64,000 nucleotides of DNA from Candidatus Heimdallarchaeota archaeon (GTDB taxonomy: Archaea; Asgardarchaeota; Heimdallarchaeia; Hodarchaeales; Hodarchaeaceae). Where the stretch lies: assembly GCA_020353515.1 (NCBI GenBank), contig CP070695.1:4394823-4458822 (forward strand). The letters are read 5' to 3'. Of this stretch, positions 1 through 64,000 are shown piece after piece. The notes under the pieces are model-generated. The model saw only the letters and a program-made list of their open reading frames with translations, had not been told where the DNA came from and did no database searches. The position numbers were made by a program, and so were the translations under genes. How positions within the stretch are numbered: the stretch's first letter is position 1; each line of letters begins with the position of its first letter.

Positions 1-369
1 ACCATTGATCAATACATCTTCAATACGGAAGTGAGCGGTGGTGTTCGTTATGTTAATGCCTGTCAGTCCCGCGGCATTGATGATTTTATCCTTGAGAATG
101 TACGGTTCCAAAACGGTACCAATTCCACTAAAGCCTGCTACGGTAAATCCACCATCATTGGTTATGATAATCGGTGAATCTTGAATTTTAGTTACTTTTG
201 CTTGGATACAATGATTACTTTCAAGGTTATTGGTGTTCATTGAGGTATTATTACGATCAATCCTCTGTGAAACTCCATAATTACTCATTAAATAACAGAG
301 GAAGATTGGAAAAACCATCATGAGCATTATCATAACTAACTTCAAGTAAGAATTGTTTTTAGCAAACAT
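1..369 (-). CDS. Partial (runs off window start) secreted NosD/parallel beta-helix family protein, N-terminus
   Basis: Manual translation from ATG at 369: MFAKNNSYLKLVMIMLMMVFPIFLCYL... (signal-like), then PIIITNDGGF..GFSGIGTVLEPYIL..INITNTTAHFRIE. This is the same lead-in motif as the repeats of 36687..40238. Not in the ORF track. Confidence 0.75.
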   Translation of the reverse strand, partial: MFAKNNSYLKLVMIMLMMVFPIFLCYLMSNYGVSQRIDRNNTSMNTNNLESNHCIQAKVTKIQDSPIIITNDGGFTVAGFSGIGTVLEPYILKDKIINAAGLTGINITNTTAHFRIEDVLING

Positions 370-561
370 TCAACCACTTCATGTATCCATCAGAGAAATT
401 TTGATCATTGGAGCTATAGTCGGCATGGTAACTTCATAAGTTTTTGAATCTTTGCAAATATATTTATTAGAAAAAAAGAGAGATATGACTGCAGACAAAG
501 AAGAAAAGTTTATTCAAACAATCTGCTTTGTTAATAATTCAGAATTGGAGGTTTAGTAAAT

Positions 562-735
562 ATGAACAATATTGATGAAAAACTGAATTCAATTGATGAT
601 AATCAAGAAACCGAGACTGATCCTAAGGATGAACCTCTCACTATTGCGGAAATCATATTATTTGTCGGTGTTCCGATTTTGATAGCAGTTATTGGAGCTG
701 CAGTATTATCTATCATCCCCACATCTTGGATGTGA
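562..735 (+). CDS. Small (57 aa) single-pass membrane protein with acidic N-terminus and C-terminal TM helix
   Basis: GGAGG at 547-551, ATG 562, MNNIDEKLNSIDDNQETETDPKDEPLTIAEIILFVGVPILIAVIGAAVLSIIPTSWM, TGA 733-735. Below the ORF-track cutoff. Confidence 0.65.
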   Translation: MNNIDEKLNSIDDNQETETDPKDEPLTIAEIILFVGVPILIAVIGAAVLSIIPTSWM

Positions 736-874
736 CGCAATCTGACACGTTCTTACTCGTGTTTCTAATTTGTTTTGGTTATGGTTTTGTGATGTTGATA
801 TAGGTTTTTCCGTCAGACTTCTCCTAGAAATATTAACTTCAATGGCTTAAAAATCAGTTATTCGTTAATAATTA

Positions 875-1576
875 TCAATATTCTATTATTCGTTGAAGAA
901 ATTTTGCCGTTGAAATTGTATATTTTGCCTCAGATGTACTTACCCCTCTTCCTTTAAATCCTGTTTTTTCAATAAAAGTTTCTATTTCATTTATCAATTC
1001 GTTTGTATCCTTTGCTGTAATTTTGTCTAAGGTGTCAAACCCAGCATCATAGAACAATCGAGCACGTTTTTTCTTCAAACCACCTATACGAGCAAGATTT
1101 GATAGCTTCACTAGCTCCAAGATGTAATCGACAGGTATACCAGATTCCTTGGTAAGTTCCTTTCTTTCAGTTGGAGTACGACCCTTCCCAAGCAATTGTT
1201 GAGCAGTTTTAATTCCTATTGAGCCTAGGATCTTAATATATTCTTCATTTACGCCTTCAAAGTCCTTTAGTTTATATTTCTCTAGTTGTACCCACTCTTT
1301 CATCTCATTAGCAGTATTGTATAGATTTAGGTCTTTGGTGTACAGATAGTAAAATTGAATTCCCCATAAATATAGATAAACGTTAATACCTTGTTCCTTT
1401 CCCCATTCGAGGACAAATTCTTCGATATCTTCTCTTGTTGCGTCATTTAATCCCTTGGGAGGACTTCTAGAAGATAAGAATTCCTCAAACGTCTTTGTAC
1501 GATTAATATAACTATTAATAGTGTTTTCCGGTTTTTTCTTTTGTTTTAAGAAGGCCCGAAAATCATCCTCATCCAA
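875..1576 (-). CDS. DUF4332-like HhH protein with N-terminal integrase SAM-like domain
   Basis: N-term F..FL...PENTINSY..R...F resembles the integrase N-terminal SAM-like domain. C-term LGSIGIKT..QLL...R.EL...SGIP...L.RIGG.....A.L..AGFDTL resembles DUF4332. No catalytic integrase domain. Confidence 0.6.
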   Translation of the reverse strand: MDEDDFRAFLKQKKKPENTINSYINRTKTFEEFLSSRSPPKGLNDATREDIEEFVLEWGKEQGINVYLYLWGIQFYYLYTKDLNLYNTANEMKEWVQLEKYKLKDFEGVNEEYIKILGSIGIKTAQQLLGKGRTPTERKELTKESGIPVDYILELVKLSNLARIGGLKKKRARLFYDAGFDTLDKITAKDTNELINEIETFIEKTGFKGRGVSTSEAKYTISTAKFLQRIIEY

Positions 1577-1719
1577 ATTTCTTACCTCCGAGAAAAATCA
1601 TATGTCATAAAAGATGGAGAAGTGAATTAGCTTTTTAAGCCACTTTTTATGGCAATTACTGAGGAATTATTTTCCCATGAACTATCAGAATTTAGGTAAT
1701 TAGAATGACTGTAAATGTA

Positions 1720-2286
1720 TCACGAATTAACAAATTTATCTTGAAACTTTTCAGTAATATCTTCAGGATGCCAAGGTATGTTCACCAAATCCCTTTTATC
1801 TTCTTGAATTTTCAAATGAAGAACACTGAAAGTTTTTGAATTGAGAAATTCTATTAGATCTAGTTCTAATTGAGCTTGAGAAGCTTCCTTCGAGCTTTGA
1901 CTTTCGATGTTTAATGAATCAAGGAATCTTGTATAATTTATTATTGAAGAAACTGTCTTCTGGCCCCCAGTCGTGTAGTATTGTGCGTTGTCCAAAATGA
2001 GTATTTTCATATTTTTAGGCTTATAGAAAGCAGCTGTAATAGCTGAACCTAACCCCATTAAAAAATTTCCATCTCCAGTTATAACAATGATTCTCTTGTC
2101 TGGATTGGCTAATGCCAAGCCCAGTCCAACTGGAATTGGTAATCCCATTGAACCTCTGAGATACACCTGGGGTTTAGGGAGAAGATGATAGGCTTCTCTA
2201 CTAATGTTTCCATTGGAACTAACTATGATATCATTATTCCCAATAAAATCAGTTAAAGTTGAAATTATCTCATATCCTTTCATCAT
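1720..2286 (-). CDS. comE: TPP-dependent sulfopyruvate/phosphonopyruvate decarboxylase beta subunit
   Basis: GSMGL, GDGNFLM...DN TPP motif, TGGQ. Start placed at ATG 2286, which overlaps the alpha-subunit stop (ATGA). Confidence 0.75.
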   Translation of the reverse strand: MMKGYEIISTLTDFIGNNDIIVSSNGNISREAYHLLPKPQVYLRGSMGLPIPVGLGLALANPDKRIIVITGDGNFLMGLGSAITAAFYKPKNMKILILDNAQYYTTGGQKTVSSIINYTRFLDSLNIESQSSKEASQAQLELDLIEFLNSKTFSVLHLKIQEDKRDLVNIPWHPEDITEKFQDKFVNS

Positions 2287-2786
2287 TGGCATAACACTCC
2301 TTTTTCCACGAGTAAAGCTACTGGACACGAGGTTTCTTCCATCTTTTTCACAGCAGTTCTGATTTCCACTTTCCACCCATCTTCAGATAAATTCCAGTAC
2401 GGAACCTTTAAAGCCTTCAAAACAGGTTCATTCACTTCCCCCATCAGTGAATGTTCAGGGAAATCCTTATCTAGCTCTAATCCTCTATAACTGATTAATA
2501 ATAACATAGGAAGTTTGTAAAGCTGGGCTAGTGAGGTTAATGCGTCTCCAATGTTTCCTAATCCACTATTCTGCATGTAAACAACTGCTTTCTTCTCTGA
2601 AAAAGCCACACCCGAGGCTATACCTATTGCTTCGTCCTCTCTGGTAGCATAAACGTGTGTTAATATGGTTTCTGACTTATGAGAATCTAAATAAGCCAGA
2701 AATTCTTTGAAATAGGAGCATGGTACCCCAGATATGAATTGAAATTCGGTCTCTAAGAATGAGACGAATTCATTTGGATCAATCAT
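2283..2786 (-). CDS. comD: Sulfopyruvate/phosphonopyruvate decarboxylase alpha subunit
   Basis: GVPCS, REDEAIGIASG, MQNSGLGN, ISYRG...EH motifs. Confidence 0.75.
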   Translation of the reverse strand: MIDPNEFVSFLETEFQFISGVPCSYFKEFLAYLDSHKSETILTHVYATREDEAIGIASGVAFSEKKAVVYMQNSGLGNIGDALTSLAQLYKLPMLLLISYRGLELDKDFPEHSLMGEVNEPVLKALKVPYWNLSEDGWKVEIRTAVKKMEETSCPVALLVEKGVLCQ

Positions 2787-2852
2787 AATGTTCCATCCTT
2801 AATTTGAAAAAAATAATGAAATATTTTAAAGGAATTCTCAAAATTATCACAT

Positions 2853-4043
2853 ATGAAAGTTCTTCTTCTAGGTGTCGGTCTACAGGGAAAAGTTGCTCTT
2901 CACGACCTTGTCAAGAGTGATACGGTAAGTGAGGTAATTGCAGCTGATCTTGATATTGCTTCACTAAAACAGTTAGTAGAAACCAAACAATATGCAAAGG
3001 TTCGATGTGAATTTTTAGACGCAAATAATCAAGAAAACATCAACCAACTTATGGCTTTAAAGCCTGATATTGTTATTGATCTACTTCCTATTCCATATGT
3101 GAATAGAATCGCTAAATCTGCCATCAAAACAGGGATAAACCTCATAAATACTCTTTCTCTTTCTCCTGAAATGAAAGAATTAGCAGGAGAAGCTAAAAGT
3201 AAAGGGATCACGGTTCTACCTGAATTTGGGCTAGATCCAGGGATCGATCTTGTATTATTAGGACAAGCACTTAGGGGAATGGAAGATGTCGAAGTTATCA
3301 ACAGTTACGGGGCAGGTATACCAACACTAGAAGCTGCTGATAATCCAATAAATTATAAAGTCACTTGGAGTCTGGAAGGGGTCTTGTCTACTTATTTTCG
3401 TAAGGCTAGAATAATTAGGAATGGGAGAGTTGTTCAACTTAAAGGAAATGAATTATTTAGTCCTGAAAATATTCATGATATTAAGATCGATGATATCGGG
3501 AAGTTAGAGGCTTTTCCAAATGGTGATGTACTCCGATACCTCCCTTCAATTGGTATTGAAGAGCATTCTGACAAATTTAAATTAATCAAAGAAATGGGGA
3601 GATATACTATGAGGTGGCCGGGTCATTGCGCGTTCTGGAAAAAACTTGTTGATCTACACTTGCTTGATGATGAACCAATTGTCATTGATGGGAATGAGAT
3701 AAACCGTCAAAACTATCTTGCGAAGGTTATTGGACCTCATATTCAATTAGAAAATGATGAAAAAGATCTGGCCATTTTACTTATCGAAGTAATTGGAAAG
3801 AAAAATAGTGAAAAAACTCGTGTTATTTATCAATTAATAGATAAACGTGATTTAATTACAGGTTTTACTGCCATGAGTCGTACCGTTGGTTATACAGTAA
3901 GTATTGGGGCTCAAATGATAGGAAATGGAAAAATAGCGCAGACAGGGATTCTTTCACCTGTGAACGACATTCCATACGACATTTTCAAACATGAGCTTAA
4001 TAAACGTGGAATCAATATTAGATCATATATTGAATCCTTTTAA
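2853..4043 (+). CDS. Saccharopine dehydrogenase / lysine 6-dehydrogenase family oxidoreductase
   Basis: GVGLQG Rossmann motif, GLDPGID, YKVTWSLEG, TMRWPGH, AMSRTVGY. Confidence 0.85.
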   Translation: MKVLLLGVGLQGKVALHDLVKSDTVSEVIAADLDIASLKQLVETKQYAKVRCEFLDANNQENINQLMALKPDIVIDLLPIPYVNRIAKSAIKTGINLINTLSLSPEMKELAGEAKSKGITVLPEFGLDPGIDLVLLGQALRGMEDVEVINSYGAGIPTLEAADNPINYKVTWSLEGVLSTYFRKARIIRNGRVVQLKGNELFSPENIHDIKIDDIGKLEAFPNGDVLRYLPSIGIEEHSDKFKLIKEMGRYTMRWPGHCAFWKKLVDLHLLDDEPIVIDGNEINRQNYLAKVIGPHIQLENDEKDLAILLIEVIGKKNSEKTRVIYQLIDKRDLITGFTAMSRTVGYTVSIGAQMIGNGKIAQTGILSPVNDIPYDIFKHELNKRGINIRSYIESF

Positions 4044-4068
4044 TAATAATCACAACGTTGAAGATTAG

Positions 4069-4215
4069 ATGAATTGGTCAGGGAGCTTAATTTCTAGATT
4101 AACAAAAAATAAAAATGAAATTTTACATTATAATTCAAACAGCTGTGTGGGTTGCGGATTATGTGTCGGTATTTGTGAGTACAGAGCAATCAAACTGGAA
4201 AAACGAGTTTATTAA
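4069..4215 (+). pseudogene. Short ORF/remnant carrying one 4Fe-4S motif
   Basis: Frame from ATG 4069 reads ...HYNSNSCVGCGLCVGICEYRAIKLEKRVY* (CxxCxxCxxxC, 48 aa). Only half of a dicluster ferredoxin. Confidence 0.6.
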
Positions 4216-4258
4216 ATATTCAAATTAGATGATGTTTCCCAGAAAATGAACTTCCTCC

Positions 4259-4278
4259 TGAAGATCCAGCTACATACT
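4259..4278 (+). repeat. 20-bp direct repeat, copy 1 (TGAAGATCCAGCTACATACT)
   Basis: Exact match to 6266-6285; the two copies flank the C25 peptidase gene. Confidence 0.85.
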
Positions 4279-4319
4279 AACCTTCAAAGGATTAAGAATT
4301 CACCTGTATTGACCTTTAT

Positions 4320-6122
4320 TCACTTGATTTTCCTTTTCTTTTTCTGTATTGTAAGGATCAAACCTGTAATTATTAATAACCAATATTCAGGAAAGGAGGT
4401 CGAATTATCTGATGAGCTACTAATTGTGGTACTCTCTTCATCCTTCTCTTGAGAGAGTTCACTAATATTTTTTGGTGTATTTTCCAATCCATATTGCCAA
4501 GGGAGAAAATTTATTTTTGAAAGAGTTATTGTCACATTTGTGAGCTCATTTGAAGAAACTGGGAGAGGAACTGTGCCTTCATTATTGGTAGTTCCTCGCC
4601 AATAATATGTCGAATTAAGTAATGATATAGTAACATGATTGATCGTTTGATCATTACTAAAAGTGGTTATAACTGTAGAAGTACTTTCGTTTGAGATTGA
4701 GTATTCAAGTTGGGATGGAATTATTGTCCAAACAGGAACCTCAGGATCACCCATTAGGTTATATTGAATGAGTGTCCTGTTTGAACTTTCTTCTCGTCCA
4801 TTTAATCTCAAAAAATCGTCGATATAGTCAATTTTTGCACGAATAAAAGCTTTTCCTGGCTGATTTCCTCCTGTTGTAAAGAATTGTTCCCAGAATCGGG
4901 ATGATAAACCTTGAGTAAACCACCCCCCATGCTCTCCATTATACCATCTTGAATCGTAATATGCTGAACCAGAACTAGCAATACACCCGATGCCAGCTGT
5001 TTGAAGAATGTATTCAGAGAGGCAATCTACTATTTTAGTAAACGTACCCGTTGAACATGCACAAAGAAAAAAGAATCCATTTTTCCCTCCTGTATCGATT
5101 TCTGACCTGGTATCTATTAGCAATTCTTCAGAACTACTATCAGTTCCATAATCAAATAGTGAATCATTATCTTCATCATTAGTGAATATCATTCGAAACA
5201 TACTATTAACTGATCCATGAGAATCTAACATTCCCGTACAGACTCCATTATTTATTTCTTCTATAACATTAGATTCATTGAGAGGTCTATCAACATAATA
5301 ATCAGTTGTTTTTAGGCCTTCAGTTTCTCCGAGAAGAGTACTAGTCCAATCTGAAGGAAAAATATTTGTTTTTAGCCAATTATGATTTCTATTTGGGTCA
5401 AATTCAGGCGTATCTTCTTCATCAAAGATATTATTGTCATTATCATCTGAATTAAACATCGCAAAGGCGCCTCCAAAAAGAGCATGTGTCATCCAAGACC
5501 CAACTGGGGGATTTCTTTCATAATTAATCAAACGATTAACTAACTCTCTCATCTGATCAGTATCATCAGCAGGTAATCTTCCTACATACACCTCTTCGTC
5601 CCAATCAAAATAATCAATGATTGAGACAGTTCCATCAGTATTATACTCCCAATTGTCATTTAAATTAGCATAATAATGATCACAACTCACAGTGTCATAC
5701 GTTCCAGGTGTGTGTGATGATTCTACTCTAACTATTCTAGTGGGAACATGAGAGCATCCACCAGCAAGAACAACCCATTGAGTATTCCTATTTTCATGGA
5801 ATTCTTGAATACACATCTTGATGCATTCTGCTTCATCTCTACCTTCATAAGTTGAAGATATATTTTCCACTGTTTTTATGGCAGGAATTAGACCACGCTG
5901 TAATTTCCAAATCGACAATGGTTGGACAGCATCATTGAATATTTCTGAGGTGATTATCAGGTAATCAACATCGTCCAGAGATGATGTTTGAGTGGCATCA
6001 CTAGTATTTACTATTCCTGGATTAGCTAAATGTCGAATGGTCAAAGATCCAAGATTTAATACTAATGTAGGTAACCAGACAATCATAACTATTCTCAAGT
6101 AGATTCTTTTCATAGTGATCAC
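4320..6122 (-). CDS. Peptidase C25 (gingipain-like) cysteine protease, secreted and C-terminally anchored
   Basis: YLIIT..F...L..WK..RG, VVLAG, DHYY, VGRLP, YE..P, catalytic SHG and CACSTG, YNLMGDP; S/T linker, TM helix and KKKRK tail. Confidence 0.85.
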   Translation of the reverse strand: MITMKRIYLRIVMIVWLPTLVLNLGSLTIRHLANPGIVNTSDATQTSSLDDVDYLIITSEIFNDAVQPLSIWKLQRGLIPAIKTVENISSTYEGRDEAECIKMCIQEFHENRNTQWVVLAGGCSHVPTRIVRVESSHTPGTYDTVSCDHYYANLNDNWEYNTDGTVSIIDYFDWDEEVYVGRLPADDTDQMRELVNRLINYERNPPVGSWMTHALFGGAFAMFNSDDNDNNIFDEEDTPEFDPNRNHNWLKTNIFPSDWTSTLLGETEGLKTTDYYVDRPLNESNVIEEINNGVCTGMLDSHGSVNSMFRMIFTNDEDNDSLFDYGTDSSSEELLIDTRSEIDTGGKNGFFFLCACSTGTFTKIVDCLSEYILQTAGIGCIASSGSAYYDSRWYNGEHGGWFTQGLSSRFWEQFFTTGGNQPGKAFIRAKIDYIDDFLRLNGREESSNRTLIQYNLMGDPEVPVWTIIPSQLEYSISNESTSTVITTFSNDQTINHVTISLLNSTYYWRGTTNNEGTVPLPVSSNELTNVTITLSKINFLPWQYGLENTPKNISELSQEKDEESTTISSSSDNSTSFPEYWLLIITGLILTIQKKKRKIK

Positions 6123-6265
6123 TATTGATACTAAAAAAACAGGAAAAAACCGATATTCTAGGAAGTATGTCGTTTCATCCTTTTCTCTGTAATATTTTTG
6201 ATAATTAAATATAATGCTTCTTATCAGTGCAATAAATATTTAGCAGGATGAGAAGATTGTATATA

Positions 6266-6285
6266 TGAAGATCCAGCTACATACT
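6266..6285 (+). repeat. 20-bp direct repeat, copy 2
   Basis: Exact match to 4259-4278. Confidence 0.85.
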
Positions 6286-6529
6286 TAATCTTATTTTTTC
6301 ATGAAGATTTCAAATAAGTTATGAAAGTAAAAGTATTTTCATTCCTTCATACCTGAAATGAGAGTTTCACTTAGATTATTGTGCAGTTCTTGAATAGAAT
6401 TCTCCTCTGTATTAGATGCCCACTAAAAGAAATTATCCAATCCTGATTTCACAGTTTCTGTGTTGCTAATGGTAATTTTCGCAATATCACATATGAAATG
6501 AACAAGAGAATATTGGTTGATGAGGTGAA

Positions 6530-8245
6530 TCATTCTTCTTCTTCATATTCAGAAAGAATTTTTTTGGCCTCTTTTAAGTAGGATTGAAATTCTTCAATCT
6601 TCATTAATTCTTCAATTGTTTTTGTGGGCACATCATGTAGTCGCTTATGGATCATTTTCACAACGAGACTTTCAAGTTGAGCTAACTCAATTCTTTGGTT
6701 CAATGAGACATTTCTATCAATATATTCTTCCCATTTTTGTAATTGAGAGAAAAATGAATAATGATCATAACTGATAGAGTTTACTAATGCTTTTAAACCT
6801 CGCTTTTCAGCTATTGATTGAGCTTTGAGTAATAAGGTCTGTGCTTGATGAATATCTAACTTCAAGAGGGCGAGTTTCGAATGCAACCAGTAAGTTTCTG
6901 CCAATAATGAATGAGAATTTTGTTCTTTAGCAATCTTAAGTAATTGGTTACAATATCGATCTAATTCATCAAGAACGTCTTCATTCCCTGTGGTTTTAAG
7001 TTCAAAAAGAAGTAAATCACATAAATTTATTATGGCTTCTACTGTAACCTTGTAGACACTATGAGGTTCCTTTGCGATTTTTTGGAAGATGCGTAGAGCT
7101 TCCATTTTATCTGGTAATCGTTCACTTGTTTTTAAGACGAGTGCTTTCCCTGCTTGGTAAATTAAATTATTCCAAAAATTCTTCTCTTCTTTTCTTAATG
7201 CGTCTAGCTCTTCTATGAAAGGTTGAGCTTTACTTGGAGAAAGATGGTAGGTGTAGAGGCGGACAAGATAATAAAGGCCCTCAGCTAAGAAAAATTTTGT
7301 GTTTCTTTCTTTAACAAGATCTAAAGCCGTTTTATAGTATTCCAATGAAGCGTGAAAATCTCCTCGATCCTGTGATACCCTTCCGAAGTCATAAAGGCTA
7401 AGGATTATCATAACTGTATACTCTGCTAATTCTGCAAGATGATGTGCTTTAGCAATATACTTCTCTGCTATCTCTAACTCTCCCTTGAAATAATAAATTT
7501 CTCCCAAATGTTGCAGATTGTGAGAAATCTCACATTTGTTCTTGATTCTCTCCGCTAGATCAAGAGCTTTCTTAGTGTACTTTAGAGCGAGGTTAAACTT
7601 CCCTCTAAATGAGTAGATATTCCCTAATGCACGGTTAGCTTGGGATGTGAGATACTTGTTTCCTATTTCCTCTCCTATAGCCAAACTTTCCTTGAAGAAT
7701 TTTTGTGCTAATTTACGATCTCCTTGATATAGGTGGTAATTCCCCAATCCAAATAATGACTCACTAATTCCTGTTTTATCTTCAATTGCTTTTCTAATCG
7801 ATAAACTTTCCTGAATCAAAGATAAATACTTGAATGATTCAATATTGGGGTCAAGGGATGTTGCTTTCAGATAAAGAAAAGCCGCTTTCCTTTGTGTATA
7901 TTCATTCGATTCAATAGTTAATCTTTGATCAAAAAAACGTTCCCCTTGGGCTATCAATCTCTTGCTTTCATCTCTCGTTTCAAACATCATGGAAATCTTG
8001 AGCAGAAAACAGATAGCATCCAGCTCATAGAGATCATTTTGAAAACTTTGACTTAGCTTGAATAATTTAGTTGATGTTTGTTTTGCTTTAGTAAGCTCTC
8101 CAAGATTAAGAAAACAAATACTCTTAAAATATATCATATTTAGATGAGATGACTCTTCTAGTTCAGCCATTGAACTATCTTCAGTAATCTGTTCAAGAGC
8201 CTCCTCATATTTCTCTTGATTAACCAGAGATTTGACTTGGTTCAA
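6530..8245 (-). CDS. Tetratricopeptide-repeat protein
   Basis: Repeated SL..LG..Y...G....A..Y...AL.LA units, followed by a helical C-terminal region (AETYWL.SKLALL..D...AQ.LL..AQ.IAE..GL). Confidence 0.85.
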   Translation of the reverse strand: MNQVKSLVNQEKYEEALEQITEDSSMAELEESSHLNMIYFKSICFLNLGELTKAKQTSTKLFKLSQSFQNDLYELDAICFLLKISMMFETRDESKRLIAQGERFFDQRLTIESNEYTQRKAAFLYLKATSLDPNIESFKYLSLIQESLSIRKAIEDKTGISESLFGLGNYHLYQGDRKLAQKFFKESLAIGEEIGNKYLTSQANRALGNIYSFRGKFNLALKYTKKALDLAERIKNKCEISHNLQHLGEIYYFKGELEIAEKYIAKAHHLAELAEYTVMIILSLYDFGRVSQDRGDFHASLEYYKTALDLVKERNTKFFLAEGLYYLVRLYTYHLSPSKAQPFIEELDALRKEEKNFWNNLIYQAGKALVLKTSERLPDKMEALRIFQKIAKEPHSVYKVTVEAIINLCDLLLFELKTTGNEDVLDELDRYCNQLLKIAKEQNSHSLLAETYWLHSKLALLKLDIHQAQTLLLKAQSIAEKRGLKALVNSISYDHYSFFSQLQKWEEYIDRNVSLNQRIELAQLESLVVKMIHKRLHDVPTKTIEELMKIEEFQSYLKEAKKILSEYEEEE

Positions 8246-8523
8246 AATTATTTCCAGTTTAGTCCGCTCTAGGTCTCGAACACGTAGAGAAAGAGTTAAG
8301 ATGAAACTATAAAGATAGAATCGAACAACCTTGAATAGCCATCTTGATTGTTTCTACTAATTGTTTTCTATCTTGAGATGACGATGGATTTTCTACCTTT
8401 ATACTTTCTTGTCAGGAAAGCATCATTGATCTGAGGATAATACAATTTGTAGAAAAGTTATCATCTCAGTCATTTTTAATGAGATTATACGATTCAAGTA
8501 TTTGATAGGCTAGGATACTAATT

Positions 8524-8931
8524 TCAGGCTTCTCTCCAGTCCCAGGATCCCGTTTTTCGCCACCGACAATAAGCCCAAATCCAGGTTTGAATCATTATGG
8601 CAGCATCATACGCTGTATATGAATAATGCCAGTCCTTTTGAGGTCTAAGGTAACAAATTTCTGTATGGCCGTATTTGTCCGTTCTATGCACATGATGGGT
8701 TTTATAAGATAACCTAGGCTCCGTAATCCATGCGCGAGGCGGGGCTGTTGGATAAGTATGGGGAAATTCAATTAACACGTGAAATCGCCCACATGCATAG
8801 GGACCTGTTGTTTCATATTTAACACGCACGCAGATATTTCCATTTTCCAAATAGAAAAAATCTTCTTTTGTTAATGAGGGAAATACTCCTTGTAATTCAT
8901 GAAGTTCCTGATCAACTGTTCGAGTCCGCAA
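8524..8931 (-). CDS. E2/UBC-like protein, paralog B (135 aa)
   Basis: IEFPHTYPTAPPRAW..EP....HHV....GHTEICYL....W UBC-like signature with candidate catalytic Cys. Start re-placed at TTG 8931 (GGTGA RBS, 7 nt after paralog A stop); this N-terminus aligns with paralog A. Confidence 0.75.
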   Translation of the reverse strand: MRTRTVDQELHELQGVFPSLTKEDFFYLENGNICVRVKYETTGPYACGRFHVLIEFPHTYPTAPPRAWITEPRLSYKTHHVHRTDKYGHTEICYLRPQKDWHYSYTAYDAAIMIQTWIWAYCRWRKTGSWDWREA

Positions 8932-8938
8932 CTTAAGG

Positions 8939-9379
8939 TCACCCACGGAATAAATGATCCCAAAATCCTGCTTCAGGGAAATCCCAATCTCCTGTTTTAG
9001 TCCAGCGACAGTAGGTTGTAAGCCATGTTTCAATCATCTTTGCAGCTTCATATGACGTATAACTTAGATGCCAGTCCTTTTTTGGACGTAAATAACAAAT
9101 TAATGCATGGCCAGTTTCATCCCACCGAAAAACATGGGGAGTCTTTTGTGGGATCCGAGGCTTTTGAACCCAAGCCTTTGGTGCGCTAATTGGATAATTA
9201 TAGGGATATTCAATAAGAACATCGAAAGAACCACAGGCAAATTTACCTGTAGTAATGAAGCTGACTTGAACACAGTAATTCCCATTTGGGAGTTTACGAA
9301 AATCTTTCCTTCTTATATCAGGAAATGTTTTTCGTAAGGGGTCAAGTTCCCGTTCAGGAATAGTTTGTCGTAGTAGCAT
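8939..9379 (-). CDS. E2/UBC-like protein, paralog A (146 aa, ends ...HLFRG)
   Basis: IEYPYNYPISAPKAW..KP.....PHV....GHALICYL....W UBC-like signature with candidate catalytic Cys. Confidence 0.78.
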   Translation of the reverse strand: MLLRQTIPERELDPLRKTFPDIRRKDFRKLPNGNYCVQVSFITTGKFACGSFDVLIEYPYNYPISAPKAWVQKPRIPQKTPHVFRWDETGHALICYLRPKKDWHLSYTSYEAAKMIETWLTTYCRWTKTGDWDFPEAGFWDHLFRG

Positions 9380-9388
9380 TCTTAAAGC

Positions 9389-10600
9389 CTATTCTATCTT
9401 TAATGCCTGAGTTCCATGAAAAGGACAGTTGGAATCTTTCTCCAAGTCTTCATAGTAATATAGCTCAAGTCCTTCAAATTTCACAGATGATTCATTAGAT
9501 TTCATTATCGTTCGGTTGAACCACATATAGAAGTTATGTGGGAAATGATATAGACTGTGTTCTCCCCCTGTGAGAAGAATGTCCAAGCAGAATTTCGAAA
9601 GCAATATGGTTAAATTGTCTACATCCAATCCTAATCCAGGTTGGGCTAGTTGTTCTTGCAACGTTCGATCATAACTAATTTTTTGTTCAAGTTCGATTGT
9701 AGTTGGGATTGCTTTAGTCTGAATAGTTCCATTCTCATCTGGTTTAGAATAAATACAATGATAACAGAAATCCTCATTCCTGGGGTCAACCTTGAACATT
9801 AATCCCCCCTTGACTCCATCAAAGGTTCCTGCATAAATAACAGGGATATTTAACTGATTGGAATGGATAAAGTCATTAATAGCATAATTAACGTCATGTT
9901 CTCCTGAAACTGCGGCAATTAAGTCCATATCCAGAAGAATACTATTAAAAAAGTCAAAATCAGCTTTTGTGTGTAGATCAAATTTACGTTCAACGGTCTG
10001 TATTTTTACATCGGGGATTCTTGCTTTAATATAATCTTTCACTGCTAATGTCTTGAATCGACCAAGATTATCGAGATCACAGATATGCCTGATAATGTTA
10101 TGAGTCTCCAAATGGTCATCATCGATAAAGATAAATTCTTTCACACCTGATTTAGCAAGATATAATGCTAGTAATGCTCCTCCAGACCCCATACCTATAA
10201 TAGCAACCCTTTTCTTATTCAATACTCTTAAGGGAGCTTCTTTTTCATCTATACGCACAAAGAGTCGATTAAGATCAATGTACTCAATATCAACATCGAT
10301 ATTAGAATCTTTATTCTCTTCATTATGGTAAACATCGGCTTTTAGGGTTGAGAGATTCTCTTCTACCATGATATGAATATATGGATACTCAAGACTTTTC
10401 GCTGTAATGATAGGTTCTTCCATCGTGGTAGTTCCAGTCGTTAATAGTCCAATTGGATACGTACTTTTTGAAAATGAGACCCCTGTTAAGTGACATACAG
10501 TGAAATTGTCATAAATCCTTCCATAAAGTAAATAAGTTCTATTTTGAGTTTTTAAATTCTTAAATTCATTTTCAAATGTAGGATAAATGATAATTTTCAT
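9389..10600 (-). CDS. ThiF/MoeB/E1-like adenylyltransferase with ~115-aa N-terminal extension
   Basis: VAIIGMGSGG, IDDDHLETHNIIRH, GRFKT, Zn ligands CYHC...CPFH; the region before PGLG lacks Cys. Confidence 0.88.
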   Translation of the reverse strand: MKIIIYPTFENEFKNLKTQNRTYLLYGRIYDNFTVCHLTGVSFSKSTYPIGLLTTGTTTMEEPIITAKSLEYPYIHIMVEENLSTLKADVYHNEENKDSNIDVDIEYIDLNRLFVRIDEKEAPLRVLNKKRVAIIGMGSGGALLALYLAKSGVKEFIFIDDDHLETHNIIRHICDLDNLGRFKTLAVKDYIKARIPDVKIQTVERKFDLHTKADFDFFNSILLDMDLIAAVSGEHDVNYAINDFIHSNQLNIPVIYAGTFDGVKGGLMFKVDPRNEDFCYHCIYSKPDENGTIQTKAIPTTIELEQKISYDRTLQEQLAQPGLGLDVDNLTILLSKFCLDILLTGGEHSLYHFPHNFYMWFNRTIMKSNESSVKFEGLELYYYEDLEKDSNCPFHGTQALKIE

Positions 10601-10611
10601 TGTTTACACCA

Positions 10612-11529
10612 TTATTTTACCATTAATTTCCACAATGGTTCTTTCAATAAATTAGAGATCTTTTCTTCTAATGTTGCTTTGAGTAGCTCAAGAAAAGGAT
10701 TTATTAGTTCTTCTTCATAGAGGACATTTGCAGGATGTTTTTCGATTGTAAACCTTTGTGATAAGTCCTGTGAAGAAATATCAATATAAATTTGGTCTTC
10801 TGGGAATTCAGGAGGGAATGAAATAAGAATTAAGAGCTCTAGGGTTTTTTTATGCTCCTCCGTTTCGATAACAACGTCATATGGAAAAGATAATATCGCT
10901 TCATTCGGTGTAGAGAAGAAATGATGAATATCTTCGATTTTAAATTTTGATTCAAAAACTTGGATTAATTCTCGTTTTATGGGGGACAGCTGTTCTTTAG
11001 TGATTCCCACATCTTCTGAATAATAAGATATATTACTCTCAGCTATCCTGAAAGTTTGAAAAGTGTTTTCAGTTCCTTCTTCATTTTTCTCTCTTCGATA
11101 CACTTCTGCAATCACTGTATGAGTATCTTCTATAGGTAAATCGATGATCAATGATACCACAGTATTTTTATGAGGATTAAGGGTAAAAAACTCTCTTATT
11201 TGTTGATGATCCCCGTAACTTGGTCCCCCGTAACCAAGATGTTTATGCCAATTCCCCAAATATAGTAACTTCTCTGTATCAAGAATTAATCTTGCATATT
11301 CAGGATTTATTTCAAAATAGGTATTATTCCTAATAGACTCTTCAACGGATGGGATATAGGTTTTTACAATCTTTATTAGTAATCCTGATTCATTATCATA
11401 AATCTTCCCAAACATCATTCCCCCTGTTTCTTTTCCATGCCATTTGGTGGATTCTTCTATCATTTCATTGAACACACTACGATTTAGTTCAACAAAAATG
11501 GTCTCAGCTTGATTCTCCAACAATGACAA
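10612..11529 (-). CDS. JAB/MPN+ (JAMM) metalloprotease fused to C-terminal UBC/RWD-like domain
   Basis: ETGGMMFG and YLGNWHKHLGYGGPSYGD (E...HxH...SxxD); C-term LLILISFPPEFPED resembles the UBC/RWD FPxxYP motif. Start re-placed at TTG 11529 after the purine-rich AGGAAGAGGG; the track start 11625 overlaps the upstream peptide ORF. Confidence 0.8.
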   Translation of the reverse strand: MSLLENQAETIFVELNRSVFNEMIEESTKWHGKETGGMMFGKIYDNESGLLIKIVKTYIPSVEESIRNNTYFEINPEYARLILDTEKLLYLGNWHKHLGYGGPSYGDHQQIREFFTLNPHKNTVVSLIIDLPIEDTHTVIAEVYRREKNEEGTENTFQTFRIAESNISYYSEDVGITKEQLSPIKRELIQVFESKFKIEDIHHFFSTPNEAILSFPYDVVIETEEHKKTLELLILISFPPEFPEDQIYIDISSQDLSQRFTIEKHPANVLYEEELINPFLELLKATLEEKISNLLKEPLWKLMVK

Positions 11530-11578
11530 GACCCTCTTCCTTCTAGTTATAACTGAAAAGGAAAAATTAATAGGGAGA

Positions 11579-11680
11579 TTAGTAATGTTTGGATATTGGA
11601 ACGGTATCTTTGTTCTCTTCGGCATCTTCAGTTGCTTTTTCTTTTGATTCTGTGTCTACTCTTTTTACTGGTCGGGGCAA
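11579..11680 (-). CDS. Unannotated 33-aa peptide MPRPVKRVDTESKEKATEDAEENKDTVPISKHY, first gene of the JAB-E1-E2-E2 operon
   Basis: Perfect AGGAGG (11694-11689) 8 nt before TTG 11680, TAA at 11581-11579, TATA-like element about 45 nt upstream. Confidence 0.7.
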   Translation of the reverse strand: MPRPVKRVDTESKEKATEDAEENKDTVPISKHY

Positions 11681-11721
11681 CGATTTAACCTCCTAAAAAC
11701 TACAATTAAGGGGAAAAAACC

Positions 11722-11738
11722 AATATTTATTAATCTTT
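11722..11738 (-). promoter_or_regulatory. Putative archaeal BRE/TATA promoter of the peptide-JAB-E1-E2-E2 operon
   Basis: Minus strand reads AAAGATTAATAAATATT, about 30 nt upstream of the AGGAGG RBS. Confidence 0.4.
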
Positions 11739-11852
11739 AGTTATGAGAAAGCTAAAATCTGTTGATTAGATTCTCCTTCCAATAGTGTTCTCAACTCTAA
11801 AAGATCCGTTATGATGTACTTTTTAGAGCTGAATTAATTTTCGATTTCTATC

Positions 11853-12719
11853 ATGAAGCCTAAAATATGTATTGTTACAGGAGCCAATCGGGGAATTGGT
11901 AAGGGGATTGCTAAGGCTATCGCTAAACAAGGACATCAAGTTGTCTTAGTCTGTAGAAACGCCATAATGGGAGATAAGGTTGTGAAATCGCTCCAACAAT
12001 CCTTTGGGGAAACATCTGCAGAACTAGTTGAAGGTAATCTTTCTTCAATCAAAAAGGTTAAAGCTGTGGGGGATAAATTATTAAGTAAATATGAACAGAT
12101 TAATGTTCTGATTCATAATGCAGGAGTATGGCCCTCCAAATTGAACAAAACTGAAAAGGGAATTGAGTGTGCATTCATGGTAAATCATCTTGCGCCCTTT
12201 TATTTAACCCACCAACTTCTTGGACGATTAATGGAGAGCGCTCCTTCACGAATTGTGCTTGTTAATGCAGGACTCTATTCACGAGGAACATTTAATCCAG
12301 AGTTAACCCCATGGGGAGGTGATTTCAGTAAATTAAAAACATATATGAATTCTAAACTCTGTGGAATGTTGTATATGCGAAAATTTGCACCAATGTTGGA
12401 AGGATCAGGGGTAATCATTAATGCAGTTCATCCAGGAGTGATTCGTACAGGACTGGGAGATTTCAGTGGCTTTGTGGGAATTTTACTAAAAATAACTAAG
12501 TTATTTCAACGATCAGTTAAATTTGGGGCGAGGGGGCCTACTAATCTTGCATCAAATTCTGAAATAACCACCAATGGAAGTTTTTATGATAAATTGGAAC
12601 GAAAAGACATTGGTTTAAAGGCCCTTGATGATGAATTAGCGGAAAAACTGTGGAATCTTAGTTTAGAGCTATGTGGTATAAGAGAGTATGGTGTTTATAA
12701 CGAGAATAAACTTCAATGA
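11853..12719 (+). CDS. Short-chain dehydrogenase/reductase (retinol-DH-like)
   Basis: TGANRGIG, HNAG, VNHLAPF, YMNSK (YxxxK), VHPGVIRT. Confidence 0.9.
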   Translation: MKPKICIVTGANRGIGKGIAKAIAKQGHQVVLVCRNAIMGDKVVKSLQQSFGETSAELVEGNLSSIKKVKAVGDKLLSKYEQINVLIHNAGVWPSKLNKTEKGIECAFMVNHLAPFYLTHQLLGRLMESAPSRIVLVNAGLYSRGTFNPELTPWGGDFSKLKTYMNSKLCGMLYMRKFAPMLEGSGVIINAVHPGVIRTGLGDFSGFVGILLKITKLFQRSVKFGARGPTNLASNSEITTNGSFYDKLERKDIGLKALDDELAEKLWNLSLELCGIREYGVYNENKLQ

Positions 12720-12742
12720 AAAAAAAGGTTGAGGTCAACAAT

Positions 12743-13732
12743 ATGGGTAAAGTCCTACTTTTATCGAAAACAGATGTTGAGTCTGTCCTCAATATGAGGG
12801 AAACTATTGCTGCAATGGAGACAGCATTTCAAGAATTTTCAGGTGGTTCAGCTATTCTTCCCCAGCGGATATTAATCCCAACTGAAGCTGGAATAAGTCT
12901 ATATATGCCTGCTTTTCTCCCTCAATCGGGATCACTTGCAGTTAAAATTGTCACTGTGTTTGAGCATAATCCTGTGAAATATGATTTACCTACAATCCTT
13001 GGGAAAGTCCTTTTACAAGATCCTAAAACGGGGGATGTTATATCAATTATGGATGGAAGTTATTTGACTGCAATGAGGACAGGTGCTGTTTCGGGGTGTG
13101 CAATAAAATACTTGGCAAAGAAAGATGTTCAGAGTGTAGGTCTTTTTGGAACAGGTGTACAAGGATCAACTCAATTGTGGGCAGCGTGTGTAGCTCGTCC
13201 AAGAGTTCAACTATGCAAGGTGTACGATGTTAGAAAGGATGTAGCGGAAGATTTCATACTGAAAATGAGTAAAAAACTTCAGATTCCAGACATAAAAGTT
13301 GTTAAATCGCCTGAGGAAGCAGTAAAGGGATCAGACATTGTTCTAACAGCTACAACCTCCCCTACTCCTGTATTCAGAGGAGAATGGCTTGAACCTGGAA
13401 CACATATATCTGCTATTGGTTCTTACACTCCAGAAACTCGAGAAATTGATACAAAGACAGTTCGAAAGGCAAAAGTAGTGTGTGATGAAATGAATGCATG
13501 CCTTGAGGAGGCAGGTGACCTTATTATTCCTATTAAGGAGGGCGATATTACAAAAAAGCATATTCATGCAGAGTTAGGAGAAATTGTTAGTGGAAAAAAG
13601 CCAGGAAGAGAAACAGAATCAGAAATCACTCTCTTTAAATCAGTGGGTCTAGCAATTCAAGATGCTGCTACCTCAAAATTAGTCTATGATAAAGCACGAG
13701 AGATGAAAAAGGGAATAGAAGTTGAAATTTAA
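12743..13732 (+). CDS. Ornithine cyclodeaminase/mu-crystallin family (archaeal alanine dehydrogenase-like)
   Basis: LTAMRTGAVS, GTGVQG, GTHISAIGS, ITLFKSVGLAIQD; start at MGKVLL after GAGG. Confidence 0.88.
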   Translation: MGKVLLLSKTDVESVLNMRETIAAMETAFQEFSGGSAILPQRILIPTEAGISLYMPAFLPQSGSLAVKIVTVFEHNPVKYDLPTILGKVLLQDPKTGDVISIMDGSYLTAMRTGAVSGCAIKYLAKKDVQSVGLFGTGVQGSTQLWAACVARPRVQLCKVYDVRKDVAEDFILKMSKKLQIPDIKVVKSPEEAVKGSDIVLTATTSPTPVFRGEWLEPGTHISAIGSYTPETREIDTKTVRKAKVVCDEMNACLEEAGDLIIPIKEGDITKKHIHAELGEIVSGKKPGRETESEITLFKSVGLAIQDAATSKLVYDKAREMKKGIEVEI

Positions 13733-15288
13733 AGTTCTTTGAGTTTTTCCTCAAGTAATTTAGACGTTTTGGTTACAGATAATCCTCCTAAAGCAGTACA
13801 TCTTAATTCATGTGGAATACTTCGACCTACCTTATCCATTGCTTCAATTACTTCTCCTAAAGGTATTACTACATCAAAATTAGCTAAAGCCATATTAGCA
13901 CATGCAAAAGCGTTGCTTGCTGCAAGTACATTTTTTCCTAAACAAGGCACTTCAACCCTATTTGCTACAGGATCACATACCATACCAAAAATGTTTTGCA
14001 ACGCCATTGATGCAGCATCTATCGCTTGCTGTGTATCCCCCTTCATTAAGGTTACAAGCCCTGCAGCAGCCATTCCTGATGCTGAACCGCATTCAGCCTG
14101 GCACCCTCCGATTTCAGCTGAAAAAGTTGATTGACTTGATATAAATATTCCTATAATACCCGCAGCAAGCATTGCTCTAGTGATTTCATTTAAATTTAAA
14201 TCCATTGCGGTAGCTGCACCTATCAAAGCACCAGGAACGGCTCCACAAGCCCCTGCAGTAGGAGCAGCGACTATCACTCCCATTGAACTCTTTGTCTCAA
14301 TCAATGCGGTAATGTATAGAATCATTTGGTTTAATATTCCTCCATCGAGTAACCTCTTTTTTTCCATTTGTGTTTTAAAAAACCCTGATTGGTACCCTAG
14401 AATTCTATCATCATAATCTGTCCCTTTAATTCCATCTGAGATGGATTTTTGCATAATCTTGATAGTTTCTTGCATTTGAGTGAAAACTTCATCAGCACTG
14501 AGATTGCCCCTGACGCTTTCATAATGAATAGCTAACTCCCACAGATCTAAATTCTTGTCCTCATTATATTTGAGCATTTCTTCGTATGTAATAAAAGGTA
14601 CCTTCATCTCTTTTCGAGAAAGCACTGGTAGAACAGGTTTTATTTCTTTTATCTCAATAATATTGAATTCAGTTATTAGATGATTGAGTATCTTTTCGCC
14701 CAAAGGTTTTTCTGATTTTACTTCAATAAAACAAGTATTATCTCCTTTACAGGTTAAAACTTTTTCAGTTGGTAATGTTTCTTGGAGATACTTCGAAACT
14801 TCCTCAACATTAGTGAAAACTATAGTTTCAAAATAATCCCCAGCCATAGACACTTTAACTTTATCAATCTCAACTACTTCTATCATACCACCACCTATGG
14901 AAATCGTAATCATTTCGTGAGTTTCATTGTCATTTTTTAGTGTTAACTTGTAAGTATTAGGATGTTTCATGTTCAAATCTCTAATTTCCATACTTATTTT
15001 GATACCTGCTTCTCTAATTGCTTTTGCAGAATCAATTAATCTCTCATCAAAGGCCTCCCAACCTAGAAAGCCTCCATATAGCCCCATATCGGATCCTTGA
15101 CTTTCGTGTGTTGTAGCTAGGGAACCTTTTGTATCAAATTCTATCGATACTTCTTGAATATTGCCTCCCATTAAGTCCCTTGCCATCTTACCTATCCTAA
15201 CAGAAGCTGCACAATGAGAACTCGATGGGCCTCTCATGATTGGACCAATGACATCATTAAAGATGCTAGGAAATTTCTTTATTCCCAT
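13729..15288 (-). CDS. sdaA: Fe-S L-serine dehydratase, fused beta+alpha subunits
   Basis: SIFNDVIGPIMRGPSSSHCA, HPNT, SIGGG (beta); APTAGACG, GGCQAECG, CDPVANRVEVPC, CTALGGL (alpha). Confidence 0.85.
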   Translation of the reverse strand: MGIKKFPSIFNDVIGPIMRGPSSSHCAASVRIGKMARDLMGGNIQEVSIEFDTKGSLATTHESQGSDMGLYGGFLGWEAFDERLIDSAKAIREAGIKISMEIRDLNMKHPNTYKLTLKNDNETHEMITISIGGGMIEVVEIDKVKVSMAGDYFETIVFTNVEEVSKYLQETLPTEKVLTCKGDNTCFIEVKSEKPLGEKILNHLITEFNIIEIKEIKPVLPVLSRKEMKVPFITYEEMLKYNEDKNLDLWELAIHYESVRGNLSADEVFTQMQETIKIMQKSISDGIKGTDYDDRILGYQSGFFKTQMEKKRLLDGGILNQMILYITALIETKSSMGVIVAAPTAGACGAVPGALIGAATAMDLNLNEITRAMLAAGIIGIFISSQSTFSAEIGGCQAECGSASGMAAAGLVTLMKGDTQQAIDAASMALQNIFGMVCDPVANRVEVPCLGKNVLAASNAFACANMALANFDVVIPLGEVIEAMDKVGRSIPHELRCTALGGLSVTKTSKLLEEKLKEL

Positions 15289-15508
15289 GAAATATTACCT
15301 TCCTGGCTTCAACCTTGCTTCAATACATTTATTATTAACAATTAAAGTCAATTGTAGATACTGGTGATACTATGACTCAGATTTCGATGGATACGTTTAA
15401 TGAAAAAATTTGAGGAGAAGTTGTACGATTAGTGAGAGATAGAAAAGTTCTTGGAATGTCCATTCTCATTACAAAATTTATTAATTTTATCTCTCAATCA
15501 TCTCAAGT

Positions 15509-16069
15509 TTAAAGATGACTGGTCTTATACCATTTGTTTGCGTATTTCTCTCGAAACTTTATTATTTTAGGAACAATTATAAGCTGACAATAAGGTTGAT
15601 CCGGGTTCCTTTTGAAATAATCTTGATGATATTCCTCTGCGGGGAAAAAATCTGTAAAAGCAGTAACTTCAGTGACAATTGGATCAGGCCAAATAGCGTC
15701 TTCTTCCAATTCATTGATAATTTTCTTTGCTTCCGCTTTCTGCTCCTTTGAATGATAAAAAATTACAGATCGGTATTGAGTCCCAATATCGTTGCCCTGA
15801 CGATTTAATTGCGTTGGATCATGAATGGTAAAGAAGATTTGCAGGATCTCTCTGAAAGAAATTAATCTTTGATTAAATTTGATCTGAACAACTTCAGCAT
15901 GGCCAGTAGTTCCCCTACAAACATCTTCATAGGTAGGATTAACTACTTTTCCTCCAGAATATCCCGATATAACCTTCTCTACTCCTTGAGTATCATCAAA
16001 TATTGCTTCTAGGCACCAAAAACATCCTCCTCCAAGAGTTGTGATTTTTGAATTAGTATGATCTGACAT
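15509..16069 (-). CDS. msrA: Peptide-methionine (S)-S-oxide reductase
   Basis: GGGCFWC, GHAEVVQ, RQGNDIGTQYRS, AEEYHQDY. Confidence 0.95.
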   Translation of the reverse strand: MSDHTNSKITTLGGGCFWCLEAIFDDTQGVEKVISGYSGGKVVNPTYEDVCRGTTGHAEVVQIKFNQRLISFREILQIFFTIHDPTQLNRQGNDIGTQYRSVIFYHSKEQKAEAKKIINELEEDAIWPDPIVTEVTAFTDFFPAEEYHQDYFKRNPDQPYCQLIIVPKIIKFREKYANKWYKTSHL

Positions 16070-16320
16070 TTAAACTCACTCAACACCTTAATTGCTTTAA
16101 GAAAGATAAATCTGAAATTTAATAAGAGTATATTTCATTGAAAACCGAAGAGAACAGTTTTCAAATCATCTATCAGAAGCTAAAAAAAACCAAGAAACCT
16201 GGACTTGTCCTTCTATTGAAGTAATTGACAAATAAATTAAAAAAATTAAATTGCCTGTTTAAACCAATTGTAAGATCCTGTACTAAACTAAAATATTTAC
16301 TATCATGAACTTGATTCCAA

Positions 16321-16896
16321 TTATGTTTCAGGAACTTGTAAACGTCCTCCTAGCTGGTAGTAATTAAAATCGCCTCCAGTTGCCCAGATTACTGGATCAA
16401 CTTTCCGTAAATCAAGCTTACCATTAGAAAAACATTCAGAATTAGCGTACGATTTAATAACTTTACCAATAATCCCCTCATTTGGATCATAATCAAGGAT
16501 TTCAGTAACCTCACACTCCATATTTAGAGGACAATTCTGAATCATTGGAGCAGTTTTTAATTCACCATAAAAAATATTAAACATCGTTGATTTATCGAAC
16601 TTCCTTCCAGATATGGTTCCACAGATGTTTGTTTCAACAAGAAGATCTACCGATGGAATATTTACGCTAAATGTTTTATTCTCATGGATACCTTCTCTAG
16701 AGAATCTTTTTTTGTACAAGCTGAAGAATATGTGGCGACCAAAATTAAAAGGAGATATATATCCAATGACAAGGAAATTAGGTTTTCCTCTAATTTGTGT
16801 TCCAACCAAAGCTACTGGTAATGGGTTTAACACCGTTCCCTTTACCTCTTGCTTTATCAAATCGTTTTCTGACATTTCCATTTCTCCTTGAAACAA
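16321..16896 (-). CDS. Flavin reductase-like (flavoredoxin) protein
   Basis: PLPVALVG, FSVNIPS, CGTISGR..DK, APMI..CPLNMEC; the true start may be a few codons downstream. Confidence 0.85.
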   Translation of the reverse strand: MFQGEMEMSENDLIKQEVKGTVLNPLPVALVGTQIRGKPNFLVIGYISPFNFGRHIFFSLYKKRFSREGIHENKTFSVNIPSVDLLVETNICGTISGRKFDKSTMFNIFYGELKTAPMIQNCPLNMECEVTEILDYDPNEGIIGKVIKSYANSECFSNGKLDLRKVDPVIWATGGDFNYYQLGGRLQVPET

Positions 16897-16991
16897 AATA
16901 ATTCTACAAGAATTTTAAAGGTGTTCTACCGGGTAAAGGTAGAGAAAGGTAGTATGATATAAAGGGGAAAAGGGAAAGGTATTGAAAATCT

Positions 16992-17957
16992 CTAATTTGG
17001 TTTGTAAGCCCGAATGTGTCCCTTCATGATTGTGGTACGCAAGCTTTCATACTCTTCAGGCGTTAACTCTACGTTAACCTCCTTTCCATAGGTTACGAGT
17101 TTTGCTTTAAATGCACCAGATTCAGTTTTTTTAGGTTGGTTTCTAGGGGTAATAATCTCAGACTCAACGAGTTCTACCTGTTTAAATCCTGCATCTTTTA
17201 TGACCCCTAAATATTCGTCTTTCACCCAAGCTCTTGACACACATCCAGGAACATCTGTAAAGGCCTCCTTAACCACATCGGGGAATTCTTGGTTAAGAAT
17301 AATATCCGAAATTACCAGCCGTCCACCTGGTTTTAATACACGATAAGCATCCTTGAAAACTTGAGCTTTATCTATTGAAAGATTTATCACGCAGTTTGAA
17401 ACAATAAGATCAACAGAATTATCAGCAACAGGCATGTGTTCTATTTCCCCTAAGCGGAACTCAACATTAAAGTATCCACCTTTCCTCGCGTTGGCTCGTG
17501 CCTTGTCAATCATCGGAGGCGTCATATCAATTCCAATAACTTTTCCCGTTTTGCCAACATGTCTCGAGGCTAGAAAACAATCAACTCCTGCACCAGACCC
17601 TAAGTCCACAACTGTCTCCCCAGGTTGAATATTAGCCAATTTAACAGGATTTCCAGATCCTAAACCAAGGTTTGATTCTTCAGGTATGCTTGACAGCTCC
17701 TCTCTAGAGTAATCTGTGTAACCCTCCTGATTACTTTGGATAGCTACTTGTGAGTCAGCTTGTTCGGATATACTAGGGAGGTCCATCTTCCCTGTAGCAA
17801 TTTCAGAATACTGTTTTCGGATATCTGATCTAATTTTTTCGGATTGAATCATATCCTGCTCTGATGTTGTGCTTTTCACCTCATCAGACCCAGACCCACA
17901 GCACGAATAACTCTGTCGGGGTTTCTCCTCGGGAGGAATAACTTTTTCTTCAGTCAT
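16992..17957 (-). CDS. arsM: Arsenite S-adenosylmethyltransferase
   Basis: NLGLGSGNP, VVDLGSGAGVDCF, GIDMTPPM, FRLGEIEHMPV, SNCVINLS, PGGRLVISD, GCVS; N-terminal CC. Confidence 0.85.
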   Translation of the reverse strand: MTEEKVIPPEEKPRQSYSCCGSGSDEVKSTTSEQDMIQSEKIRSDIRKQYSEIATGKMDLPSISEQADSQVAIQSNQEGYTDYSREELSSIPEESNLGLGSGNPVKLANIQPGETVVDLGSGAGVDCFLASRHVGKTGKVIGIDMTPPMIDKARANARKGGYFNVEFRLGEIEHMPVADNSVDLIVSNCVINLSIDKAQVFKDAYRVLKPGGRLVISDIILNQEFPDVVKEAFTDVPGCVSRAWVKDEYLGVIKDAGFKQVELVESEIITPRNQPKKTESGAFKAKLVTYGKEVNVELTPEEYESLRTTIMKGHIRAYKPN

Positions 17958-18003
17958 TATGTTTCATCTCAACATTTCTTCGCTCTTTTGAATATTTCTA
18001 ATA

Positions 18004-18027
18004 AATATTCCTTAGGAATATTCCTAA
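18004..18027. promoter_or_regulatory. Overlapping palindromic operator between divergent arsM and padR
   Basis: AATATTCCT-T-AGGAATATT (18004-18022) and perfect 16-bp TTAGGAATATTCCTAA (18012-18027). Confidence 0.65.
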
Positions 18028-18081
18028 TGGATAACATTTTTAAAGCTTACTAAGTAGGTAAAACTCGAATAAAGACAGTAA

Positions 18082-18489
18082 GTGTGTACAATGTTTGGCA
18101 AAAACCTTGACGTCACTCCCATGGAATCGTTATTCCTACTTGTTCTCTATAATCACACAAGTCTGTCTGGGTCTGAAATTGTTAAGTATGTTAAGGAAGA
18201 TCTTGGGGAAGAGTGGTCCCCAACACCAGGTGCAACATACAAAATTATTCACAATTTAATTCAAAAAGGCTATCTTCACGAAACAACAAAAAAAGAAAAG
18301 ATAGACCGAGACAAACGGATTCGCACCTATACTTTGACCTCAGAAGGGACTAAGATGGTTATTATGGTCATTTCTCGTATGAGAAAAATGATTGGTTTTA
18401 TGGAATCTTGTTGTCCTAACGGTGAGGGTGTTATTATTGTGAAAAAAGCTGAACTAGATGACAGTACATCATCTGAGAAGGAAAAATAA
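18082..18489 (+). CDS. PadR-family transcriptional regulator with C-terminal Cys-Cys
   Basis: SGSEI......W.PTPGATY.II..L...GYL.......R..Y.LT.EG; SCCP near the C-terminus. Confidence 0.85.
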   Translation: MCTMFGKNLDVTPMESLFLLVLYNHTSLSGSEIVKYVKEDLGEEWSPTPGATYKIIHNLIQKGYLHETTKKEKIDRDKRIRTYTLTSEGTKMVIMVISRMRKMIGFMESCCPNGEGVIIVKKAELDDSTSSEKEK

Positions 18490-18508
18490 ACTCATAATTT
18501 AAAATTGC

Positions 18509-18943
18509 TTGGAGAAACGATTCATTCTTGAAATTGACTTCACACGCAGAACACAAATATTACTGCTAGCTACAGTGCTCCTGATTACCAGCTGGTTTAT
18601 TAACTTCATATTTTATCCAGAGGGGATTGGAATCATCTTTACGTTACTAATTATTCCATTCTCTACTTTTGCGACGTACGCAGCCGCTACAGATATGGAT
18701 TGGTCATTATTCGATCGATGGGGCAGTACGACTGTGACTGTGAGGACAAGATCCATTGGGAAAACATCAGCAGTATCTGTCTGGAGTTTGGTCGCAGTGG
18801 GGTTTGTTGGCTTGGAAATTTTCGCGTGGTTTCTTATAGGAACCGTAGAAAATCTGTGGGATTTTATCGCGATTTCCTTGTGCATCCTTGGAGGAATTGT
18901 TATAATTGGAGGGTATATTGCTCATAAAGAATGGGAGATATGA
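18509..18943 (+). CDS. Hypothetical 4-TM membrane protein
   Basis: Four hydrophobic segments. Confidence 0.6.
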   Translation: MEKRFILEIDFTRRTQILLLATVLLITSWFINFIFYPEGIGIIFTLLIIPFSTFATYAAATDMDWSLFDRWGSTTVTVRTRSIGKTSAVSVWSLVAVGFVGLEIFAWFLIGTVENLWDFIAISLCILGGIVIIGGYIAHKEWEI

Positions 18944-19234
18944 ATCAAATTATTTTGATTCTGTTTTACTAATTTATAATCCGTAGAAATTCTTTAACAC
19001 TAAATTCAACCATCTTCCGAAATTTTTTTGACAATATAACCAGTAAGCTTTTAAACGTCAGAAAAAATCGTCCTATAGAGCTTAAATCAGAATTTTAAAA
19101 AGTGAAACAAAGACGAATGGAACAATTTAAAGTCTCTTTAAAATCAAAGGACTGAAAATTAGTAGCCAAGGTAATTATTTTTACTTTTTTAATAGGATTT
19201 AGTTCTATTCGTAATAGATTTGATGTGTAATAAA

Positions 19235-19750
19235 ATGTCATATAATTTTGAATCTAATGAAACCCATGACGTCAAGATTGAAGACGTCAAACCTCTCGAA
19301 AAACATCTTAATGTTGTTTTCAAGGTCGTAGATAGAGAGGCCGAACGTGAAATAAATAAACGAGCAACTGGTGAAACGCATCGAGTATGTGATTTAACCG
19401 TAGCAGATGAAACAGGGTCAATTGTTCTAACTTTATGGAACGAAGATATTGATAATGTCGAAGATGATAAAGTCTACAAGTTATCTAATGGTTTTGCGAA
19501 TATCTTTCGTAATTCTATTCGTCTTTCTAAAGGGAAATTCGGATCTGTAGCTGAAGATCAGACTGTTTTTGCAGAACTTAATCAGGAGAACAATCGTTCT
19601 TCTGAACACATTGAAGATCCTCGTCGAAGATCTTTCGAAGATCGACGATCCTCCTATGGAGGAAGCAATAGAAGTTATGGTGATAATCGATCTTCTGGTG
19701 GGTATGGCAGCAGAAGGCGTGATGATCGCTCTTCACGAAGGCGCTGGTAG
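19235..19750 (+). CDS. ssb: Single-OB-fold single-stranded nucleic-acid-binding protein (crenarchaeal SSB/hSSB-like) with R/G/S-rich tail
   Basis: KIEDVKP....NVVFKV, VADETGSIVLTLW, NGFANIFR..L..GKFG; tail SYGGSNRSYG...RRRW. Confidence 0.85.
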   Translation: MSYNFESNETHDVKIEDVKPLEKHLNVVFKVVDREAEREINKRATGETHRVCDLTVADETGSIVLTLWNEDIDNVEDDKVYKLSNGFANIFRNSIRLSKGKFGSVAEDQTVFAELNQENNRSSEHIEDPRRRSFEDRRSSYGGSNRSYGDNRSSGGYGSRRRDDRSSRRRW

Positions 19751-19806
19751 TTTTCATACTTAGCTTAGCTATCGTATTTTGATTGAAATATTTCAATCAA
19801 ACATTA

Positions 19807-19821
19807 TTTTTTTTTTTTTTT
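19807..19821 (+). terminator. T15 tract, putative archaeal oligo-T terminator after ssb
   Basis: 15 consecutive T about 55 nt after the ssb stop. Confidence 0.4.
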
Positions 19822-19833
19822 AGAGATGATAAA

Positions 19834-20268
19834 ATGAGCATTAAAAAAGGAGATAAAATAACAATTGAATATATTGGTACGCTGGACGATGGAACAATTT
19901 TCGATCAGTCTGAGAACCACGATGAACTATTAACCTTTGAAGTGGGAATGAATCAGGTTATTGAAGGATTTGACAACGCTGTTATAGGAATGAATCTCGA
20001 GGAAGAAAAAAAGTTTCGAATTGAGCCACCAGAAGCATATGGGGAGTATAATAAAAATTTGGTTAAACAAATTTCCCGTTCACAATTGCCTAAAGAGGAA
20101 GATCCTAAGGTGGGTATGGTAGTAGTTTTAGTTTCGAAAGACGGCCAGAAATCTCATGCACCAATTACAGAAGTTACAGAGGAGAATATCTTGATAGATT
20201 TGAATCATCCTCTTGCAGGAGAAGCTTTAAACTTCTCTATCAAAATAAAGGAGATAATTTCTGATTGA
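19834..20268 (+). CDS. slyD: FKBP-type peptidyl-prolyl isomerase (SlyD-like)
   Basis: GDKITIEYIG.L.DG..FD, VI.GF..AV.GM, PPEAYG, DLNHPLAG..LNF; start at MSIKK. Confidence 0.9.
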   Translation: MSIKKGDKITIEYIGTLDDGTIFDQSENHDELLTFEVGMNQVIEGFDNAVIGMNLEEEKKFRIEPPEAYGEYNKNLVKQISRSQLPKEEDPKVGMVVVLVSKDGQKSHAPITEVTEENILIDLNHPLAGEALNFSIKIKEIISD

Positions 20269-20343
20269 GTTATTTCTCTCACGATCCAAAATCATTCAAT
20301 AAAACACTCTATATTATAACAACTAATTTTAAGTGGAATACTT

Positions 20344-21573
20344 ATGACAACAACTACATTTAAGCATCTAGGAATCAGTGACTCAATTCTTCAGGTTTGT
20401 AAAGAAGAAAAATTCATTCATCCAACTGAAATACAAGAGAAATCAATTCCTTATGTAATAAAAGGCAAAGACGTTATTGCTCAGGCAGCAACAGGAAGTG
20501 GTAAAACCCTTGCTTTTGCGTCTGGTATAATACAGAAAACAGTAAGAGGTAAAGGAATTCAAGCATTAGTGGTAACTCCAACTCGTGAACTTGCTCATCA
20601 AGTAGCAGATATGATAACTAGTTTATCAAAGTACAAACCTCTTCGAATCTCATCTATATACGGGGGAGTTTCAATCAATCCTCAGTTTCGTGAGTTATCA
20701 AAAGCTGATATTGTTATTGGAACACCTGGACGGTTAATTGATCATATTGAAAGAGGCACAATAAACCTTAGACATATCAAGATCTTAGTCCTTGATGAAT
20801 GTGACCGCCTCCTTGATATGGGATTTTTACCAGATGTGGAGAAAATTATCTCTCATCTTCCAAAAAATCGTCAAACACTCTTATATTCCGCAACCATTTC
20901 ATACGATGTAAGTCAGATTGCTCAAAAATATATGACTAACCCAATTGAAGTAGGAGCGAAATCTTTCGTTGATCCAAGGAAATTACACCAGTATTATTAT
21001 GGTCCTGTGAGTAACTCATTGAAATTTTCGTTACTAGTTCATCTATTAAACCAGCATAACGGAAATGGGATGTCAATGATCTTCTGTAATACCAGAAGGA
21101 ATGCAGATTCTGTTGGAAAAAATCTACATCTGTCTGGAATTAAAGCAACAGTCCTTCATGGGGGGTATAGCCAACAAGAACGGTCGAAAAGGTTAAACGG
21201 TTTCCATTCACGCAGAGTGAAGATTTTAGTAGCCACTGATGTTGCTGCAAGAGGACTGGACATCCAAGGGGTTTCATATATTTATAATTATGATCTTCCT
21301 AACAATTTTAAACAATATATCCATAGAATCGGTAGGACAGCACGAGCCGGGAAATCAGGAAAAGCCATCACACTCGTGGCACAAAGAGATGGTGAAAATT
21401 TCTTTCATCTTTTCCGAGATAATCGAACGAACATCCGAAAGGCAGCAATTCCTTACATCAAAAAAATACCATTCAAAAATAGTGAGAGATCAGGATCTAG
21501 AGTTCGAAAGAGAGAATTCCAAAACAGAAAGAAAGATTACTCAAAGCCCAAATTTTCTCGATATTCTATATAA
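20344..21573 (+). CDS. DEAD-box RNA helicase (motif II = DECD)
   Basis: Q motif, ATGSGKT, PTRELA, TPGR, DECD, SAT, ARGLD, HRIGRTAR. Confidence 0.93.
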   Translation: MTTTTFKHLGISDSILQVCKEEKFIHPTEIQEKSIPYVIKGKDVIAQAATGSGKTLAFASGIIQKTVRGKGIQALVVTPTRELAHQVADMITSLSKYKPLRISSIYGGVSINPQFRELSKADIVIGTPGRLIDHIERGTINLRHIKILVLDECDRLLDMGFLPDVEKIISHLPKNRQTLLYSATISYDVSQIAQKYMTNPIEVGAKSFVDPRKLHQYYYGPVSNSLKFSLLVHLLNQHNGNGMSMIFCNTRRNADSVGKNLHLSGIKATVLHGGYSQQERSKRLNGFHSRRVKILVATDVAARGLDIQGVSYIYNYDLPNNFKQYIHRIGRTARAGKSGKAITLVAQRDGENFFHLFRDNRTNIRKAAIPYIKKIPFKNSERSGSRVRKREFQNRKKDYSKPKFSRYSI

Positions 21574-21654
21574 GAATATTTGAGAAATTGTTTTTCTTTT
21601 CTCATGTCGGATTTATCCGATAATGCTTTTAATTAGAAATTATCACGTCAATGT

Positions 21655-22230
21655 GTGATTCACTCTAAGTTTTGGTTCTTATTATTTTTCTCACTCTTAT
21701 CTTTTTCAATGACAATTGCAGATTCCGAACTTGATCTCAGGGAGGCTAATGTTACCGGAGTAACATTTGAGCAAATCGATTCAGTGACTTATCGTTTCAA
21801 TGTTACACTCTTTCATGACGATGATGGTGAAGCAGGATATGCAGATTTTTGGGTTATCGAAACTCTAAATGGAACGGAGTTGGGTAGACGTATTTTAACT
21901 CACCCCCATGGAACTCAGGAATTTTCTCGCTCTGGATTAATCATGATACCAGGTGGAATTGATATTGTAGTGGTACGCGGACACGACCAGATACACGGGT
22001 TTGGAGGACGAGCTATCATAATCAATATAAGAACAGACGAATTTGAAGTGGTAGATCAGGGTAGTGAACTAATGGACTTCAGTGATAAAACAAGGATAAT
22101 TCCTTCCACTTCCACACCTAATGATAAAAGGTCTTCAGGTTTCCAAATTTTCTTTAGTATTCTCGTCTTAAAAGCATTATCTTACAGAAAACGTGAAAAA
22201 ATTGGAGATAGATCTAATAATGGTAGTTAA
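21655..22230 (+). CDS. Secreted, C-terminally anchored hypothetical protein
   Basis: Signal peptide, H.D.G...YAD.W.....G..LG.R.L.HPH...HD..HG.GG, SGF-TM-basic tail. Confidence 0.7.
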   Translation: MIHSKFWFLLFFSLLSFSMTIADSELDLREANVTGVTFEQIDSVTYRFNVTLFHDDDGEAGYADFWVIETLNGTELGRRILTHPHGTQEFSRSGLIMIPGGIDIVVVRGHDQIHGFGGRAIIINIRTDEFEVVDQGSELMDFSDKTRIIPSTSTPNDKRSSGFQIFFSILVLKALSYRKREKIGDRSNNGS

Positions 22231-23071
22231 AACTTTTCTTCATTGTAATCAAGAGATTCTGGAATGGTGTTGGGCTTCTGATCATGAAATGATGCACAGT
22301 CCATATTGGGCATCATGTTATTTGATAGATGGACTGCTTATCGATTCAGGAGCACCAGGAGGAGTGAATGATTTGCGTAATTTCGTGAGATCTTTGGGAA
22401 ATCAGAAGATAGGAGCTTGTGTGTTAACCCATACGCATGAGGATCATGCAGGGGGAGCTTACATGCTGAATTATGAGTTTAGTGTCCCTATTTATGCAAG
22501 TGAAAAAGCAATTCCAATATTAAAAGCAGGCTATACTTATCCTGAATATAGACAAGTCGCATGGGGAAAAGAAGGAGTTCTTCCCGTAGCAGCTGAACTT
22601 CTACCAAATTCGATCTCTTCGATGTCGGGAAGGTACACCTTTCATGTTTTACCGATTCCAGGTCACGCCCCAGACCAAATTGCTTTAATTGAGAAACACC
22701 GAGAATGGGCTTTTGTCTCTGATGGGATTCAAGTAAAATATAAGCGAATTTTTGGAAGCTCTTCAAGTATTCCAGAAGATATATCTTTGATCTACCGATC
22801 TATTCAAGAGATTAGTCGTTTTACTGAAAAAATGACAAATCTCAAAATTTTCATTCCAGGGGGAAAAATATTTGGAAGGGATCTGATAGATCACAAGTTA
22901 CAAGAAATATGGAACCTTCGCTTTGAGGTTCACGAGTTTATTACTCAAGGTTTTTCTGTAGACGAGATTGTCGTAAAAATATTTGGAGAACAAGACATTT
23001 TTGACTCTTTAACAAATGGGAAGTTGTCTAAGAAGAATTTGATTATATCACTAATTGAGTGGATTAAATAA
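22193..23071 (+). CDS. Metallo-beta-lactamase-fold hydrolase
   Basis: IDSG, THTHEDHAGG, PGHAPD, SDG; the true start may be about 9 codons later (MVVKT). Confidence 0.85.
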   Translation: MKKLEIDLIMVVKTFLHCNQEILEWCWASDHEMMHSPYWASCYLIDGLLIDSGAPGGVNDLRNFVRSLGNQKIGACVLTHTHEDHAGGAYMLNYEFSVPIYASEKAIPILKAGYTYPEYRQVAWGKEGVLPVAAELLPNSISSMSGRYTFHVLPIPGHAPDQIALIEKHREWAFVSDGIQVKYKRIFGSSSSIPEDISLIYRSIQEISRFTEKMTNLKIFIPGGKIFGRDLIDHKLQEIWNLRFEVHEFITQGFSVDEIVVKIFGEQDIFDSLTNGKLSKKNLIISLIEWIK

Positions 23072-23241
23072 TCAGAGAGTGCTTTCGTGAAACCTTCTGA
23101 ATTTTTTGTATTTCATTCTTGACTAGATATAAGATTTTTCTTCTATCTTACTACCATTGCCAAGTAGGGGAATTATTTGAATTTCTGAATGACTTCTTAT
23201 AATGACATCCTGGTTAGTCCCAGAAAATTGTTTTGTGAGTA

Positions 23242-23814
23242 ATGAGAAAGATGAAAACTACTGCTACAGCTACAAAATTAGAGGGATTTTTCAACTTAGT
23301 TGAGAAGAGAAGAGCCATCCGTAAATACAAACAGGATAACATTCCAGATGAAGATATAAGGAGAATGCTAAACGCAGCAAGACTTGCACCATCAGCAAAC
23401 AATAGTCAACCATGGACATTCATTGTTGTGAAAGATCAGAAGACCAAAGAACTCCTTTCAAGACCCTCATCCCAATCTTTCATCGTCGACGCTAATGTGA
23501 TAATGGTTGTACTCGGAGATCCTAGTGTTTCGTGTTGTCCAGCTGCAACTTGGACCACACGTGATCCGATAATTGCAACGGATCATTTAGTGTTAGCAGC
23601 GACAGCTTTAGGTTACGGAACATGTTGGATTGCAACCTATGAGTCCCGTCCAAAAGAATGGATAGAAGAGGTCAAAAAAGTATTGAAGATCCCCAAACAC
23701 TTGCATATTATCGTTCTAGTCGCAATAGGAGTCCCAGATGAAAATCCCCCCCCAAGACCAAGGAAAAACCTCCAAGAGATTAGCTTCTCTGAAGAATATG
23801 GGAATTCTATTTAA
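23242..23814 (+). CDS. Nitroreductase family protein
   Basis: RRAIRKY, APSANNSQPW.F, LAATALGYGTCW, RPRK. Confidence 0.9.
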   Translation: MRKMKTTATATKLEGFFNLVEKRRAIRKYKQDNIPDEDIRRMLNAARLAPSANNSQPWTFIVVKDQKTKELLSRPSSQSFIVDANVIMVVLGDPSVSCCPAATWTTRDPIIATDHLVLAATALGYGTCWIATYESRPKEWIEEVKKVLKIPKHLHIIVLVAIGVPDENPPPRPRKNLQEISFSEEYGNSI

Positions 23815-23901
23815 TCCAACTAGATTTACTTATTCTTTTTCACAGGAATTCTCAATACACCTTCCGAAATCTTTTAAAAAAGAATTAATGACAATATTAT
23901 G

Positions 23902-24249
23902 CTATTTAGTACCACAGCACGAGTCAGGGGGATTCACAACTGATTTACGCCATGAAATAATGCTTCTTAGACGTCTGAAGGTCGCATTCCAGATACAACC
24001 ACACCCAGGAAAAGGCTCGAACGAAATAGCATCACCACGACAGTTTAGCACACAAGCACCACATTCTATACATTTCTCTGGTTGTTGAACTATATATTCT
24101 TCATCCTTATGACTAAATACGTTTTGTGGACAAACCTCAATACACAAGCCACATTTAGTACATTTCGATCCATTTAACTCTGGTGCGCGTATTTTTTCGA
24201 TTTTGTTGGTAGCTATTTCCATAGGGAGCTCTTGCGAGTAACTAACCAT
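23902..24249 (-). CDS. HgcB-like 2x[4Fe-4S] ferredoxin
   Basis: CTKCGLCIEVCP and CIECGACVLNC, extra GCGC, C-terminal CC; immediately downstream of the HgcA-like gene. Confidence 0.8.
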   Translation of the reverse strand: MVSYSQELPMEIATNKIEKIRAPELNGSKCTKCGLCIEVCPQNVFSHKDEEYIVQQPEKCIECGACVLNCRGDAISFEPFPGCGCIWNATFRRLRSIISWRKSVVNPPDSCCGTK

Positions 24250-24254
24250 TCTGT

Positions 24255-25898
24255 TTACCCGCCTAGAATCAGTCCTATTACTGTTAACACCAATAGTAGA
24301 ATTAAACTTATACCTAATAAAATTATCATTGTGGGATATTCTTCATCTATTTCTGTTGGTTTACTTATAGGGGTGGCTCCAGAATAATCCATTCCTAAAA
24401 ACATCCCTATAGCAAAACCTATCACCGCCCATTGGGACATTCCAACAAGAGTATATTCCAATACTTTCCCTATTCCGAGGAAAATTATGGTGAGCAGACC
24501 TCCATAATAAATTCCTCTTCTTAAGAAAGATCGTGTCGGGAACAGAGGAAAAATTAGCGCAAAAAAGAGGTATACTAACCAAATCATTGGAAACAATAGA
24601 ATAGCGATACTGAACAGAGTAACTTGGGGTAGTATGTTTATACCAACAATCCCTATGAGGAAAAACCAGAAGAAAAAGAATTTTGAGAGAAAATAAGACT
24701 GTTGTAGTGCCATCTCTAGTCTTTCCCTTGTCTTAAACGAAATTGTTCGCTGTTTCTCCGTTTTTTTACCTGATGCGAGGTAAAGTGAAATATCTTTAGC
24801 ATAAATAGGCCCGAAGCGGCATGACCAACCTGTTGTTGCTTTAACTTCCCGATGATCAATTCCACCAGCCGTAAGCTGCGGAAGGATAAGTTTCCTATGT
24901 TGAACTTGCTCTTCAATCCTTGTTGCCTTAATTACCTCAGCAACTTCTCGCAGACCAAACTTGTCACCTCTTGCTGCACACCAGACATTCTCTCCCATAG
25001 TATCTGCTACCAATAAATAAGCATCTTGATTCTTTAAAACACGCCCAACAATTCTTACTGTTCGTTGATAGTTGGCTGTGACCAATACAGGGGATTTTTC
25101 TGATGGATTTCCGTAAATATAAAGGCCTGGTTCGATAGGGATCAAAGCTGAACCTGCTCGAAGAATACATGAAATATTTCGGGTTTGTCCTCGAATTCCT
25201 CTTAGTTTCTGGTCACTGAGAACAGTTGGAGGTGGTTTAGTTGGCTGTTTTTGTGAGATAATTAATTCGAAAGTATCTCGAACAAATCGTTCTATTTGGA
25301 GCGTTTCAAACCCACTTGCCTTGAGTCTTTGTTGGAAGCGTTTAAGAGCACGACTTGTCTTTTTAGTTTTCCAATAGGTTGCAACAGCGTAAAAAAACCT
25401 TCTAATTGAGTAAATTAATCGTTTAATCCCCCACTTATGGGGTTTGACTTCATCTGCGAATGCAATCTTACCTTCCTTGGTTAAGAGCTCCCAACATTGA
25501 TCAAAGACCAGTTGTTGTTCTAAATGTCGTAGTTCACTCAAAGCTAAGGTGGAGACAATGAGGTCAAACTTTCTTTCAGGCAACAGGGTATCGAGTTGAG
25601 TAATATCTCCTTGAAGAAAGGTAAGATTCTCCAAGACCTCCTCTTGTCGTCCTTTTTCATAAGCAAATGTAATCATTTCTTCAGAAAAATCTATTGCAAC
25701 AACATGTGCACCCTTTTTAGCACAAAGAACCGCTAATGTGCCTGGCCCGCATCCCAAATCGAGAACATGAGATCCTTCATTGACATGTTCAAGGATCTTC
25801 TCATAAACTTCACTTATCTTGCCTGCTGTGAGTTTGATGATTCCTGACTCATACTCATCAGGTGTTTCTTCTAATACTTTCATATAAACATAAGCCAC
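24255..25898 (-). CDS. SAM-methyltransferase fused to HgcA-like (CdhD/AcsD-type) corrinoid domain and multi-TM C-terminus
   Basis: N-term VLDLGCGPG class I MTase; then IEPGLY..GNP...SPVLVTANY..T, DT.GENVWCAARGDKFG, HRKLILPQL, FGPIYAKDI; about 5 TM helices with DYSGATP. Confidence 0.85.
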   Translation of the reverse strand: MAYVYMKVLEETPDEYESGIIKLTAGKISEVYEKILEHVNEGSHVLDLGCGPGTLAVLCAKKGAHVVAIDFSEEMITFAYEKGRQEEVLENLTFLQGDITQLDTLLPERKFDLIVSTLALSELRHLEQQLVFDQCWELLTKEGKIAFADEVKPHKWGIKRLIYSIRRFFYAVATYWKTKKTSRALKRFQQRLKASGFETLQIERFVRDTFELIISQKQPTKPPPTVLSDQKLRGIRGQTRNISCILRAGSALIPIEPGLYIYGNPSEKSPVLVTANYQRTVRIVGRVLKNQDAYLLVADTMGENVWCAARGDKFGLREVAEVIKATRIEEQVQHRKLILPQLTAGGIDHREVKATTGWSCRFGPIYAKDISLYLASGKKTEKQRTISFKTRERLEMALQQSYFLSKFFFFWFFLIGIVGINILPQVTLFSIAILLFPMIWLVYLFFALIFPLFPTRSFLRRGIYYGGLLTIIFLGIGKVLEYTLVGMSQWAVIGFAIGMFLGMDYSGATPISKPTEIDEEYPTMIILLGISLILLLVLTVIGLILGG

Positions 25899-25989
25899 TA
25901 ATGTGTACCTCGGGAGGATCTATTTTCATATTCATTAAAGGTTTTTATTTTATTGGTACTTTATAATTTCAGAACTAATAGGAAAACTA

Positions 25990-26619
25990 TTGGTATCAAA
26001 AATGTCCGTATGGTTTTGGATCAGCATATTAGGGGAGATTGTAATACTACCAGTTTATTTTTGGTCCCTTGAGCACACAAGGCTGCAACAAAAATTTGGC
26101 CTCGAAAAAGGAACAAAAATTGGAGACATACTTGGCCTTATTTCAGGATGGGGGTTTTTCTTATTCTTGTTTGGAATTTGGCTCTCACCTCAACCAAGAT
26201 TCATCCTTCTAATTCTACAGGATGTAGTCTTAGTTGTCCCAATCATGAATTTTACGATCCCTTTGGCTCATTTGATTATTTTTGTCCCTATTATCATTAT
26301 TGTGTTATGGATCTCTTTGAAAGGGGTATCAGAGGTAACTTTAAAGGTAGCCGAAACACATAGAGCAGAAAAAGTAATCACCACAGGGGTTTACTCAATT
26401 GTAAGACATCCTCAATATCTGGGAGCAGTACTAGCACACTTGGGGATTTCTATACTCCTCTCTGCACTGTATTCTCTATTACTAACACCTTTATTGATGA
26501 TATATATTTATCTTATATCATGGAAAGAGGAGAAAGAGCTGGTTAAGGAATTTGGTAAGGATTATGAAGAATATAAAGCACAAGTACCAATGTTTATCCC
26601 AAGAATAAAACTCAGGTGA
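25990..26619 (+). CDS. Isoprenylcysteine carboxyl methyltransferase/PEMT-family membrane methyltransferase
   Basis: TTGVYSIVRHPQYLG, EEKEL...FG..Y..YK..VP.FIP. Confidence 0.85.
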   Translation: MVSKMSVWFWISILGEIVILPVYFWSLEHTRLQQKFGLEKGTKIGDILGLISGWGFFLFLFGIWLSPQPRFILLILQDVVLVVPIMNFTIPLAHLIIFVPIIIIVLWISLKGVSEVTLKVAETHRAEKVITTGVYSIVRHPQYLGAVLAHLGISILLSALYSLLLTPLLMIYIYLISWKEEKELVKEFGKDYEEYKAQVPMFIPRIKLR

Positions 26620-26716
26620 TTGAGTGAGTATAATTTTGTTCTTTTTAATAGAATAATAGAATTACCTTAACAGGCATCTTTAAATTGTTTAAAAGATGCG
26701 AGCTGGATAGAAAAAA

Positions 26717-26989
26717 ATGCCTTCTAAGAAACTATCTCAACCTATTTGTCAAAGTTGTGCGGTGTCTCTTAAAACTCTTGATGATAAAGGCACTGAAGCA
26801 GATGGAACATTATGTGATGATTATTGCAGTGGTTGTTACGAATCTGGTGAATTTATTGAACCTGAGATCACTATGAAAGAGATGATAGAACAGAGCGTAT
26901 CTACCACGGCAAATACTCTAGAAATCACAATAGAAGAAGCACGGACTTACCTTATATCACTATTTCCAACACTTAAAAGATGGCGATGA
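26717..26989 (+). CDS. Putative zinc-ribbon domain protein
   Basis: CQSC...GTEADG....YC..CY..GEF.......P.LKRW. Confidence 0.8.
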   Translation: MPSKKLSQPICQSCAVSLKTLDDKGTEADGTLCDDYCSGCYESGEFIEPEITMKEMIEQSVSTTANTLEITIEEARTYLISLFPTLKRWR

Positions 26990-27209
26990 GATCATAAATC
27001 TTAAGAAGAATAAGGATGTCGTATAAGTGTGGTTGCATATAGTGGGGTTATGAATTACTGTCCAGTTATTGTGATTAACCCTTTCCCTGCAACCATACAT
27101 CAAACAGAAACTAATCTAGAATGTACTCCTCTTAATAATCCCTTTTTGAAATGTCAAACCATTTGGTGATAAGTACTTCGCTCATTTGGTTCCAGTCTGA
27201 ACAAAAAAT

Positions 27210-28742
27210 ATGAAGTATTTTGAAAATGGAATCAATGTGTCAAAAGTCCTATTAATCAAACCTAAATTTGATTCTGGTTTATCTAACCTTGTTTGTGAGA
27301 TTCCACTAGGTCTGGAATATATTGCAGCAGCCATAGAATCAAATGTATCCCATATATCAATCATTGATTTATCCCATAGTAAAGTTGATTTAAAAAAAGA
27401 AATTCATCAAATTAAACCAGATATAATAGGAATTACATGTCAATATGCCTGGCATAATGAAATCGTCCGTACAGCACGAACTTGTCGAAAAACCCGTCCT
27501 GAATCTATAATTGTTGCAGGAGGGTATTATCCATCCCTTTTTCCTGGTCTTTTGGATTTCATCCCTGAACTTGACTATATTGTGAAAGGTGAAGGCGAGC
27601 AAACATTTCTGGAAATATGTAACATTGGATTAGAATATCCATATAAAGTGAAAGGGATCTATTTTCGTGAAAACGGGAAGATAAAACTGAGTGGAGAACG
27701 ACCTCCCATTCAGAATCTAGACAGTTTAAAATTTCCAGCTAGGAAGTTCCGAGATTCATATTACACCCATCTCCAGATGCCTGGTCGTTATTACGATTCT
27801 ATATCGACAACACGAGGTTGTAATGGTCGTTGTTCGTTCTGTTGTGAACCCGAAATGTACGGCCATGCTCGACAAAGGAGCCCAGAAAATATAATTCAAG
27901 AAATAGATGAAATTGTAAGATTTCATCAAAATAGTCCCTTAACGATCACCTGCACTGATCCCAATTTCCTAGGTAGACGAAAAGCTGATATAATAAGAAT
28001 TAAAAAGTTATGTGAATTGTTAGAGGAACGACAGTATGATCTCTCCTTTTCTACCCTCGTTCGAGCTGACACAATAACACGAAATCCCGAACTTATACAT
28101 AGAATGGTAAAAAATGGGTTTAACTTCTTCGAGGTCGGTGTTGAAACCCCAGATAAAATGATCCTTAGAAATACTAAGAAAGGACAATCAATAAAAACAG
28201 TTTACAAAGCAATTAAAATTATTACTCAAGCAGGTGGCTTTCCCCTAGGGACATTAATGCTTGGGTTCTCAGGCCAGACAGAGGCGCAAATTCGCCAATA
28301 TCCTGTATACGCAGCTGAAGTATTAGGGGTTAAGGAAGCAGCATTTGTATTTGCAACACCTATTGTCGGAACCAGTTTTTTTAAAGAGGTTCAACATTTA
28401 ATTTTCGAAAATAATCTAGCTAGGTTTAATTATCTTCACCCAACTCTTCGATTTAATCCGCAAATAAGTGTAAATCGAATGTATTTTTTGCTAGGGTATT
28501 GTTATGGTGGATTCTTTACCCCTAGATTGATGAGAGAAAATGATGAATTTTATGAACGATTGATTCCCAATAAAGCAGAAAATCCTGTATTCACTTACAT
28601 TAAATTTGGATTGAAATCATTAGGGGAATTTCCCAATAAAGCTAAATTAGCGTTCATACAGGGGGCAATTACTGGTTATTTTGCCTCCAGAAAGTATCGT
28701 GAGATGATAGAAAATGAAAAAGTTTCCTCTAATCGTTCTTAA
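27210..28742 (+). CDS. B12-binding radical SAM protein (class B methyltransferase-like)
   Basis: PLGLEYIAA, PDIIGIT, GG.YP, GEGE (cobalamin-binding domain); TRGCNGRCSFC (CxxxCxxC). Confidence 0.88.
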   Translation: MKYFENGINVSKVLLIKPKFDSGLSNLVCEIPLGLEYIAAAIESNVSHISIIDLSHSKVDLKKEIHQIKPDIIGITCQYAWHNEIVRTARTCRKTRPESIIVAGGYYPSLFPGLLDFIPELDYIVKGEGEQTFLEICNIGLEYPYKVKGIYFRENGKIKLSGERPPIQNLDSLKFPARKFRDSYYTHLQMPGRYYDSISTTRGCNGRCSFCCEPEMYGHARQRSPENIIQEIDEIVRFHQNSPLTITCTDPNFLGRRKADIIRIKKLCELLEERQYDLSFSTLVRADTITRNPELIHRMVKNGFNFFEVGVETPDKMILRNTKKGQSIKTVYKAIKIITQAGGFPLGTLMLGFSGQTEAQIRQYPVYAAEVLGVKEAAFVFATPIVGTSFFKEVQHLIFENNLARFNYLHPTLRFNPQISVNRMYFLLGYCYGGFFTPRLMRENDEFYERLIPNKAENPVFTYIKFGLKSLGEFPNKAKLAFIQGAITGYFASRKYREMIENEKVSSNRS

Positions 28743-29730
28743 AGGTGATCCATCAAAAATTGGATTTGAACACGGTAAAATCTTGAAAGAACGTATTGGA
28801 AAAACAATCAGCTGGTATAAAAGTATTATACCCAGAAAAGAGTCTGAAGTTTTGTCATTAGCAGCCCACTTCAAATCCAAAATTTCCCGATTTGACCCAA
28901 ACTATTGTAATGAAATTGAAGCTCTAGCAGAAGGGGCTGAAGTCGACCCACTATGGATTTATGCTCTTAATTCTCGTTCAGAAATAATGAATACATTCAC
29001 AAATGAGTGTACAGCTGTTTACTTCAGAGAAACAGCATTATTAGGTCAAAATTGGGATTGGGCTCAAGAATTAGAAGAATTGGCCGTAATTCTAAAGATA
29101 TTACCAGAGAATAAACCAATGATCCTGATGATGAGCGAACCAGGTATAATAGGAAAAATAGGATTCAATTCAAAAGGAATAGGAGTTTCTTTAAATTTTT
29201 TGGACTCAGGGCAGGTTTGTAAGGGTTTGCCTGTACATATAATCCTAAGAGCTATTCTTGAATCTCCAACCCTAGAGAAAGCTACCCATATAATTGAACC
29301 TTTCAAAAAGGGAAAATCAGCTAATATCTTAATTGGTGACGCTCAGGGAGATTATATCGACTTTGAATTTGCCAATCAGCAGGTTTTCCAACCTAGATCT
29401 GACTCTAAGGTTTTTATTCATACAAATCACTATTTAGATAATGTAGAATTGAACATAGACACCGAAAAGTTGGCCAGCTCCTTTACGAGATATAACCAAG
29501 CAAACCAACTTATTCAAACTCTCAAAGGTAGTCATATTGATAAAATTAAAACTATTCTACTTGATCAGACGAGGAAGGATCTACCAATTTGTCGGCCTTA
29601 TGTACCTCATCCCGATTTGGGCAATGTAGGAACTGTATGTAGCATAATCATGGATTTAATTGATTTAAAACTGCATATTACCCGAGGACATCCTTTGAAA
29701 ACTCGTTTTACTTCAATTAGTCTCAAATAG
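28714..29730 (+). CDS. C45 family autoproteolytic acyltransferase/peptidase (Ntn hydrolase)
   Basis: NECT cleavage site, GQNWDW, GKIGFNS.G, HTNHY. Confidence 0.85.
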   Translation: MKKFPLIVLKGDPSKIGFEHGKILKERIGKTISWYKSIIPRKESEVLSLAAHFKSKISRFDPNYCNEIEALAEGAEVDPLWIYALNSRSEIMNTFTNECTAVYFRETALLGQNWDWAQELEELAVILKILPENKPMILMMSEPGIIGKIGFNSKGIGVSLNFLDSGQVCKGLPVHIILRAILESPTLEKATHIIEPFKKGKSANILIGDAQGDYIDFEFANQQVFQPRSDSKVFIHTNHYLDNVELNIDTEKLASSFTRYNQANQLIQTLKGSHIDKIKTILLDQTRKDLPICRPYVPHPDLGNVGTVCSIIMDLIDLKLHITRGHPLKTRFTSISLK

Positions 29731-29770
29731 CTTTCTAGCAGGAATTCCTTTGTTCCTATAAGTATTTGGA

Positions 29771-30700
29771 TTATTTGTATAGATCTCCACTCAAATACTT
29801 AAGCCCAGAATCTACCATCAATGTGACAATAGTAGCGTCAGATTTCAATCTTTTACTAATTTTTAGAGCTGCAGCAACATTAGCTCCAGATGAAATGCCA
29901 GCGAAGAGCCCCTCTTCTTTTGTTAGTCGTCTAGCCATTTCTTTAGCTTCTTTAGTAGAAATTGTAATTATTTCATCAGCAATTTCAGGATACCATAATG
30001 GTGGGGTAAATCCAATTCCAATTCCACCGATCCCATGAGACCCACTTTTTCCCTTGGATAACACAGGAGATTCAGCAGGTTCTACAGCAAATACCTTTGT
30101 GTTTGGATTGTATTTTTTTAAAATAGTAGTTATTCCTCTAATAGAAGCAGCACTCCCAACAACATGGACAAAAGCATCCACTTTTCCATTAGTTTGCTTC
30201 CAAATCTCCTCTCCTAATTGGTAGTAACCTGCAACATGGTCAACATTATTAAGTTGGTCTGTCCAATAAGTACCAGGCTCCTCACTGTATTTTCTTGCCT
30301 TTTCAATCATCTCCTCAATAAGCCTTTTTGTAATACCCTCTCCATGACTTGGAATAATCGTCATGTCAGCTCCAAACGCTTTCATATGATTTATTTTGTC
30401 TTCACTAAAAGCATCTGATGAGACAATCCGTAATCGGTAACCTTTGACAGCACAAATTAATGCTAATGAAGTTCCGGTACTGCCCCCTGTATATTCAATC
30501 ACAGTCCCTCCTTTCATCAATCGGTCATCTTTTTCTGCCTCTGCAATCATAGCTTGTGCCATTCGATCTTTCATACTCCCAGTAGGATTCTCCCATTCTA
30601 ATTTTACTAAGACTTCTGCAGAATCCAATGGTATTATATTGTTTAATTTAACCATTGATGTATTACCTATAGCTTCTAGGGTATTTTTTGCAATCTCCAT
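29771..30700 (-). CDS. cysK: Cysteine synthase family PLP enzyme
   Basis: KLEWENPTGSMKDR, EYTGGSTG, GLFAGISSGAN, DSGLKYLS. Confidence 0.85.
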   Translation of the reverse strand: MEIAKNTLEAIGNTSMVKLNNIIPLDSAEVLVKLEWENPTGSMKDRMAQAMIAEAEKDDRLMKGGTVIEYTGGSTGTSLALICAVKGYRLRIVSSDAFSEDKINHMKAFGADMTIIPSHGEGITKRLIEEMIEKARKYSEEPGTYWTDQLNNVDHVAGYYQLGEEIWKQTNGKVDAFVHVVGSAASIRGITTILKKYNPNTKVFAVEPAESPVLSKGKSGSHGIGGIGIGFTPPLWYPEIADEIITISTKEAKEMARRLTKEEGLFAGISSGANVAAALKISKRLKSDATIVTLMVDSGLKYLSGDLYK

Positions 30701-30722
30701 TTTTACACCGTTGGATTTAAAA

Positions 30723-31619
30723 TCAAGATTTTGTGTCTTCGATAAATTTAATTATTATTTCTGCCAATTCTGGCCCACAATCTTCCTGAACGAAATGTCC
30801 TCCACCTTCTACAACCGTATGATTTACTCCTTGGGCTCCAGGTACGATTTTTTGCCACATACGGTCCCCGCCTTGGGTGATGGGGTCACTATCTGAAAAA
30901 CAAGTCAGGAAAGGCTTAGTCCAGTGTTTAAATTGTTCTCTTGCCTGAGTATTTGGGATATGTTCGGGATCATTAGGAGACGTAGGAACTAAAGAAGGCA
31001 TGACTCTGGGGCCTGCGTGAAATGAATCATCTGGGAAAGGTGCCCGATAGGCGTTTAAAATGTCTTCTGGAGTATCATGTGCTGTTCCCATTTGGATAAT
31101 GGCCCCAACTTCAAAGTCAGGAGAAGTTTGGGAGTACTTTTGCCATTGAAGGAAAGCTTCGGACATCCTACCCGCTCCTGTTGGTAATCCACCATTTGAT
31201 AAGACTATCCGCTTGAAACGGTCTTGATTGGCAACAGCTACCCTTAAACCGATCAGGGATCCCCAATCTTGACAGAATAATGTGATATTCTGAAGATCAA
31301 GTTTGTTTAACCATTTTTCGATCCATCTCACGTGATTAGCATATGAGTGATCTTGTTTATTTTTGGGCTTATCAGATTTCCCGAATCCCACTAAATCTGG
31401 TGCTAAAATCCTAAATCCTGCCTTTATAAGAATAGGGATCATATTTCGGTAAAGATAACTCCACGAGGGTTCCCCGTGCATTAAAAGGATGAGTTCTTCT
31501 TCATTTTCTCCTTCATCAAGATAATGGATTCTAATACCTTCTACATCGATATAATTTGCTTGAAAAGGATAATCAGGAAGATCTTTGAATCTTTCATCAG
31601 GAGTGCGTAGTATTTCCAT
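30723..31619 (-). CDS. Haloalkane dehalogenase (DhmA/DhlA-like)
   Basis: LRTPDERF, HGEPSWSYLYR, DLVGFGKSDKP, nucleophile QDWG, FSDSDPIT, GHFVQED. Confidence 0.88.
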   Translation of the reverse strand: MEILRTPDERFKDLPDYPFQANYIDVEGIRIHYLDEGENEEELILLMHGEPSWSYLYRNMIPILIKAGFRILAPDLVGFGKSDKPKNKQDHSYANHVRWIEKWLNKLDLQNITLFCQDWGSLIGLRVAVANQDRFKRIVLSNGGLPTGAGRMSEAFLQWQKYSQTSPDFEVGAIIQMGTAHDTPEDILNAYRAPFPDDSFHAGPRVMPSLVPTSPNDPEHIPNTQAREQFKHWTKPFLTCFSDSDPITQGGDRMWQKIVPGAQGVNHTVVEGGGHFVQEDCGPELAEIIIKFIEDTKS

Positions 31620-31672
31620 TAAAATTATTTCCTAAATTTTCTATATAGCTCTGCTATTAGATAAAATGCTCT

Positions 31673-32140
31673 TTACGACCAAATTCCTAAACTCTTTCTT
31701 ATAGCAACAATTTGGCCATAGTGATAGGAATTATGTTGTAAGAGAACAATGACGGCCTGGATAACTGGAGCATCATCCCACGCAGGCATGGGGTTATGCA
31801 GATCGGTTGTTTTGATAAGCTTTTCAGCTTCCAAAAGACCATTCTCAAACATTTTAACAAGGTTAATAAAATTTTGATCATCTGATAAATATTCAGTACT
31901 TGGCCAATTGTGATTTTTGGAAATATCCCCCCAATCCACTTCTTGTCCTTTCATTGCTTCGACTATGGCCTTTTGCCAGATTTTTATGTGGTGTATTAGA
32001 TCCCAACAGGAATGATTGTCATTTTCTGGTTTGATTTTCGCGTTTGCAGGGGTCAATCCTTCTATAACTTTTTTTGGATTTAAATGGGTATGCTTCCCAT
32101 ATAGACCATCAACTAATGCTTGAATTAATTTTTCTTTCAT
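31673..32140 (-). CDS. DinB-family protein
   Basis: HS.W..IHH...WQ, WP, QHNSYHYGQIV..RK.LG.W. Confidence 0.8.
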   Translation of the reverse strand: MKEKLIQALVDGLYGKHTHLNPKKVIEGLTPANAKIKPENDNHSCWDLIHHIKIWQKAIVEAMKGQEVDWGDISKNHNWPSTEYLSDDQNFINLVKMFENGLLEAEKLIKTTDLHNPMPAWDDAPVIQAVIVLLQHNSYHYGQIVAIRKSLGIWS

Positions 32141-32230
32141 ATTTCCACCGACTAAATAGGATTGTGATTCACATTTCTGGTTCTGTAATGAGTAACCTTT
32201 AAATCCTTCACGATGTTGTCAAGTGATTCT

Positions 32231-33436
32231 TTATCTAGTATTTCTCATTACCCACGAAGAAAGCCATTTCTGAGCTAGAAGGTGCTGTGATTTATCATTT
32301 TTGTGTACACAGGTGACTAAACCTGGTTCAGATCGGCCAGGATGAATAAGCATTGCATAAATACACGAATTACAAGAGATACATTCCGTTGTGTGTCCAC
32401 CTCGACCTTCTAACCAGCGATTAGGTAAATCTGGTTCACGGATGAGCGGACGTGATAATGCAATGAAATCTACCTTACCTTCTCTAATTATCTCTTCTAA
32501 TCGTTCAATATCTCGATTTCCACCTACTAAGATGACAGGTACTCTTAGATTGAGTTTTTTAGCGTACTTTAAAAAATAACTCTGCTTCTCAAGAACTTTG
32601 ATGTTTGTGTGGGATTCTGGTGCTGGAACAGGTCGGAAACCAAGTTCGGATTCACTTCTGAACAGACATTCCCACATCCCTCCACTTACTTCAATTGCAT
32701 CAACACCTGATTGTTCGATCTCTTGCGCCAATTCAGGAAAATTGTCAATATCGACTCCTCCGTCAATGTAATCTGTACAGTTCATTTTGATCAGAATGGG
32801 AAAATCACCAACAGATTCTCTGGCTTTGTACACAATCTCATGAATAATTCTCACTCTATTGGGAATTGAACCTCCATAAACGTCGTTTCGACGATTCGTA
32901 TAAGGTGAAAGAAAGCGACTCAACAATCCGCCGTGCGCTGCATGGAGTTGAACACCATCAAAACCAACGCTTTTCATATCAACAATAGCTTCTACAAAGC
33001 ATTCGATGATATCATCAATCTCTTCCAACGTGAGCGGTTTTACCTTTCTTTTTGAGTGGGGGGAATCAACCACAGAGGGTCTAGCTGAGAGATTCCCGTT
33101 TTCGAGTTGGGCTATTATTTTACATTCTTGGTTTGATTTGTGTACAATATGAGGCATTCGTTCAATTTCATGAACCCTTAAGTCAATATAATTGACTATC
33201 CACTTTTTTGAACCATTCCTCACTGCTTGTTCTTGAAAAACTGGGAATCCCCCCGAAATAATTAAACCAATTCCCCCAAGAGCAATTTTTCTGTAGAGAT
33301 TTAAAACCTCGTTTGTCATTCTACGCTTTTTCAAGATAGATGGATCCCATGTCGCTGAACGAACCAAACGGTTACGTAAGGTCAAATTGCCTATCTTTCC
33401 TTTTGAAAAAATTCTATAATTAACTCTTCTCATCAA
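32231..33436 (-). CDS. NADH:flavin oxidoreductase (Old Yellow Enzyme family)
   Basis: NRLVRSAT, GFDGVQLHAAHG.LLS.FLSP..N.R.D.YGGS..NR, SRPLIREPDLP, CISCNSC. Confidence 0.9.
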   Translation of the reverse strand: MMRRVNYRIFSKGKIGNLTLRNRLVRSATWDPSILKKRRMTNEVLNLYRKIALGGIGLIISGGFPVFQEQAVRNGSKKWIVNYIDLRVHEIERMPHIVHKSNQECKIIAQLENGNLSARPSVVDSPHSKRKVKPLTLEEIDDIIECFVEAIVDMKSVGFDGVQLHAAHGGLLSRFLSPYTNRRNDVYGGSIPNRVRIIHEIVYKARESVGDFPILIKMNCTDYIDGGVDIDNFPELAQEIEQSGVDAIEVSGGMWECLFRSESELGFRPVPAPESHTNIKVLEKQSYFLKYAKKLNLRVPVILVGGNRDIERLEEIIREGKVDFIALSRPLIREPDLPNRWLEGRGGHTTECISCNSCIYAMLIHPGRSEPGLVTCVHKNDKSQHLLAQKWLSSWVMRNTR

Positions 33437-33535
33437 AAACCCCTGAAAATATAATTTTGAATGCTGAGAGAAAACCCCGAGTTTTTAAAATACCCCTACT
33501 AGGCATAAGTAGAAAGGAAGAAGTTTTTATGATAA

Positions 33536-33784
33536 GAGAGTTTTCCTGAATCCGTAAAGATTACTATTTCAGATAATGGTTCAGGAATTGAGGAAAAAAA
33601 TTTAGAACTTATTTTTAACCAATTTGTTACATTTCCTACCAGTTATCGTAAGGCAGGAACAGGGATTGGTCTCTATTTATCTCGAAAAATCGTTGAAGCC
33701 CATGGAGGTACTATTATCGCTAAAAGTGAAGGATTAGGTAAGGGTTCCAACTTCATCATTGAGATTCCCAGACTTAAAGAATAA
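33536..33784 (+). pseudogene. Remnant of sensor histidine kinase (C-terminal HATPase_c only)
   Basis: ITISDNGSGI...IFNQF...GTGIGLYLSRKIVEAHGGTI...SEGLGKGSNFIIEIP; in-frame TAA at 33533 and no start codon; no N-box or HisKA. Confidence 0.8.
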
Positions 33785-33857
33785 CTGCAAATACTTAATA
33801 TCTTAGAATAAGGGAAAATTTAACATTAAAAAAGGGGAAAAAAAGGATTTTCCTTGT

Positions 33858-34346
33858 TTATGAAATAAGGATGTTTCCAATTTCTGTTCCTATCTCCTGA
33901 AAGGAAGGTTCAACATTAGATTCGAGCGGTCCTTCTCTCCCATAAACAATAGCGGATTGCCGAGGTTTAATGATAGTTATTCCCATCTTTTTCATTTTTG
34001 CCTCAATCCTTCTAGCAGCACTATTCTCAAGAATGAACCACCTTTTCTTATTTAATCGTGAGTGGTTTCGAGTGTCAAAACTGAAGCCTTTCATACGATT
34101 TAAATTCACAGATTCAAGTGTCTTCAAAAAAACCTTCATAGCTTTAGATAATCCGATCATGTGAGTTGGCCCTCCAATAGCAAGGAAGTCATATTTAGCT
34201 ATTTGATTGATATCAATCTCATCAATACTCAGGCATTCAGTTGCAACACCAGATTCTTCAATTCCAGTAGCTAGACTTATAGCGACATCCTTAGTATTCC
34301 CAAAGAGAGAATGATATAATATTAACGCACGTACCATTACTATCAC
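33858..34346 (-). CDS. Flavodoxin family protein
   Basis: YHSLFGNT..VA, IGGPTH, FSFDTR. Confidence 0.85.
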   Translation of the reverse strand: MIVMVRALILYHSLFGNTKDVAISLATGIEESGVATECLSIDEIDINQIAKYDFLAIGGPTHMIGLSKAMKVFLKTLESVNLNRMKGFSFDTRNHSRLNKKRWFILENSAARRIEAKMKKMGITIIKPRQSAIVYGREGPLESNVEPSFQEIGTEIGNILIS

Positions 34347-34352
34347 CTTTAT

Positions 34353-35051
34353 TTAAGTAACCAGACTTTGTTTCTCCGATTTACCAATGGTTTGTCCTGT
34401 CCTTTTCCTATTTCGAATCTCTTGGAAAATTATCACTAGGAGAGATCCAAATGACAAAGGGGAAAATATACACACCCAAATTAAGCTCCAAGCTCTCGCG
34501 TGGAATGGTAGTCCAATCAACAAACCGAATAATACGATCCAGTGGAAAAAATAGAGGAAAAATACATTTTTTTCTTTTTGAGGATACAGTGGCCAATTAA
34601 TAAACCAGAAGAGGAACTCAATTACCCATAAAAAGCCAAGGATAAGTAGTAAGAGAAGACAGAATACTGATTGTTGAATTACAACCACACTATGCAAGAA
34701 GGTTATCCCTAATACAATTGTGAAAATTCCACTGTGGAAAATCAGACTGGAAGTATAATATCTGATAAAAAGTTGGGAAAGAGTATTTGATATTAATCCG
34801 AATCTATTGATTACAAAAAAGAAGTAATTAACCAATATCGGAATCTCCGAGAGAATGAATAGTGGGAAAATGATTCGTCCAAGCTCACGGCCTTCAAGGG
34901 GGATAAAAAAAGGTAGGAAATATCCACCGAGTAATACTAGAGCTAATAGAATCACTAAACTTATGAGAACTACATTCTTCATGGAATCAATTATTTTTAT
35001 ATTTACAGAATCGTTTATATTGTACATTTTTTTCATCCTTGCGATTTTCAA
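34353..35051 (-). CDS. Hypothetical multi-pass membrane protein
   Basis: About 6 hydrophobic segments; start uncertain. Confidence 0.6.
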   Translation of the reverse strand: MKIARMKKMYNINDSVNIKIIDSMKNVVLISLVILLALVLLGGYFLPFFIPLEGRELGRIIFPLFILSEIPILVNYFFFVINRFGLISNTLSQLFIRYYTSSLIFHSGIFTIVLGITFLHSVVVIQQSVFCLLLLLILGFLWVIEFLFWFINWPLYPQKEKNVFFLYFFHWIVLFGLLIGLPFHARAWSLIWVCIFSPLSFGSLLVIIFQEIRNRKRTGQTIGKSEKQSLVT

Positions 35052-35815
35052 CTATAAAAATTCAAGATAATTCTCCCCATTAGGCTGGCGAGGATTTTTT
35101 TCATCCAATTAGTGTTTGTGTCAAAAAAAAACTTCTGTTTAGGGTTGGAAAACCCACTATCTGCCCAATAGGCATAATCCAAAGTCCCCCTGTCGGTAGG
35201 GTCGCTGTTTGCACTCTGCTGGACTTTAAATACAGCTAAAGATAGTAAAGACGGCGATCTGAACTGTTGTCTATCAATAGCAGTAAAAAGCTTCTTAGCT
35301 GCTTTTTTAATTTGCTTGTGATCTTTTTTTAAATCAGGTGGCCCTTTAACAGTCGGAATTTTCAATCCTAATGAACCAACATGATGAAAACCCCAAGCAA
35401 ATGTAGCTGCCCCAAGTGTATCTCGAGCATGTTTGTTACCTGCTGAATGGGCTGTCGTAATGATGAAGGAACATTTCTCGAAAAAAGCAGGACGATGTGT
35501 CAAATGCGCCATACGATCAATTAATGTTTTCATTTCTCCTGAAACATCAGATATATAGACAGGACTTGCAAAAATAACTCCATCTGCTCTTTTTATATTC
35601 TCTACAATCGATAAAACGTCATCTTTTCTTGGACATGAGGATTCTCCTTCATCAAAACAAGTACGACATCCTAAGCAAAACTTCAAGTTATAATCTCGAA
35701 GAAACAGGAACTCCGCATTCACTTGGCCGAGTTTTTTCATTGCCTGAATCATAGCAAAACTGGTATGATAGGTATTTCCGTTCTTTCTAGCACCTAGAAT
35801 AATTAAAATTTCCAT
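35048..35815 (-). CDS. Flavodoxin-like/iron-sulfur flavoprotein (NADPH-dependent FMN reductase family)
   Basis: GARKNGNT, CLGCRTC....CP..DD, ASPVY...VSG.MK..IDR. Confidence 0.85.
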   Translation of the reverse strand: MEILIILGARKNGNTYHTSFAMIQAMKKLGQVNAEFLFLRDYNLKFCLGCRTCFDEGESSCPRKDDVLSIVENIKRADGVIFASPVYISDVSGEMKTLIDRMAHLTHRPAFFEKCSFIITTAHSAGNKHARDTLGAATFAWGFHHVGSLGLKIPTVKGPPDLKKDHKQIKKAAKKLFTAIDRQQFRSPSLLSLAVFKVQQSANSDPTDRGTLDYAYWADSGFSNPKQKFFFDTNTNWMKKILASLMGRIILNFYS

Positions 35816-35853
35816 TTTGTTCCAGCCTAGTCAAAAAGGCTAGAATACAGTAT

Positions 35854-36540
35854 CTAATCAAAATAATGCTTCAATCCCTTATCGATGATGGTGAATAGAA
35901 CATCTAAATATTCCCGAGCTCCTCTTACTAACAATACTCTGATAGCAGAATCAAGAGTACTAAGAGCCATTATAACAGAAAATGGATCTAATTTTGTCGA
36001 AACACCAGCATTTTTCATTGTTTCCAAAATAACGTCTCTCATAAGTTTCTCAATCTTCAATTGATAGTACCTAAGCTCTTTTTCACTTTCAGTTAAAAGC
36101 TGATTCGTCTCTTCCTTCTTAATCATTCTTTCGATAGCTAAACCTAATCTGCTAGGATCAAAAAAAGCTGCATAATCAGGATATTCATCAAGGAAGATAA
36201 CATAGGCATCTCCAAGAGATCGTAGTTCAAATTTGATATCAGGTTGATTTAAGGTGCTCTCAAATGTATGAAAAAGTTTCTCGAAAACTATAGCTGCAAC
36301 AGCGACAAAAAGATCATCCTTGGACTCAAAATAGTTGTAAATGGTTGCCTTACTATACCCCGCTTCATCAGCAATCTTATCAACCATGGTTTGCGAGTAT
36401 CCTTGACTTATAAAGAATTTTTCTGCGATTTTAATGATAGTATCTCGACGATATTTCCGTTCTCGTTCCAACCTTCGTTTTTTAGGAGAAATCGGTTTGT
36501 CATTAGAGCTCATAACTCTTCTCCATGAGATTGAATACAT
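35854..36540 (-). CDS. TetR/AcrR-family regulator
   Basis: A...F...GY..T.VD.IA.EAGYSKATIYNYFESKDDL. Confidence 0.9.
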   Translation of the reverse strand: MYSISWRRVMSSNDKPISPKKRRLERERKYRRDTIIKIAEKFFISQGYSQTMVDKIADEAGYSKATIYNYFESKDDLFVAVAAIVFEKLFHTFESTLNQPDIKFELRSLGDAYVIFLDEYPDYAAFFDPSRLGLAIERMIKKEETNQLLTESEKELRYYQLKIEKLMRDVILETMKNAGVSTKLDPFSVIMALSTLDSAIRVLLVRGAREYLDVLFTIIDKGLKHYFD

Positions 36541-36561
36541 AGGCTTATTAAGATATTGTAC

Positions 36562-36580
36562 TCAAGTCTAATTGACTTGA
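36562..36580. promoter_or_regulatory. Palindromic operator upstream of tetR
   Basis: TCAAGTC-TAATT-GACTTGA perfect 7-5-7 inverted repeat directly upstream of the tetR start. Confidence 0.6.
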
Positions 36581-36686
36581 TTATAGTTAATTTGACTCGA
36601 GTATAAATATGTTCTTTTCTAGGCCTATTGAATTTTCAGTCTTCAGGACATTTCTGCAAAAGAAGTATCCCAACTAAACAACATAT

Positions 36687-39600
36687 CTATTTCTCATTAA
36701 TTCTTTGCTGTACTTTTCTAAATATCAGAGTTATGAGAATAGTTGAGAGAATGATTGAAAACGTCCAACTTGGGGTTGCACTAATTGTAGGAATCTCTCC
36801 AAATTCTGTAGTAATTGAAGATGTCCAAGTTGAGGGTAGGTTCCTAGATTCTGAAAAAATTGAAGATGTCGTGCTTTGGAATGTACTAGGTGATGTTGTT
36901 TCAATTAAATTATGAATTGTAAATATACCGTCTGATTGGTCTTCTTCTACAATCCCTTGAGAACAGCTAGCAACAACTTCAATCCTATAGCTGCCACCAT
37001 TTAATACCTGTGTTGTATCCCAATAATAACTAGTTGTTGTCAAGTCCGAAGCTATTCCAATCCAATTATTTCCTCCATCGTCAGTATAATAAATTGCATA
37101 CATGATTGAATGACCCCACGAATCCGTACTAGCTGTCCATTGGATAGTAACAGAAGTGCTAAGGATTTCGCCACCATTTGGGTACAAAATAGTCGGTTTA
37201 GAGATAGTATGATTTTCAAGTGGGCTATTAGGAGATGCTAGAGGATAGGGATCTGTGTTACCAGCACTCCCTTCTATTCCATATGGAATATCTACAATTC
37301 CATCTCTATTATTATCTGGCCTTACCCAATCCCTCCAGTAATTACGATGGAAAATATTATTGGTCCCATCATCACAAGCCTGTGAGGAACCATCATTTCT
37401 GACAAAATCATTCTTTGTGATGATATTATCTCTTGATAACGAGTGTAAACAAATTGCATATTCATAGTTGTCATAAACGAGATTGTTTGATATTGTATTA
37501 TTTGCTGAATTCACAGAAATGCCATATTTGGAATTATCGTAGACATGGTTACCTAAGAGAGTATTTTCATTGACCAAGAATTCTAATTCAATACCTTGGT
37601 CATTATTCCTAATAACATTATTGATTATCTGATTGTAATTAACGGAGGAGCCCGCAAAACCCAAACGAATGCCGTACCAACCATTGTTTTTGATAGTATT
37701 ATTCAAAATAGTAATGCCTTCGACATCAGCTGACAACCAAATGCCCTCCTCTTGGTGATTGAAGATAATATTACCTGTAATAATAATATCATTAGTAGAA
37801 TAAAACAATTCAATTCCATTTTTACTTTCACAAATTTTATTGTTTTCAATTATTCCATGTGTAACATTATAGAGGTAGATAGAAGAATGGTCTCCATTCT
37901 TTCCATTTAGAAGATTGTTATTAATATGGAAGTACATATTTGTATTTCTAATGTCTATCAGGTTAATTGTAGCATCAGTAATGTTATAATGCTCAATTCT
38001 GAATGGATTACTTGGTGTACCATCGCCATGAAAGCCTAATGTTATAAAATCATCATTACTATCGATCAAAATCGGATCGTGCTCAATATAAGCCATTATG
38101 TTTGGATCAACACAAGGATTTGGATCGATATTGCCAGTCAAACCGTCTATCGGATAGGGTTGGTCTACAATTGAGTTTTTATCGTCATCTGGGATTGTCC
38201 AGTCACTCCAATAATTGTAATTGAACACGTTCCCAATTCCATTATCGAACCCCTGGTAGGTACCATAATTGTTCTCTATGTATTTATTCCACATTACTGT
38301 GTTGTTATAAGCGTTTTCTATGTATAAACCATAATTTATGTTCTGAACTATAGTATTACCAGTCACAATATTCTCATAAGATGAACCATATAACCTAATA
38401 CCATGCATATTATTGTTAGAGATAATGTTATCAGAGATATAGTTCTCAGAACAGGGATTTTCCACAGTACCTGACAATAAAATTCCACCAAAATTATTGT
38501 TAGTGATTGAATTATTGAGTAGGGTATTATTGGTTGAACCTGTTAACCAAAAACCAATACCCCCGCTATTATAGATAGTATTATGAGTCACAATGTTGCT
38601 TTTTGCATTTCTAAAAGTGGTTCCATTCCTAGTATTACGAATAATATTGTTTGTAATTGTACAATGAGTGACATTTTCAAGACAAATACCATTATTGGCT
38701 TCAGTCAGACCATTAAGCAAGTTATTAATGATAGTAAAATATACTGTAGTATTTCGTATGGATAACAAAGAAGTTGAGGCATTACTAATGCTATAACCAT
38801 TGATTATAAACGGGTTACCAAGTGTACCATTTCCAGGAAAGCCTAATGTTGCAAAATCACCATCACCATCAATGGATATTGGATCGTGGATTTTATACAT
38901 AACTTTACCTGGTTCTACCAGAGGATGGAGATCAAAATTCATTGCTGATCCATCAATTGGATAGGCTATATCAAAAATACCGTTATCATCAGAATCAGGA
39001 TTGGATGACCAATCTGACCAGTAATTATAATCGAAAACATTTTGAAAACCACTATCATAAGCCTGTGTATTGTTATTCCTGTTTTGTATGAATTCATTAA
39101 GTTCTATGCGATTATTTTCTGCAGAAGTATCTAACATTAGCCCATAATTAATATTTTTTAGACAATAATTTCTTAACAATCGATTATCATTGTTGGGGCC
39201 GCTAGCCCCTCCAACCAAAGCAATTCCGATAGAGTTATTCTTAAGAAAATTATTTTCTAACGTATTATTGCTACCACCATCAAGCCAAATGCCGTTTAAA
39301 CCATTATTTTCACAGATATTATTAATTAATGAGTTATTACAGCTGCAAATTGGATAATTTCCGAATATCTCAATCCCATCCTCACTATTATTAGAACAGA
39401 TATTGTTTACTAACTCATTCAAGTCACTTTGTATCAAGATGATTCCTCTACTGTTGTAACTGATGATATTGCTGGAAAGGGTATTATTATTGGCTGTTGA
39501 CAATCTAATGCCCTCGTTATAGTTTCTTTCAATAACATTGTCTGAGATGGTGTTATGACTTGAAGAAGAGAGCTCAATTCCAATACCACTATCCCTGATT

Positions 39601-40238
39601 TCATTTTGTGTAATGTTATTACTATGAGTCGAAGAACTTAGGTATATGCCTTGATACTCATAATAAATTGTGTTACCAGAAATAATATTTTGATTGGCTG
39701 ATGAATAGAGATAAATGCCTGCTTCATTGTTGTGGAGAGTATTGTTTGCGATGGTTACATGATTTGTGAAAGAAACAAGACTAATAGCATTCCAAGAGGC
39801 ATAAATAGTATTGTAGATAATAATCCCATGTGTAACGTTGGAAAGAGATATTCCATCATGGCTCCAACTCATGTCTTGAAGGAAGTTGTTACTGATTTGG
39901 AAATACACATCAGTATTCATTATCTTAATTAGATCAATCGTAGAATTAATAATTTGGTATCCGTCAATTAAATAGGGTTTTAAATACGTTCCATCTCGCG
40001 TACCAGCTAAATCCCAGCCCTCATTTGCAGCTTGGACGTGAAAATCACTATTTCCATCTATGAAAATAGGGTAATGATCTTGATAATGAATTGAAGATAT
40101 ATCTTGATGAGGGATATTGGAATTGAATTTATGTGAATTCAGGGAGTTTTGGATGTTCAGTTCAAATTTATGAAATGTGAGAAAAAGGGTTACAGTCAGG
40201 AACAACAGTATTATGGAATTTGATCCCAAAAGTTTCAC
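36687..40238 (-). CDS. Large cell-surface protein with three NosD/CASH beta-helix modules, Ig-like domain and C-terminal anchor
   Basis: Three units starting H.PI.ID...DF...G.GT..P..I and ending NYWSDW..PD....I.D.PY.I.G...D..P; PNGGE Ig-like domain; S/T linker, TM helix, basic tail. Confidence 0.85.
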   Translation of the reverse strand: MKLLGSNSIILLFLTVTLFLTFHKFELNIQNSLNSHKFNSNIPHQDISSIHYQDHYPIFIDGNSDFHVQAANEGWDLAGTRDGTYLKPYLIDGYQIINSTIDLIKIMNTDVYFQISNNFLQDMSWSHDGISLSNVTHGIIIYNTIYASWNAISLVSFTNHVTIANNTLHNNEAGIYLYSSANQNIISGNTIYYEYQGIYLSSSTHSNNITQNEIRDSGIGIELSSSSHNTISDNVIERNYNEGIRLSTANNNTLSSNIISYNSRGIILIQSDLNELVNNICSNNSEDGIEIFGNYPICSCNNSLINNICENNGLNGIWLDGGSNNTLENNFLKNNSIGIALVGGASGPNNDNRLLRNYCLKNINYGLMLDTSAENNRIELNEFIQNRNNNTQAYDSGFQNVFDYNYWSDWSSNPDSDDNGIFDIAYPIDGSAMNFDLHPLVEPGKVMYKIHDPISIDGDGDFATLGFPGNGTLGNPFIINGYSISNASTSLLSIRNTTVYFTIINNLLNGLTEANNGICLENVTHCTITNNIIRNTRNGTTFRNAKSNIVTHNTIYNSGGIGFWLTGSTNNTLLNNSITNNNFGGILLSGTVENPCSENYISDNIISNNNMHGIRLYGSSYENIVTGNTIVQNINYGLYIENAYNNTVMWNKYIENNYGTYQGFDNGIGNVFNYNYWSDWTIPDDDKNSIVDQPYPIDGLTGNIDPNPCVDPNIMAYIEHDPILIDSNDDFITLGFHGDGTPSNPFRIEHYNITDATINLIDIRNTNMYFHINNNLLNGKNGDHSSIYLYNVTHGIIENNKICESKNGIELFYSTNDIIITGNIIFNHQEEGIWLSADVEGITILNNTIKNNGWYGIRLGFAGSSVNYNQIINNVIRNNDQGIELEFLVNENTLLGNHVYDNSKYGISVNSANNTISNNLVYDNYEYAICLHSLSRDNIITKNDFVRNDGSSQACDDGTNNIFHRNYWRDWVRPDNNRDGIVDIPYGIEGSAGNTDPYPLASPNSPLENHTISKPTILYPNGGEILSTSVTIQWTASTDSWGHSIMYAIYYTDDGGNNWIGIASDLTTTSYYWDTTQVLNGGSYRIEVVASCSQGIVEEDQSDGIFTIHNLIETTSPSTFQSTTSSIFSESRNLPSTWTSSITTEFGEIPTISATPSWTFSIILSTILITLIFRKVQQRINEK

Positions 40239-40455
40239 TTTTCCATACCCTCTTCGATATTCCTCATTTTTAATTAGAAAGTCAGTTAATAAGGATTTTC
40301 ATATCTGGATCTACAACTGAATTCATCTCTATTTCCATTTTCCCAATATATCCCAAAGATCTTAAAAAGGATTTATGACATTGAATTTTCTAATTCATTT
40401 TAGATTCAATATTTAGAAATCTGTAAATCTCTCTACAAGGATATCGGGAAAAAAA

Positions 40456-42153
40456 ATGAGGAAATTGATTCTTATTGTACTTACTGTACTCATACTTGCT
40501 AGCTCAGTAGTAGTTTATGATTCCCACATATTGGTTTTGAAACCCAAATCAAGTACTTTGAATTGCCCGCCGAAAAATAGAATTAGAGAAGGCTACAGTT
40601 TTATCTGGGACGAGTATGATGATGCCCCTGGTGATCAACAAGGGGATGATAGTGTGGTCTTTGGTCCTTCGTATGGTCCTTACCATAACTATTCTGAACT
40701 TATCCATAAGTTAAAAGCTCTCAATACTACATATCCAGAGATTATTGAACTGTTTTCGATAGGAAGAACCTATTTTGGGAGAGAAATTTACTGTGCTCGG
40801 ATTACGAACGAATCTATTACATTATCAAAAACTGAAGTGCTGATCGTTGGTCAACACCACGCTCAGGAGCAAATCTCAGTTGAAAATGCTCTGTATTTCA
40901 TCGATAAAGTAGTTTCTGATTTTATTTCGTCTTCCACCTCCATTCAGAACCTTTTGAACACTAAGGCTATCTATGTGATCCCTAGCCTTAATATCGATGG
41001 CGCTGAACTGATGAGTCAGTTTCCCTGGCAGAGAAAAACTGCACGTCCAATTGACGAAGACGGAGATGGTGTTGAGGATGAATATGAGGCATGTGACATT
41101 GATATGGATGGATATGTTGATAAAATACATGATTCGTTCGGAGATTTCTTTGGTTATGAAGGAGTAGATCTGGATCAGGACGAAATAATTGGTAATGATA
41201 AACCAGGGGGAGTCGATCCTAACCGTAACTATGTCTACAATTTTGGGGATCCAGATGGTGCTTCTGATAGTCCTTCTGCTTGGAATTATCACGGCCCCGA
41301 ACCATTTTCTGAAAATTGTACAGCACAATTTCGTGATTTTGTCCTACAAAGGAATTTTATTACTGCTGTTTCTCTCCATTCTGGAATGGATTATACTATG
41401 ATAATAGGTCCAGGACACGAAGGTGTATTACCAGATGGGGTAGACTGGGACTTGTACACCAGCACAGGTACACAACTCGAAGAACTAACAGGGTTTTCGT
41501 ATGAAGCAGGGGGACCTGGTTATGCTACTTCAGGTGTGTGGGATGATTGGATGTATACTAATGGTACCCTTCTTGCTTTCACATTTGAGACTTATGGTAA
41601 CCCCTCTGGATACTTCTCAATTTATGATGAAAACACTGGTTGTACTCATTATAGGGGGGTGTGGGATTATTGTAATCCACCTGCAGATGAAGTGATGGAT
41701 AATAGTGCCCAAACATACCAGGGCCTCCTGTTTATGGCTGAAGAAGCCCCATACTTATTAATTGAAACTAAGAATAAGGAAGTAGGAGACCAGCTCCAAA
41801 TTGAAGTCACTGTTACTAATCCCTCCTCATATATCCGAACAAATGGTAGTGTTACTCTTGACTGTACGGTTTCTCAAGTCATAGGCCTGACTTTACTCCA
41901 AACAGAGTTAACCGCGAATCTTGGTGAATTAGGAGCGAAATCCAACAGCCAAACAACATTTAATTTTTCAATTGACAAACCAAACTATTCACTACATATA
42001 AAGCTTCGAGCATATGGCCCGAAAGTAGGGGATGCAGTTATAGAATACGATATAGATTCCTCTCAGGTAACAACAGAATCTACTATTTCAATTTCCTTTA
42101 TAGGAATAATAGCTGTTATGGTTTTTGTAACATTTAGAAGGAAAAAGACCTAG
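40456..42153 (+). CDS. M14 zinc carboxypeptidase, secreted and anchored
   Basis: YHNY.E, SIGRT..GREI, HHAQE, PSLNIDG, RKT, GVDPNRNY, SLHSG, FTFE; acidic DxDxDG loops; TM-RRKK tail. Confidence 0.88.
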   Translation: MRKLILIVLTVLILASSVVVYDSHILVLKPKSSTLNCPPKNRIREGYSFIWDEYDDAPGDQQGDDSVVFGPSYGPYHNYSELIHKLKALNTTYPEIIELFSIGRTYFGREIYCARITNESITLSKTEVLIVGQHHAQEQISVENALYFIDKVVSDFISSSTSIQNLLNTKAIYVIPSLNIDGAELMSQFPWQRKTARPIDEDGDGVEDEYEACDIDMDGYVDKIHDSFGDFFGYEGVDLDQDEIIGNDKPGGVDPNRNYVYNFGDPDGASDSPSAWNYHGPEPFSENCTAQFRDFVLQRNFITAVSLHSGMDYTMIIGPGHEGVLPDGVDWDLYTSTGTQLEELTGFSYEAGGPGYATSGVWDDWMYTNGTLLAFTFETYGNPSGYFSIYDENTGCTHYRGVWDYCNPPADEVMDNSAQTYQGLLFMAEEAPYLLIETKNKEVGDQLQIEVTVTNPSSYIRTNGSVTLDCTVSQVIGLTLLQTELTANLGELGAKSNSQTTFNFSIDKPNYSLHIKLRAYGPKVGDAVIEYDIDSSQVTTESTISISFIGIIAVMVFVTFRRKKT

Positions 42154-42169
42154 ATAATACTGTACTGGA

Positions 42170-43336
42170 TCAATCTAATGCTTTGAAAGCAGCCAAAATA
42201 TTTTCTGGGGGGACATCGGCCAGAATATTATGAGCCATGGCAAAAATATATCCAGTGTGATCACTAGCTAGGGTATCAAGAATTCTATTGACTTCCTGCT
42301 CTACCTGTAATGGGGATCCTCGTGGTAAAACTTCCTGGATATCAACTCCTCCATGAAAGCAGATTTTTGACCCATATTTCTGCTTTAGACTTGCATGATC
42401 CATTCTTGGCGTAGGTTGGACAGGATTAAGAATATCAAAACCCACTTCAATCAAATCAGGGATAATCTCTACTATAGAACCACAGGAATGTAACTGGATC
42501 TTTATATGAGGAAAATCCTTTTTTATTGAGCGGATTAATGTTTTAACCTTAGGTTTCACTAGGTCTCGCCACATTTGGGGATGTATTAGAAGACGTTCCT
42601 GGGTTCCATAGTCATCACCATACATAGCTATCGATACATACTCTCCTACCTCGCTTAACCATTTTTGCCAAATTAGTTGTTGATGGTCCAAATTCTTATC
42701 AAGGAGCTCTTCTACAATGTCCCTATTTCCATATAGATCAGAAAGAAAGGTATGAAATCCTCGGAGTCCTATTACTTGCTCTAATATTCCTCCAGACATA
42801 GGATCGGCTACTACTGCGTAACCTTGTTCCCAGTACTTTTTTGCTGTTTTTTCACACCCCAAAAACCATTCTTCAGTAGGAGAGGGGAGTTTATAATCCT
42901 TAACTTCTTCCAGGGATGCTTCTGTTAAAGGATATGAGGTCATCTCATAATATAAGATTTTCTGTTTTGAAGTCCCAATCGGTTCATATTTTATACCATA
43001 CATGTTATAGAATGAGCTTAACTTGCCATTTTCCCTAATCTCTTCTTTGTTAGGAGGATTTGCTTTAACGTGACGAGTATCAATCTGTAATTTCGTCAAG
43101 ACTTTTTCATCGATGACAGCTAATTGCTGGATTAAGTCAGAAAATTCTATGTCTTTAATCAGTATGTTCCAATATCTCAATAGCTTCTCATAAGCTATTC
43201 TGGAGATCCCGCTAACAGGCCCACCCAAGTCTCTGGGTATTCGATCTATTTCACGAAACTGAATGGCATTTTCTATTCGTTCTCTCGGAATCAATTGATT
43301 GACACCAACGACTAATTCTTTCGGAACGATATGCAA
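42170..43336 (-). CDS. Uroporphyrinogen decarboxylase / MtaA-CmuA methyltransferase family protein
   Basis: RG...FL.DL, GDDYGTQ, LHSCG, GFDILNPVQ, FHGGVD.Q..LP.G, HNI..DVPPEN. Confidence 0.85.
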   Translation of the reverse strand: MHIVPKELVVGVNQLIPRERIENAIQFREIDRIPRDLGGPVSGISRIAYEKLLRYWNILIKDIEFSDLIQQLAVIDEKVLTKLQIDTRHVKANPPNKEEIRENGKLSSFYNMYGIKYEPIGTSKQKILYYEMTSYPLTEASLEEVKDYKLPSPTEEWFLGCEKTAKKYWEQGYAVVADPMSGGILEQVIGLRGFHTFLSDLYGNRDIVEELLDKNLDHQQLIWQKWLSEVGEYVSIAMYGDDYGTQERLLIHPQMWRDLVKPKVKTLIRSIKKDFPHIKIQLHSCGSIVEIIPDLIEVGFDILNPVQPTPRMDHASLKQKYGSKICFHGGVDIQEVLPRGSPLQVEQEVNRILDTLASDHTGYIFAMAHNILADVPPENILAAFKALD

Positions 43337-43508
43337 AATCGATTTTCATTTTATTCTTTGGTTAATTATCCTTGGGATATTCTTTTTCTGTTCCTTTGGA
43401 CGATACACCACTCAGGATAGCTCATGAACATATAACGAAAGATCAGACCTCAGGAAAATCCTCAAAGATCACTCCCCTATACACAATTTTCAAATCTCTA
43501 GAAGTAAG

Positions 43509-43642
43509 AGTGGAGGAACGTTAGGTTAGTGACCTTCAGTTCCTCTACTTATATTGGAAAAGTGTTTCACTTTGTTGGAATCAAAGGCCAATGCTTTAAT
43601 TTAGTATAAAAAACTGAAATACATTTCTCACTTTATGAGAAT
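43509..43642 (+). promoter_or_regulatory. Hairpin+TATA+palindrome module, copy 1
   Basis: GGAGGAAC-N19-GTTCCTC (within 43509-43549), TATAAAAAA 43605, AATACATTTCTCA-N5-TGAGAAT to 43642. Confidence 0.5.
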
Positions 43643-43843
43643 AGTAGTGTAACTAGACTTGTATTTAGACAATTATTACTTTCAGTATTAGCATCTTATA
43701 AGTCTATTAACAAATAAAATACATTAAACTTCATTGTGCATTAATTCTTGACCTATTCAGAAACATCATTTGCAAGAAAGGTTTTAATCTTTCAGTATAC
43801 CGATTCATTATTTTTTACAACGTCATTTACACTCGGTAACTGG

Positions 43844-43994
43844 TGAAGAGCGGGGAGGAACATATGGCTGAAAAAGCCTTGGTTCCTCCCCAACTTCAAT
43901 GGGAATAGGCGGTATATAGGAAGATCTTATCTTCATCCTCGAAATCCTCAAAAGAATATAAAAAAAGAGAATACATTTCCCAACCACTGAGAAT
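43844..43994 (+). promoter_or_regulatory. Hairpin+TATA+palindrome module, copy 2, directly upstream of the wHTH gene
   Basis: GGGGAGGAAC-N20-GTTCCTCCCC (43852-43891), TATAAAAAAA 43957, AATACATTTCCCA-N5-TGAGAAT to 43994. Confidence 0.55.
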
Positions 43995-44002
43995 GACAGA
44001 TA

Positions 44003-44368
44003 ATGCGGATAACCAATCCAGCTCTGATTCAAGTATTAATCAAAGCATTAGCGGATAGTAATAGCTCTAACATCCTAGCTTTAACCGCTTCTCGCCCCTT
44101 ATCTGTTATGGATATTGTAGAAAGAACAAATATTCCGATCTCTTCCGCCTATCGTAGAATTAGCCAATTAGAAGAGCAAGGATTAATAGGTGTTGATCGT
44201 ACCATAGTCACACCAGAGGGAAAGTCATATAATAAATATAAAGCTTCCTTTTCTCAAGTAACTGTTAAATTTCAGGATGGAGAGTTTCTAGTTGAAGTTA
44301 TCCCAAATAAGAAGATTGTTGACAGAGCTGCACGATTATTCTTTTCATTTGATAGGAGGAAAGACTAA
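44003..44368 (+). CDS. Archaeal winged-helix (ArsR-like) regulator
   Basis: ALAD..S..IL......LSVMDI.....IPISSAYRRI..L...GLI, GK....YK. Confidence 0.8.
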   Translation: MRITNPALIQVLIKALADSNSSNILALTASRPLSVMDIVERTNIPISSAYRRISQLEEQGLIGVDRTIVTPEGKSYNKYKASFSQVTVKFQDGEFLVEVIPNKKIVDRAARLFFSFDRRKD

Positions 44369-44637
44369 TGGATACAATTTTGATTAGCGTTATATCGTCA
44401 ATTGTAGCTATATTTGCAGCTAGTCCTGCTTTATACTTCACTGTCAAATTGCGTCTTCAGGACAAAACTTTGTCGGTACTCTCTGCCTTACTATTTTTTG
44501 TTTTCTTTACTCACTCCCTGAAGCACTTGTCGATAGCTCTAAATCATGCTCTCATGGCTTCTATTATGGATACAGTTACTGCCATATTTCTATTTTTCTA
44601 TGCATTATATTATTGGAAAATATATAGGAGTCAATAA
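44368..44637 (+). CDS. Small 3-TM membrane protein
   Basis: Translationally coupled (TAATG) to the wHTH gene; three hydrophobic helices with an intramembrane HS.KH. Confidence 0.65.
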   Translation: MDTILISVISSIVAIFAASPALYFTVKLRLQDKTLSVLSALLFFVFFTHSLKHLSIALNHALMASIMDTVTAIFLFFYALYYWKIYRSQ

Positions 44638-44639
44638 AA

Positions 44640-44984
44640 ATGAATAAAGAACCCATTATTATTATACTTGAAACGACTGGATTATTGGCTTTAGTGGCAG
44701 CTCTTATTATTTTTATTATTATTATCTACCTTGAAATCAAACGAAATAACTTATCTCTTTCAAGTCATAGTTTCTTTATAATATTATTATTAATATGCTG
44801 GTTAGTAGTTGAACTTCTCTCACCATGGCTTTTTGGTTCAAACTCTCTCTTAGAACATTTGACACACTCTTTCTTACTTATAATTCTAGCAGTATGGATT
44901 AATCTTCGATTTTATTGGGCTCATAAGAAAGCGAGAGAGATTTCTGATTTAGAGTGGAAAATCCAGATTGAAAGTTATAAATAG
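44640..44984 (+). CDS. Small 3-TM membrane protein
   Basis: Starts 2 nt after the previous stop; three hydrophobic helices with E and EHLTH. Confidence 0.65.
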   Translation: MNKEPIIIILETTGLLALVAALIIFIIIIYLEIKRNNLSLSSHSFFIILLLICWLVVELLSPWLFGSNSLLEHLTHSFLLIILAVWINLRFYWAHKKAREISDLEWKIQIESYK

Positions 44985-45263
44985 CGATTTCTCAATAGTG
45001 TTCAGAAGATATTTCTGATGATACATTTACTATTACCAATTCGATTAGTACTTTTACTATAACTACGAGTATAGCTACCTCTTTTTCCCCCATTGTTGAA
45101 GTTACTTCATTTTATTACCCAGTGAATTCTTTATTATTCTCTTTCTGGATTTTCCTGATTCTGAGAAGAAATAAAATCAGAAAAGCATTTTGACCTTATA
45201 AAATTCTTGGATTCAGTTTAATTTATAACAAGAAAAAGAAACATTGTGTGCAGGGTATGAAGA

Positions 45264-48200
45264 TTGTTTGCTCGAATAAATTCTGTTACTAGATATAATC
45301 ATAATTTAACGAGACTTCATGCCATTATAACACAAATACAGTCAAAAATCATTGCTATCACGTTTATAGTTCTATTTGGTCTATCTGTATTCTCTCTTTT
45401 TCATATCAATGTCGTTTTGGGCGAAAAAGACTCAACATATCATTCTGTATCCTCACTAGAAAGTAAAAAATCATTCATTTTTGACACAATATCAATAAAT
45501 CAGGAAAATAATGTAGAGAGAAATCAAAATCTCATTGACATTAAAAAAATGAGAAAAGACCAATTAAAACTATTAGATAAGAATACCAATCAAATTGCCG
45601 ATAATTTAGAAAAAAGGATTCAAGAAAGTTCTCAAGAAAAACGAATGTCTATAATAGTTACAACAAAGACAAACGAGTTTCAAGGCGATGTGTTATTATT
45701 CGAGGCATACGGAGGGGTAATCCGTCATATCTGGGACAATCCTGATGACATTATTTATGGTTTTAGTGGAGAAATTCATGCTTCAAAAGTAAAAGAGTTT
45801 TCAGAGCAAGTCAAATCAAATATTGAACTAATAGAAGAAAACATACCTACTATGAGAAATTCCGATGTAGCAACCCATCTTGCAATGATACGAACTCATG
45901 TTTGGGATAATCTGAATTATACAGGAGATCCTAATGTGGCTATTGCCGTCCTTGATACAGGGATTGATGATACCCATCTCGCCTTTTCACCTGGATATCA
46001 AGATCAAAATTGGAGTAAAAAGATCGTGGGTTGGTATGATGCCACTGCTGATGGTTCAACGACACCAGAAGATTTTGGTGGACATGGTTCTCATGTCGCA
46101 GGAATAGTTGCTGCAAATGAATATAATAACAGTTATGATGACGAGAGAATTGTGTCTACATGGAGTTATAGTTATGATCCAGGACAAAGTGCTGCGGGTG
46201 CCTTTGTTTACATAATTTGGGTAAATAGAACAGGCACAATAGACATCAGTTATGTGTGGCAAGGTGAATCATCAGCAGAAGGAACAAATCTAAAACTGTA
46301 TGCTCCTAATGGCACTCTGATGGCTAGTAATACCTCTGGCAACTCGAATATGACTGTTAGTCGAAGTATTTCATCAGAGGAAGATTTCGGTTATTGGGAA
46401 GTGGCGCTTGGAGTTAGTTGGGGAGTTAGTGGAGGACAACTAGATATTGCAGGTGTTAATAAATATCCTTATCCTGAACCCACGGCCAATTATAGTCGGT
46501 TTTCAGGTGTTGCACCAGAAGCAAAACTTGTTGGAGTGAAGATATTCAATAAAACTGGCTCAGGTACATCGGTTGAAGTAATCAACGCTTTTAATTGGAT
46601 CAAAAATAACAAAGCGACGTATCACATCGCTGTTGCATCTGGATCTTTCAGTTCTTCAGGAACTGTCGTGTCTGTTGATTCTGCAGCGGCTGCATTGGTG
46701 AATTCAGGAGTTACAGTTGTCCTATCAGCAGGGAATGATGGTCAAGGTACAAATTCAATTTTCAGTCCTGGACAAGTTGATGGAGTAATCACTGTCGGGG
46801 CAACAGACGATTTTGATAGAATCACCTCATACTCATCAGAGGGCCCAGGAAAGACGTCGAATACGACAAAACCTGACATAGTTGCTCCTGGAGGAGAAAG
46901 GACTCAAGGAGCTATCCTTCAAGTTGATAGTAATGACGCAGACTCAAAAAATTCTAGTTGGAGCGATAAAATTGCTAATGATTTCACTAATATTCAAGGA
47001 ACCTCAATGTCTTGCCCGTTTGTTTCTGGATCAATAGCCTTACTAATTCAAGCTCTAGGTGGATACAATTATTGGGAAAATGGTTATGGATCTGCAACTA
47101 ATCCGTTCAAAGTTAAGCAACTGATCCTTATGACTGCCAACGAAATATATTTAGACAATAGAGGGGGAAAAGATGTTGTGGAGGGTTATGGAAGACTAAA
47201 TATTTATGCTGCTATTGAGGCAATCGAAAATTCTTATGAAATAGGAACAAAAACTAGTGGAGTCTTGTCATTTGAGCTAGGTAAAAGGAAAGTATGGGCA
47301 CAAAATGTAACTTTAACAACAGGAACGAATTACACTTTTGTGTTAACTGTTCCTGATGGTGCAGATTTTGATCTATTCTTGTATGAAGCAGACCCAAATC
47401 AATTTGGCGAACCAGTAGTAGCTACAAGATCAACAAACTTCGAAATTGGAGCAGATGAATACATTACATACACTCCAGAAGTAAGTGGAGTATATTACCT
47501 AGTTGTAAAGTCATCGTTTGCTAATCAGGGTTCAGGTACCTTCAACTTAACCTCTACGTCAGGGAGTGATTATCCAGTTGTGTCTATTGTTTCTCCAAGT
47601 GAAAATGAGGAACTTTCAGGGGAATATACAGTTCAGATTAGTGCATTAGATTCGGATCTGAAAGCTGTCTATTTAAAGGTCGCAGATGACACTTGGATAA
47701 ATACTACTTATACAGGAACATATTACGAGTATGATTATAATACTACAGCTTTACCTGATGGCAATTTCTCTTTTGTAGCAAAAGCAGTTGATTCTCAAGG
47801 ACACATAACATTTTTATCAGTAAGAAATAGTTATACTGATAATTTTAATCAGCCAATATTATTAGTTGATGATGATACAGGACAAGATTACGAGAAATAT
47901 TATACAAGAACATTACACAGATTTTCATTGCAAGGGGGTATTGGTTATGACTATCACAGTGTTCAGGCTTTAGGGAGTCCATCAGATAATTTGTTGAAAC
48001 AATATCAACTTGTAATCTGGTTTACATCAACAGATTCCAGTACTACGCTAACAGCAACTGATCAAAATAATATTATATCTTATCTCGATTCGGGGGGCTA
48101 TTTATGGATATCTGGCCAAGATATTGGTCAAGATATTGCCCCATCGTCATTCTATTCAAATTATCTTCATGCAAATTATGATGGAGATACTGTGGTTGAT

Positions 48201-50009
48201 AATATATATGTTTCAGGAGTAGTTGGTGACCTATTCGATAAAAAAAGATATTATGTAGGAGGTGGAGCAGGTAGTGGGCATCATGAGTCCCCGAGTGATA
48301 TTACTGCGAATACAGGGGCCTCAACAATTCTAAATTATGAGAATGATTCTGATTATGGCGCAGCAATCAAATATAGCGGAACACATAAGGTGATGTATTT
48401 TGCATTTAATTGGGAAGCAATAGATGACGAAATTGATAGAATGGATTGCTTAAATCTGTCATTAAACTGGTTTAATCTTGATAAAAGGCCGACAAGTGTT
48501 TCAATAACCAACCCAAAAAATGGAACGTTGTCTAACCAAAATCCAACTTTTTTATGGAGTGGAACTGATGATTATGGAATAGAAAAATACACAATATTTC
48601 GAGATGGGATCTACCTGAAAACAACAACTGAAACTACTTTAACATTGAATGATCAACCAGAAGGATGGCATAGTTATAGAATTGTTGGATCTGATGGAAA
48701 AAATCAAAGTCAAGCTGACATGATATTTCTCTTTGTGGACACAACACCACCAATAGTAGGAAGTATCATTTCTCCCATGAATAAAACCTATTCAACACCT
48801 TTCATTCCAATTTATGTTACAAACCAGAGTGCAGTTCATGCTGCATGGTATCGGTATAAAAATGGGTCTTGGTCAGGAAACTATTCCCTGATTTATGATA
48901 CTGATGATGATAGGTGGGAAGCAGAAGTTCTTCGATGGAGTGATGGTAAGTATTTAGTACAAATCTTCTTCAATGATAGTGTAGGAAATGAAGCAACTAT
49001 AGAGGAATGGTTCAGCGTAAATACGACCTCTCCCGATGTTACCATTATCAGTCCTAGTAATATCACTTATACCTCCTCAAATGTAGATGTTTTTGCCAGT
49101 AATACCTCAAGAGTTCATACTGCGTGGTTTCGGTATAGGAATGGTTCTTGGTCAGGAAACTATTCCCTGATTTATGATTCAGATGAGGAGAGGTGGAGAA
49201 CAGAAGGGCTCACATGGAGTGATGGATATTACCAAGTACAGGTTTTCTTTAATAATAGTGCTGGATATGAGGCGTTTGATCAAGAATGGTTTACTGTAGA
49301 CACCAGTGCTCCTATCGTGATCATTAACACACCTCTGAACTCATCCTATGACCGAAATAGTGTCTGGCTAAGTTATTCTGTTTCCGATGGTGATGTTACT
49401 ATCTATATTGATGGTTTAGCCCTAAGTTCAGAATTCCCTGACGGTTTGACCCTATCTGATCTATTGGATGGGGCTCATAATATTACAATCGTTGCCATAG
49501 ATGAAGCTGGAAACAGAGGAAGGGACACAGTAATTTTTACTGTGGATACTCTTACACCCACGATAAATATTATTAATCCGACTAATACTCAGTATGTGCA
49601 AAATAACATCCAATTGATCTATACTGTTTCTGAGGGCGTGGTTACAATTTATATTGATGGGATAGCCAATACAACGGCAGTCCCTAGTGAATCGTACATT
49701 TCAGATCTCTCTGAAGGGAGTCATAATATTACTATTGTGGCAATAGATTCAGCAGGTAATATTAGAAAAGTCACTGTCATATTCACGGTGGGTACTATTC
49801 CTACTACCACTGTACCTGAAATTCCTAGTACAACACACCCAATAGTTACTCCTACCTCTACATTCCAACCAATTACTGATACTACAACAACTACTACTCA
49901 ATCAGAATCCACAAAAAAACGAGGTTCAGGATTCTTATTGATCGAGGTTTTCATGATGATAGCTTTGATAGGCATTTTAGTCAAAAGACTCAGATCCCAA
50001 AGAGAGTGA
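45264..50009 (+). CDS. S8 subtilisin-like serine protease with PPC/Ig-like repeats and C-terminal anchor
   Basis: Triad VLDTGID, HGSHVAG, GTSMSCP; SAGN; KPDIVAPG; DFDLFLY (PPC-like); tandem Ig-like repeats; T-rich linker, GSGF-TM-basic tail. Start uncertain. Confidence 0.92.
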   Translation: MFARINSVTRYNHNLTRLHAIITQIQSKIIAITFIVLFGLSVFSLFHINVVLGEKDSTYHSVSSLESKKSFIFDTISINQENNVERNQNLIDIKKMRKDQLKLLDKNTNQIADNLEKRIQESSQEKRMSIIVTTKTNEFQGDVLLFEAYGGVIRHIWDNPDDIIYGFSGEIHASKVKEFSEQVKSNIELIEENIPTMRNSDVATHLAMIRTHVWDNLNYTGDPNVAIAVLDTGIDDTHLAFSPGYQDQNWSKKIVGWYDATADGSTTPEDFGGHGSHVAGIVAANEYNNSYDDERIVSTWSYSYDPGQSAAGAFVYIIWVNRTGTIDISYVWQGESSAEGTNLKLYAPNGTLMASNTSGNSNMTVSRSISSEEDFGYWEVALGVSWGVSGGQLDIAGVNKYPYPEPTANYSRFSGVAPEAKLVGVKIFNKTGSGTSVEVINAFNWIKNNKATYHIAVASGSFSSSGTVVSVDSAAAALVNSGVTVVLSAGNDGQGTNSIFSPGQVDGVITVGATDDFDRITSYSSEGPGKTSNTTKPDIVAPGGERTQGAILQVDSNDADSKNSSWSDKIANDFTNIQGTSMSCPFVSGSIALLIQALGGYNYWENGYGSATNPFKVKQLILMTANEIYLDNRGGKDVVEGYGRLNIYAAIEAIENSYEIGTKTSGVLSFELGKRKVWAQNVTLTTGTNYTFVLTVPDGADFDLFLYEADPNQFGEPVVATRSTNFEIGADEYITYTPEVSGVYYLVVKSSFANQGSGTFNLTSTSGSDYPVVSIVSPSENEELSGEYTVQISALDSDLKAVYLKVADDTWINTTYTGTYYEYDYNTTALPDGNFSFVAKAVDSQGHITFLSVRNSYTDNFNQPILLVDDDTGQDYEKYYTRTLHRFSLQGGIGYDYHSVQALGSPSDNLLKQYQLVIWFTSTDSSTTLTATDQNNIISYLDSGGYLWISGQDIGQDIAPSSFYSNYLHANYDGDTVVDNIYVSGVVGDLFDKKRYYVGGGAGSGHHESPSDITANTGASTILNYENDSDYGAAIKYSGTHKVMYFAFNWEAIDDEIDRMDCLNLSLNWFNLDKRPTSVSITNPKNGTLSNQNPTFLWSGTDDYGIEKYTIFRDGIYLKTTTETTLTLNDQPEGWHSYRIVGSDGKNQSQADMIFLFVDTTPPIVGSIISPMNKTYSTPFIPIYVTNQSAVHAAWYRYKNGSWSGNYSLIYDTDDDRWEAEVLRWSDGKYLVQIFFNDSVGNEATIEEWFSVNTTSPDVTIISPSNITYTSSNVDVFASNTSRVHTAWFRYRNGSWSGNYSLIYDSDEERWRTEGLTWSDGYYQVQVFFNNSAGYEAFDQEWFTVDTSAPIVIINTPLNSSYDRNSVWLSYSVSDGDVTIYIDGLALSSEFPDGLTLSDLLDGAHNITIVAIDEAGNRGRDTVIFTVDTLTPTINIINPTNTQYVQNNIQLIYTVSEGVVTIYIDGIANTTAVPSESYISDLSEGSHNITIVAIDSAGNIRKVTVIFTVGTIPTTTVPEIPSTTHPIVTPTSTFQPITDTTTTTTQSESTKKRGSGFLLIEVFMMIALIGILVKRLRSQRE
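48867..49178 (+). repeat. Intragenic duplication in the S8 protease: identical 33-bp blocks at 48867-48899 and 49146-49178
   Basis: TCTTGGTCAGGAAACTATTCCCTGATTTATGAT occurs twice, 279 nt (93 codons) apart. Confidence 0.8.
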
Positions 50010-50237
50010 GTTTATAGAATTTTATAGATGAAAAAATAGGAATCATCTAGATAAGATATATATTTCCCAAGCCTATCGATAGTAAAGAATTAGATTTATG
50101 AAATTCTATATCCCTTTTTTTACCTTCTCCCTTTTTTTATTCCTTATGGAAGTGTGAAAACGTTCAACTTAGGATAAATCCTCATTCCGTTACAGGGCGC
50201 TTAATAAGAGAGGAATTTCCTAATAAAATTAGAGAGA

Positions 50238-51113
50238 ATGTTCATAGACTTACTGTTGATTATATTATCTCCATTCGTTTTTCTCTATTCTTTGATAATT
50301 TTTCAGCAACAACAGCACAGAAAAATAATTGAGTGCTGTATCTGTAGACGAAAAATTGCCCCTTTGGAAGAGAGGGTCATTTGCCCATATTGTCAAACTA
50401 TTTATCATCGCACACACCTATCTCTATGGTTGAGAATAAGAAAGAAATGTCCTATATGTAAAAATCATATTGAAGATTGTAAATCTTTGTTGTCTATTGT
50501 TTTGAAAGTACAAAATCCCTCAAGTAACATTCCTAACTCTCAACCAATTGATAACTCATGTCAAATTCAAAAAAAGGAGATTCGGATTTCGTCGTTCTTC
50601 AGGGAGTCACTAGTCTTTGAATGTCCATATTGCAAAAATATCTTAAATTCTGACAAAGAAGCCTTAAACCAATGCCAAATCTGTGGTTTGCGCATATTGT
50701 GGATAAATGATATTGAATCCAGAATTAAAATTCAAAATGATTTAAATTATTATAAAAACATCAAAAGAAAGATTTATAGTGAAAATAGTGAACGAAATTT
50801 TAGTAAAATAAACTATCGATATATAGAACGTCAGAAAATGAAAAAACGAGAGTCTTTCCGACAAGAATTACAGAAACAATCCCGATTAGAATCTCAAAAT
50901 CAGATATTATTACTCAATCTTGACTATTTGAGGAGAAAAAATCATCAATTAAATAATCAATCTAGTAATCCCTTAAAGCCCATAGAATTACTGGATGAAA
51001 AAAAGCATAAAAGAAAAATGAATTATTTAAGACTAGAAAGTGTCATATTACTTCTAATGCTTATTTTGACTATATTCTTATCATTAATCTCTACAATGGT
51101 TATTATTAGATAA
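50238..51113 (+). CDS. Membrane-anchored RING-like Zn-finger protein
   Basis: CCIC..CPYC...HRTH..W.....CPIC, second CPYC..CQIC ribbon, coiled coil, TM helices at both ends. Confidence 0.7.
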   Translation: MFIDLLLIILSPFVFLYSLIIFQQQQHRKIIECCICRRKIAPLEERVICPYCQTIYHRTHLSLWLRIRKKCPICKNHIEDCKSLLSIVLKVQNPSSNIPNSQPIDNSCQIQKKEIRISSFFRESLVFECPYCKNILNSDKEALNQCQICGLRILWINDIESRIKIQNDLNYYKNIKRKIYSENSERNFSKINYRYIERQKMKKRESFRQELQKQSRLESQNQILLLNLDYLRRKNHQLNNQSSNPLKPIELLDEKKHKRKMNYLRLESVILLLMLILTIFLSLISTMVIIR

Positions 51114-51150
51114 CTAATATAATTAATCTAGTAATCTGGAATAAAGGATG

Positions 51151-51417
51151 TTAGAATCCTTTCCCAAAAAATTCTGTAAGATTAAAATAGACGTTGATAA
51201 CAGCCTTGTCAGAAAGTTGAATGATTAATCGGTCATAAACGTTCTGATTCTCATTCAATAGTTCCTGCTTAAGTAATTGCCATTCCACCCCTCTCTTGCC
51301 GAATTTGTTCTCAAGATAAAGGTACTCCGCATTGATTCCCTCAAAATGATCATGGACATCAGATATTATTATAGCATTTTCAATCGTTGATCCGTCATGA
51401 GCAGAGTACGATACCAT
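51151..51417 (-). CDS. Hypothetical protein
   Basis: 88-aa ORF with protein-like composition (DGSTIENAIII...GINAEY.YL...YFNLTEFFG). Confidence 0.7.
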   Translation of the reverse strand: MVSYSAHDGSTIENAIIISDVHDHFEGINAEYLYLENKFGKRGVEWQLLKQELLNENQNVYDRLIIQLSDKAVINVYFNLTEFFGKGF

Positions 51418-51487
51418 TCCAATTTTTCTCCAATTCAGGTGTTGGTAAGCTAAAACAAAATCTGGTAATTTATAAAATACATGTCAT

Positions 51488-52936
51488 TTAAATACCAATT
51501 TTCTCTAATTCGGCTTTGATGGGTTTTATTTTTTCTGGAGATAGGTCCCAGTATTTCCAATACACTAGTGCCGCGAAGGCCATAAAAAAAGCTGGAACTA
51601 AACCAAAGTGGGCCATAATACCCCATAAAGCAGGATCAGATTGTATTGGAGCTTCTGGATCGAATGCAGTAAGTGTATGAATGATATATAATGTTCCAAT
51701 TTGAATAACTGTGACTAATCTTGCAAAAAAATTCCAAATCCCCAAATAAATACCTTCCTTTCTTTCGTGAAACTTTAAGGCTGCTAAATCAAAGAAATCC
51801 CCTTGGACTGGTATGCGAGATATTACTATTATTCCTCCTACAACACCCCACAAAGCAGCACCAAGCATCACAAACAGAAGACTTGCTTGAGCGCCAAAGA
51901 TCAAACTGAAAAAAATCAGTAATACTGGAAGCGGACTTAGCATTAAAGCGTATTTGAAGGCTTTTGAATGACCAAGTTTCTTCACAATCCAAATATAAAG
52001 TGGGATCAATAAAATAGTTGTCAATACATAAGGAAACGCTACCGTTGCTATCATTTGGCCGTATTCTGTGGATTCTGTATCTTTAATACCTAATATATAA
52101 GCAACATAATACGGTTGACTAGCGTTTATTAAAGCTAAAGCCACCGTAGTGCATAAAGTAACTATGGCTAATACGATAAATGGTTTAAGTTCAAAACAGT
52201 CTTTTATATTACTAAACAATTTAGGTAAAAACGGTTCTTGAGTTAATTCTTCTCTGAAATAAGCGTTTCTTATCGATTCCTCTTCTTTAATGCCAGGGAT
52301 TGATAGAATAAAGGAAATCAAAGCGATTATAGCTAGAATTATACTCATCATCATGTAGGAATCTGGATCTGGAGTAAGAGTTGCTACGATGGCTAATCCA
52401 ATGAAAGGACCCAGCATCATAAAAAGGTGTATGAAAGCCCCCAACGTCGTCCTTTCTTCCTTTGATCTAAACTTCACTGGAAGAAGTGCATTATAGTTGA
52501 CAAGAATGGTCGAAAGCAATCCATCATAAGCTGATAAGAAAAAAAGAAACCAGAAAAATAAAAACCAACTCCCTAAAGAAGAAACGAGGGATGCTGAGAA
52601 CAGAAGTACTAAAGCAAATAACAGAGGAATCGTACAGCCAACAATCCATGGAAATCTTTTCCCCCAACGACGAGTAAATCGGGTTTTTTGGTCAGAAAGA
52701 TGCCCAATAAACGGATCATTAAACATATCCCATATTGTGTATACTATACTTGCAAGAAACATCATTCCGATATCTAGACCGATCAACGACTCATAGAAAA
52801 AGGGATATTGTTGGGTAACTACAATGATCATTGCATTAAATCCAAACATCATTACAGCAAATGATGTGTAAGTTGATCGGGAATAATTTTGCCCCATATT
52901 AGCTGTTTGTTCTTTTAATTCACTTTGCTCGTTCAT
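51488..52936 (-). CDS. MFS transporter, GPH/MelB family
   Basis: WDMFNDPFIGHLSD...RWGKR.PW, ER, RKEG.Y.G; about 12 TM. Confidence 0.88.
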   Translation of the reverse strand: MNEQSELKEQTANMGQNYSRSTYTSFAVMMFGFNAMIIVVTQQYPFFYESLIGLDIGMMFLASIVYTIWDMFNDPFIGHLSDQKTRFTRRWGKRFPWIVGCTIPLLFALVLLFSASLVSSLGSWFLFFWFLFFLSAYDGLLSTILVNYNALLPVKFRSKEERTTLGAFIHLFMMLGPFIGLAIVATLTPDPDSYMMMSIILAIIALISFILSIPGIKEEESIRNAYFREELTQEPFLPKLFSNIKDCFELKPFIVLAIVTLCTTVALALINASQPYYVAYILGIKDTESTEYGQMIATVAFPYVLTTILLIPLYIWIVKKLGHSKAFKYALMLSPLPVLLIFFSLIFGAQASLLFVMLGAALWGVVGGIIVISRIPVQGDFFDLAALKFHERKEGIYLGIWNFFARLVTVIQIGTLYIIHTLTAFDPEAPIQSDPALWGIMAHFGLVPAFFMAFAALVYWKYWDLSPEKIKPIKAELEKIGI

Positions 52937-53108
52937 TTCGTACTCAATCCTTATAAATTTAAACAGAAAGTAATGTTTGATTCAAAATACCGGACTAAAA
53001 ATCTTTTAACGTTAAAGTGATTTTTTTATTACTAAACTTAAAAAACATTCTAGAAACAATCGCAGAAAACACAACTATCACTGATCTTAATTCTAAAAGA
53101 TCCATTGG

Positions 53109-54032
53109 ATGAGTAGAATGATGAATATCAACAGGAACAAGGATCTGAATTCTCAGATAATGAAACTTTCTGATGGACGCCGCTTTGGTTATGCTGAATA
53201 TGGGGATTTAAATGGAAAACCCGTTTTTTACATTCATGGTAATCTCGGAAGTCGTTTAGAGGCAGCATTTGTTGAGGAAGAAAAACTGACGGATTTGGAA
53301 GTTAGATTAATATGTATAGATCGTCCTGGAATGGGAATTTCCGATTACCAGCCTGACCGGAAGATTTTGGACCTTCCAAATGATATATTAGAGTTAGCTA
53401 ATCATGTAGGACTTACTAAAAAACAATTTTCAATACTTGGAGGAAGTGGCGGTGGGCCTTATGCTCTCGCTTGTGCCTTTAGAATCCCTTCAGAGCGATT
53501 AAAAAGTTGTATTATCGTCTCTGGGTTAGGGCCTTATGAACTAGATAAAACGGGGATGAATTCTCGTGGGAAAAACCAACTTATCATCGCTCGACATTTT
53601 CCATGGGTATATCGTTTCTTGATTTGGTTCATGATGGGTCGTAAAGCAACAGCTGAGAACAGAAAATGGTGGGAAAAGAATTTCCAAAAACTCAATAAAG
53701 ATCTGCCGCTCCCCGATCAGGAAGTTGTCCTAAATCCAAGTATTGTTGATCGAATGATAGAAAAAACAATTGAAGCCTTCAAACAAGGTTCAAAAGGCCC
53801 TGCTCATGACTTTATATTATACACTAAACCTTGGGGGTTCAAACTAGAAAATATTCCCAAAGAAACGAATGTTTTCATATTTCATGGGGAACAAGATGTC
53901 AATGTTCCAGTATCAATGGCACGAACTATCAGTCAGCAACTCCCTAATTGTAATTCTAAATTTTATCCAAACGAAGGTCATTTATCAGTTTTGGTTAACA
54001 ATTTTCCAGAGATATGTAACCCTCTTTTCTAA
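53109..54032 (+). CDS. Alpha/beta hydrolase
   Basis: L.DGR..GYAEYGD, HG, DRPGMG.S, GGSGGG nucleophile, HGEQD, EGH. Confidence 0.88.
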   Translation: MSRMMNINRNKDLNSQIMKLSDGRRFGYAEYGDLNGKPVFYIHGNLGSRLEAAFVEEEKLTDLEVRLICIDRPGMGISDYQPDRKILDLPNDILELANHVGLTKKQFSILGGSGGGPYALACAFRIPSERLKSCIIVSGLGPYELDKTGMNSRGKNQLIIARHFPWVYRFLIWFMMGRKATAENRKWWEKNFQKLNKDLPLPDQEVVLNPSIVDRMIEKTIEAFKQGSKGPAHDFILYTKPWGFKLENIPKETNVFIFHGEQDVNVPVSMARTISQQLPNCNSKFYPNEGHLSVLVNNFPEICNPLF

Positions 54033-54089
54033 TATCATCAGATTACAGGAAAAGTTGAGGTAATCCCAGCAGGATCAATCCTTCTCCAT

Positions 54090-54869
54090 TTATAGGAACG
54101 TAATTTGAGATTTATGTTCACTCAAATTTTTTTCTGAATTTGGTGTCACTGATTCAATATTTTTAATGAGAACGACGACTATCCCGGTAAATATAAATAA
54201 TCCAAAAATGAACAACCACCAAAAATTAGCCATTAAGATAGGAGCTAGGGGGGGTACGAACAATTCAACGACAATGGTATTACCCAGGTAATTGGTTCCA
54301 GAAATAATGAGCATCTTATCAATCTCGAACTGATAGTTCTTGTTTAAAAATAGTGGAAAAACAATGTAAGCTATGATTCGTAATAGATTTCTAAACCATT
54401 GTTCATTACAAGGGATGCATAAGAAGTCTTGAACAATAAAAGTAAAATCTTGGCCAAAAAAATTAGTTAAAATTGCCCCAAAGTTTAACATACAGAATGA
54501 AATTAATGCTGTGAGAATAAATAACTCTTTCTTTGTATCTATGTTTCGATATTGTTGAGCATTTTTTATAGATAAATATGATAGAAATCCGTTTGCTACA
54601 ATACCTAAGGGAAAAGATAAAAACAAAGAGAAAATTCCGAGTGGGAAATTTCTGAATGGATTCTCTTGTATTCCCTCAATAGGAACTTCTGGGATCTCTC
54701 GGTTGAGAATAATAGCTGGAACCACAATTATTCCATGACCACCTTCGTGAGAAAACATTGTAATAAAAATCAGAATAGGTAAAATTATTAAGAGTGTGCT
54801 ACTCATGAATATTAATATTAATATATTTTTTATAGAAAAAAAATCTTTTTCTGGTCGATTTAGATTCAA
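54090..54869 (-). CDS. Membrane protein with HEGGH motif (possible M50-like intramembrane metalloprotease)
   Basis: SHEGGH within the first hydrophobic region, later N...G.D, multiple TM. Confidence 0.55.
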   Translation of the reverse strand: MNLNRPEKDFFSIKNILILIFMSSTLLIILPILIFITMFSHEGGHGIIVVPAIILNREIPEVPIEGIQENPFRNFPLGIFSLFLSFPLGIVANGFLSYLSIKNAQQYRNIDTKKELFILTALISFCMLNFGAILTNFFGQDFTFIVQDFLCIPCNEQWFRNLLRIIAYIVFPLFLNKNYQFEIDKMLIISGTNYLGNTIVVELFVPPLAPILMANFWWLFIFGLFIFTGIVVVLIKNIESVTPNSEKNLSEHKSQITFL

Positions 54870-54902
54870 AATTCATACCTCATTTAATTTAATTTCCGAA
54901 AC

Positions 54903-55454
54903 CTATTCTGTATCACCAATATGCCTGAAAAAAAGTTTAAGAAAGGCTGGAGTAGATTTACGAATGCGAAGAAACCATAATAGCAGTATTAATTCTCCTA
55001 CGAGTAATATAAAGAGTATTGGATAAATTAGAAACGGGGTATCAGGTGTATTAAGGGCGATGATAGTGATAATTATGTGAATAACAATTATGAAAGAAAC
55101 CATCCCAATCCCGATATTGATTCCCTGTAAAGCTAACGGTTTTCCTGTTTCTTTTTGTGAGAGGAAAGCTTCTTTTAATAAGGGTTGATCAGCTTCCATT
55201 ATATCGCGATTGATAACATCTAATATTTCAAGCGTTCTTTTTCCAAGAGGGGTAATGATATATTTGTTTTCTTCGTTTTTACTAACAAAACCTTTGATTT
55301 GATTCAAATGATAAGTGAGTTTTCCCGAAGAGATATCAAAGTGATTTAACAGATCAGTGAAGGTTTGTGGTTGGTTGAATATAATTCTTAAAGCTTCTCT
55401 ACGTATATCATGAGCAATAGCTTGAATTATAACTTTTTCTGAAGGAATAGACAT
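54903..55454 (-). CDS. Winged-helix regulator with two C-terminal TM helices
   Basis: IAH.IRR..L......TFTDL...DISSGKLTYHL..I.G, Y.IT.LG; two TM. Confidence 0.8.
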   Translation of the reverse strand: MSIPSEKVIIQAIAHDIRREALRIIFNQPQTFTDLLNHFDISSGKLTYHLNQIKGFVSKNEENKYIITPLGKRTLEILDVINRDIMEADQPLLKEAFLSQKETGKPLALQGINIGIGMVSFIIVIHIIITIIALNTPDTPFLIYPILFILLVGELILLLWFLRIRKSTPAFLKLFFRHIGDTE

Positions 55455-55776
55455 TATATTAACACCAACAGAACCATAAACAGAATCATTTTTATTATTT
55501 TTTGAAAAGAAAACTTTACAACCGTGCCAAATAAATTTTACAAAGGAATGGAGTATTGAAAAGAAAAATTTCCAAATTCATCATAATTTATTGTCAAACG
55601 ATGTAAGTCTTCTCAATACATTTGAGGGAAGTAATTTCATGCTGTCATCTCAGATATAAATCTAAGATGTCTTTTCTATTAATTTTTTTAACTTGTCTGG
55701 ATGATAGTGCAATAATTGGGAGAATGATTTTTCAGGCTTTAGATGAGAGTTAGGAGTTATTTTTTCTAGCGGTTTT

Positions 55777-56550
55777 TTACTCTTTTTTTTTAATAATTTC
55801 AAAGAAATAGCTTTCTTGGACTATCATTTCGTCTCTAATACTTACCATAATCCGTTTACTGATCTTATTGGCAGTTGAATAAAAATCTGGATCTGAATCA
55901 CTCCATCCCTTTTTCCGATTGTATTTTTTGAAAAGAAGTGGTTTACAAAAGGAGATTGAAATAAACGACTTAAATTTAGGGACAATCTTTCCTTGACTTA
56001 ATGCTTCGTGGGATCCATGAATATACATTGGCACTACTGGGATCTTCCCGTTGAGTCTTAAAATAACTCGTCCAACTCCTGATTTTGCTTCTCGAATCAA
56101 ATGATGATAGTCGTGTATAGGATTACTAGGAATTCTTTTACCTTGTGGAGCTATAAGTACTGCTAAATTTTCTTTTAACAGTTTAATGGCATAATCGAGA
56201 GCTGGGTTTGGATCTTGTGAATAAACTGGAAAAGCTCCAAGATATTTCAGCAAACCAAAGAATTTTTGCTCCATTGCTTTTCCACTTGCCATTAAACCAC
56301 ATGAAGTTCTATTTCCAAAGGGGTACACCAATGCACTTGCAAAAATAAAGGTATCTAAATGGGATCTGTGATTAAAACAATAAATAACTGGGATTCCTTC
56401 AGGAAAATTGGTTGTATTTTCGATTCCATTTACTTCAAATCGAAAGTATCGACGTATAATTCGTGGAAGTATTAATTTAACAAATTGGTAAAATAACCTG
56501 TGTGGAAGCGACCATGACCGTGGGGTAGTTTTTGGAGGAAGAAGCAGCAT
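55777..56550 (-). CDS. plsC: Lysophospholipid acyltransferase (PlsC family), possibly frameshifted at the 3' end
   Basis: NHRSHLD (HxxxxD), GAFPV, IAPQGKR, KSGVG, PVVP.YI.G. Confidence 0.8.
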   Translation of the reverse strand: MLLLPPKTTPRSWSLPHRLFYQFVKLILPRIIRRYFRFEVNGIENTTNFPEGIPVIYCFNHRSHLDTFIFASALVYPFGNRTSCGLMASGKAMEQKFFGLLKYLGAFPVYSQDPNPALDYAIKLLKENLAVLIAPQGKRIPSNPIHDYHHLIREAKSGVGRVILRLNGKIPVVPMYIHGSHEALSQGKIVPKFKSFISISFCKPLLFKKYNRKKGWSDSDPDFYSTANKISKRIMVSIRDEMIVQESYFFEIIKKKE

Positions 56551-56690
56551 CTCAGCTCCTTATTTACTAAAATTTGTTTCTTACAATCAGAACAAAAATC
56601 ATTAATATATCGTTATTATATTATTATCTAGAGCTCTTTTCAACCTCCTTTGCTCTAAGATAAATCAACACCCTTCATGTTGACAAGAAG

Positions 56691-57050
56691 ATGAAAAGTA
56701 CTACCAAAAGAATAGATGAATTAGAACAATTGATCAAATCTCTCATGTTAGAAATTCACAACAATATCAACTACTCTGTTAAAAACATTTCCCATCTGGA
56801 AAAAGACGTAGACTACCTTAAATCCCTTATGAAAATTGATACTCTCGATGAGAAAAACGCTCTTACTGATAAACTGGTAGATGTCTTACGGGAGTTTTCG
56901 TATCAATACAGTAAATGTCAAATTTGTGGGATTGATAAAATCCTTATCCAGTGTTCTGAGTGTAAAAGACATACGTGTATGTCATGTTTGAACGTGGTGA
57001 CATCATCCTTGGGAAGGAAACAGTGTTTATATTGTGGCCATCGTGATTGA
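56691..57050 (+). CDS. Coiled-coil protein with C-terminal 8-Cys zinc finger
   Basis: CQIC...CSEC...CMSC...CLYC after a heptad-like N-terminus. Confidence 0.7.
   Translation: MKSTTKRIDELEQLIKSLMLEIHNNINYSVKNISHLEKDVDYLKSLMKIDTLDEKNALTDKLVDVLREFSYQYSKCQICGIDKILIQCSECKRHTCMSCLNVVTSSLGRKQCLYCGHRD
57003..57033 (+). repeat. 31-bp direct repeat, copy 1 (inside the 3' end of the Zn-finger gene)
   Basis: TCATCCTTGGGAAGGAAACAGTGTTTATATT; 30/31 match to 59950-59980. Confidence 0.85.
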
Positions 57051-57052
57051 TT

Positions 57053-59830
57053 TTATTGCCACGAATTTATTCGGGCTGCTTTTTCAATAAATCCTGCAGA
57101 TAAACTCTTCATACGAGCTTGTAAAAGAATTTGCCGTCCTTCTAAGGTTCGCGTGTAAATAAGCTCCATTTTACCAACATATTTAGCCCAATTTCTACCG
57201 AATTCTTGAGAATACTCTTTATTTGTTGCCAAGATTGTGGGAAGACCCAGATAATCCTGTCGTTTGAAAATTTTTCCCCAAATAGATCTACGTTTCAAGA
57301 GATAGCGGGGATTTTCAATTGGACTCAGAAGCTCCTCAAGGGCATCAAGGAAGATCGATTCCTCTCTTTTAGTGCAATTATGGATGTAGCATCTAACTGC
57401 ACCTAAGTATATTTCATCTTTTTCGGTTTTTATAGTGATTTTCTTAAAGGGTGTTTTAATTTTCCTAATATTACAGAGAGATATCAGCAAAGCATTCGCA
57501 ACCTGATTCATACTACCTTTCAAAGGACCATGTCTCAAAAAGAGCCACATAGCTTTGAGAAAATATGGTAGGAAGATTAAAAATCCAACAAGAATGCCAA
57601 TAAGAACGAGGAGTAAAAGAAAATCCAGCTCACCTTGGAAACGTACCCTGCTTAATCCTCGAATGTAGAGGGTGAGAAAAAATAGCGAACTCATGATTCC
57701 TTGCCAAACAATAGCAGCAATAGTATTTGTAAAGACATAAAAACGGGGTAAACTTGCTGGACTGGATCTAACCCCATGTACAAGTTTATAACCTTTATAA
57801 GATCGCAGGGCTTTCTCCCAGTCATCTACCATCGATTCTCGGTCAACTGCCATTGTCTTGGTCAATTGGTTATAATTTTTTATTTCCTTAGTAGTTATAG
57901 GGGGTTTTTTAATATTCAATCGCTCAAGTCCATTCGAAATAATAGGCTTATCAAAAGCTACTCCGAGAAAACCATTGAAACGTCGCTGTAGAATATGAAA
58001 ATCTCCTCCAATGGCTTTTCGATCAGGAAGAAACCCAATTCTTGCTTTAAATGAAGGTAAATCTAAACACACTAGATGCCAGATATTAGCGGTCTTATTG
58101 GGGGTTGTGGGGTCGATTCTTATGGCTCTACCTCGCATTTGGTTACTCAGCATAAAAGAACCCACAAAAGAAGCTAATATAAGAGAGTTGATCGAAGGAG
58201 CATCCCAACCTTCTCCTAAAAGTGAGGTTGTCCCCACTAAGACATTTAATCCCCCTTCAGTGAATAGTCGGGTAATCAGTTCAACACGCTTCCTTTTATC
58301 AGCACCTTTAAACCTTATATGAAGATAGAATGGATCATGTTTACATTCTGTAATCGTTATTCGATCCAAGGGGATTTCTTCATCCTCTATGATCTGGTTA
58401 AATAGAAATTCGCTTACTCTGGGAATGATTATTATCGACCCAGTCAACACTCCCAATTTTGGTTGAGTTCTTGTCAAATCCGAATTCAAGTAACGACGAA
58501 TTTCTTCAAAAATGGGAATTACTCCTATTTTATTGATCGCAACCGCATCCTCGGGACTCTTTGGTAAGTATTCTTTTCGAATAAAATCTGTCAAAATGAC
58601 CTGTCGTAACGACTCTCCAAGATGGGATGACTCTAAATCCACAATCTCAACTATACACTTTAGCTTAGATAAGCTTTGTTTTAAAATGCGTTCTATTTCT
58701 TCTACACCCTCCAAGTCTACTTTTCTTCTCTCAATCGCCCCCAAGGTTTTTAGTTGATCGTGGATCTGGGATAGGAAAGGGGGAAGATCTTCTAATGAAG
58801 GAAAGGAATTATACAACAAGCCTGTGAATAAAATCTCCAACCATACTAACGAGATTCTGGGTAAATCTTCTGATTCAGAATTTACAATTTTCAGAGTATT
58901 CTTGGGAATTGTCACCTCGATGCTATTAAGATACACAAGCATACTGGAGAAGAAAGCTGGTTCTTCTAAAATGGCCTCTATGTGAGTAGATGGATTAGTA
59001 ATCCATGGATGGAAGTATAAATAATCTCTGAGGGAACCATCGTGATTAATTTCGCTAATAAGATTCCAGATCTTTTTTCTAAAGCGCAAGATTTCTGTTG
59101 ATTCATCATCGGTTGGTGTGGAAAAAAGCACATAATCCTGGTGATAACATAGATTTCTTGCTTTTACAAGCTCAGGAACACTGACTTCAGTATCAGCTGG
59201 ACCACATAACTGGGTATAACGTTCCCATTCTGCTGGTAAAACATCATACGGAGGTGTTGCAGTCAAAGAAACAATGGTACTAGGAGATAAATGCTGAATC
59301 ACTTCCTGTAAGGTCACCCACCAGTTCCTTCGCAGATGATGGGCTTCATCAACAACGATAGTCCTCACATTTTGGCTTTTTAAGAGATCAATTACGTCAA
59401 AATTCCGAGTCGATCGTTTACGGGGTTTTTTTACTTCATCCCCTAGTACTTCATGATCCTCTTTGAGATACATGGCACTATAGAGCCCTTGATACGTGGA
59501 AACGGTTAAAAATCGTGGATCTTTAATGTTATCAGAAATCCAAGATGGTTTCTGTTTATCAGGAATAAAATGAGTTACAAATCGGTCGACCCATTGATTC
59601 TTTATAGCAATTGTAGGTGCAAAAATAATAGTAGGTTTGTTGAGTCGTAAAATGACTTCTAAACCTATTATTGTCTTACCTGATCCAGGTGCTGCCACGA
59701 TATGAAGACGAGAATCATCTAAATACCTTTCTAATTCCAATAAAATTCGTTCTTGATAAGGACGCCATGGATATTGGAATCTCAGATTCGAAGGAAATTG
59801 AGCCATAAAGTCTCCATTCATAGTATTCAC
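57053..59830 (-). CDS. SF2 (ResIII/DEAH-type) helicase with two internal TM helices near the C-terminus
   Basis: WRPYQ, APGSGKT, DEAHH, LTATP, LGEGWDAP, QMRGRAIR; hydrophobic pair IAAIVWQGIM..FFLTLYI and FLLLLVLIGILVGFLIFLPYF. Confidence 0.88.
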   Translation of the reverse strand: MNTMNGDFMAQFPSNLRFQYPWRPYQERILLELERYLDDSRLHIVAAPGSGKTIIGLEVILRLNKPTIIFAPTIAIKNQWVDRFVTHFIPDKQKPSWISDNIKDPRFLTVSTYQGLYSAMYLKEDHEVLGDEVKKPRKRSTRNFDVIDLLKSQNVRTIVVDEAHHLRRNWWVTLQEVIQHLSPSTIVSLTATPPYDVLPAEWERYTQLCGPADTEVSVPELVKARNLCYHQDYVLFSTPTDDESTEILRFRKKIWNLISEINHDGSLRDYLYFHPWITNPSTHIEAILEEPAFFSSMLVYLNSIEVTIPKNTLKIVNSESEDLPRISLVWLEILFTGLLYNSFPSLEDLPPFLSQIHDQLKTLGAIERRKVDLEGVEEIERILKQSLSKLKCIVEIVDLESSHLGESLRQVILTDFIRKEYLPKSPEDAVAINKIGVIPIFEEIRRYLNSDLTRTQPKLGVLTGSIIIIPRVSEFLFNQIIEDEEIPLDRITITECKHDPFYLHIRFKGADKRKRVELITRLFTEGGLNVLVGTTSLLGEGWDAPSINSLILASFVGSFMLSNQMRGRAIRIDPTTPNKTANIWHLVCLDLPSFKARIGFLPDRKAIGGDFHILQRRFNGFLGVAFDKPIISNGLERLNIKKPPITTKEIKNYNQLTKTMAVDRESMVDDWEKALRSYKGYKLVHGVRSSPASLPRFYVFTNTIAAIVWQGIMSSLFFLTLYIRGLSRVRFQGELDFLLLLVLIGILVGFLIFLPYFLKAMWLFLRHGPLKGSMNQVANALLISLCNIRKIKTPFKKITIKTEKDEIYLGAVRCYIHNCTKREESIFLDALEELLSPIENPRYLLKRRSIWGKIFKRQDYLGLPTILATNKEYSQEFGRNWAKYVGKMELIYTRTLEGRQILLQARMKSLSAGFIEKAARINSWQ

Positions 59831-59949
59831 TGTAATTTCTCCTCCTCTTTATATATTTAAGCGTTGGAAAAAAACGGTCAGCGGTCTAGAGCTTCTTGAA
59901 ATAATAATTCAAAAATCATTTGAAAAGATGGATTTTGAATTTCTATAGC

Positions 59950-59980
59950 TCATCCTTAGGAAGGAAACAGTGTTTATATT
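59950..59980 (+). repeat. 31-bp direct repeat, copy 2
   Basis: TCATCCTTAGGAAGGAAACAGTGTTTATATT. Confidence 0.85.
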
Positions 59981-60265
59981 TTGAGTAATTTTACTTTACC
60001 TTATATAGATGTGATTTGCATCTTAATCTCTGGAAGGATAATTAAACTAATAGAAGGTTCTTTAGTATATGCATATGAGAACTAGAGGATACAAAATCAA
60101 TGGATGACCAAGATTTAAAAATTGGTTGTGAACTTGAATCAACCTTCTGGATAATAAAAATCAAGAAAATAGCAGGATATCTTTAACCACAGGATTAACT
60201 CTATAAATTCAATGACTGAATTTACTAAAAAGGCTTCATGAATTTATATCTGGATTTGTAGGACA

Positions 60266-61000
60266 TTGGTAACTTTAACAGATATACTACACCCAACTCG
60301 ATTGAAAATACTGGAGATATTGGGAGAGGGATCTCAGGCTCTTGCTACCATTGCACGAGGTCTTGACCTGTCTAAGCCTGAAATATCACGCCACTTAACA
60401 AGGATGCGGGAACTAAACTTAGTTGAAAAAAAGGATAAAGTTCATCAGTTGACAAATTTAGGTGAAGTTATCCTAAATTTAACCTCACCGATTGAATTTG
60501 TAATTCATAATTATGATTATTTTATGAATCACAAGATCGATCTACCGACTTCTCTCATTCGAGATATTGATTCTCTGATGAATAGTGAGCTGATGTCTGG
60601 AACTGGGTACTTAATGTCTAAAATGGATGAATTTCGTTCAAATATTACCAATGAAGTTAAAATGATGATCGATCAGCCTTTTCCTGGGACTAGTGTCTAT
60701 ATTGAGAAAGCCTTGCTAATTGTTCCTTCGTATGCTAAGTCAGAAAACCTTAATCTAGAAATATTACAAGAATATTGTAAATATTTTGAAATTCGTACAC
60801 TTCCAATCGTTAATCTTACCCTAGGAATTCTTGACCGAAAATATGGTTTCCTATTATTCCCTGATAGAATAATTGGAAAAATTGATTACAATCATGCTTT
60901 TACTGTTGGGGATGAAATGGGATTGGACTTTCTATCAAGAATATGGGATTATTTTTGGGAAAAGGCCAAACTAAGAGTGAAGTCTTCTGAGCAAGTTTAG
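60266..61000 (+). CDS. ArsR-type HTH regulator with FilR1/DUF1724-like C-terminal domain
   Basis: HPTRLKIL..L......IA..L.LSKPEISRHL..M...LV, LT.LG, YF..H....P, G.IDY, W...W. Confidence 0.75.
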   Translation: MVTLTDILHPTRLKILEILGEGSQALATIARGLDLSKPEISRHLTRMRELNLVEKKDKVHQLTNLGEVILNLTSPIEFVIHNYDYFMNHKIDLPTSLIRDIDSLMNSELMSGTGYLMSKMDEFRSNITNEVKMMIDQPFPGTSVYIEKALLIVPSYAKSENLNLEILQEYCKYFEIRTLPIVNLTLGILDRKYGFLLFPDRIIGKIDYNHAFTVGDEMGLDFLSRIWDYFWEKAKLRVKSSEQV

Positions 61001-61090
61001 CATTTTTAGAAATCATTTCATACTTTGAAAAAAGTGCCAAAACTGTCAAAGAAAGTTTTTAATGATGTACTTTTCTCATATTTCCTGCAT

Positions 61091-61327
61091 ATGTCAGATA
61101 ATCACCATATCGATTTCACTGTAGTCAAATTGCAAGATGAATCTCCATTTAAAATGGAGATAAATGAAACGAGCTTTTCTTTAACTGCTAATCTTGGAAA
61201 ACTTGTACTTGTTTCATTCTCTGAAGAAATTCTTACACTTCAATTTGACAAAGGACATCTACGAATCGATATGACCTTTGAAGACATCTATCGATATTTT
61301 AACTTAAAGGAAATAAAAAAGGAGTAA
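61091..61327 (+). CDS. Small hypothetical protein
   Basis: Likely start MSDNHH; ..NLGKL....F.E.IL.LQF..G.LRID.; followed by the GGAG RBS of the next gene. Confidence 0.55.
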   Translation: MSDNHHIDFTVVKLQDESPFKMEINETSFSLTANLGKLVLVSFSEEILTLQFDKGHLRIDMTFEDIYRYFNLKEIKKE

Positions 61328-61333
61328 TGAATT

Positions 61334-61720
61334 ATGGAAATTAATTGGCATCTTATATTTGTAATAGCGGTCGTGGCTCATGGAATTGGGCACACGCTAG
61401 GGTTAATACACACATTCGGACTAATACATTTGACTGATATACCAACGAATGAATCTTGGTTATTATCCAAGCAACTTAAGTTTGACCAGACACTCATTCA
61501 GATTATTTCTCTTCTGTGGCTTGTCGTTGTGCTGGGGTTTCTTGTCGTAGCGGGAGCTTTCTGGTTTGAGTTAAGTTGGTGGAGAATTCTAGCTGTACCG
61601 ATGATTATCCTCTCGGTAGCATTATTCATAGTATGGTTTAACTCATTTCCTATTAACACACAAATAGGAGCTGCTATAGGAAATATCGTTATCATTATAG
61701 GGCTATTACAGTTCAATTAG
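61334..61720 (+). CDS. Hypothetical 4-TM membrane protein
   Basis: HGIGH motif in TM1; four hydrophobic helices. Confidence 0.7.
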   Translation: MEINWHLIFVIAVVAHGIGHTLGLIHTFGLIHLTDIPTNESWLLSKQLKFDQTLIQIISLLWLVVVLGFLVVAGAFWFELSWWRILAVPMIILSVALFIVWFNSFPINTQIGAAIGNIVIIIGLLQFN

Positions 61721-61750
61721 TATAGAATTCCTAAGATAAGATGATGAAAT

Positions 61751-63271
61751 ATGGTAAAAACAGTAATAATAATTGGTGCTGGGATTGCAGGTCTATCTGT
61801 TGGTTGTTACTTACAAATGAATGGGTTTTCTACACAAATATATGAACAGCATAACATCCCAGGAGGTTGCGCTACTTCATGGAATAGAAAGGGATACCAT
61901 ATTGGAGGAAGTATACATGGGCTTGTTGGATCTTCTCCGAGTTCTCCGATGTATAAAATCTGGAATGAGATTGTCGATATGGAAAAGGTTGAATTTCATA
62001 ACTTTAAAAGTCGGATGCGCCTTCATTATAAGGAAAACGGAGATTTTAAACAAATAGATATTCCGTCTAACATAAATGACCTCCAAGACACCCTACTAAA
62101 CATTTCACCTGAAGATAAAAGTGCTATTGATGAATTTATTAACGCAATTCGCTATTTTCAAAAATCGGATATGTTTTCAAAAACAATAAGCAAACCCCGC
62201 GAGTTCTATAACATCTTAGATGTTGTTAAGATGATCCCCCAGTTACCTACCCTTCGTTTCATGAAAAAGTGGTACAAACTTACGGCTAACCAGTATTCGA
62301 AACATTTTTCTAATCCTATTTTACAAAAAATCGTAAAGAATCTCTCTTCTCCAATATTATTTGAAATTCTTGTCCTTGCTGAGATGGATAGAAGAAATTC
62401 TGGATTTCCAATCGAAGGCGCCCTAGAATTTAGCAAAATGATCGAGAAGACATATTTAGAATTAGGTGGGAAAATATTTTACAACAAAAGAGTGGTGGAA
62501 ATTAATGTATCAACATTTCCTCATTCAAAACAAGATTTTGTTACTGGAATTTCTTTACAGAATGGAGAAACCATTAATGTCGATATTGTTATTTCCGCAA
62601 TGGATGGAAAAACCATCATCTATAAAATGTTGAATGGAAAATATCTGAATAATGATATAAAAGAAACTTATGGAAAAACTAAATTAAATCCGTCAAGGAT
62701 TTTTATCTCTCTTGGATTAACAAAACGAATTACGTCTGGGTCAGGAGTTGACAGGATTTTACTAGAAAAACCACTTTTGCTGCCAGATGGAACTGAAATT
62801 AAGGCAATTGATATTCGAATATTTGATTTCAATAGTTTTGCGCCAGAAGGAAAAACCTTGGTAAATGTAGAATTCTCAACACATGAATATGCCTATTGGG
62901 CTGAATTACGTGAGAAAGATAGAGAAATTTACAAAAAGAAAAAACAAATAATAGTAGATACAGTCATTGAAAACATGGAAAAGGTTTTTGGTGAAATAAT
63001 ACAACATGTTGATATGGTAGATGTTGCCACTCCCGCAACTTTCCATAGATATACTAGTAATTGGAAAGGGTCAATTCAAGGTTGGGATAATGAAAACATT
63101 TTTTCACGGAAATTTATTAAAAAAGAGTTACCAAACCTAAAGAATTTCTACATGACTGGACAATGGGTGCAACCTGGAGGAGGAGTCCCAGCAGTTTTTC
63201 TTAATGGCCGAGATTTAGCGAAAATTATCTGTAAACGGGAAAATCAAGAATTTTCCGTTTTTACCTCCTAA
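61751..63271 (+). CDS. Phytoene-desaturase-like FAD-dependent oxidoreductase
   Basis: IIGAGIAGL, E.H..PGG, W.R.GY, DVATP.TF.RYT.N..GS..GW, GQWV.PGGG. Confidence 0.88.
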   Translation: MVKTVIIIGAGIAGLSVGCYLQMNGFSTQIYEQHNIPGGCATSWNRKGYHIGGSIHGLVGSSPSSPMYKIWNEIVDMEKVEFHNFKSRMRLHYKENGDFKQIDIPSNINDLQDTLLNISPEDKSAIDEFINAIRYFQKSDMFSKTISKPREFYNILDVVKMIPQLPTLRFMKKWYKLTANQYSKHFSNPILQKIVKNLSSPILFEILVLAEMDRRNSGFPIEGALEFSKMIEKTYLELGGKIFYNKRVVEINVSTFPHSKQDFVTGISLQNGETINVDIVISAMDGKTIIYKMLNGKYLNNDIKETYGKTKLNPSRIFISLGLTKRITSGSGVDRILLEKPLLLPDGTEIKAIDIRIFDFNSFAPEGKTLVNVEFSTHEYAYWAELREKDREIYKKKKQIIVDTVIENMEKVFGEIIQHVDMVDVATPATFHRYTSNWKGSIQGWDNENIFSRKFIKKELPNLKNFYMTGQWVQPGGGVPAVFLNGRDLAKIICKRENQEFSVFTS

Positions 63272-63333
63272 TCTTTTGGTTCCTTCCTTTTTTTAGATAA
63301 AATAACAAAGAGAAATGGAACATAAGATCTACT

Positions 63334-63999
63334 TCATAGAATCAGAAAAATGGCTCCAATTACTATGAGTATCATACCAGGTAACCGTTCTTTAATTTCC
63401 TCTTTTAAAATTAATCTAGCTAGGAAGGCAGTTACAAAAACTGATAATAAGGATGCGGGTTCCGCGACTGTTACTTCTAATCCTGCGATAGCAATAAGCA
63501 GCATAACATAAGCCCATCCATTAGCAATACCAGCGAAAATAACAGTCTTGAGATTGTTTTTCAAGGCAAGAAAACCATCAGAATATCGTCTGGTAAAGCA
63601 TGCAATTAGGAAGAAAAATACTCCAGCAAAAAATAGAATGGAGAAAGCATACACTCTTGAATCAATCGTTCTTATAGCATAAGTATCAATTATCCGTCCA
63701 AGTGCTAAGAAGAACGACCCCCCTATCATCAATAGAGATGCCCTTGATGCCTTAATCTTCTGGATTTTTTCAGCAATTTTACCAGGATATAGGAAAAAAA
63801 CCCCAATGAACATTGAAATCCCTCCTAATACTCGAAATACTCCGATATTCTCATCAAGAAAAATGATACTCAATATTAATAACCAGAGTAGAGAGGAATT
63901 ATAGAGAGGAGCAATTAATGAAGCGTCCTCTTCTGATAATGCTTTCACATAAGCAAAAAAGCCAAAAGTGTAAACAATTGAACTGATAAAGGCAAGTTG
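63334..63999 (-). CDS. EamA/DMT-family transporter (partial, runs off window end)
   Basis: ASLIAPL, IFLDE, LILKE.I; the frame stays open upstream of the track start 63948 to the window edge. Confidence 0.85.
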   Translation of the reverse strand, partial: QLAFISSIVYTFGFFAYVKALSEEDASLIAPLYNSSLLWLLILSIIFLDENIGVFRVLGGISMFIGVFFLYPGKIAEKIQKIKASRASLLMIGGSFFLALGRIIDTYAIRTIDSRVYAFSILFFAGVFFFLIACFTRRYSDGFLALKNNLKTVIFAGIANGWAYVMLLIAIAGLEVTVAEPASLLSVFVTAFLARLILKEEIKERLPGMILIVIGAIFLIL

Positions 64000-64000
64000 T

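What the first reader, a model, noticed from the sequence alone, without database searches (positions are those of the whole stretch)
8524..11694. Ubiquitin-like conjugation operon (peptide - JAB/UBC - E1 - E2 - E2) with no ubiquitin-fold modifier
Seen: five co-oriented genes with gaps of 49, 11, 9 and 7 nt. They encode a 33-aa peptide, a JAMM protease with an intact metal motif, a ThiF/E1 adenylase, and two E2-like paralogs each with an ICYL cysteine. Known: E1/E2/JAB sets normally act on a beta-grasp Ubl ending in GG (ubiquitin, SAMP, ThiS/MoaD) or on a CD-NTase C-terminus (CBASS Cap2/Cap3). Neither a Ubl nor a CD-NTase gene is in or near the operon. Inference: this is a self-contained ligation/deconjugation machine with an unconventional substrate, either a new protein-tagging system or a RiPP-like peptide modification pathway, possibly antiviral. 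If the host is Asgard, it also bears on the pre-eukaryotic diversity of ubiquitin-like systems.
Basis: partly seen in the sequence, partly recalled or inferred. Interest (0 to 1): 0.93.

Follow-up and report, generated by a model that had tools for sequence, protein, structure and literature searches.

The report
Asgard peptide-linked E1/E2/JAB conjugation operon
An Asgard (Hodarchaeales) archaeon carries a ubiquitin-style activating, conjugating and deconjugating enzyme set whose first gene encodes a 33-residue peptide instead of a ubiquitin-fold protein; the peptide is more conserved than the enzymes, so it is probably the tag that they attach.

Summary
Five minus-strand genes lie at the stated gaps (49, 11, 9, 7 nt). 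They encode a 33-aa peptide, a JAMM protease with an extra C-terminal domain, a ThiF-type E1, and two UBC-fold E2 paralogs that each keep an invariant Cys.

The peptide gene is real.
- It recurs in every related locus that is assembled that far.
- It is 85-94% identical where the JAB protein is 43-72% identical.
- Variable sites by codon position are 7/4/30, and dN is far below dS.
- It has its own Shine-Dalgarno sequence and a conserved promoter-like box.
- It occurs once per genome, and only where the operon is present.

A second, longer peptide subfamily keeps MPRP at the start and TVP[IV]THHY near the end. After that come unrelated tails of 5-14 residues, as in ubiquitin-like precursors that are trimmed.

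The enzymes are closest to CBASS Cap2/Cap3 and Atg7. The genome has no CD-NTase, and no beta-grasp gene lies in the window. Canonical ubiquitin and E2 genes sit more than 400 kb away.

Best reading (about 0.5): the peptide is the dedicated substrate. Its C-terminal Tyr is activated, passed to an E2 Cys, ligated to targets, and removed or trimmed by the JAB protease. No conjugation has been shown. I found no description of this in the searched literature.

The parts
11725..11738 (-). Conserved promoter-like box AAAGATTAATAAAT (archaeal BRE/TATA-like), 44 nt upstream of the peptide start
   Evidence: The same box lies at the same distance in nearly all of the 20 upstream regions shown, while the sequence around it is not conserved. 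Promoter function is inferred.
11689..11694 (-). Shine-Dalgarno AGGAGG, 8 nt before the peptide start codon
   Evidence: GGAG is present at the same place in the relatives.
11579..11680 (-). 33-aa peptide gene (TTG start here, ATG in nearly all relatives). N-terminus MPRP, acidic middle, C-terminus TVPISKHY. Candidate modifier or substrate.
   Evidence: 85-94% amino-acid identity to relatives where JAB is 43-72%. Variable sites by codon position 7/4/30, dN 0-0.19, dS 0.44 to saturated. One copy per genome, only in operon-bearing genomes. Called independently as a gene in public data, P0150-P0168.
10612..11529 (-). JAMM/JAB metalloprotease (about residues 1-175) fused to a conserved C-terminal domain of about 130 aa with no assigned fold and no Cys
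   Evidence: Prok-JAB in 11/11 members. CBASS JAB (Cap3) model 1.6e-10. Invariant E34, HxH, S, D. C-terminal domain against the operon's E2 profile: hhalign E 0.006, Prob 6%, which is suggestive only.
9389..10600 (-). E1: N-terminal domain of about 120 aa plus a ThiF-type adenylation domain with a Cys3His Zn site. No invariant crossover-loop Cys.
   Evidence: ThiF 6e-27. CBASS E1-E2 (Cap2) models up to 3e-29, with one alignment reaching back to residue 34. PDB profile hits PaaA, ThiF, Cap2 and MccB at about 1e-9. Only Atg7, Cap2 and BubCD align over more than 410 columns. Invariant GxGSGG, D160, R171, K183; the only invariant Cys residues are C279, C282 and C392.
8939..9379 (-). E2a: minimal UBC-fold E2 (146 aa), catalytic Cys95 in I-C-Y-L
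   Evidence: AF2 pLDDT 85. Best structural match is the CBASS E2 8yjy_B (Z 10.8, 130 residues aligned); the other rows are all UBC/UEV folds. The top Atlas cluster is 100% PF26395 E2-CBASS. CBASS E2 model 1.7e-7.
8524..8931 (-). E2b: paralog of E2a (135 aa, 54-55% identical), same invariant Cys, His and Trp
   Evidence: UQ_con 7.6e-5. CBASS E2 model 3.5e-9. Both paralogs are present in all full-length loci of the 33-aa subfamily.

Best explanation
This is a self-contained conjugation cassette related to the CBASS Cap2/Cap3 module and to Atg7-type non-canonical E1s. Its dedicated substrate is the 33-aa, probably disordered peptide encoded by the first cistron, not a beta-grasp protein or a CD-NTase. 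Shown here: the five genes form a conserved unit; the peptide is a real gene under very strong purifying selection and is strictly linked to the enzymes; the adenylation site, the JAMM site and both E2 cysteines are intact and invariant. Inferred from the families: the homodimeric E1 binds the peptide's C-terminal tail and adenylates the carboxylate of the terminal Tyr (motif TVPISKHY). The E1 has no conserved crossover-loop Cys, so the acyl group would pass directly to Cys95 of E2a and/or E2b. The E2 would then ligate the peptide to a Lys of a target, or to one of the peptide's own invariant Lys residues. The JAB protease would reverse the linkage. In variants that carry extra residues after ..HY, it would also trim the precursor to expose the Tyr. 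The biological role is unknown. A conflict or defence role is plausible but weakly supported.
For: The peptide gene is present in first position in every locus where the contig reaches that far: 10 genus genomes, 9 metagenome loci, L028 with E1 at 49% identity, and L029, L055 and L056. In a six-frame profile search of 400 Asgard genomes it is found once each in 12 genomes, all of the genus, and exactly those with the operon. It is the most conserved gene of the operon: 85-94% identity against JAB 43-72%, E1 57-87% and E2a 64-92%. Variable sites by codon position are 7/4/30 and dN is far below dS. Conservation ends exactly at ..HY. Most copies stop there. Others add S, F, GN or RN. The 45-aa-core subfamily adds unrelated tails of 5-14 residues. 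This is the pattern of Ubl precursors trimmed by their protease. The enzymes are intact: E1 nucleotide-site residues are invariant over 53 sequences, the JAMM motif over 11, and E2 Cys, His and Trp over 22. The nearest relatives conjugate a disordered C-terminal tail rather than a Ubl: the PADLOC CBASS models hit JAB, E1-E2 and E2, the structures match Cap2 and Atg7, and E2a matches the CBASS E2. According to 10.1101/2022.03.31.486616, the Cap2 substrate is the disordered, conserved C-terminal tail of the CD-NTase, Cap3 cuts exactly after its last residue, and the E1 Cys is dispensable in vitro. No other gene is conserved next to the cassette. The window has no Ubl and the genome has no CD-NTase.
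Against: No chemistry is shown. A bulky C-terminal Tyr is unprecedented for an E1: Ubls and CD-NTases end in Gly or another small residue, and a Gly-to-Glu change abolishes Cap2 function. In the 45-aa-core subfamily the tail overlaps the start of the JAB gene, so the variable tails could be a neutral by-product of gene overlap rather than propeptides. The genome encodes ubiquitin-like and ThiS-like proteins elsewhere that the E1 could in principle use. More distant JAB-E1-E2 operons (E1 35-38% identical) show no such peptide upstream. The fold of the E1 N-terminal domain and of the JAB C-terminal domain is unresolved.
Confidence: 0.5

Rival explanations
1. The peptide is a non-covalent partner (regulatory subunit, adaptor, pseudo-substrate or inhibitor) or a lysine acceptor. 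The E1/E2/JAB enzymes then conjugate something else, for example the genome's own ubiquitin or SAMP proteins, or the C-terminus of another protein.
For: The genome has two PF00240 and six PF02597 matches, plus four canonical UQ_con genes elsewhere. The peptide has three invariant Lys residues. Tolerance of extra C-terminal residues fits a role that does not need a free Tyr carboxylate. Distant JAB-E1-E2 operons lack the peptide.
Against: The canonical ubiquitin genes sit next to their own canonical E2 genes, more than 400 kb away. The closest relatives of this cassette act on a substrate encoded in the same operon. Conservation is highest in the last eight residues and stops exactly at ..HY. 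That is hard to explain for a mere acceptor or adaptor.
Confidence: 0.22
2. This is a RiPP-like pathway. The E1 modifies the ribosomal peptide, as MccB does with MccA or PaaA with PaaP, into a small natural product or cofactor, and the JAB protease acts as the maturation protease.
For: The best PDB sequence hits of the E1 profile include PaaA (7.8e-10) and MccB (about 5e-9). Both are peptide-modifying E1-like enzymes with an N-terminal domain of about 110-125 aa before the ThiF domain. A short precursor gene heads the operon.
Against: ThiF and Cap2 score equally well. In Foldseek, MccB and PaaA align only over the adenylation domain (261-283 columns), whereas Atg7 and Cap2 align over more than 410. 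Two UBC-fold E2s with invariant catalytic Cys have no role in known RiPP routes. No exporter, immunity or tailoring gene is conserved beside the cassette. The whole 33 residues are constrained, unlike a leader/core layout.
Confidence: 0.1
3. The 33-codon ORF is not a functional protein. It would be a regulatory upstream ORF, or the conserved DNA or RNA serves another purpose.
For: It is very short and lies directly upstream of the JAB gene.
Against: Substitutions are concentrated at third codon positions (7/4/30), with saturated dS and dN of 0-0.19. The amino-acid sequence is kept while the flanking non-coding DNA is only 46% identical in the ungapped comparison. A strong SD and a start codon are conserved.
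Confidence: 0.02

Closest known systems
Type II CBASS accessory module Cap2 (E2-linker-E1) and Cap3 (JAB)
   Same: It gives the best sequence-model hits for all four enzymes and the best structural hit for the E2 (8yjy_B). Cap2 is among the few structures aligning over the whole E1. Its substrate is a disordered, conserved C-terminal tail rather than a beta-grasp fold, and the JAB protease cuts exactly after the last residue.
   Different: Here the E2 is not fused to the E1 and is duplicated. The JAB protein carries an extra C-terminal domain. The E1 has no conserved crossover-loop Cys. The operon has no CD-NTase or effector gene and the genome has no CD-NTase. The presumed substrate is a free 33-aa peptide ending in Tyr. 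The E2s keep the Pro-rich motif and the Trp eight residues after the Cys, features that the preprint says the Cap2 E2 lacks.
Atg7 with its two E2s, Atg3 and Atg10 (eukaryotic autophagy conjugation)
   Same: Yeast Atg7 is the top Foldseek hit over the whole E1 (3vh1, E 2e-15, 433 columns). It shares the N-terminal domain plus homodimeric ThiF-type adenylation domain layout, has one E1 serving two separate small E2s, and has E2s lacking the last UBC helices. In the second peptide subfamily the single E2 is fused to a membrane-spanning region, which loosely recalls membrane-directed Atg3.
   Different: There is no Atg8/Atg12-like beta-grasp modifier. Homology of the N-terminal domain is not established (rmsd about 20 Å for the global alignment). 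Atg3 and Atg10 are not among the top E2 matches. Atg7 has a crossover-loop Cys.
Bil (BilABCD) and Bub (BubA-E) bacterial ubiquitination-like operons
   Same: They are stand-alone operons with E1, E2 and a JAB-type peptidase. The peptidase pre-processes the modifier's C-terminus. The Bub E1 lacks a catalytic Cys.
   Different: Bil and Bub encode beta-grasp Ubls ending in Gly. Bub works through Ser oxyesters and has the BubE serine protease. Here the E2 Cys is invariant and there is no Ubl.
MccB/MccA and PaaA/PaaP (E1-like enzymes acting on ribosomal peptides)
   Same: An E1-like adenylating enzyme is encoded next to a very short peptide gene, and the PDB sequence hits are of equal strength.
   Different: Those pathways have no E2 or JAB partners. 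Here there are no export or immunity genes. The structural alignment is limited to the adenylation domain.
Pup-PafA/Dop pupylation (from general knowledge, not tested here)
   Same: A small, non-beta-grasp, largely disordered polypeptide used as a covalent protein tag, with a dedicated enzyme that both matures the tag and removes it.
   Different: Pup is ligated through a side-chain carboxylate by glutamine-synthetase-like enzymes, with no E1, E2 or JAB. There is no sequence similarity.

Membership tests
Type II CBASS Cap2/Cap3 system | ThiF-type adenylation domain of the Cap2 kind | tested here: met
   PADLOC E1-E2 models up to 3e-29. PDB Cap2 4e-9. 7to3_A E 9e-15.
Type II CBASS Cap2/Cap3 system | E2 domain fused to the E1 through a linker domain | tested here: not met
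   The E2s are two separate genes in all loci.
Type II CBASS Cap2/Cap3 system | Linker / Atg7-NTD-like domain preceding the adenylation domain | tested here: inconclusive
   One Cap2 model aligns from residue 34. There is an Atlas feature lead to Cap2_linker at 0.78. Whole-length Foldseek alignments are found only to Atg7, Cap2 and BubCD. VIA does not resolve the domain, and its profile finds nothing in the PDB.
Type II CBASS Cap2/Cap3 system | CD-NTase and effector genes in the operon | tested here: not met
   The whole genome has no SMODS match. No conserved neighbour lies beside the five genes.
Type II CBASS Cap2/Cap3 system | JAB (Cap3) with intact JAMM site | tested here: met
   PADLOC JAB 1.6e-10. 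Invariant E, HxH, S, D.
Type II CBASS Cap2/Cap3 system | E1 catalytic Cys on the crossover loop | tested here: not met
   Only C279, C282 and C392 (the Zn site) are invariant. There is no Cys in the loop at 283-330.
Canonical ubiquitin-type system (Ub, E1, UBC E2) | Beta-grasp modifier ending in Gly-Gly encoded with the enzymes | tested here: not met
   The window has no PF00240 or PF02597 match. No conserved ORF of 90 aa or more lies beside the cassette in 16 loci.
Canonical ubiquitin-type system (Ub, E1, UBC E2) | UBC fold with catalytic Cys and a Trp eight residues downstream | tested here: met
   All 126 PDB profile hits are E2s, though weak, with E from 0.014.
Canonical ubiquitin-type system (Ub, E1, UBC E2) | HPN motif before the Cys; Pfam UQ_con above its threshold | tested here: not met
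   The sequence is P-H-V/I with the His 13 residues before the Cys. UQ_con scores 22.8 bits against a cut-off of 27 for E2b and gives no hit for E2a.
Bub (6E) operons | Ser-based E2 (oxyester), Ubl ending in Gly, BubE/DUF6527 protease | tested here: not met
   The E2 Cys is invariant. There is no Ubl and no further conserved gene. Features taken.
RiPP E1-like enzymes (MccB, PaaA) | N-terminal RRE / peptide-clamp domain | tested here: inconclusive
   The domain layout has the same length, but MccB and PaaA align only over the adenylation domain.
RiPP E1-like enzymes (MccB, PaaA) | Adjacent short precursor gene plus export, immunity or tailoring genes | tested here: inconclusive
   A precursor-like gene is present. 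No export or immunity genes are conserved.

The most novel reading that the evidence does not exclude
A ribosomal peptide of 33 residues, with no ubiquitin fold and ending in Tyr, serves as a covalent protein (or membrane) tag. It is written by an Atg7/Cap2-like E1 and two minimal UBC E2s and erased by a JAB protease. This occurs in Hodarchaeales, an Asgard order that has been proposed as the closest relative of eukaryotes. It would be the first E1-E2 cascade whose modifier is a free peptide rather than a beta-grasp domain or an enzyme's tail.
Probability: 0.45. Interest if true: 0.9.

Novelty: new variant of a known kind. Interest (0 to 1): 0.8.

Why it matters
Every E1-E2 conjugation system characterised so far transfers either a beta-grasp protein or, in CBASS, the tail of a large enzyme. 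If a bare 33-residue peptide is the modifier, the E1/E2/deconjugase chemistry does not need the ubiquitin fold. That bears on how ubiquitin-like tagging arose, and on the proposed link between Cap2-type systems and the Atg7/Atg3/Atg10 branch. The system sits in Hodarchaeales, next to but separate from a canonical ubiquitin set, so it adds a second, non-canonical conjugation route in an Asgard order proposed as the closest relative of eukaryotes. It is also very tractable. Five small genes can be reconstituted in vitro, and the tag is short enough to synthesise. If active, it could serve as a compact enzymatic peptide-ligation tool.

Tried and rejected
- Complex prediction (E1 dimer + ATP + peptide, own alignments) scored 0.04 and 0.31 against a mark of 0.32. 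The verdict was 'no answer', so it counts neither for nor against binding.
- PF26395 (E2-CBASS) and PF26398 (Cap2_linker) are not in the local Pfam copy. For these families I rely on precomputed labels on homologues and on Atlas cluster labels.
- E1 N-terminal domain: hhalign against the JAB domain found nothing. The Atlas feature search gave only leads below 0.9. VIA did not resolve the domain. Its profile against PDB sequences gave only chance-level rows. The idea that it is a dead JAB domain is not supported, but it is not excluded either.
- JAB C-terminal domain: Pfam found nothing in 11/11 members. The PDB profile search gave only ferritin at chance level. The Atlas gave no usable hit. 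hhalign to the operon's E2 gave E 0.006 and Prob 6%.
- The search for longer proteins carrying the peptide as a fused tail found none; the tool itself calls this weak evidence.
- Viral contigs hold neither the peptide nor the E2.
- The contigs of the distant E2 hits P0082, P0084 and P0090 were too short to give context.
- NCBIfam gave only sub-threshold hits, to 6A-MBL cap2_3 and to ThiF/MoeB.
- The TPR and C25 peptidase genes downstream in the window were considered as partners and rejected, because they are not conserved next to the cassette.
It was rerun from stored files.


Full report
**Observation**

The window carries five tightly spaced genes on the minus strand.

| Gene | Coordinates (minus strand) | Size |
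|---|---|---|
| peptide | 11680..11579 | 33 codons |
| JAB-domain protein | 11529..10612 | 305 aa |
| ThiF-type E1 | 10600..9389 | 403 aa |
| E2a | 9379..8939 | 146 aa |
| E2b | 8931..8524 | 135 aa |

A mechanical ORF list masks the peptide, because the JAB frame stays open up to an ATG at 11625 in a different frame.

Pfam gives ThiF at 6e-27, Prok-JAB at 3e-5, and weak UQ_con/RWD/UEV hits for E2b.

**Host**

The genome is a single 4.94-Mb contig. Close homologues of the E1 are labelled Hodarchaeales, Hodarchaeota, Heimdallarchaeota B3_Heim and Promethearchaeota. Species genomes of the same genus include Candidatus Hodarchaeum mangrovi. The host is therefore an Asgard archaeon of the Hodarchaeales.

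**The peptide is a real gene and the most constrained one in the operon**

- tblastn against twelve related loci found the peptide at 85-94% amino-acid identity. In the same loci JAB is 43-72% identical, the E1 57-87%, E2a 64-92% and E2b 72-95%.
- All ten relatives in that comparison use ATG and have GGAG upstream.
- Among 11 sequences the variable sites fall 7/4/30 on codon positions 1/2/3. Nei-Gojobori dN is 0-0.19, while dS runs from 0.44 to saturation. The 80 nt upstream are only 46% identical in an ungapped comparison.
- A conserved box, AAAGATTAATAAAT, lies 44 nt before the start codon (window 11738..11725). It sits at the same place in nearly all upstream regions. It looks like an archaeal BRE/TATA promoter, which would make the peptide the first cistron. 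That function is inferred.

**Linkage**

- The E1 occurs at 58% identity or more in 12 of the 21 other genomes of the genus, plus one fragment. It is absent from the 19 genomes sampled from other families of the class.
- A six-frame profile search for the peptide in 400 genomes of the phylum gave 12 strong matches (E about 1e-22). All are in the genus, with one copy per genome, and they are exactly the operon-bearing genomes. The two E1-positive genomes without a peptide match have contigs that break inside the E1 or the JAB gene.
- A scan of metagenome contigs with peptide patterns returned nine further loci. In every one the JAB gene follows, and the full operon follows wherever the contig is long enough.
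- Comparing the flanks of 16 loci, only the peptide, JAB, E1 and E2 genes are shared. The TPR and C25 peptidase genes downstream in the window are not.
- The cassette is patchy within the genus. At least three genomes that are 90% or more complete lack it.

**The C-terminus**

In the 33-aa subfamily 19 of 32 aligned positions are invariant over 16 sequences, including the final K-H-Y. Most copies stop right after the Tyr. Some add S, F, GN or RN.

A second subfamily was found through a more distant E1 (about 50% identical) and through called proteins in the 5.8-billion-protein collection.
- It has a 45-residue core that keeps MPRP at the start and TVP[IV]THHY at the end.
- That core is followed by tails of 5-14 residues with no similarity to each other.

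Conservation therefore ends exactly at ..HY. This is the pattern seen in ubiquitin-like precursors whose C-terminal extension is removed by the cognate protease, as reported for BilC/BilA and for BubCD/BubAB. One caveat applies. In the second subfamily the tail overlaps the start of the JAB gene, so a neutral origin of the tails cannot be excluded.

**The enzymes**

JAB protein
- E34, H95-x-H97, S104 and D107 are invariant, so the JAMM site is intact.
- The best models are the CBASS Cap3-type JAB models (1.6e-10).
- The C-terminal domain of about 130 residues is conserved, has no Cys and matches no family.
- A profile-profile comparison with the operon's own E2 aligns helix 1 and the sheet up to the F-P-x-x-F-P motif. 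At E 0.006 and Prob 6% this is only suggestive.

E1
- The nucleotide-binding residues are invariant over 53 sequences: GxGSGG, D160, R171 and K183.
- The only invariant cysteines are C279, C282 and C392. Together with H395 they look like the usual Zn site.
- The crossover loop (about 283-330, disordered in the model) has no conserved Cys.
- CBASS Cap2 models score up to 3e-29, and one alignment extends to residue 34.
- PDB sequence hits are PaaA, ThiF, Cap2 and MccB, all near 1e-9.
- In Foldseek only Atg7 (3vh1, E 2e-15), Cap2 (7to3_A, E 9e-15) and BubCD align over more than 410 columns. ThiF, MccB, PaaA and UBA5 align only over the adenylation domain.
- The N-terminal domain is modelled with confidence, but its relatives remain unresolved.

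E2a and E2b
- They are 54-55% identical to each other. H82, C95 (in I-C-Y), W103 and C124 are invariant in 22 sequences.
- The E2a model (pLDDT 85) has a UBC core without the last helices.
- Its best match is the CBASS E2 of the CdnG-E2 complex (8yjy_B: TM 0.64, Z 10.8). Then come TSG101 UEV, UFC1, the Cap2 E2 domain, BubB and canonical E2s at Z about 9-10.
- The nearest Atlas cluster is 100% PF26395 E2-CBASS.
- The family is rare: only 70 representatives at E of 1e-3 or better among 1.84 billion.

**What is absent**

- The window has no beta-grasp gene and the genome has no CD-NTase.
- The genome does have two ubiquitin-family genes, six ThiS-family genes and four canonical UQ_con genes. The ubiquitin genes and three of the four E2 genes cluster at 3.88-3.98 Mb, more than 400 kb from this operon. 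This cassette is therefore an additional, separate system.
- Neither the peptide nor the E2 is found in viral contigs.

**Mechanism proposed**

The closest characterised machine is Cap2/Cap3. According to the Cap2 preprint (10.1101/2022.03.31.486616):
- Cap2 adenylates the disordered, conserved C-terminal tail of its CD-NTase.
- Its linker domain resembles the Atg7 N-terminal domain, which recruits the separate E2s Atg3 and Atg10.
- Cap3 cleaves exactly after the last residue of the substrate.
- The E1 Cys is dispensable in vitro.

By analogy I propose the following steps. All of them are inferred.
1. The free peptide plays the part of that tail.
2. The JAB protease trims it where needed.
3. 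The E1 adenylates it on the terminal Tyr.
4. It passes directly to the Cys of E2a and/or E2b.
5. It is ligated to lysines of targets, or to its own invariant lysines.
6. The JAB protease removes it.

The steps shown here are gene reality, linkage, intact catalytic motifs and fold. I put this reading at about 0.5.

**Rival readings**

| Reading | Probability |
|---|---|
| Peptide is a non-covalent partner or an acceptor, and the enzymes act on another substrate | about 0.2 |
| RiPP-like pathway | about 0.1 |
| Non-functional or regulatory upstream ORF | about 0.02 |

A defence role is possible. It would fit the patchy distribution, the variable location, the CBASS ancestry, and the transposase, toxin-antitoxin, HORMA/AAA or STAND genes near some distant loci. 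The flanks in the genus itself look like housekeeping genes.

**Variation in the wider family**

- The second subfamily has a single E2 fused to a membrane-spanning region, and a two-AAA-domain ATPase lies 1.6-2.3 kb downstream.
- More distant JAB-E1-E2 operons (E1 35-38% identical, GC 49-61%) show no MPRP..HY peptide upstream.
- Some distant E2 homologues have Ser or no nucleophile in place of the Cys, or are fused to a kinase.

**Novelty**

Full-text searches on prokaryotic and Asgard ubiquitin-like systems turned up nothing about a peptide-headed E1/E2/JAB operon. The library is incomplete, so this is absence of a found description, not proof of novelty. Other first-stage notes of this scan on the same stretch made the same observation. 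They are not independent evidence.

I class the finding as a new variant of a known kind: a Cap2/Cap3-like conjugation module with a new type of substrate. If conjugation of the peptide is confirmed, it would be a new category of modifier.

Noticed in passing
window 11725-11738 (minus strand): The box AAAGATTAATAAAT lies 44 nt upstream of the peptide start. It is conserved in position and sequence in nearly all related loci, while the surrounding DNA is not. It is probably the operon's BRE/TATA promoter.
   Followed up: partly
L029:6763-10535, L055:9001-12575, L056:5848-8304: This is a second peptide subfamily, with a 45-aa core and unrelated tails of 5-14 aa, in very low-GC contigs (27-28% in the two measured, L055 and L056). 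It has a single E2 fused to a multi-pass membrane region instead of two soluble E2s. A two-AAA-domain ATPase lies 1.6-2.3 kb downstream, and transposase genes are nearby.
   Followed up: partly
L027:1-9543: This is a distant JAB-E1 operon (E1 36% identical). It has a Cys-less E2-like gene and an 86-aa Zn-ribbon protein that starts MPKPPKP and ends in Tyr-Tyr. A bacHORMA_2 gene and an AAA gene lie on the opposite strand, and an active-looking E2 lies 4.5 kb away. No MPRP..HY peptide was found upstream.
   Followed up: partly
proteins P0084, P0086, P0092, P0094, P0099, P0104, P0102: Distant homologues of the E2 differ at the catalytic position. Two have Ser there, which recalls the Bub oxyester E2s. 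Four acidic, haloarchaeon-like forms have no nucleophile and carry long N-terminal extensions starting MPR. One is a protein kinase-E2 fusion.
   Followed up: no
own genome G000:C1 about 3.884-3.982 Mb and 1.383-1.386 Mb: The canonical eukaryote-like ubiquitin set lies elsewhere: two PF00240 genes and three UQ_con genes at 3.88-3.98 Mb, and a fourth UQ_con gene next to a ThiF-family gene at 1.38 Mb. It is separate from the operon studied here.
   Followed up: partly
L015:1185-1548 and L030:5256-5619: Upstream of the operon in two relatives, the short-chain dehydrogenase that is intact in the window (11853-12719) survives only as tblastn fragments in different frames. It is apparently a decayed gene.
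   Followed up: no
window 8939-9379, last residues of E2a: The tail of E2a ending ..HLFRG, flagged in another first-stage note, is not conserved. Most relatives end two residues earlier, at ..DH[LIF][FL].
   Followed up: yes

What the first reader, a model, noticed from the sequence alone, without database searches (positions are those of the whole stretch)
11579..11694. Hidden 33-aa leader peptide, a candidate modifier or precursor for the E1/E2/JAB machinery
Seen: AGGAGG-8nt-TTG opens MPRPVKRVDTESKEKATEDAEENKDTVPISKHY*. The ORF track hides it by extending the JAB gene over it in another frame. It has a basic N-terminus, an acidic low-complexity middle and a short hydrophobic/aromatic C-terminus, and is too short and polar for a beta-grasp fold. 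Known: Pup is a disordered acidic tag, and ThiF-family enzymes such as MccB adenylate the C-terminus of short peptides encoded just upstream. Inference: the peptide's C-terminal carboxyl (Tyr, or an end exposed by JAB trimming) is adenylated by E1 and passed to an E2 Cys. That would be a Pup-like tag handled by ubiquitin-type enzymes.
Basis: partly seen in the sequence, partly recalled or inferred. Interest (0 to 1): 0.88.

Follow-up and report, generated by a model that had tools for sequence, protein, structure and literature searches.

The report
Peptide tag for archaeal E1-E2-JAB operon
An Asgard archaeon carries a real, extremely conserved 33-residue gene in front of a set of ubiquitin-type enzymes that has no ubiquitin of its own, so this tiny peptide, ending in Lys-His-Tyr instead of Gly-Gly, is probably the tag these enzymes attach; I found no paper on it and nothing has been tested at the bench.

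Summary
Confirmed: 11579-11680 (-) is a real gene, first of a peptide-JAB-E1-E2-E2 operon in a Hodarchaeales genome. In ten relatives it is 85-94% identical (JAB 43-65%, E1 57-78%), pS 0.62 against pN 0.05, with a conserved promoter and SD; the overlapping JAB extension is broken in all ten. It occurs only in genomes that hold this E1. All 14 Nitrososphaeraceae loci carry a 51-54 aa version; 45 of 46 database relatives end [TV][VI]PxxKH[YF] plus a 0-6 residue tail, as expected of a JAB cut site. Most related bacterial operons carry 50-75 aa ORFs ending W[FY], WG or FA in apparently the same register. The E1 resembles Cap2/Atg7, lacks the crossover Cys and has Tyr310 in 143 of 144 homologues, as Bub E1 does; both E2s keep His-Cys. 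Best reading (0.6): a ubiquitin-free peptide tag with an aromatic C-terminus. Binding, chemistry and target are inferred only. Not Pup, Ubl, CBASS, Bub or microcin by membership. This scan found the same family before on at least three other genomes.

The parts
11725..11738 (-). Archaeal BRE/TATA-like promoter block, about 45-58 nt upstream of the peptide start
   Evidence: Kept in 11 of 11 Hodarchaeales sequences while surrounding DNA varies; function inferred
11689..11694 (-). Shine-Dalgarno AGGAGG, 8 nt before TTG
   Evidence: Sequence; GGAG core kept in all ten relatives
11579..11680 (-). 33-aa peptide gene, candidate tag
   Evidence: 85-94% identity, pS 0.62 / pN 0.048; single copy, found only in genomes with this E1
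11582..11605 (-). Conserved C-terminal motif [TV][VI]PxxKH[YF], the predicted E1/JAB recognition tail
   Evidence: 45 of 46 relatives, followed by 0, 2, 4 or 6 further residues
11555..11571 (-). T-rich spacer after the peptide stop, possible partial terminator giving excess peptide
   Evidence: T-rich in all 11 sequences, not alignable base for base; function inferred
10612..11529 (-). JAB/JAMM metalloprotease (intact E...HxH...S..D) fused to a Cys-less second domain; true start TTG 11529 or 11523, not ATG 11625
   Evidence: Prok-JAB E 3e-5; CBASS JAB models best E 1.6e-10; catalytic residues invariant; extension broken in relatives
9389..10600 (-). E1: Cap2-linker/Atg7-like N-terminal domain plus ThiF adenylation domain, no crossover Cys
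   Evidence: ThiF E 6e-27; model pLDDT 84; Foldseek top hits Atg7 and Cap2; VIA aligns residues 1-385 on Cap2 171-600, Z 22.5, rmsd 7.0, 327 aligned
9671..9673 (-). E1 Tyr310 in the crossover loop, candidate oxyester nucleophile
   Evidence: Tyr in 143 of 144 homologues; any Cys in this loop in 1 of 144
8939..9379 (-). E2 paralogue A, His82 and Cys95, with a conserved 8-9 residue hydrophobic C-terminal extension
   Evidence: CBASS E2 models E 1.7e-7; UBE2W best solved match to the profile, E 3.7e-6
8524..8931 (-). E2 paralogue B (54% identical to A), His-Cys pair; start TTG 8931 by comparison with homologues
   Evidence: UQ_con E 1e-4

Best explanation
The peptide is the modifier of a self-contained, ubiquitin-free conjugation pathway. 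Shown: the gene is real, under strong purifying selection, always at the head of the operon, and the enzymes keep their catalytic motifs. Inferred: (1) the JAB protease cuts after KH[YF] where a tail is present and removes the tag from targets; here the chain already ends at Tyr33; (2) the homodimeric Cap2/Atg7-type E1 binds the last eight or so residues and adenylates the Tyr33 carboxyl with ATP; (3) with no crossover Cys, the acyl group passes through E1 Tyr310 as an oxyester, as in Bub, or goes straight to E2; (4) it forms a thioester on the E2 Cys; (5) E2 hands it to an amine on a target without an E3, most likely a protein lysine or N-terminus; the two E2s may serve different targets. The near-invariant body of the peptide implies a reader or chain formation beyond the enzymes. 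The biological role (stress or antiviral response, or turnover) is open.
For: Peptide is the best conserved gene of the operon with pS 0.62 / pN 0.048. 12 of 22 genus genomes have it, all with the E1; 0 of 8 without the E1; the two E1-positive genomes lacking it are cut off upstream by contig ends. 14 of 14 Nitrososphaeraceae loci have the peptide-JAB-E1-E2 order with the same first and last motifs; their E1s form one clade with the Hodarchaeales E1s, 100/99. Conservation stops after KH[YF]. Related operons elsewhere carry short ORFs ending KPxRW[FY], WG or GFA with 0-6 extra residues, and four separate lineages stop exactly on the aromatic residue (window, L059, L158, L178). A CD-NTase beside a related E2-E1 fusion ends RRYG, the same apparent register. 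Cap2 is known to adenylate the disordered tail of a non-ubiquitin protein (bioRxiv 2022.03.31.486616; PMC10097602). Bub E1 uses an invariant crossover Tyr (PMC11601596); Tyr310 is in 143 of 144 homologues. No other substrate is in the operon; the genome's two ubiquitin genes sit beside other E1s 0.4-0.5 Mb away; no SMODS cyclase found.
Against: Every characterised E1/E2 substrate I could find ends in Gly or Ala, and Cap2 rejects Ser, Val, Arg and Trp (PMC10097602); a Tyr/Phe end needs a remodelled pocket that I could not demonstrate. In the archaeal clade (31 of 144) the Asp of the T-D motif, the Mg-binding residue in MoeB/ThiF by my own knowledge, is Gly. The loop holding Tyr310 is unresolved in the model (pLDDT under 50). 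Archaeal and bacterial peptide profiles are not significantly alike (probability 2%), so the shared tail register is a pattern read by eye. Five more distant E1 loci (L085, L115, L159, L160, L162) showed no candidate peptide in the DNA fetched. No target or effector is encoded next to the archaeal operon.
Confidence: 0.6

Rival explanations
1. RiPP-like: the E1 (with E2 as carrier) activates the C-terminus, but the product is a modified free peptide (head-to-tail or side-chain cyclised, or capped with a small molecule or nucleotide), not a tag on another macromolecule.
For: Short precursor gene with its own promoter ahead of a ThiF-family enzyme; invariant M-P-R start as well as the tail, recalling MccB's reading of both ends of MccA (PMC11118369); MccB is among the fold matches.
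Against: E2s with His-Cys and an intact JAB are always present; no exporter, immunity or tailoring genes in the cassette, and flanks vary; no C-terminal Asn; N-terminal domain aligns with the Cap2 linker.
Confidence: 0.14
2. The peptide is a non-covalent partner: a decoy, inhibitor or adaptor that occupies the E1 or JAB site, while the true substrate is encoded elsewhere.
For: Bulky Tyr/Phe end is what blocks Cap2; the Mg-binding Asp is lost in this clade; some related E1 loci have no visible peptide.
Against: No other candidate substrate in the operon; the nine genome-wide frames with a similar tail include no convincing second gene; variable residues after a fixed motif are the signature of processed modifiers; the Gly-ended tail of E2 A is not conserved.
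Confidence: 0.14
3. Same pathway, different register: JAB removes the terminal Tyr (or His-Tyr) and the activated residue is His32 or Lys31.
For: An intact JAB is kept although most Hodarchaeales peptides have no tail to trim; in Nitrososphaeraceae the residue after KHF is nearly always aromatic too.
Against: In Bub, E2-CBASS and Cap3 the cut falls after the last conserved residue; W-[FY], W-G, W-A, F-A and Y-G ends line up with H-[YF]; JAB can be kept as the deconjugase.
Confidence: 0.1
4. Not a separate gene: N-terminal piece of JAB joined by frameshift or read-through, or conserved non-coding DNA.
For: In this genome the JAB frame is open over the 3' half of the peptide gene.
Against: Selection acts on the peptide frame; the JAB extension is broken in 10 of 10 relatives; spacing to the JAB start varies.
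Confidence: 0.02

Closest known systems
Type II CBASS conjugation module: Cap2 (E2-linker-E1) and Cap3 (JAB) acting on the CD-NTase tail (row 6b of Iyer et al. 2006, PMC1779556)
   Same: Linker-plus-adenylation E1 architecture; JAB, E1 and E2 best match CBASS models in PADLOC; substrate is a non-ubiquitin, disordered, conserved C-terminus; no E3.
   Different: No cyclase or effector; tail is a stand-alone 33-aa peptide; ends Tyr/Phe, not Gly/Ala; E2s are separate and duplicated; E1 has no crossover Cys; JAB carries an extra domain.
Bub (6E/DUF6527) pathway, Ye et al., PMC11601596
   Same: E1 lacks a crossover Cys and has an invariant crossover Tyr; JAB present.
   Different: Bub uses a beta-grasp Ubl ending in Gly, a Ser-based E2 and BubE; here E2 has Cys, there is no Ubl, and DUF6527 was not found in the genome. 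Equivalence of Tyr310 to BubCD Y370 is not shown structurally.
Autophagy E1 Atg7 with its two E2s Atg3 and Atg10
   Same: Top Foldseek hits; full-length alignment to Atg7; one E1 with two E2s.
   Different: Atg7 has a crossover Cys and acts on beta-grasp Atg8/Atg12; the E2s here are a genus-level duplication (54% identical) nearer UBE2W and CBASS E2 models; no orthology claimed.
Pup / pupylation
   Same: Small, polar, probably disordered tag attached through its C-terminus.
   Different: No GG[EQ] end; no Pup ligase found; different chemistry and enzymes; no sequence match.
MccA/MccB (microcin C)
   Same: Short peptide gene upstream of a ThiF-family adenylase; conserved Met-start motif.
   Different: No C-terminal Asn; E2s and JAB present; no exporter or immunity gene.

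Membership tests
Type II CBASS | CD-NTase and effector in the operon | tested here: not met
   Five-gene cassette with unrelated flanks; SMODS family not found in the 96% complete genome
Type II CBASS | Cap2-type linker plus adenylation domain | tested here: met
   VIA Z 22.5, rmsd 7.0, 327 aligned, model 1-385 on 7to3_A 171-600; Foldseek rank 4
Type II CBASS | E1 crossover-loop catalytic Cys | tested here: not met
   Cys in 1 of 144 loops
Type II CBASS | Substrate ends in Gly or Ala | tested here: not met
   KH[YF] in 45 of 46; window peptide has no Gly
Type II CBASS | Cap3-type JAB with intact metal site | tested here: met
Bub | Cys-less E1 with invariant crossover Tyr | tested here: met
   143 of 144; catalytic role not tested
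Bub | E2 with Ser in place of Cys | tested here: not met
   Invariant Cys
Bub | DUF6527 (BubE) gene and beta-grasp BubA | tested here: not met
   PF20137 not found in genome; no Ubl in the operon
Ubiquitin-like beta-grasp modifiers (Ub, SAMP, BilA) | About 70 or more residues of beta-grasp fold with C-terminal Gly | tested here: not met
   33 aa, no Gly, no Pfam/NCBIfam/PADLOC match; the peptide was not folded on its own
Pup | C-terminal GG[EQ] | tested here: not met
Pup | PafA/Dop ligase in the genome | tested here: not met
   PF03136 not found; control rang in Corynebacterium
Pup | Intrinsic disorder | tested here: inconclusive
   Composition only: 15 of 33 charged, 6 hydrophobic
MccA/MccB microcins | Precursor ends in Asn; exporter and immunity genes adjacent | tested here: not met
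   definition from PMC11118369
E1/E2 conjugation pathways in general | ATP-dependent covalent transfer of the modifier to E2 and a target | not testable with these tools
   Needs biochemistry

The most novel reading that the evidence does not exclude
A new class of protein modifier: a stand-alone peptide of 33-75 residues with an aromatic C-terminus, spread over Asgard archaea, soil ammonia-oxidising archaea and several bacterial phyla, attached by a Cap2/Atg7-type E1 through a tyrosine oxyester and a cysteine E2, and removed by JAB. It would be the smallest ubiquitin-type tag and the first ligated through Tyr/Phe. A bolder sub-case (about 0.07): in Hodarchaeales the E2 with the hydrophobic tail attaches the peptide to a membrane lipid and the other to proteins, paralleling Atg3 and Atg10.
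Probability: 0.45. Interest if true: 0.9.

Novelty: new variant of a known kind. Interest (0 to 1): 0.74.

Why it matters
It would show that E1/E2/JAB enzymes need neither the ubiquitin fold nor a small terminal residue, reduce the modifier to a short tail peptide, and join the Cap2 and Bub chemistries in one system. It sits in the archaeal order often placed closest to eukaryotes, next to but separate from a canonical ubiquitin system, with an Atg7-like E1 and two E2s. All five parts are small and the peptide can be synthesised, so the claim is directly testable, and an enzyme that ligates through an eight-residue tag could be a useful protein-labelling tool. Gene callers often miss or mis-start this gene.

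Tried and rejected
Complex prediction of the E1 adenylation-domain dimer with the peptide gave no answer (score 0.00); it is not counted either way. No RNA holder was listed for the locus. ESM Atlas gave no usable hit for the 33-aa or 52-aa peptide. No viral copy of the peptide was confirmed. A first E1 model from 12 sequences was poor and was replaced. Profile comparison of archaeal and bacterial peptides was not significant. The sigma-70 scan found nothing above chance and does not cover archaeal promoters. Rejected: the JAB N-terminal extension; the Gly-ended tail of E2 A as the substrate, since the Gly occurs only in the window and two close relatives; the E1 N-terminal domain as a dead JAB, since it aligns with the Cap2 linker and Atg7 N-terminal region, though that domain was not folded and searched alone; a mobile defence island in this genome, since flanks are metabolic and partly syntenic within subgroups. 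Eight literature searches found no description of this operon; subscription journals are not covered, and the published Ledvina et al. 2023 text could not be read.

Full report
1. Observation. On the minus strand AGGAGG (11694-11689) lies 8 nt before TTG 11680, which opens 33 codons closed by TAA at 11581-11579; the JAB ORF called from ATG 11625 overlaps it in another frame. Downstream and co-oriented are JAB (to 10612), a ThiF-type E1 (10600-9389) and two E2-like genes (9379-8939, 8931-8524) that are 54% identical. The genome is a 4.94-Mb single contig whose genus includes Candidatus Hodarchaeum mangrovi and Heimdallarchaeota B3_Heim.

2. The gene is real. All ten same-genus genomes with upstream DNA carry it at the same place, 85-94% identical, whereas JAB is 43-65%, E1 57-78% and the E2s 64-87% identical. 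Third codon positions vary in 30 of 32 columns, first and second in 7 and 4; mean pS is 0.62 and pN 0.048; all ten start with ATG; a BRE/TATA-like block about 50 nt upstream and a GGAG core are kept. The JAB-extension frame is broken in 10 of 10, so tblastn hits to it only reflect the conserved peptide DNA. A whole-genome search found the peptide once in 12 of 22 genus genomes, all with this E1, and in none of the 8 without it; the two E1-positive genomes lacking it have contigs cut upstream. Kin are not independent, so I attach no p-value. Among 301 Asgard genomes searched the E1 was found only in this genus plus two others, one of them a CBASS-like locus: a patchy distribution.

3. The family. 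All 14 Nitrososphaeraceae loci found with JAB carry a 51-54 aa ORF directly upstream, with the same M-P-R-x-x-K start and the tail T-I-P-x-x-K-H-F; their E1s and the Hodarchaeales E1s form one clade, 100/99 (midpoint root, long branches elsewhere in the tree). Of 46 database relatives, 45 end [TV][VI]PxxKH[YF], followed by 0 (13), 2 (1), 4 (24) or 6 (7) residues; other Hodarchaeales add S, F, RN or GN. More distant E1s (22-30% identity) in Chloroflexota, Kiritimatiellae, another Asgard class and unnamed contigs mostly have a 47-75 aa ORF in the operon ending KPxRW[FY], VW[AY], REWG or EGFA with 0-6 extra residues. Four lineages stop exactly on the aromatic residue. A CD-NTase-like gene next to a related E2-E1 fusion ends RRYG. 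Read by eye the register is aromatic (H, W, F, Y) at -2 and G, A, F or Y at -1. Caveats: archaeal and bacterial peptide profiles are not significantly alike, and five distant loci showed no peptide.

4. The enzymes. JAB keeps Glu, HxH, Ser and Asp in all ten aligned. Both E2s keep a Cys with a His upstream, the arrangement that is catalytic in E2-CBASS (bioRxiv 2022.05.25.493364); the best solved match is UBE2W. The E1 keeps the nucleotide-binding motifs and a CxxC...Cxx[CH] zinc site. Its model (pLDDT 84) ranks Atg7 and Cap2 first in Foldseek and aligns over residues 1-385 with Cap2 171-600 (Z 22.5, rmsd 7.0); on the adenylation domain alone UBA5, MoeB and ThiF score as high or higher. So it is built like Cap2 without the fused E2. 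The crossover loop has a Cys in 1 of 144 homologues and Tyr310 in 143; BubCD, which also lacks the Cys, uses an invariant crossover Tyr to form an oxyester (PMC11601596). In the archaeal clade the Asp of the T-D motif (the Mg ligand in MoeB, from my own knowledge; alignment) is Gly followed by an acidic residue, which is either compensation or reduced activity.

5. No other substrate in view. The operon has no Ubl, cyclase or effector and its flanks are ordinary and vary. The genome's two ubiquitin genes sit beside other E1s. SMODS, Pup ligase and DUF6527 were not found (genome 96% complete). The Gly-ended tail of E2 A is not conserved.

6. Mechanism. Most likely (0.6) the peptide is the modifier: JAB exposes or recycles the KH[YF] end, E1 adenylates it, the acyl group passes through Tyr310 or directly to the E2 Cys and on to a target amine with no E3. 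Cap2 gives the precedent for a non-ubiquitin disordered tail, and its E1 Cys is dispensable in vitro. All chemical steps are inferred. The main objection is that Cap2 substrates end in Gly or Ala and bulky ends block it (PMC10097602). Rivals: a free modified peptide (0.14), a non-covalent decoy or adaptor (0.14), activation at His or Lys after trimming (0.10), not a gene (0.02).

7. Comparison and novelty. It works most like the Cap2/Cap3 module with a Bub-like E1 loop, but fails defining features of CBASS, Bub, beta-grasp Ubl systems, Pup and microcin C (see membership tests). It fits none of the rows 6a-6e of Iyer et al. 2006 that I could read (PMC1779556), and eight searches found no paper. 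I file it as a new variant of E1/E2/JAB conjugation with what may be a new class of modifier. This scan has reported the same family on other genomes (e1-5444473, e1-5454917, e1-5553582) and His-Tyr-ended small proteins in bacterial E1/E2/JAB sets (e1-2080108, e1-2384320; not checked here); my Cap2-like reading was recorded before I saw them, and they are not counted as support.

8. Verdict. Observation confirmed; interpretation partly supported; interest 0.74.

Noticed in passing
window 8939-8970 (-), end of E2 A: All Hodarchaeales E2 A proteins carry an 8-9 residue hydrophobic extension (AGxxDHxF-like) that E2 B lacks; possibly a membrane- or partner-binding helix. The terminal Gly is not conserved.
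   Followed up: partly
window 11680, 11529/11523, 8931 (-): Peptide, JAB and E2 B all appear to start at TTG in this genome; the mechanical ORF list over-extends JAB (337 aa) and E2 B (169 aa).
   Followed up: yes
L015 10-2394 (G042, same class): An Asgard type II CBASS-like locus: CD-NTase-like gene ending RRYG, an E2-E1 fusion whose crossover loop also has no Cys, then a JAB-like gene.
   Followed up: partly
L178 318-461 (G117, another Asgard class): A 47-aa ORF ending VWY-stop heads an E2-E1-JAB operon; its E1 was not placed on my tree.
   Followed up: partly
L052 1-91: A Nitrososphaeraceae variant with a tail (P-V-T-K-H-Y plus three residues) closer to the Hodarchaeales form; cut by the contig start.
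   Followed up: partly
L059, L157, L163: Chloroflexota-type operons add an SPFH/band 7 protein, a HerA/FtsK-like ATPase and membrane proteins, hinting at membrane targets.
   Followed up: no
L062, L064, L126: Kiritimatiellae-type operons have a peptide ending GFA plus 2-3 residues, an E2-like protein in which I saw no matching catalytic Cys motif, and an adjacent ClpB-like ATPase gene.
   Followed up: no
L159, L160, L162: E2-E1-JAB sets with no visible peptide gene; in L159 and L160 the E2 has a long Cys-rich N-terminal part and L159 has a transposase inserted before E1.
   Followed up: partly
G000 C1 3885441-3887440 and 3975897-3976953: Two canonical ubiquitin-plus-E1 gene pairs elsewhere in the genome.
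   Followed up: partly
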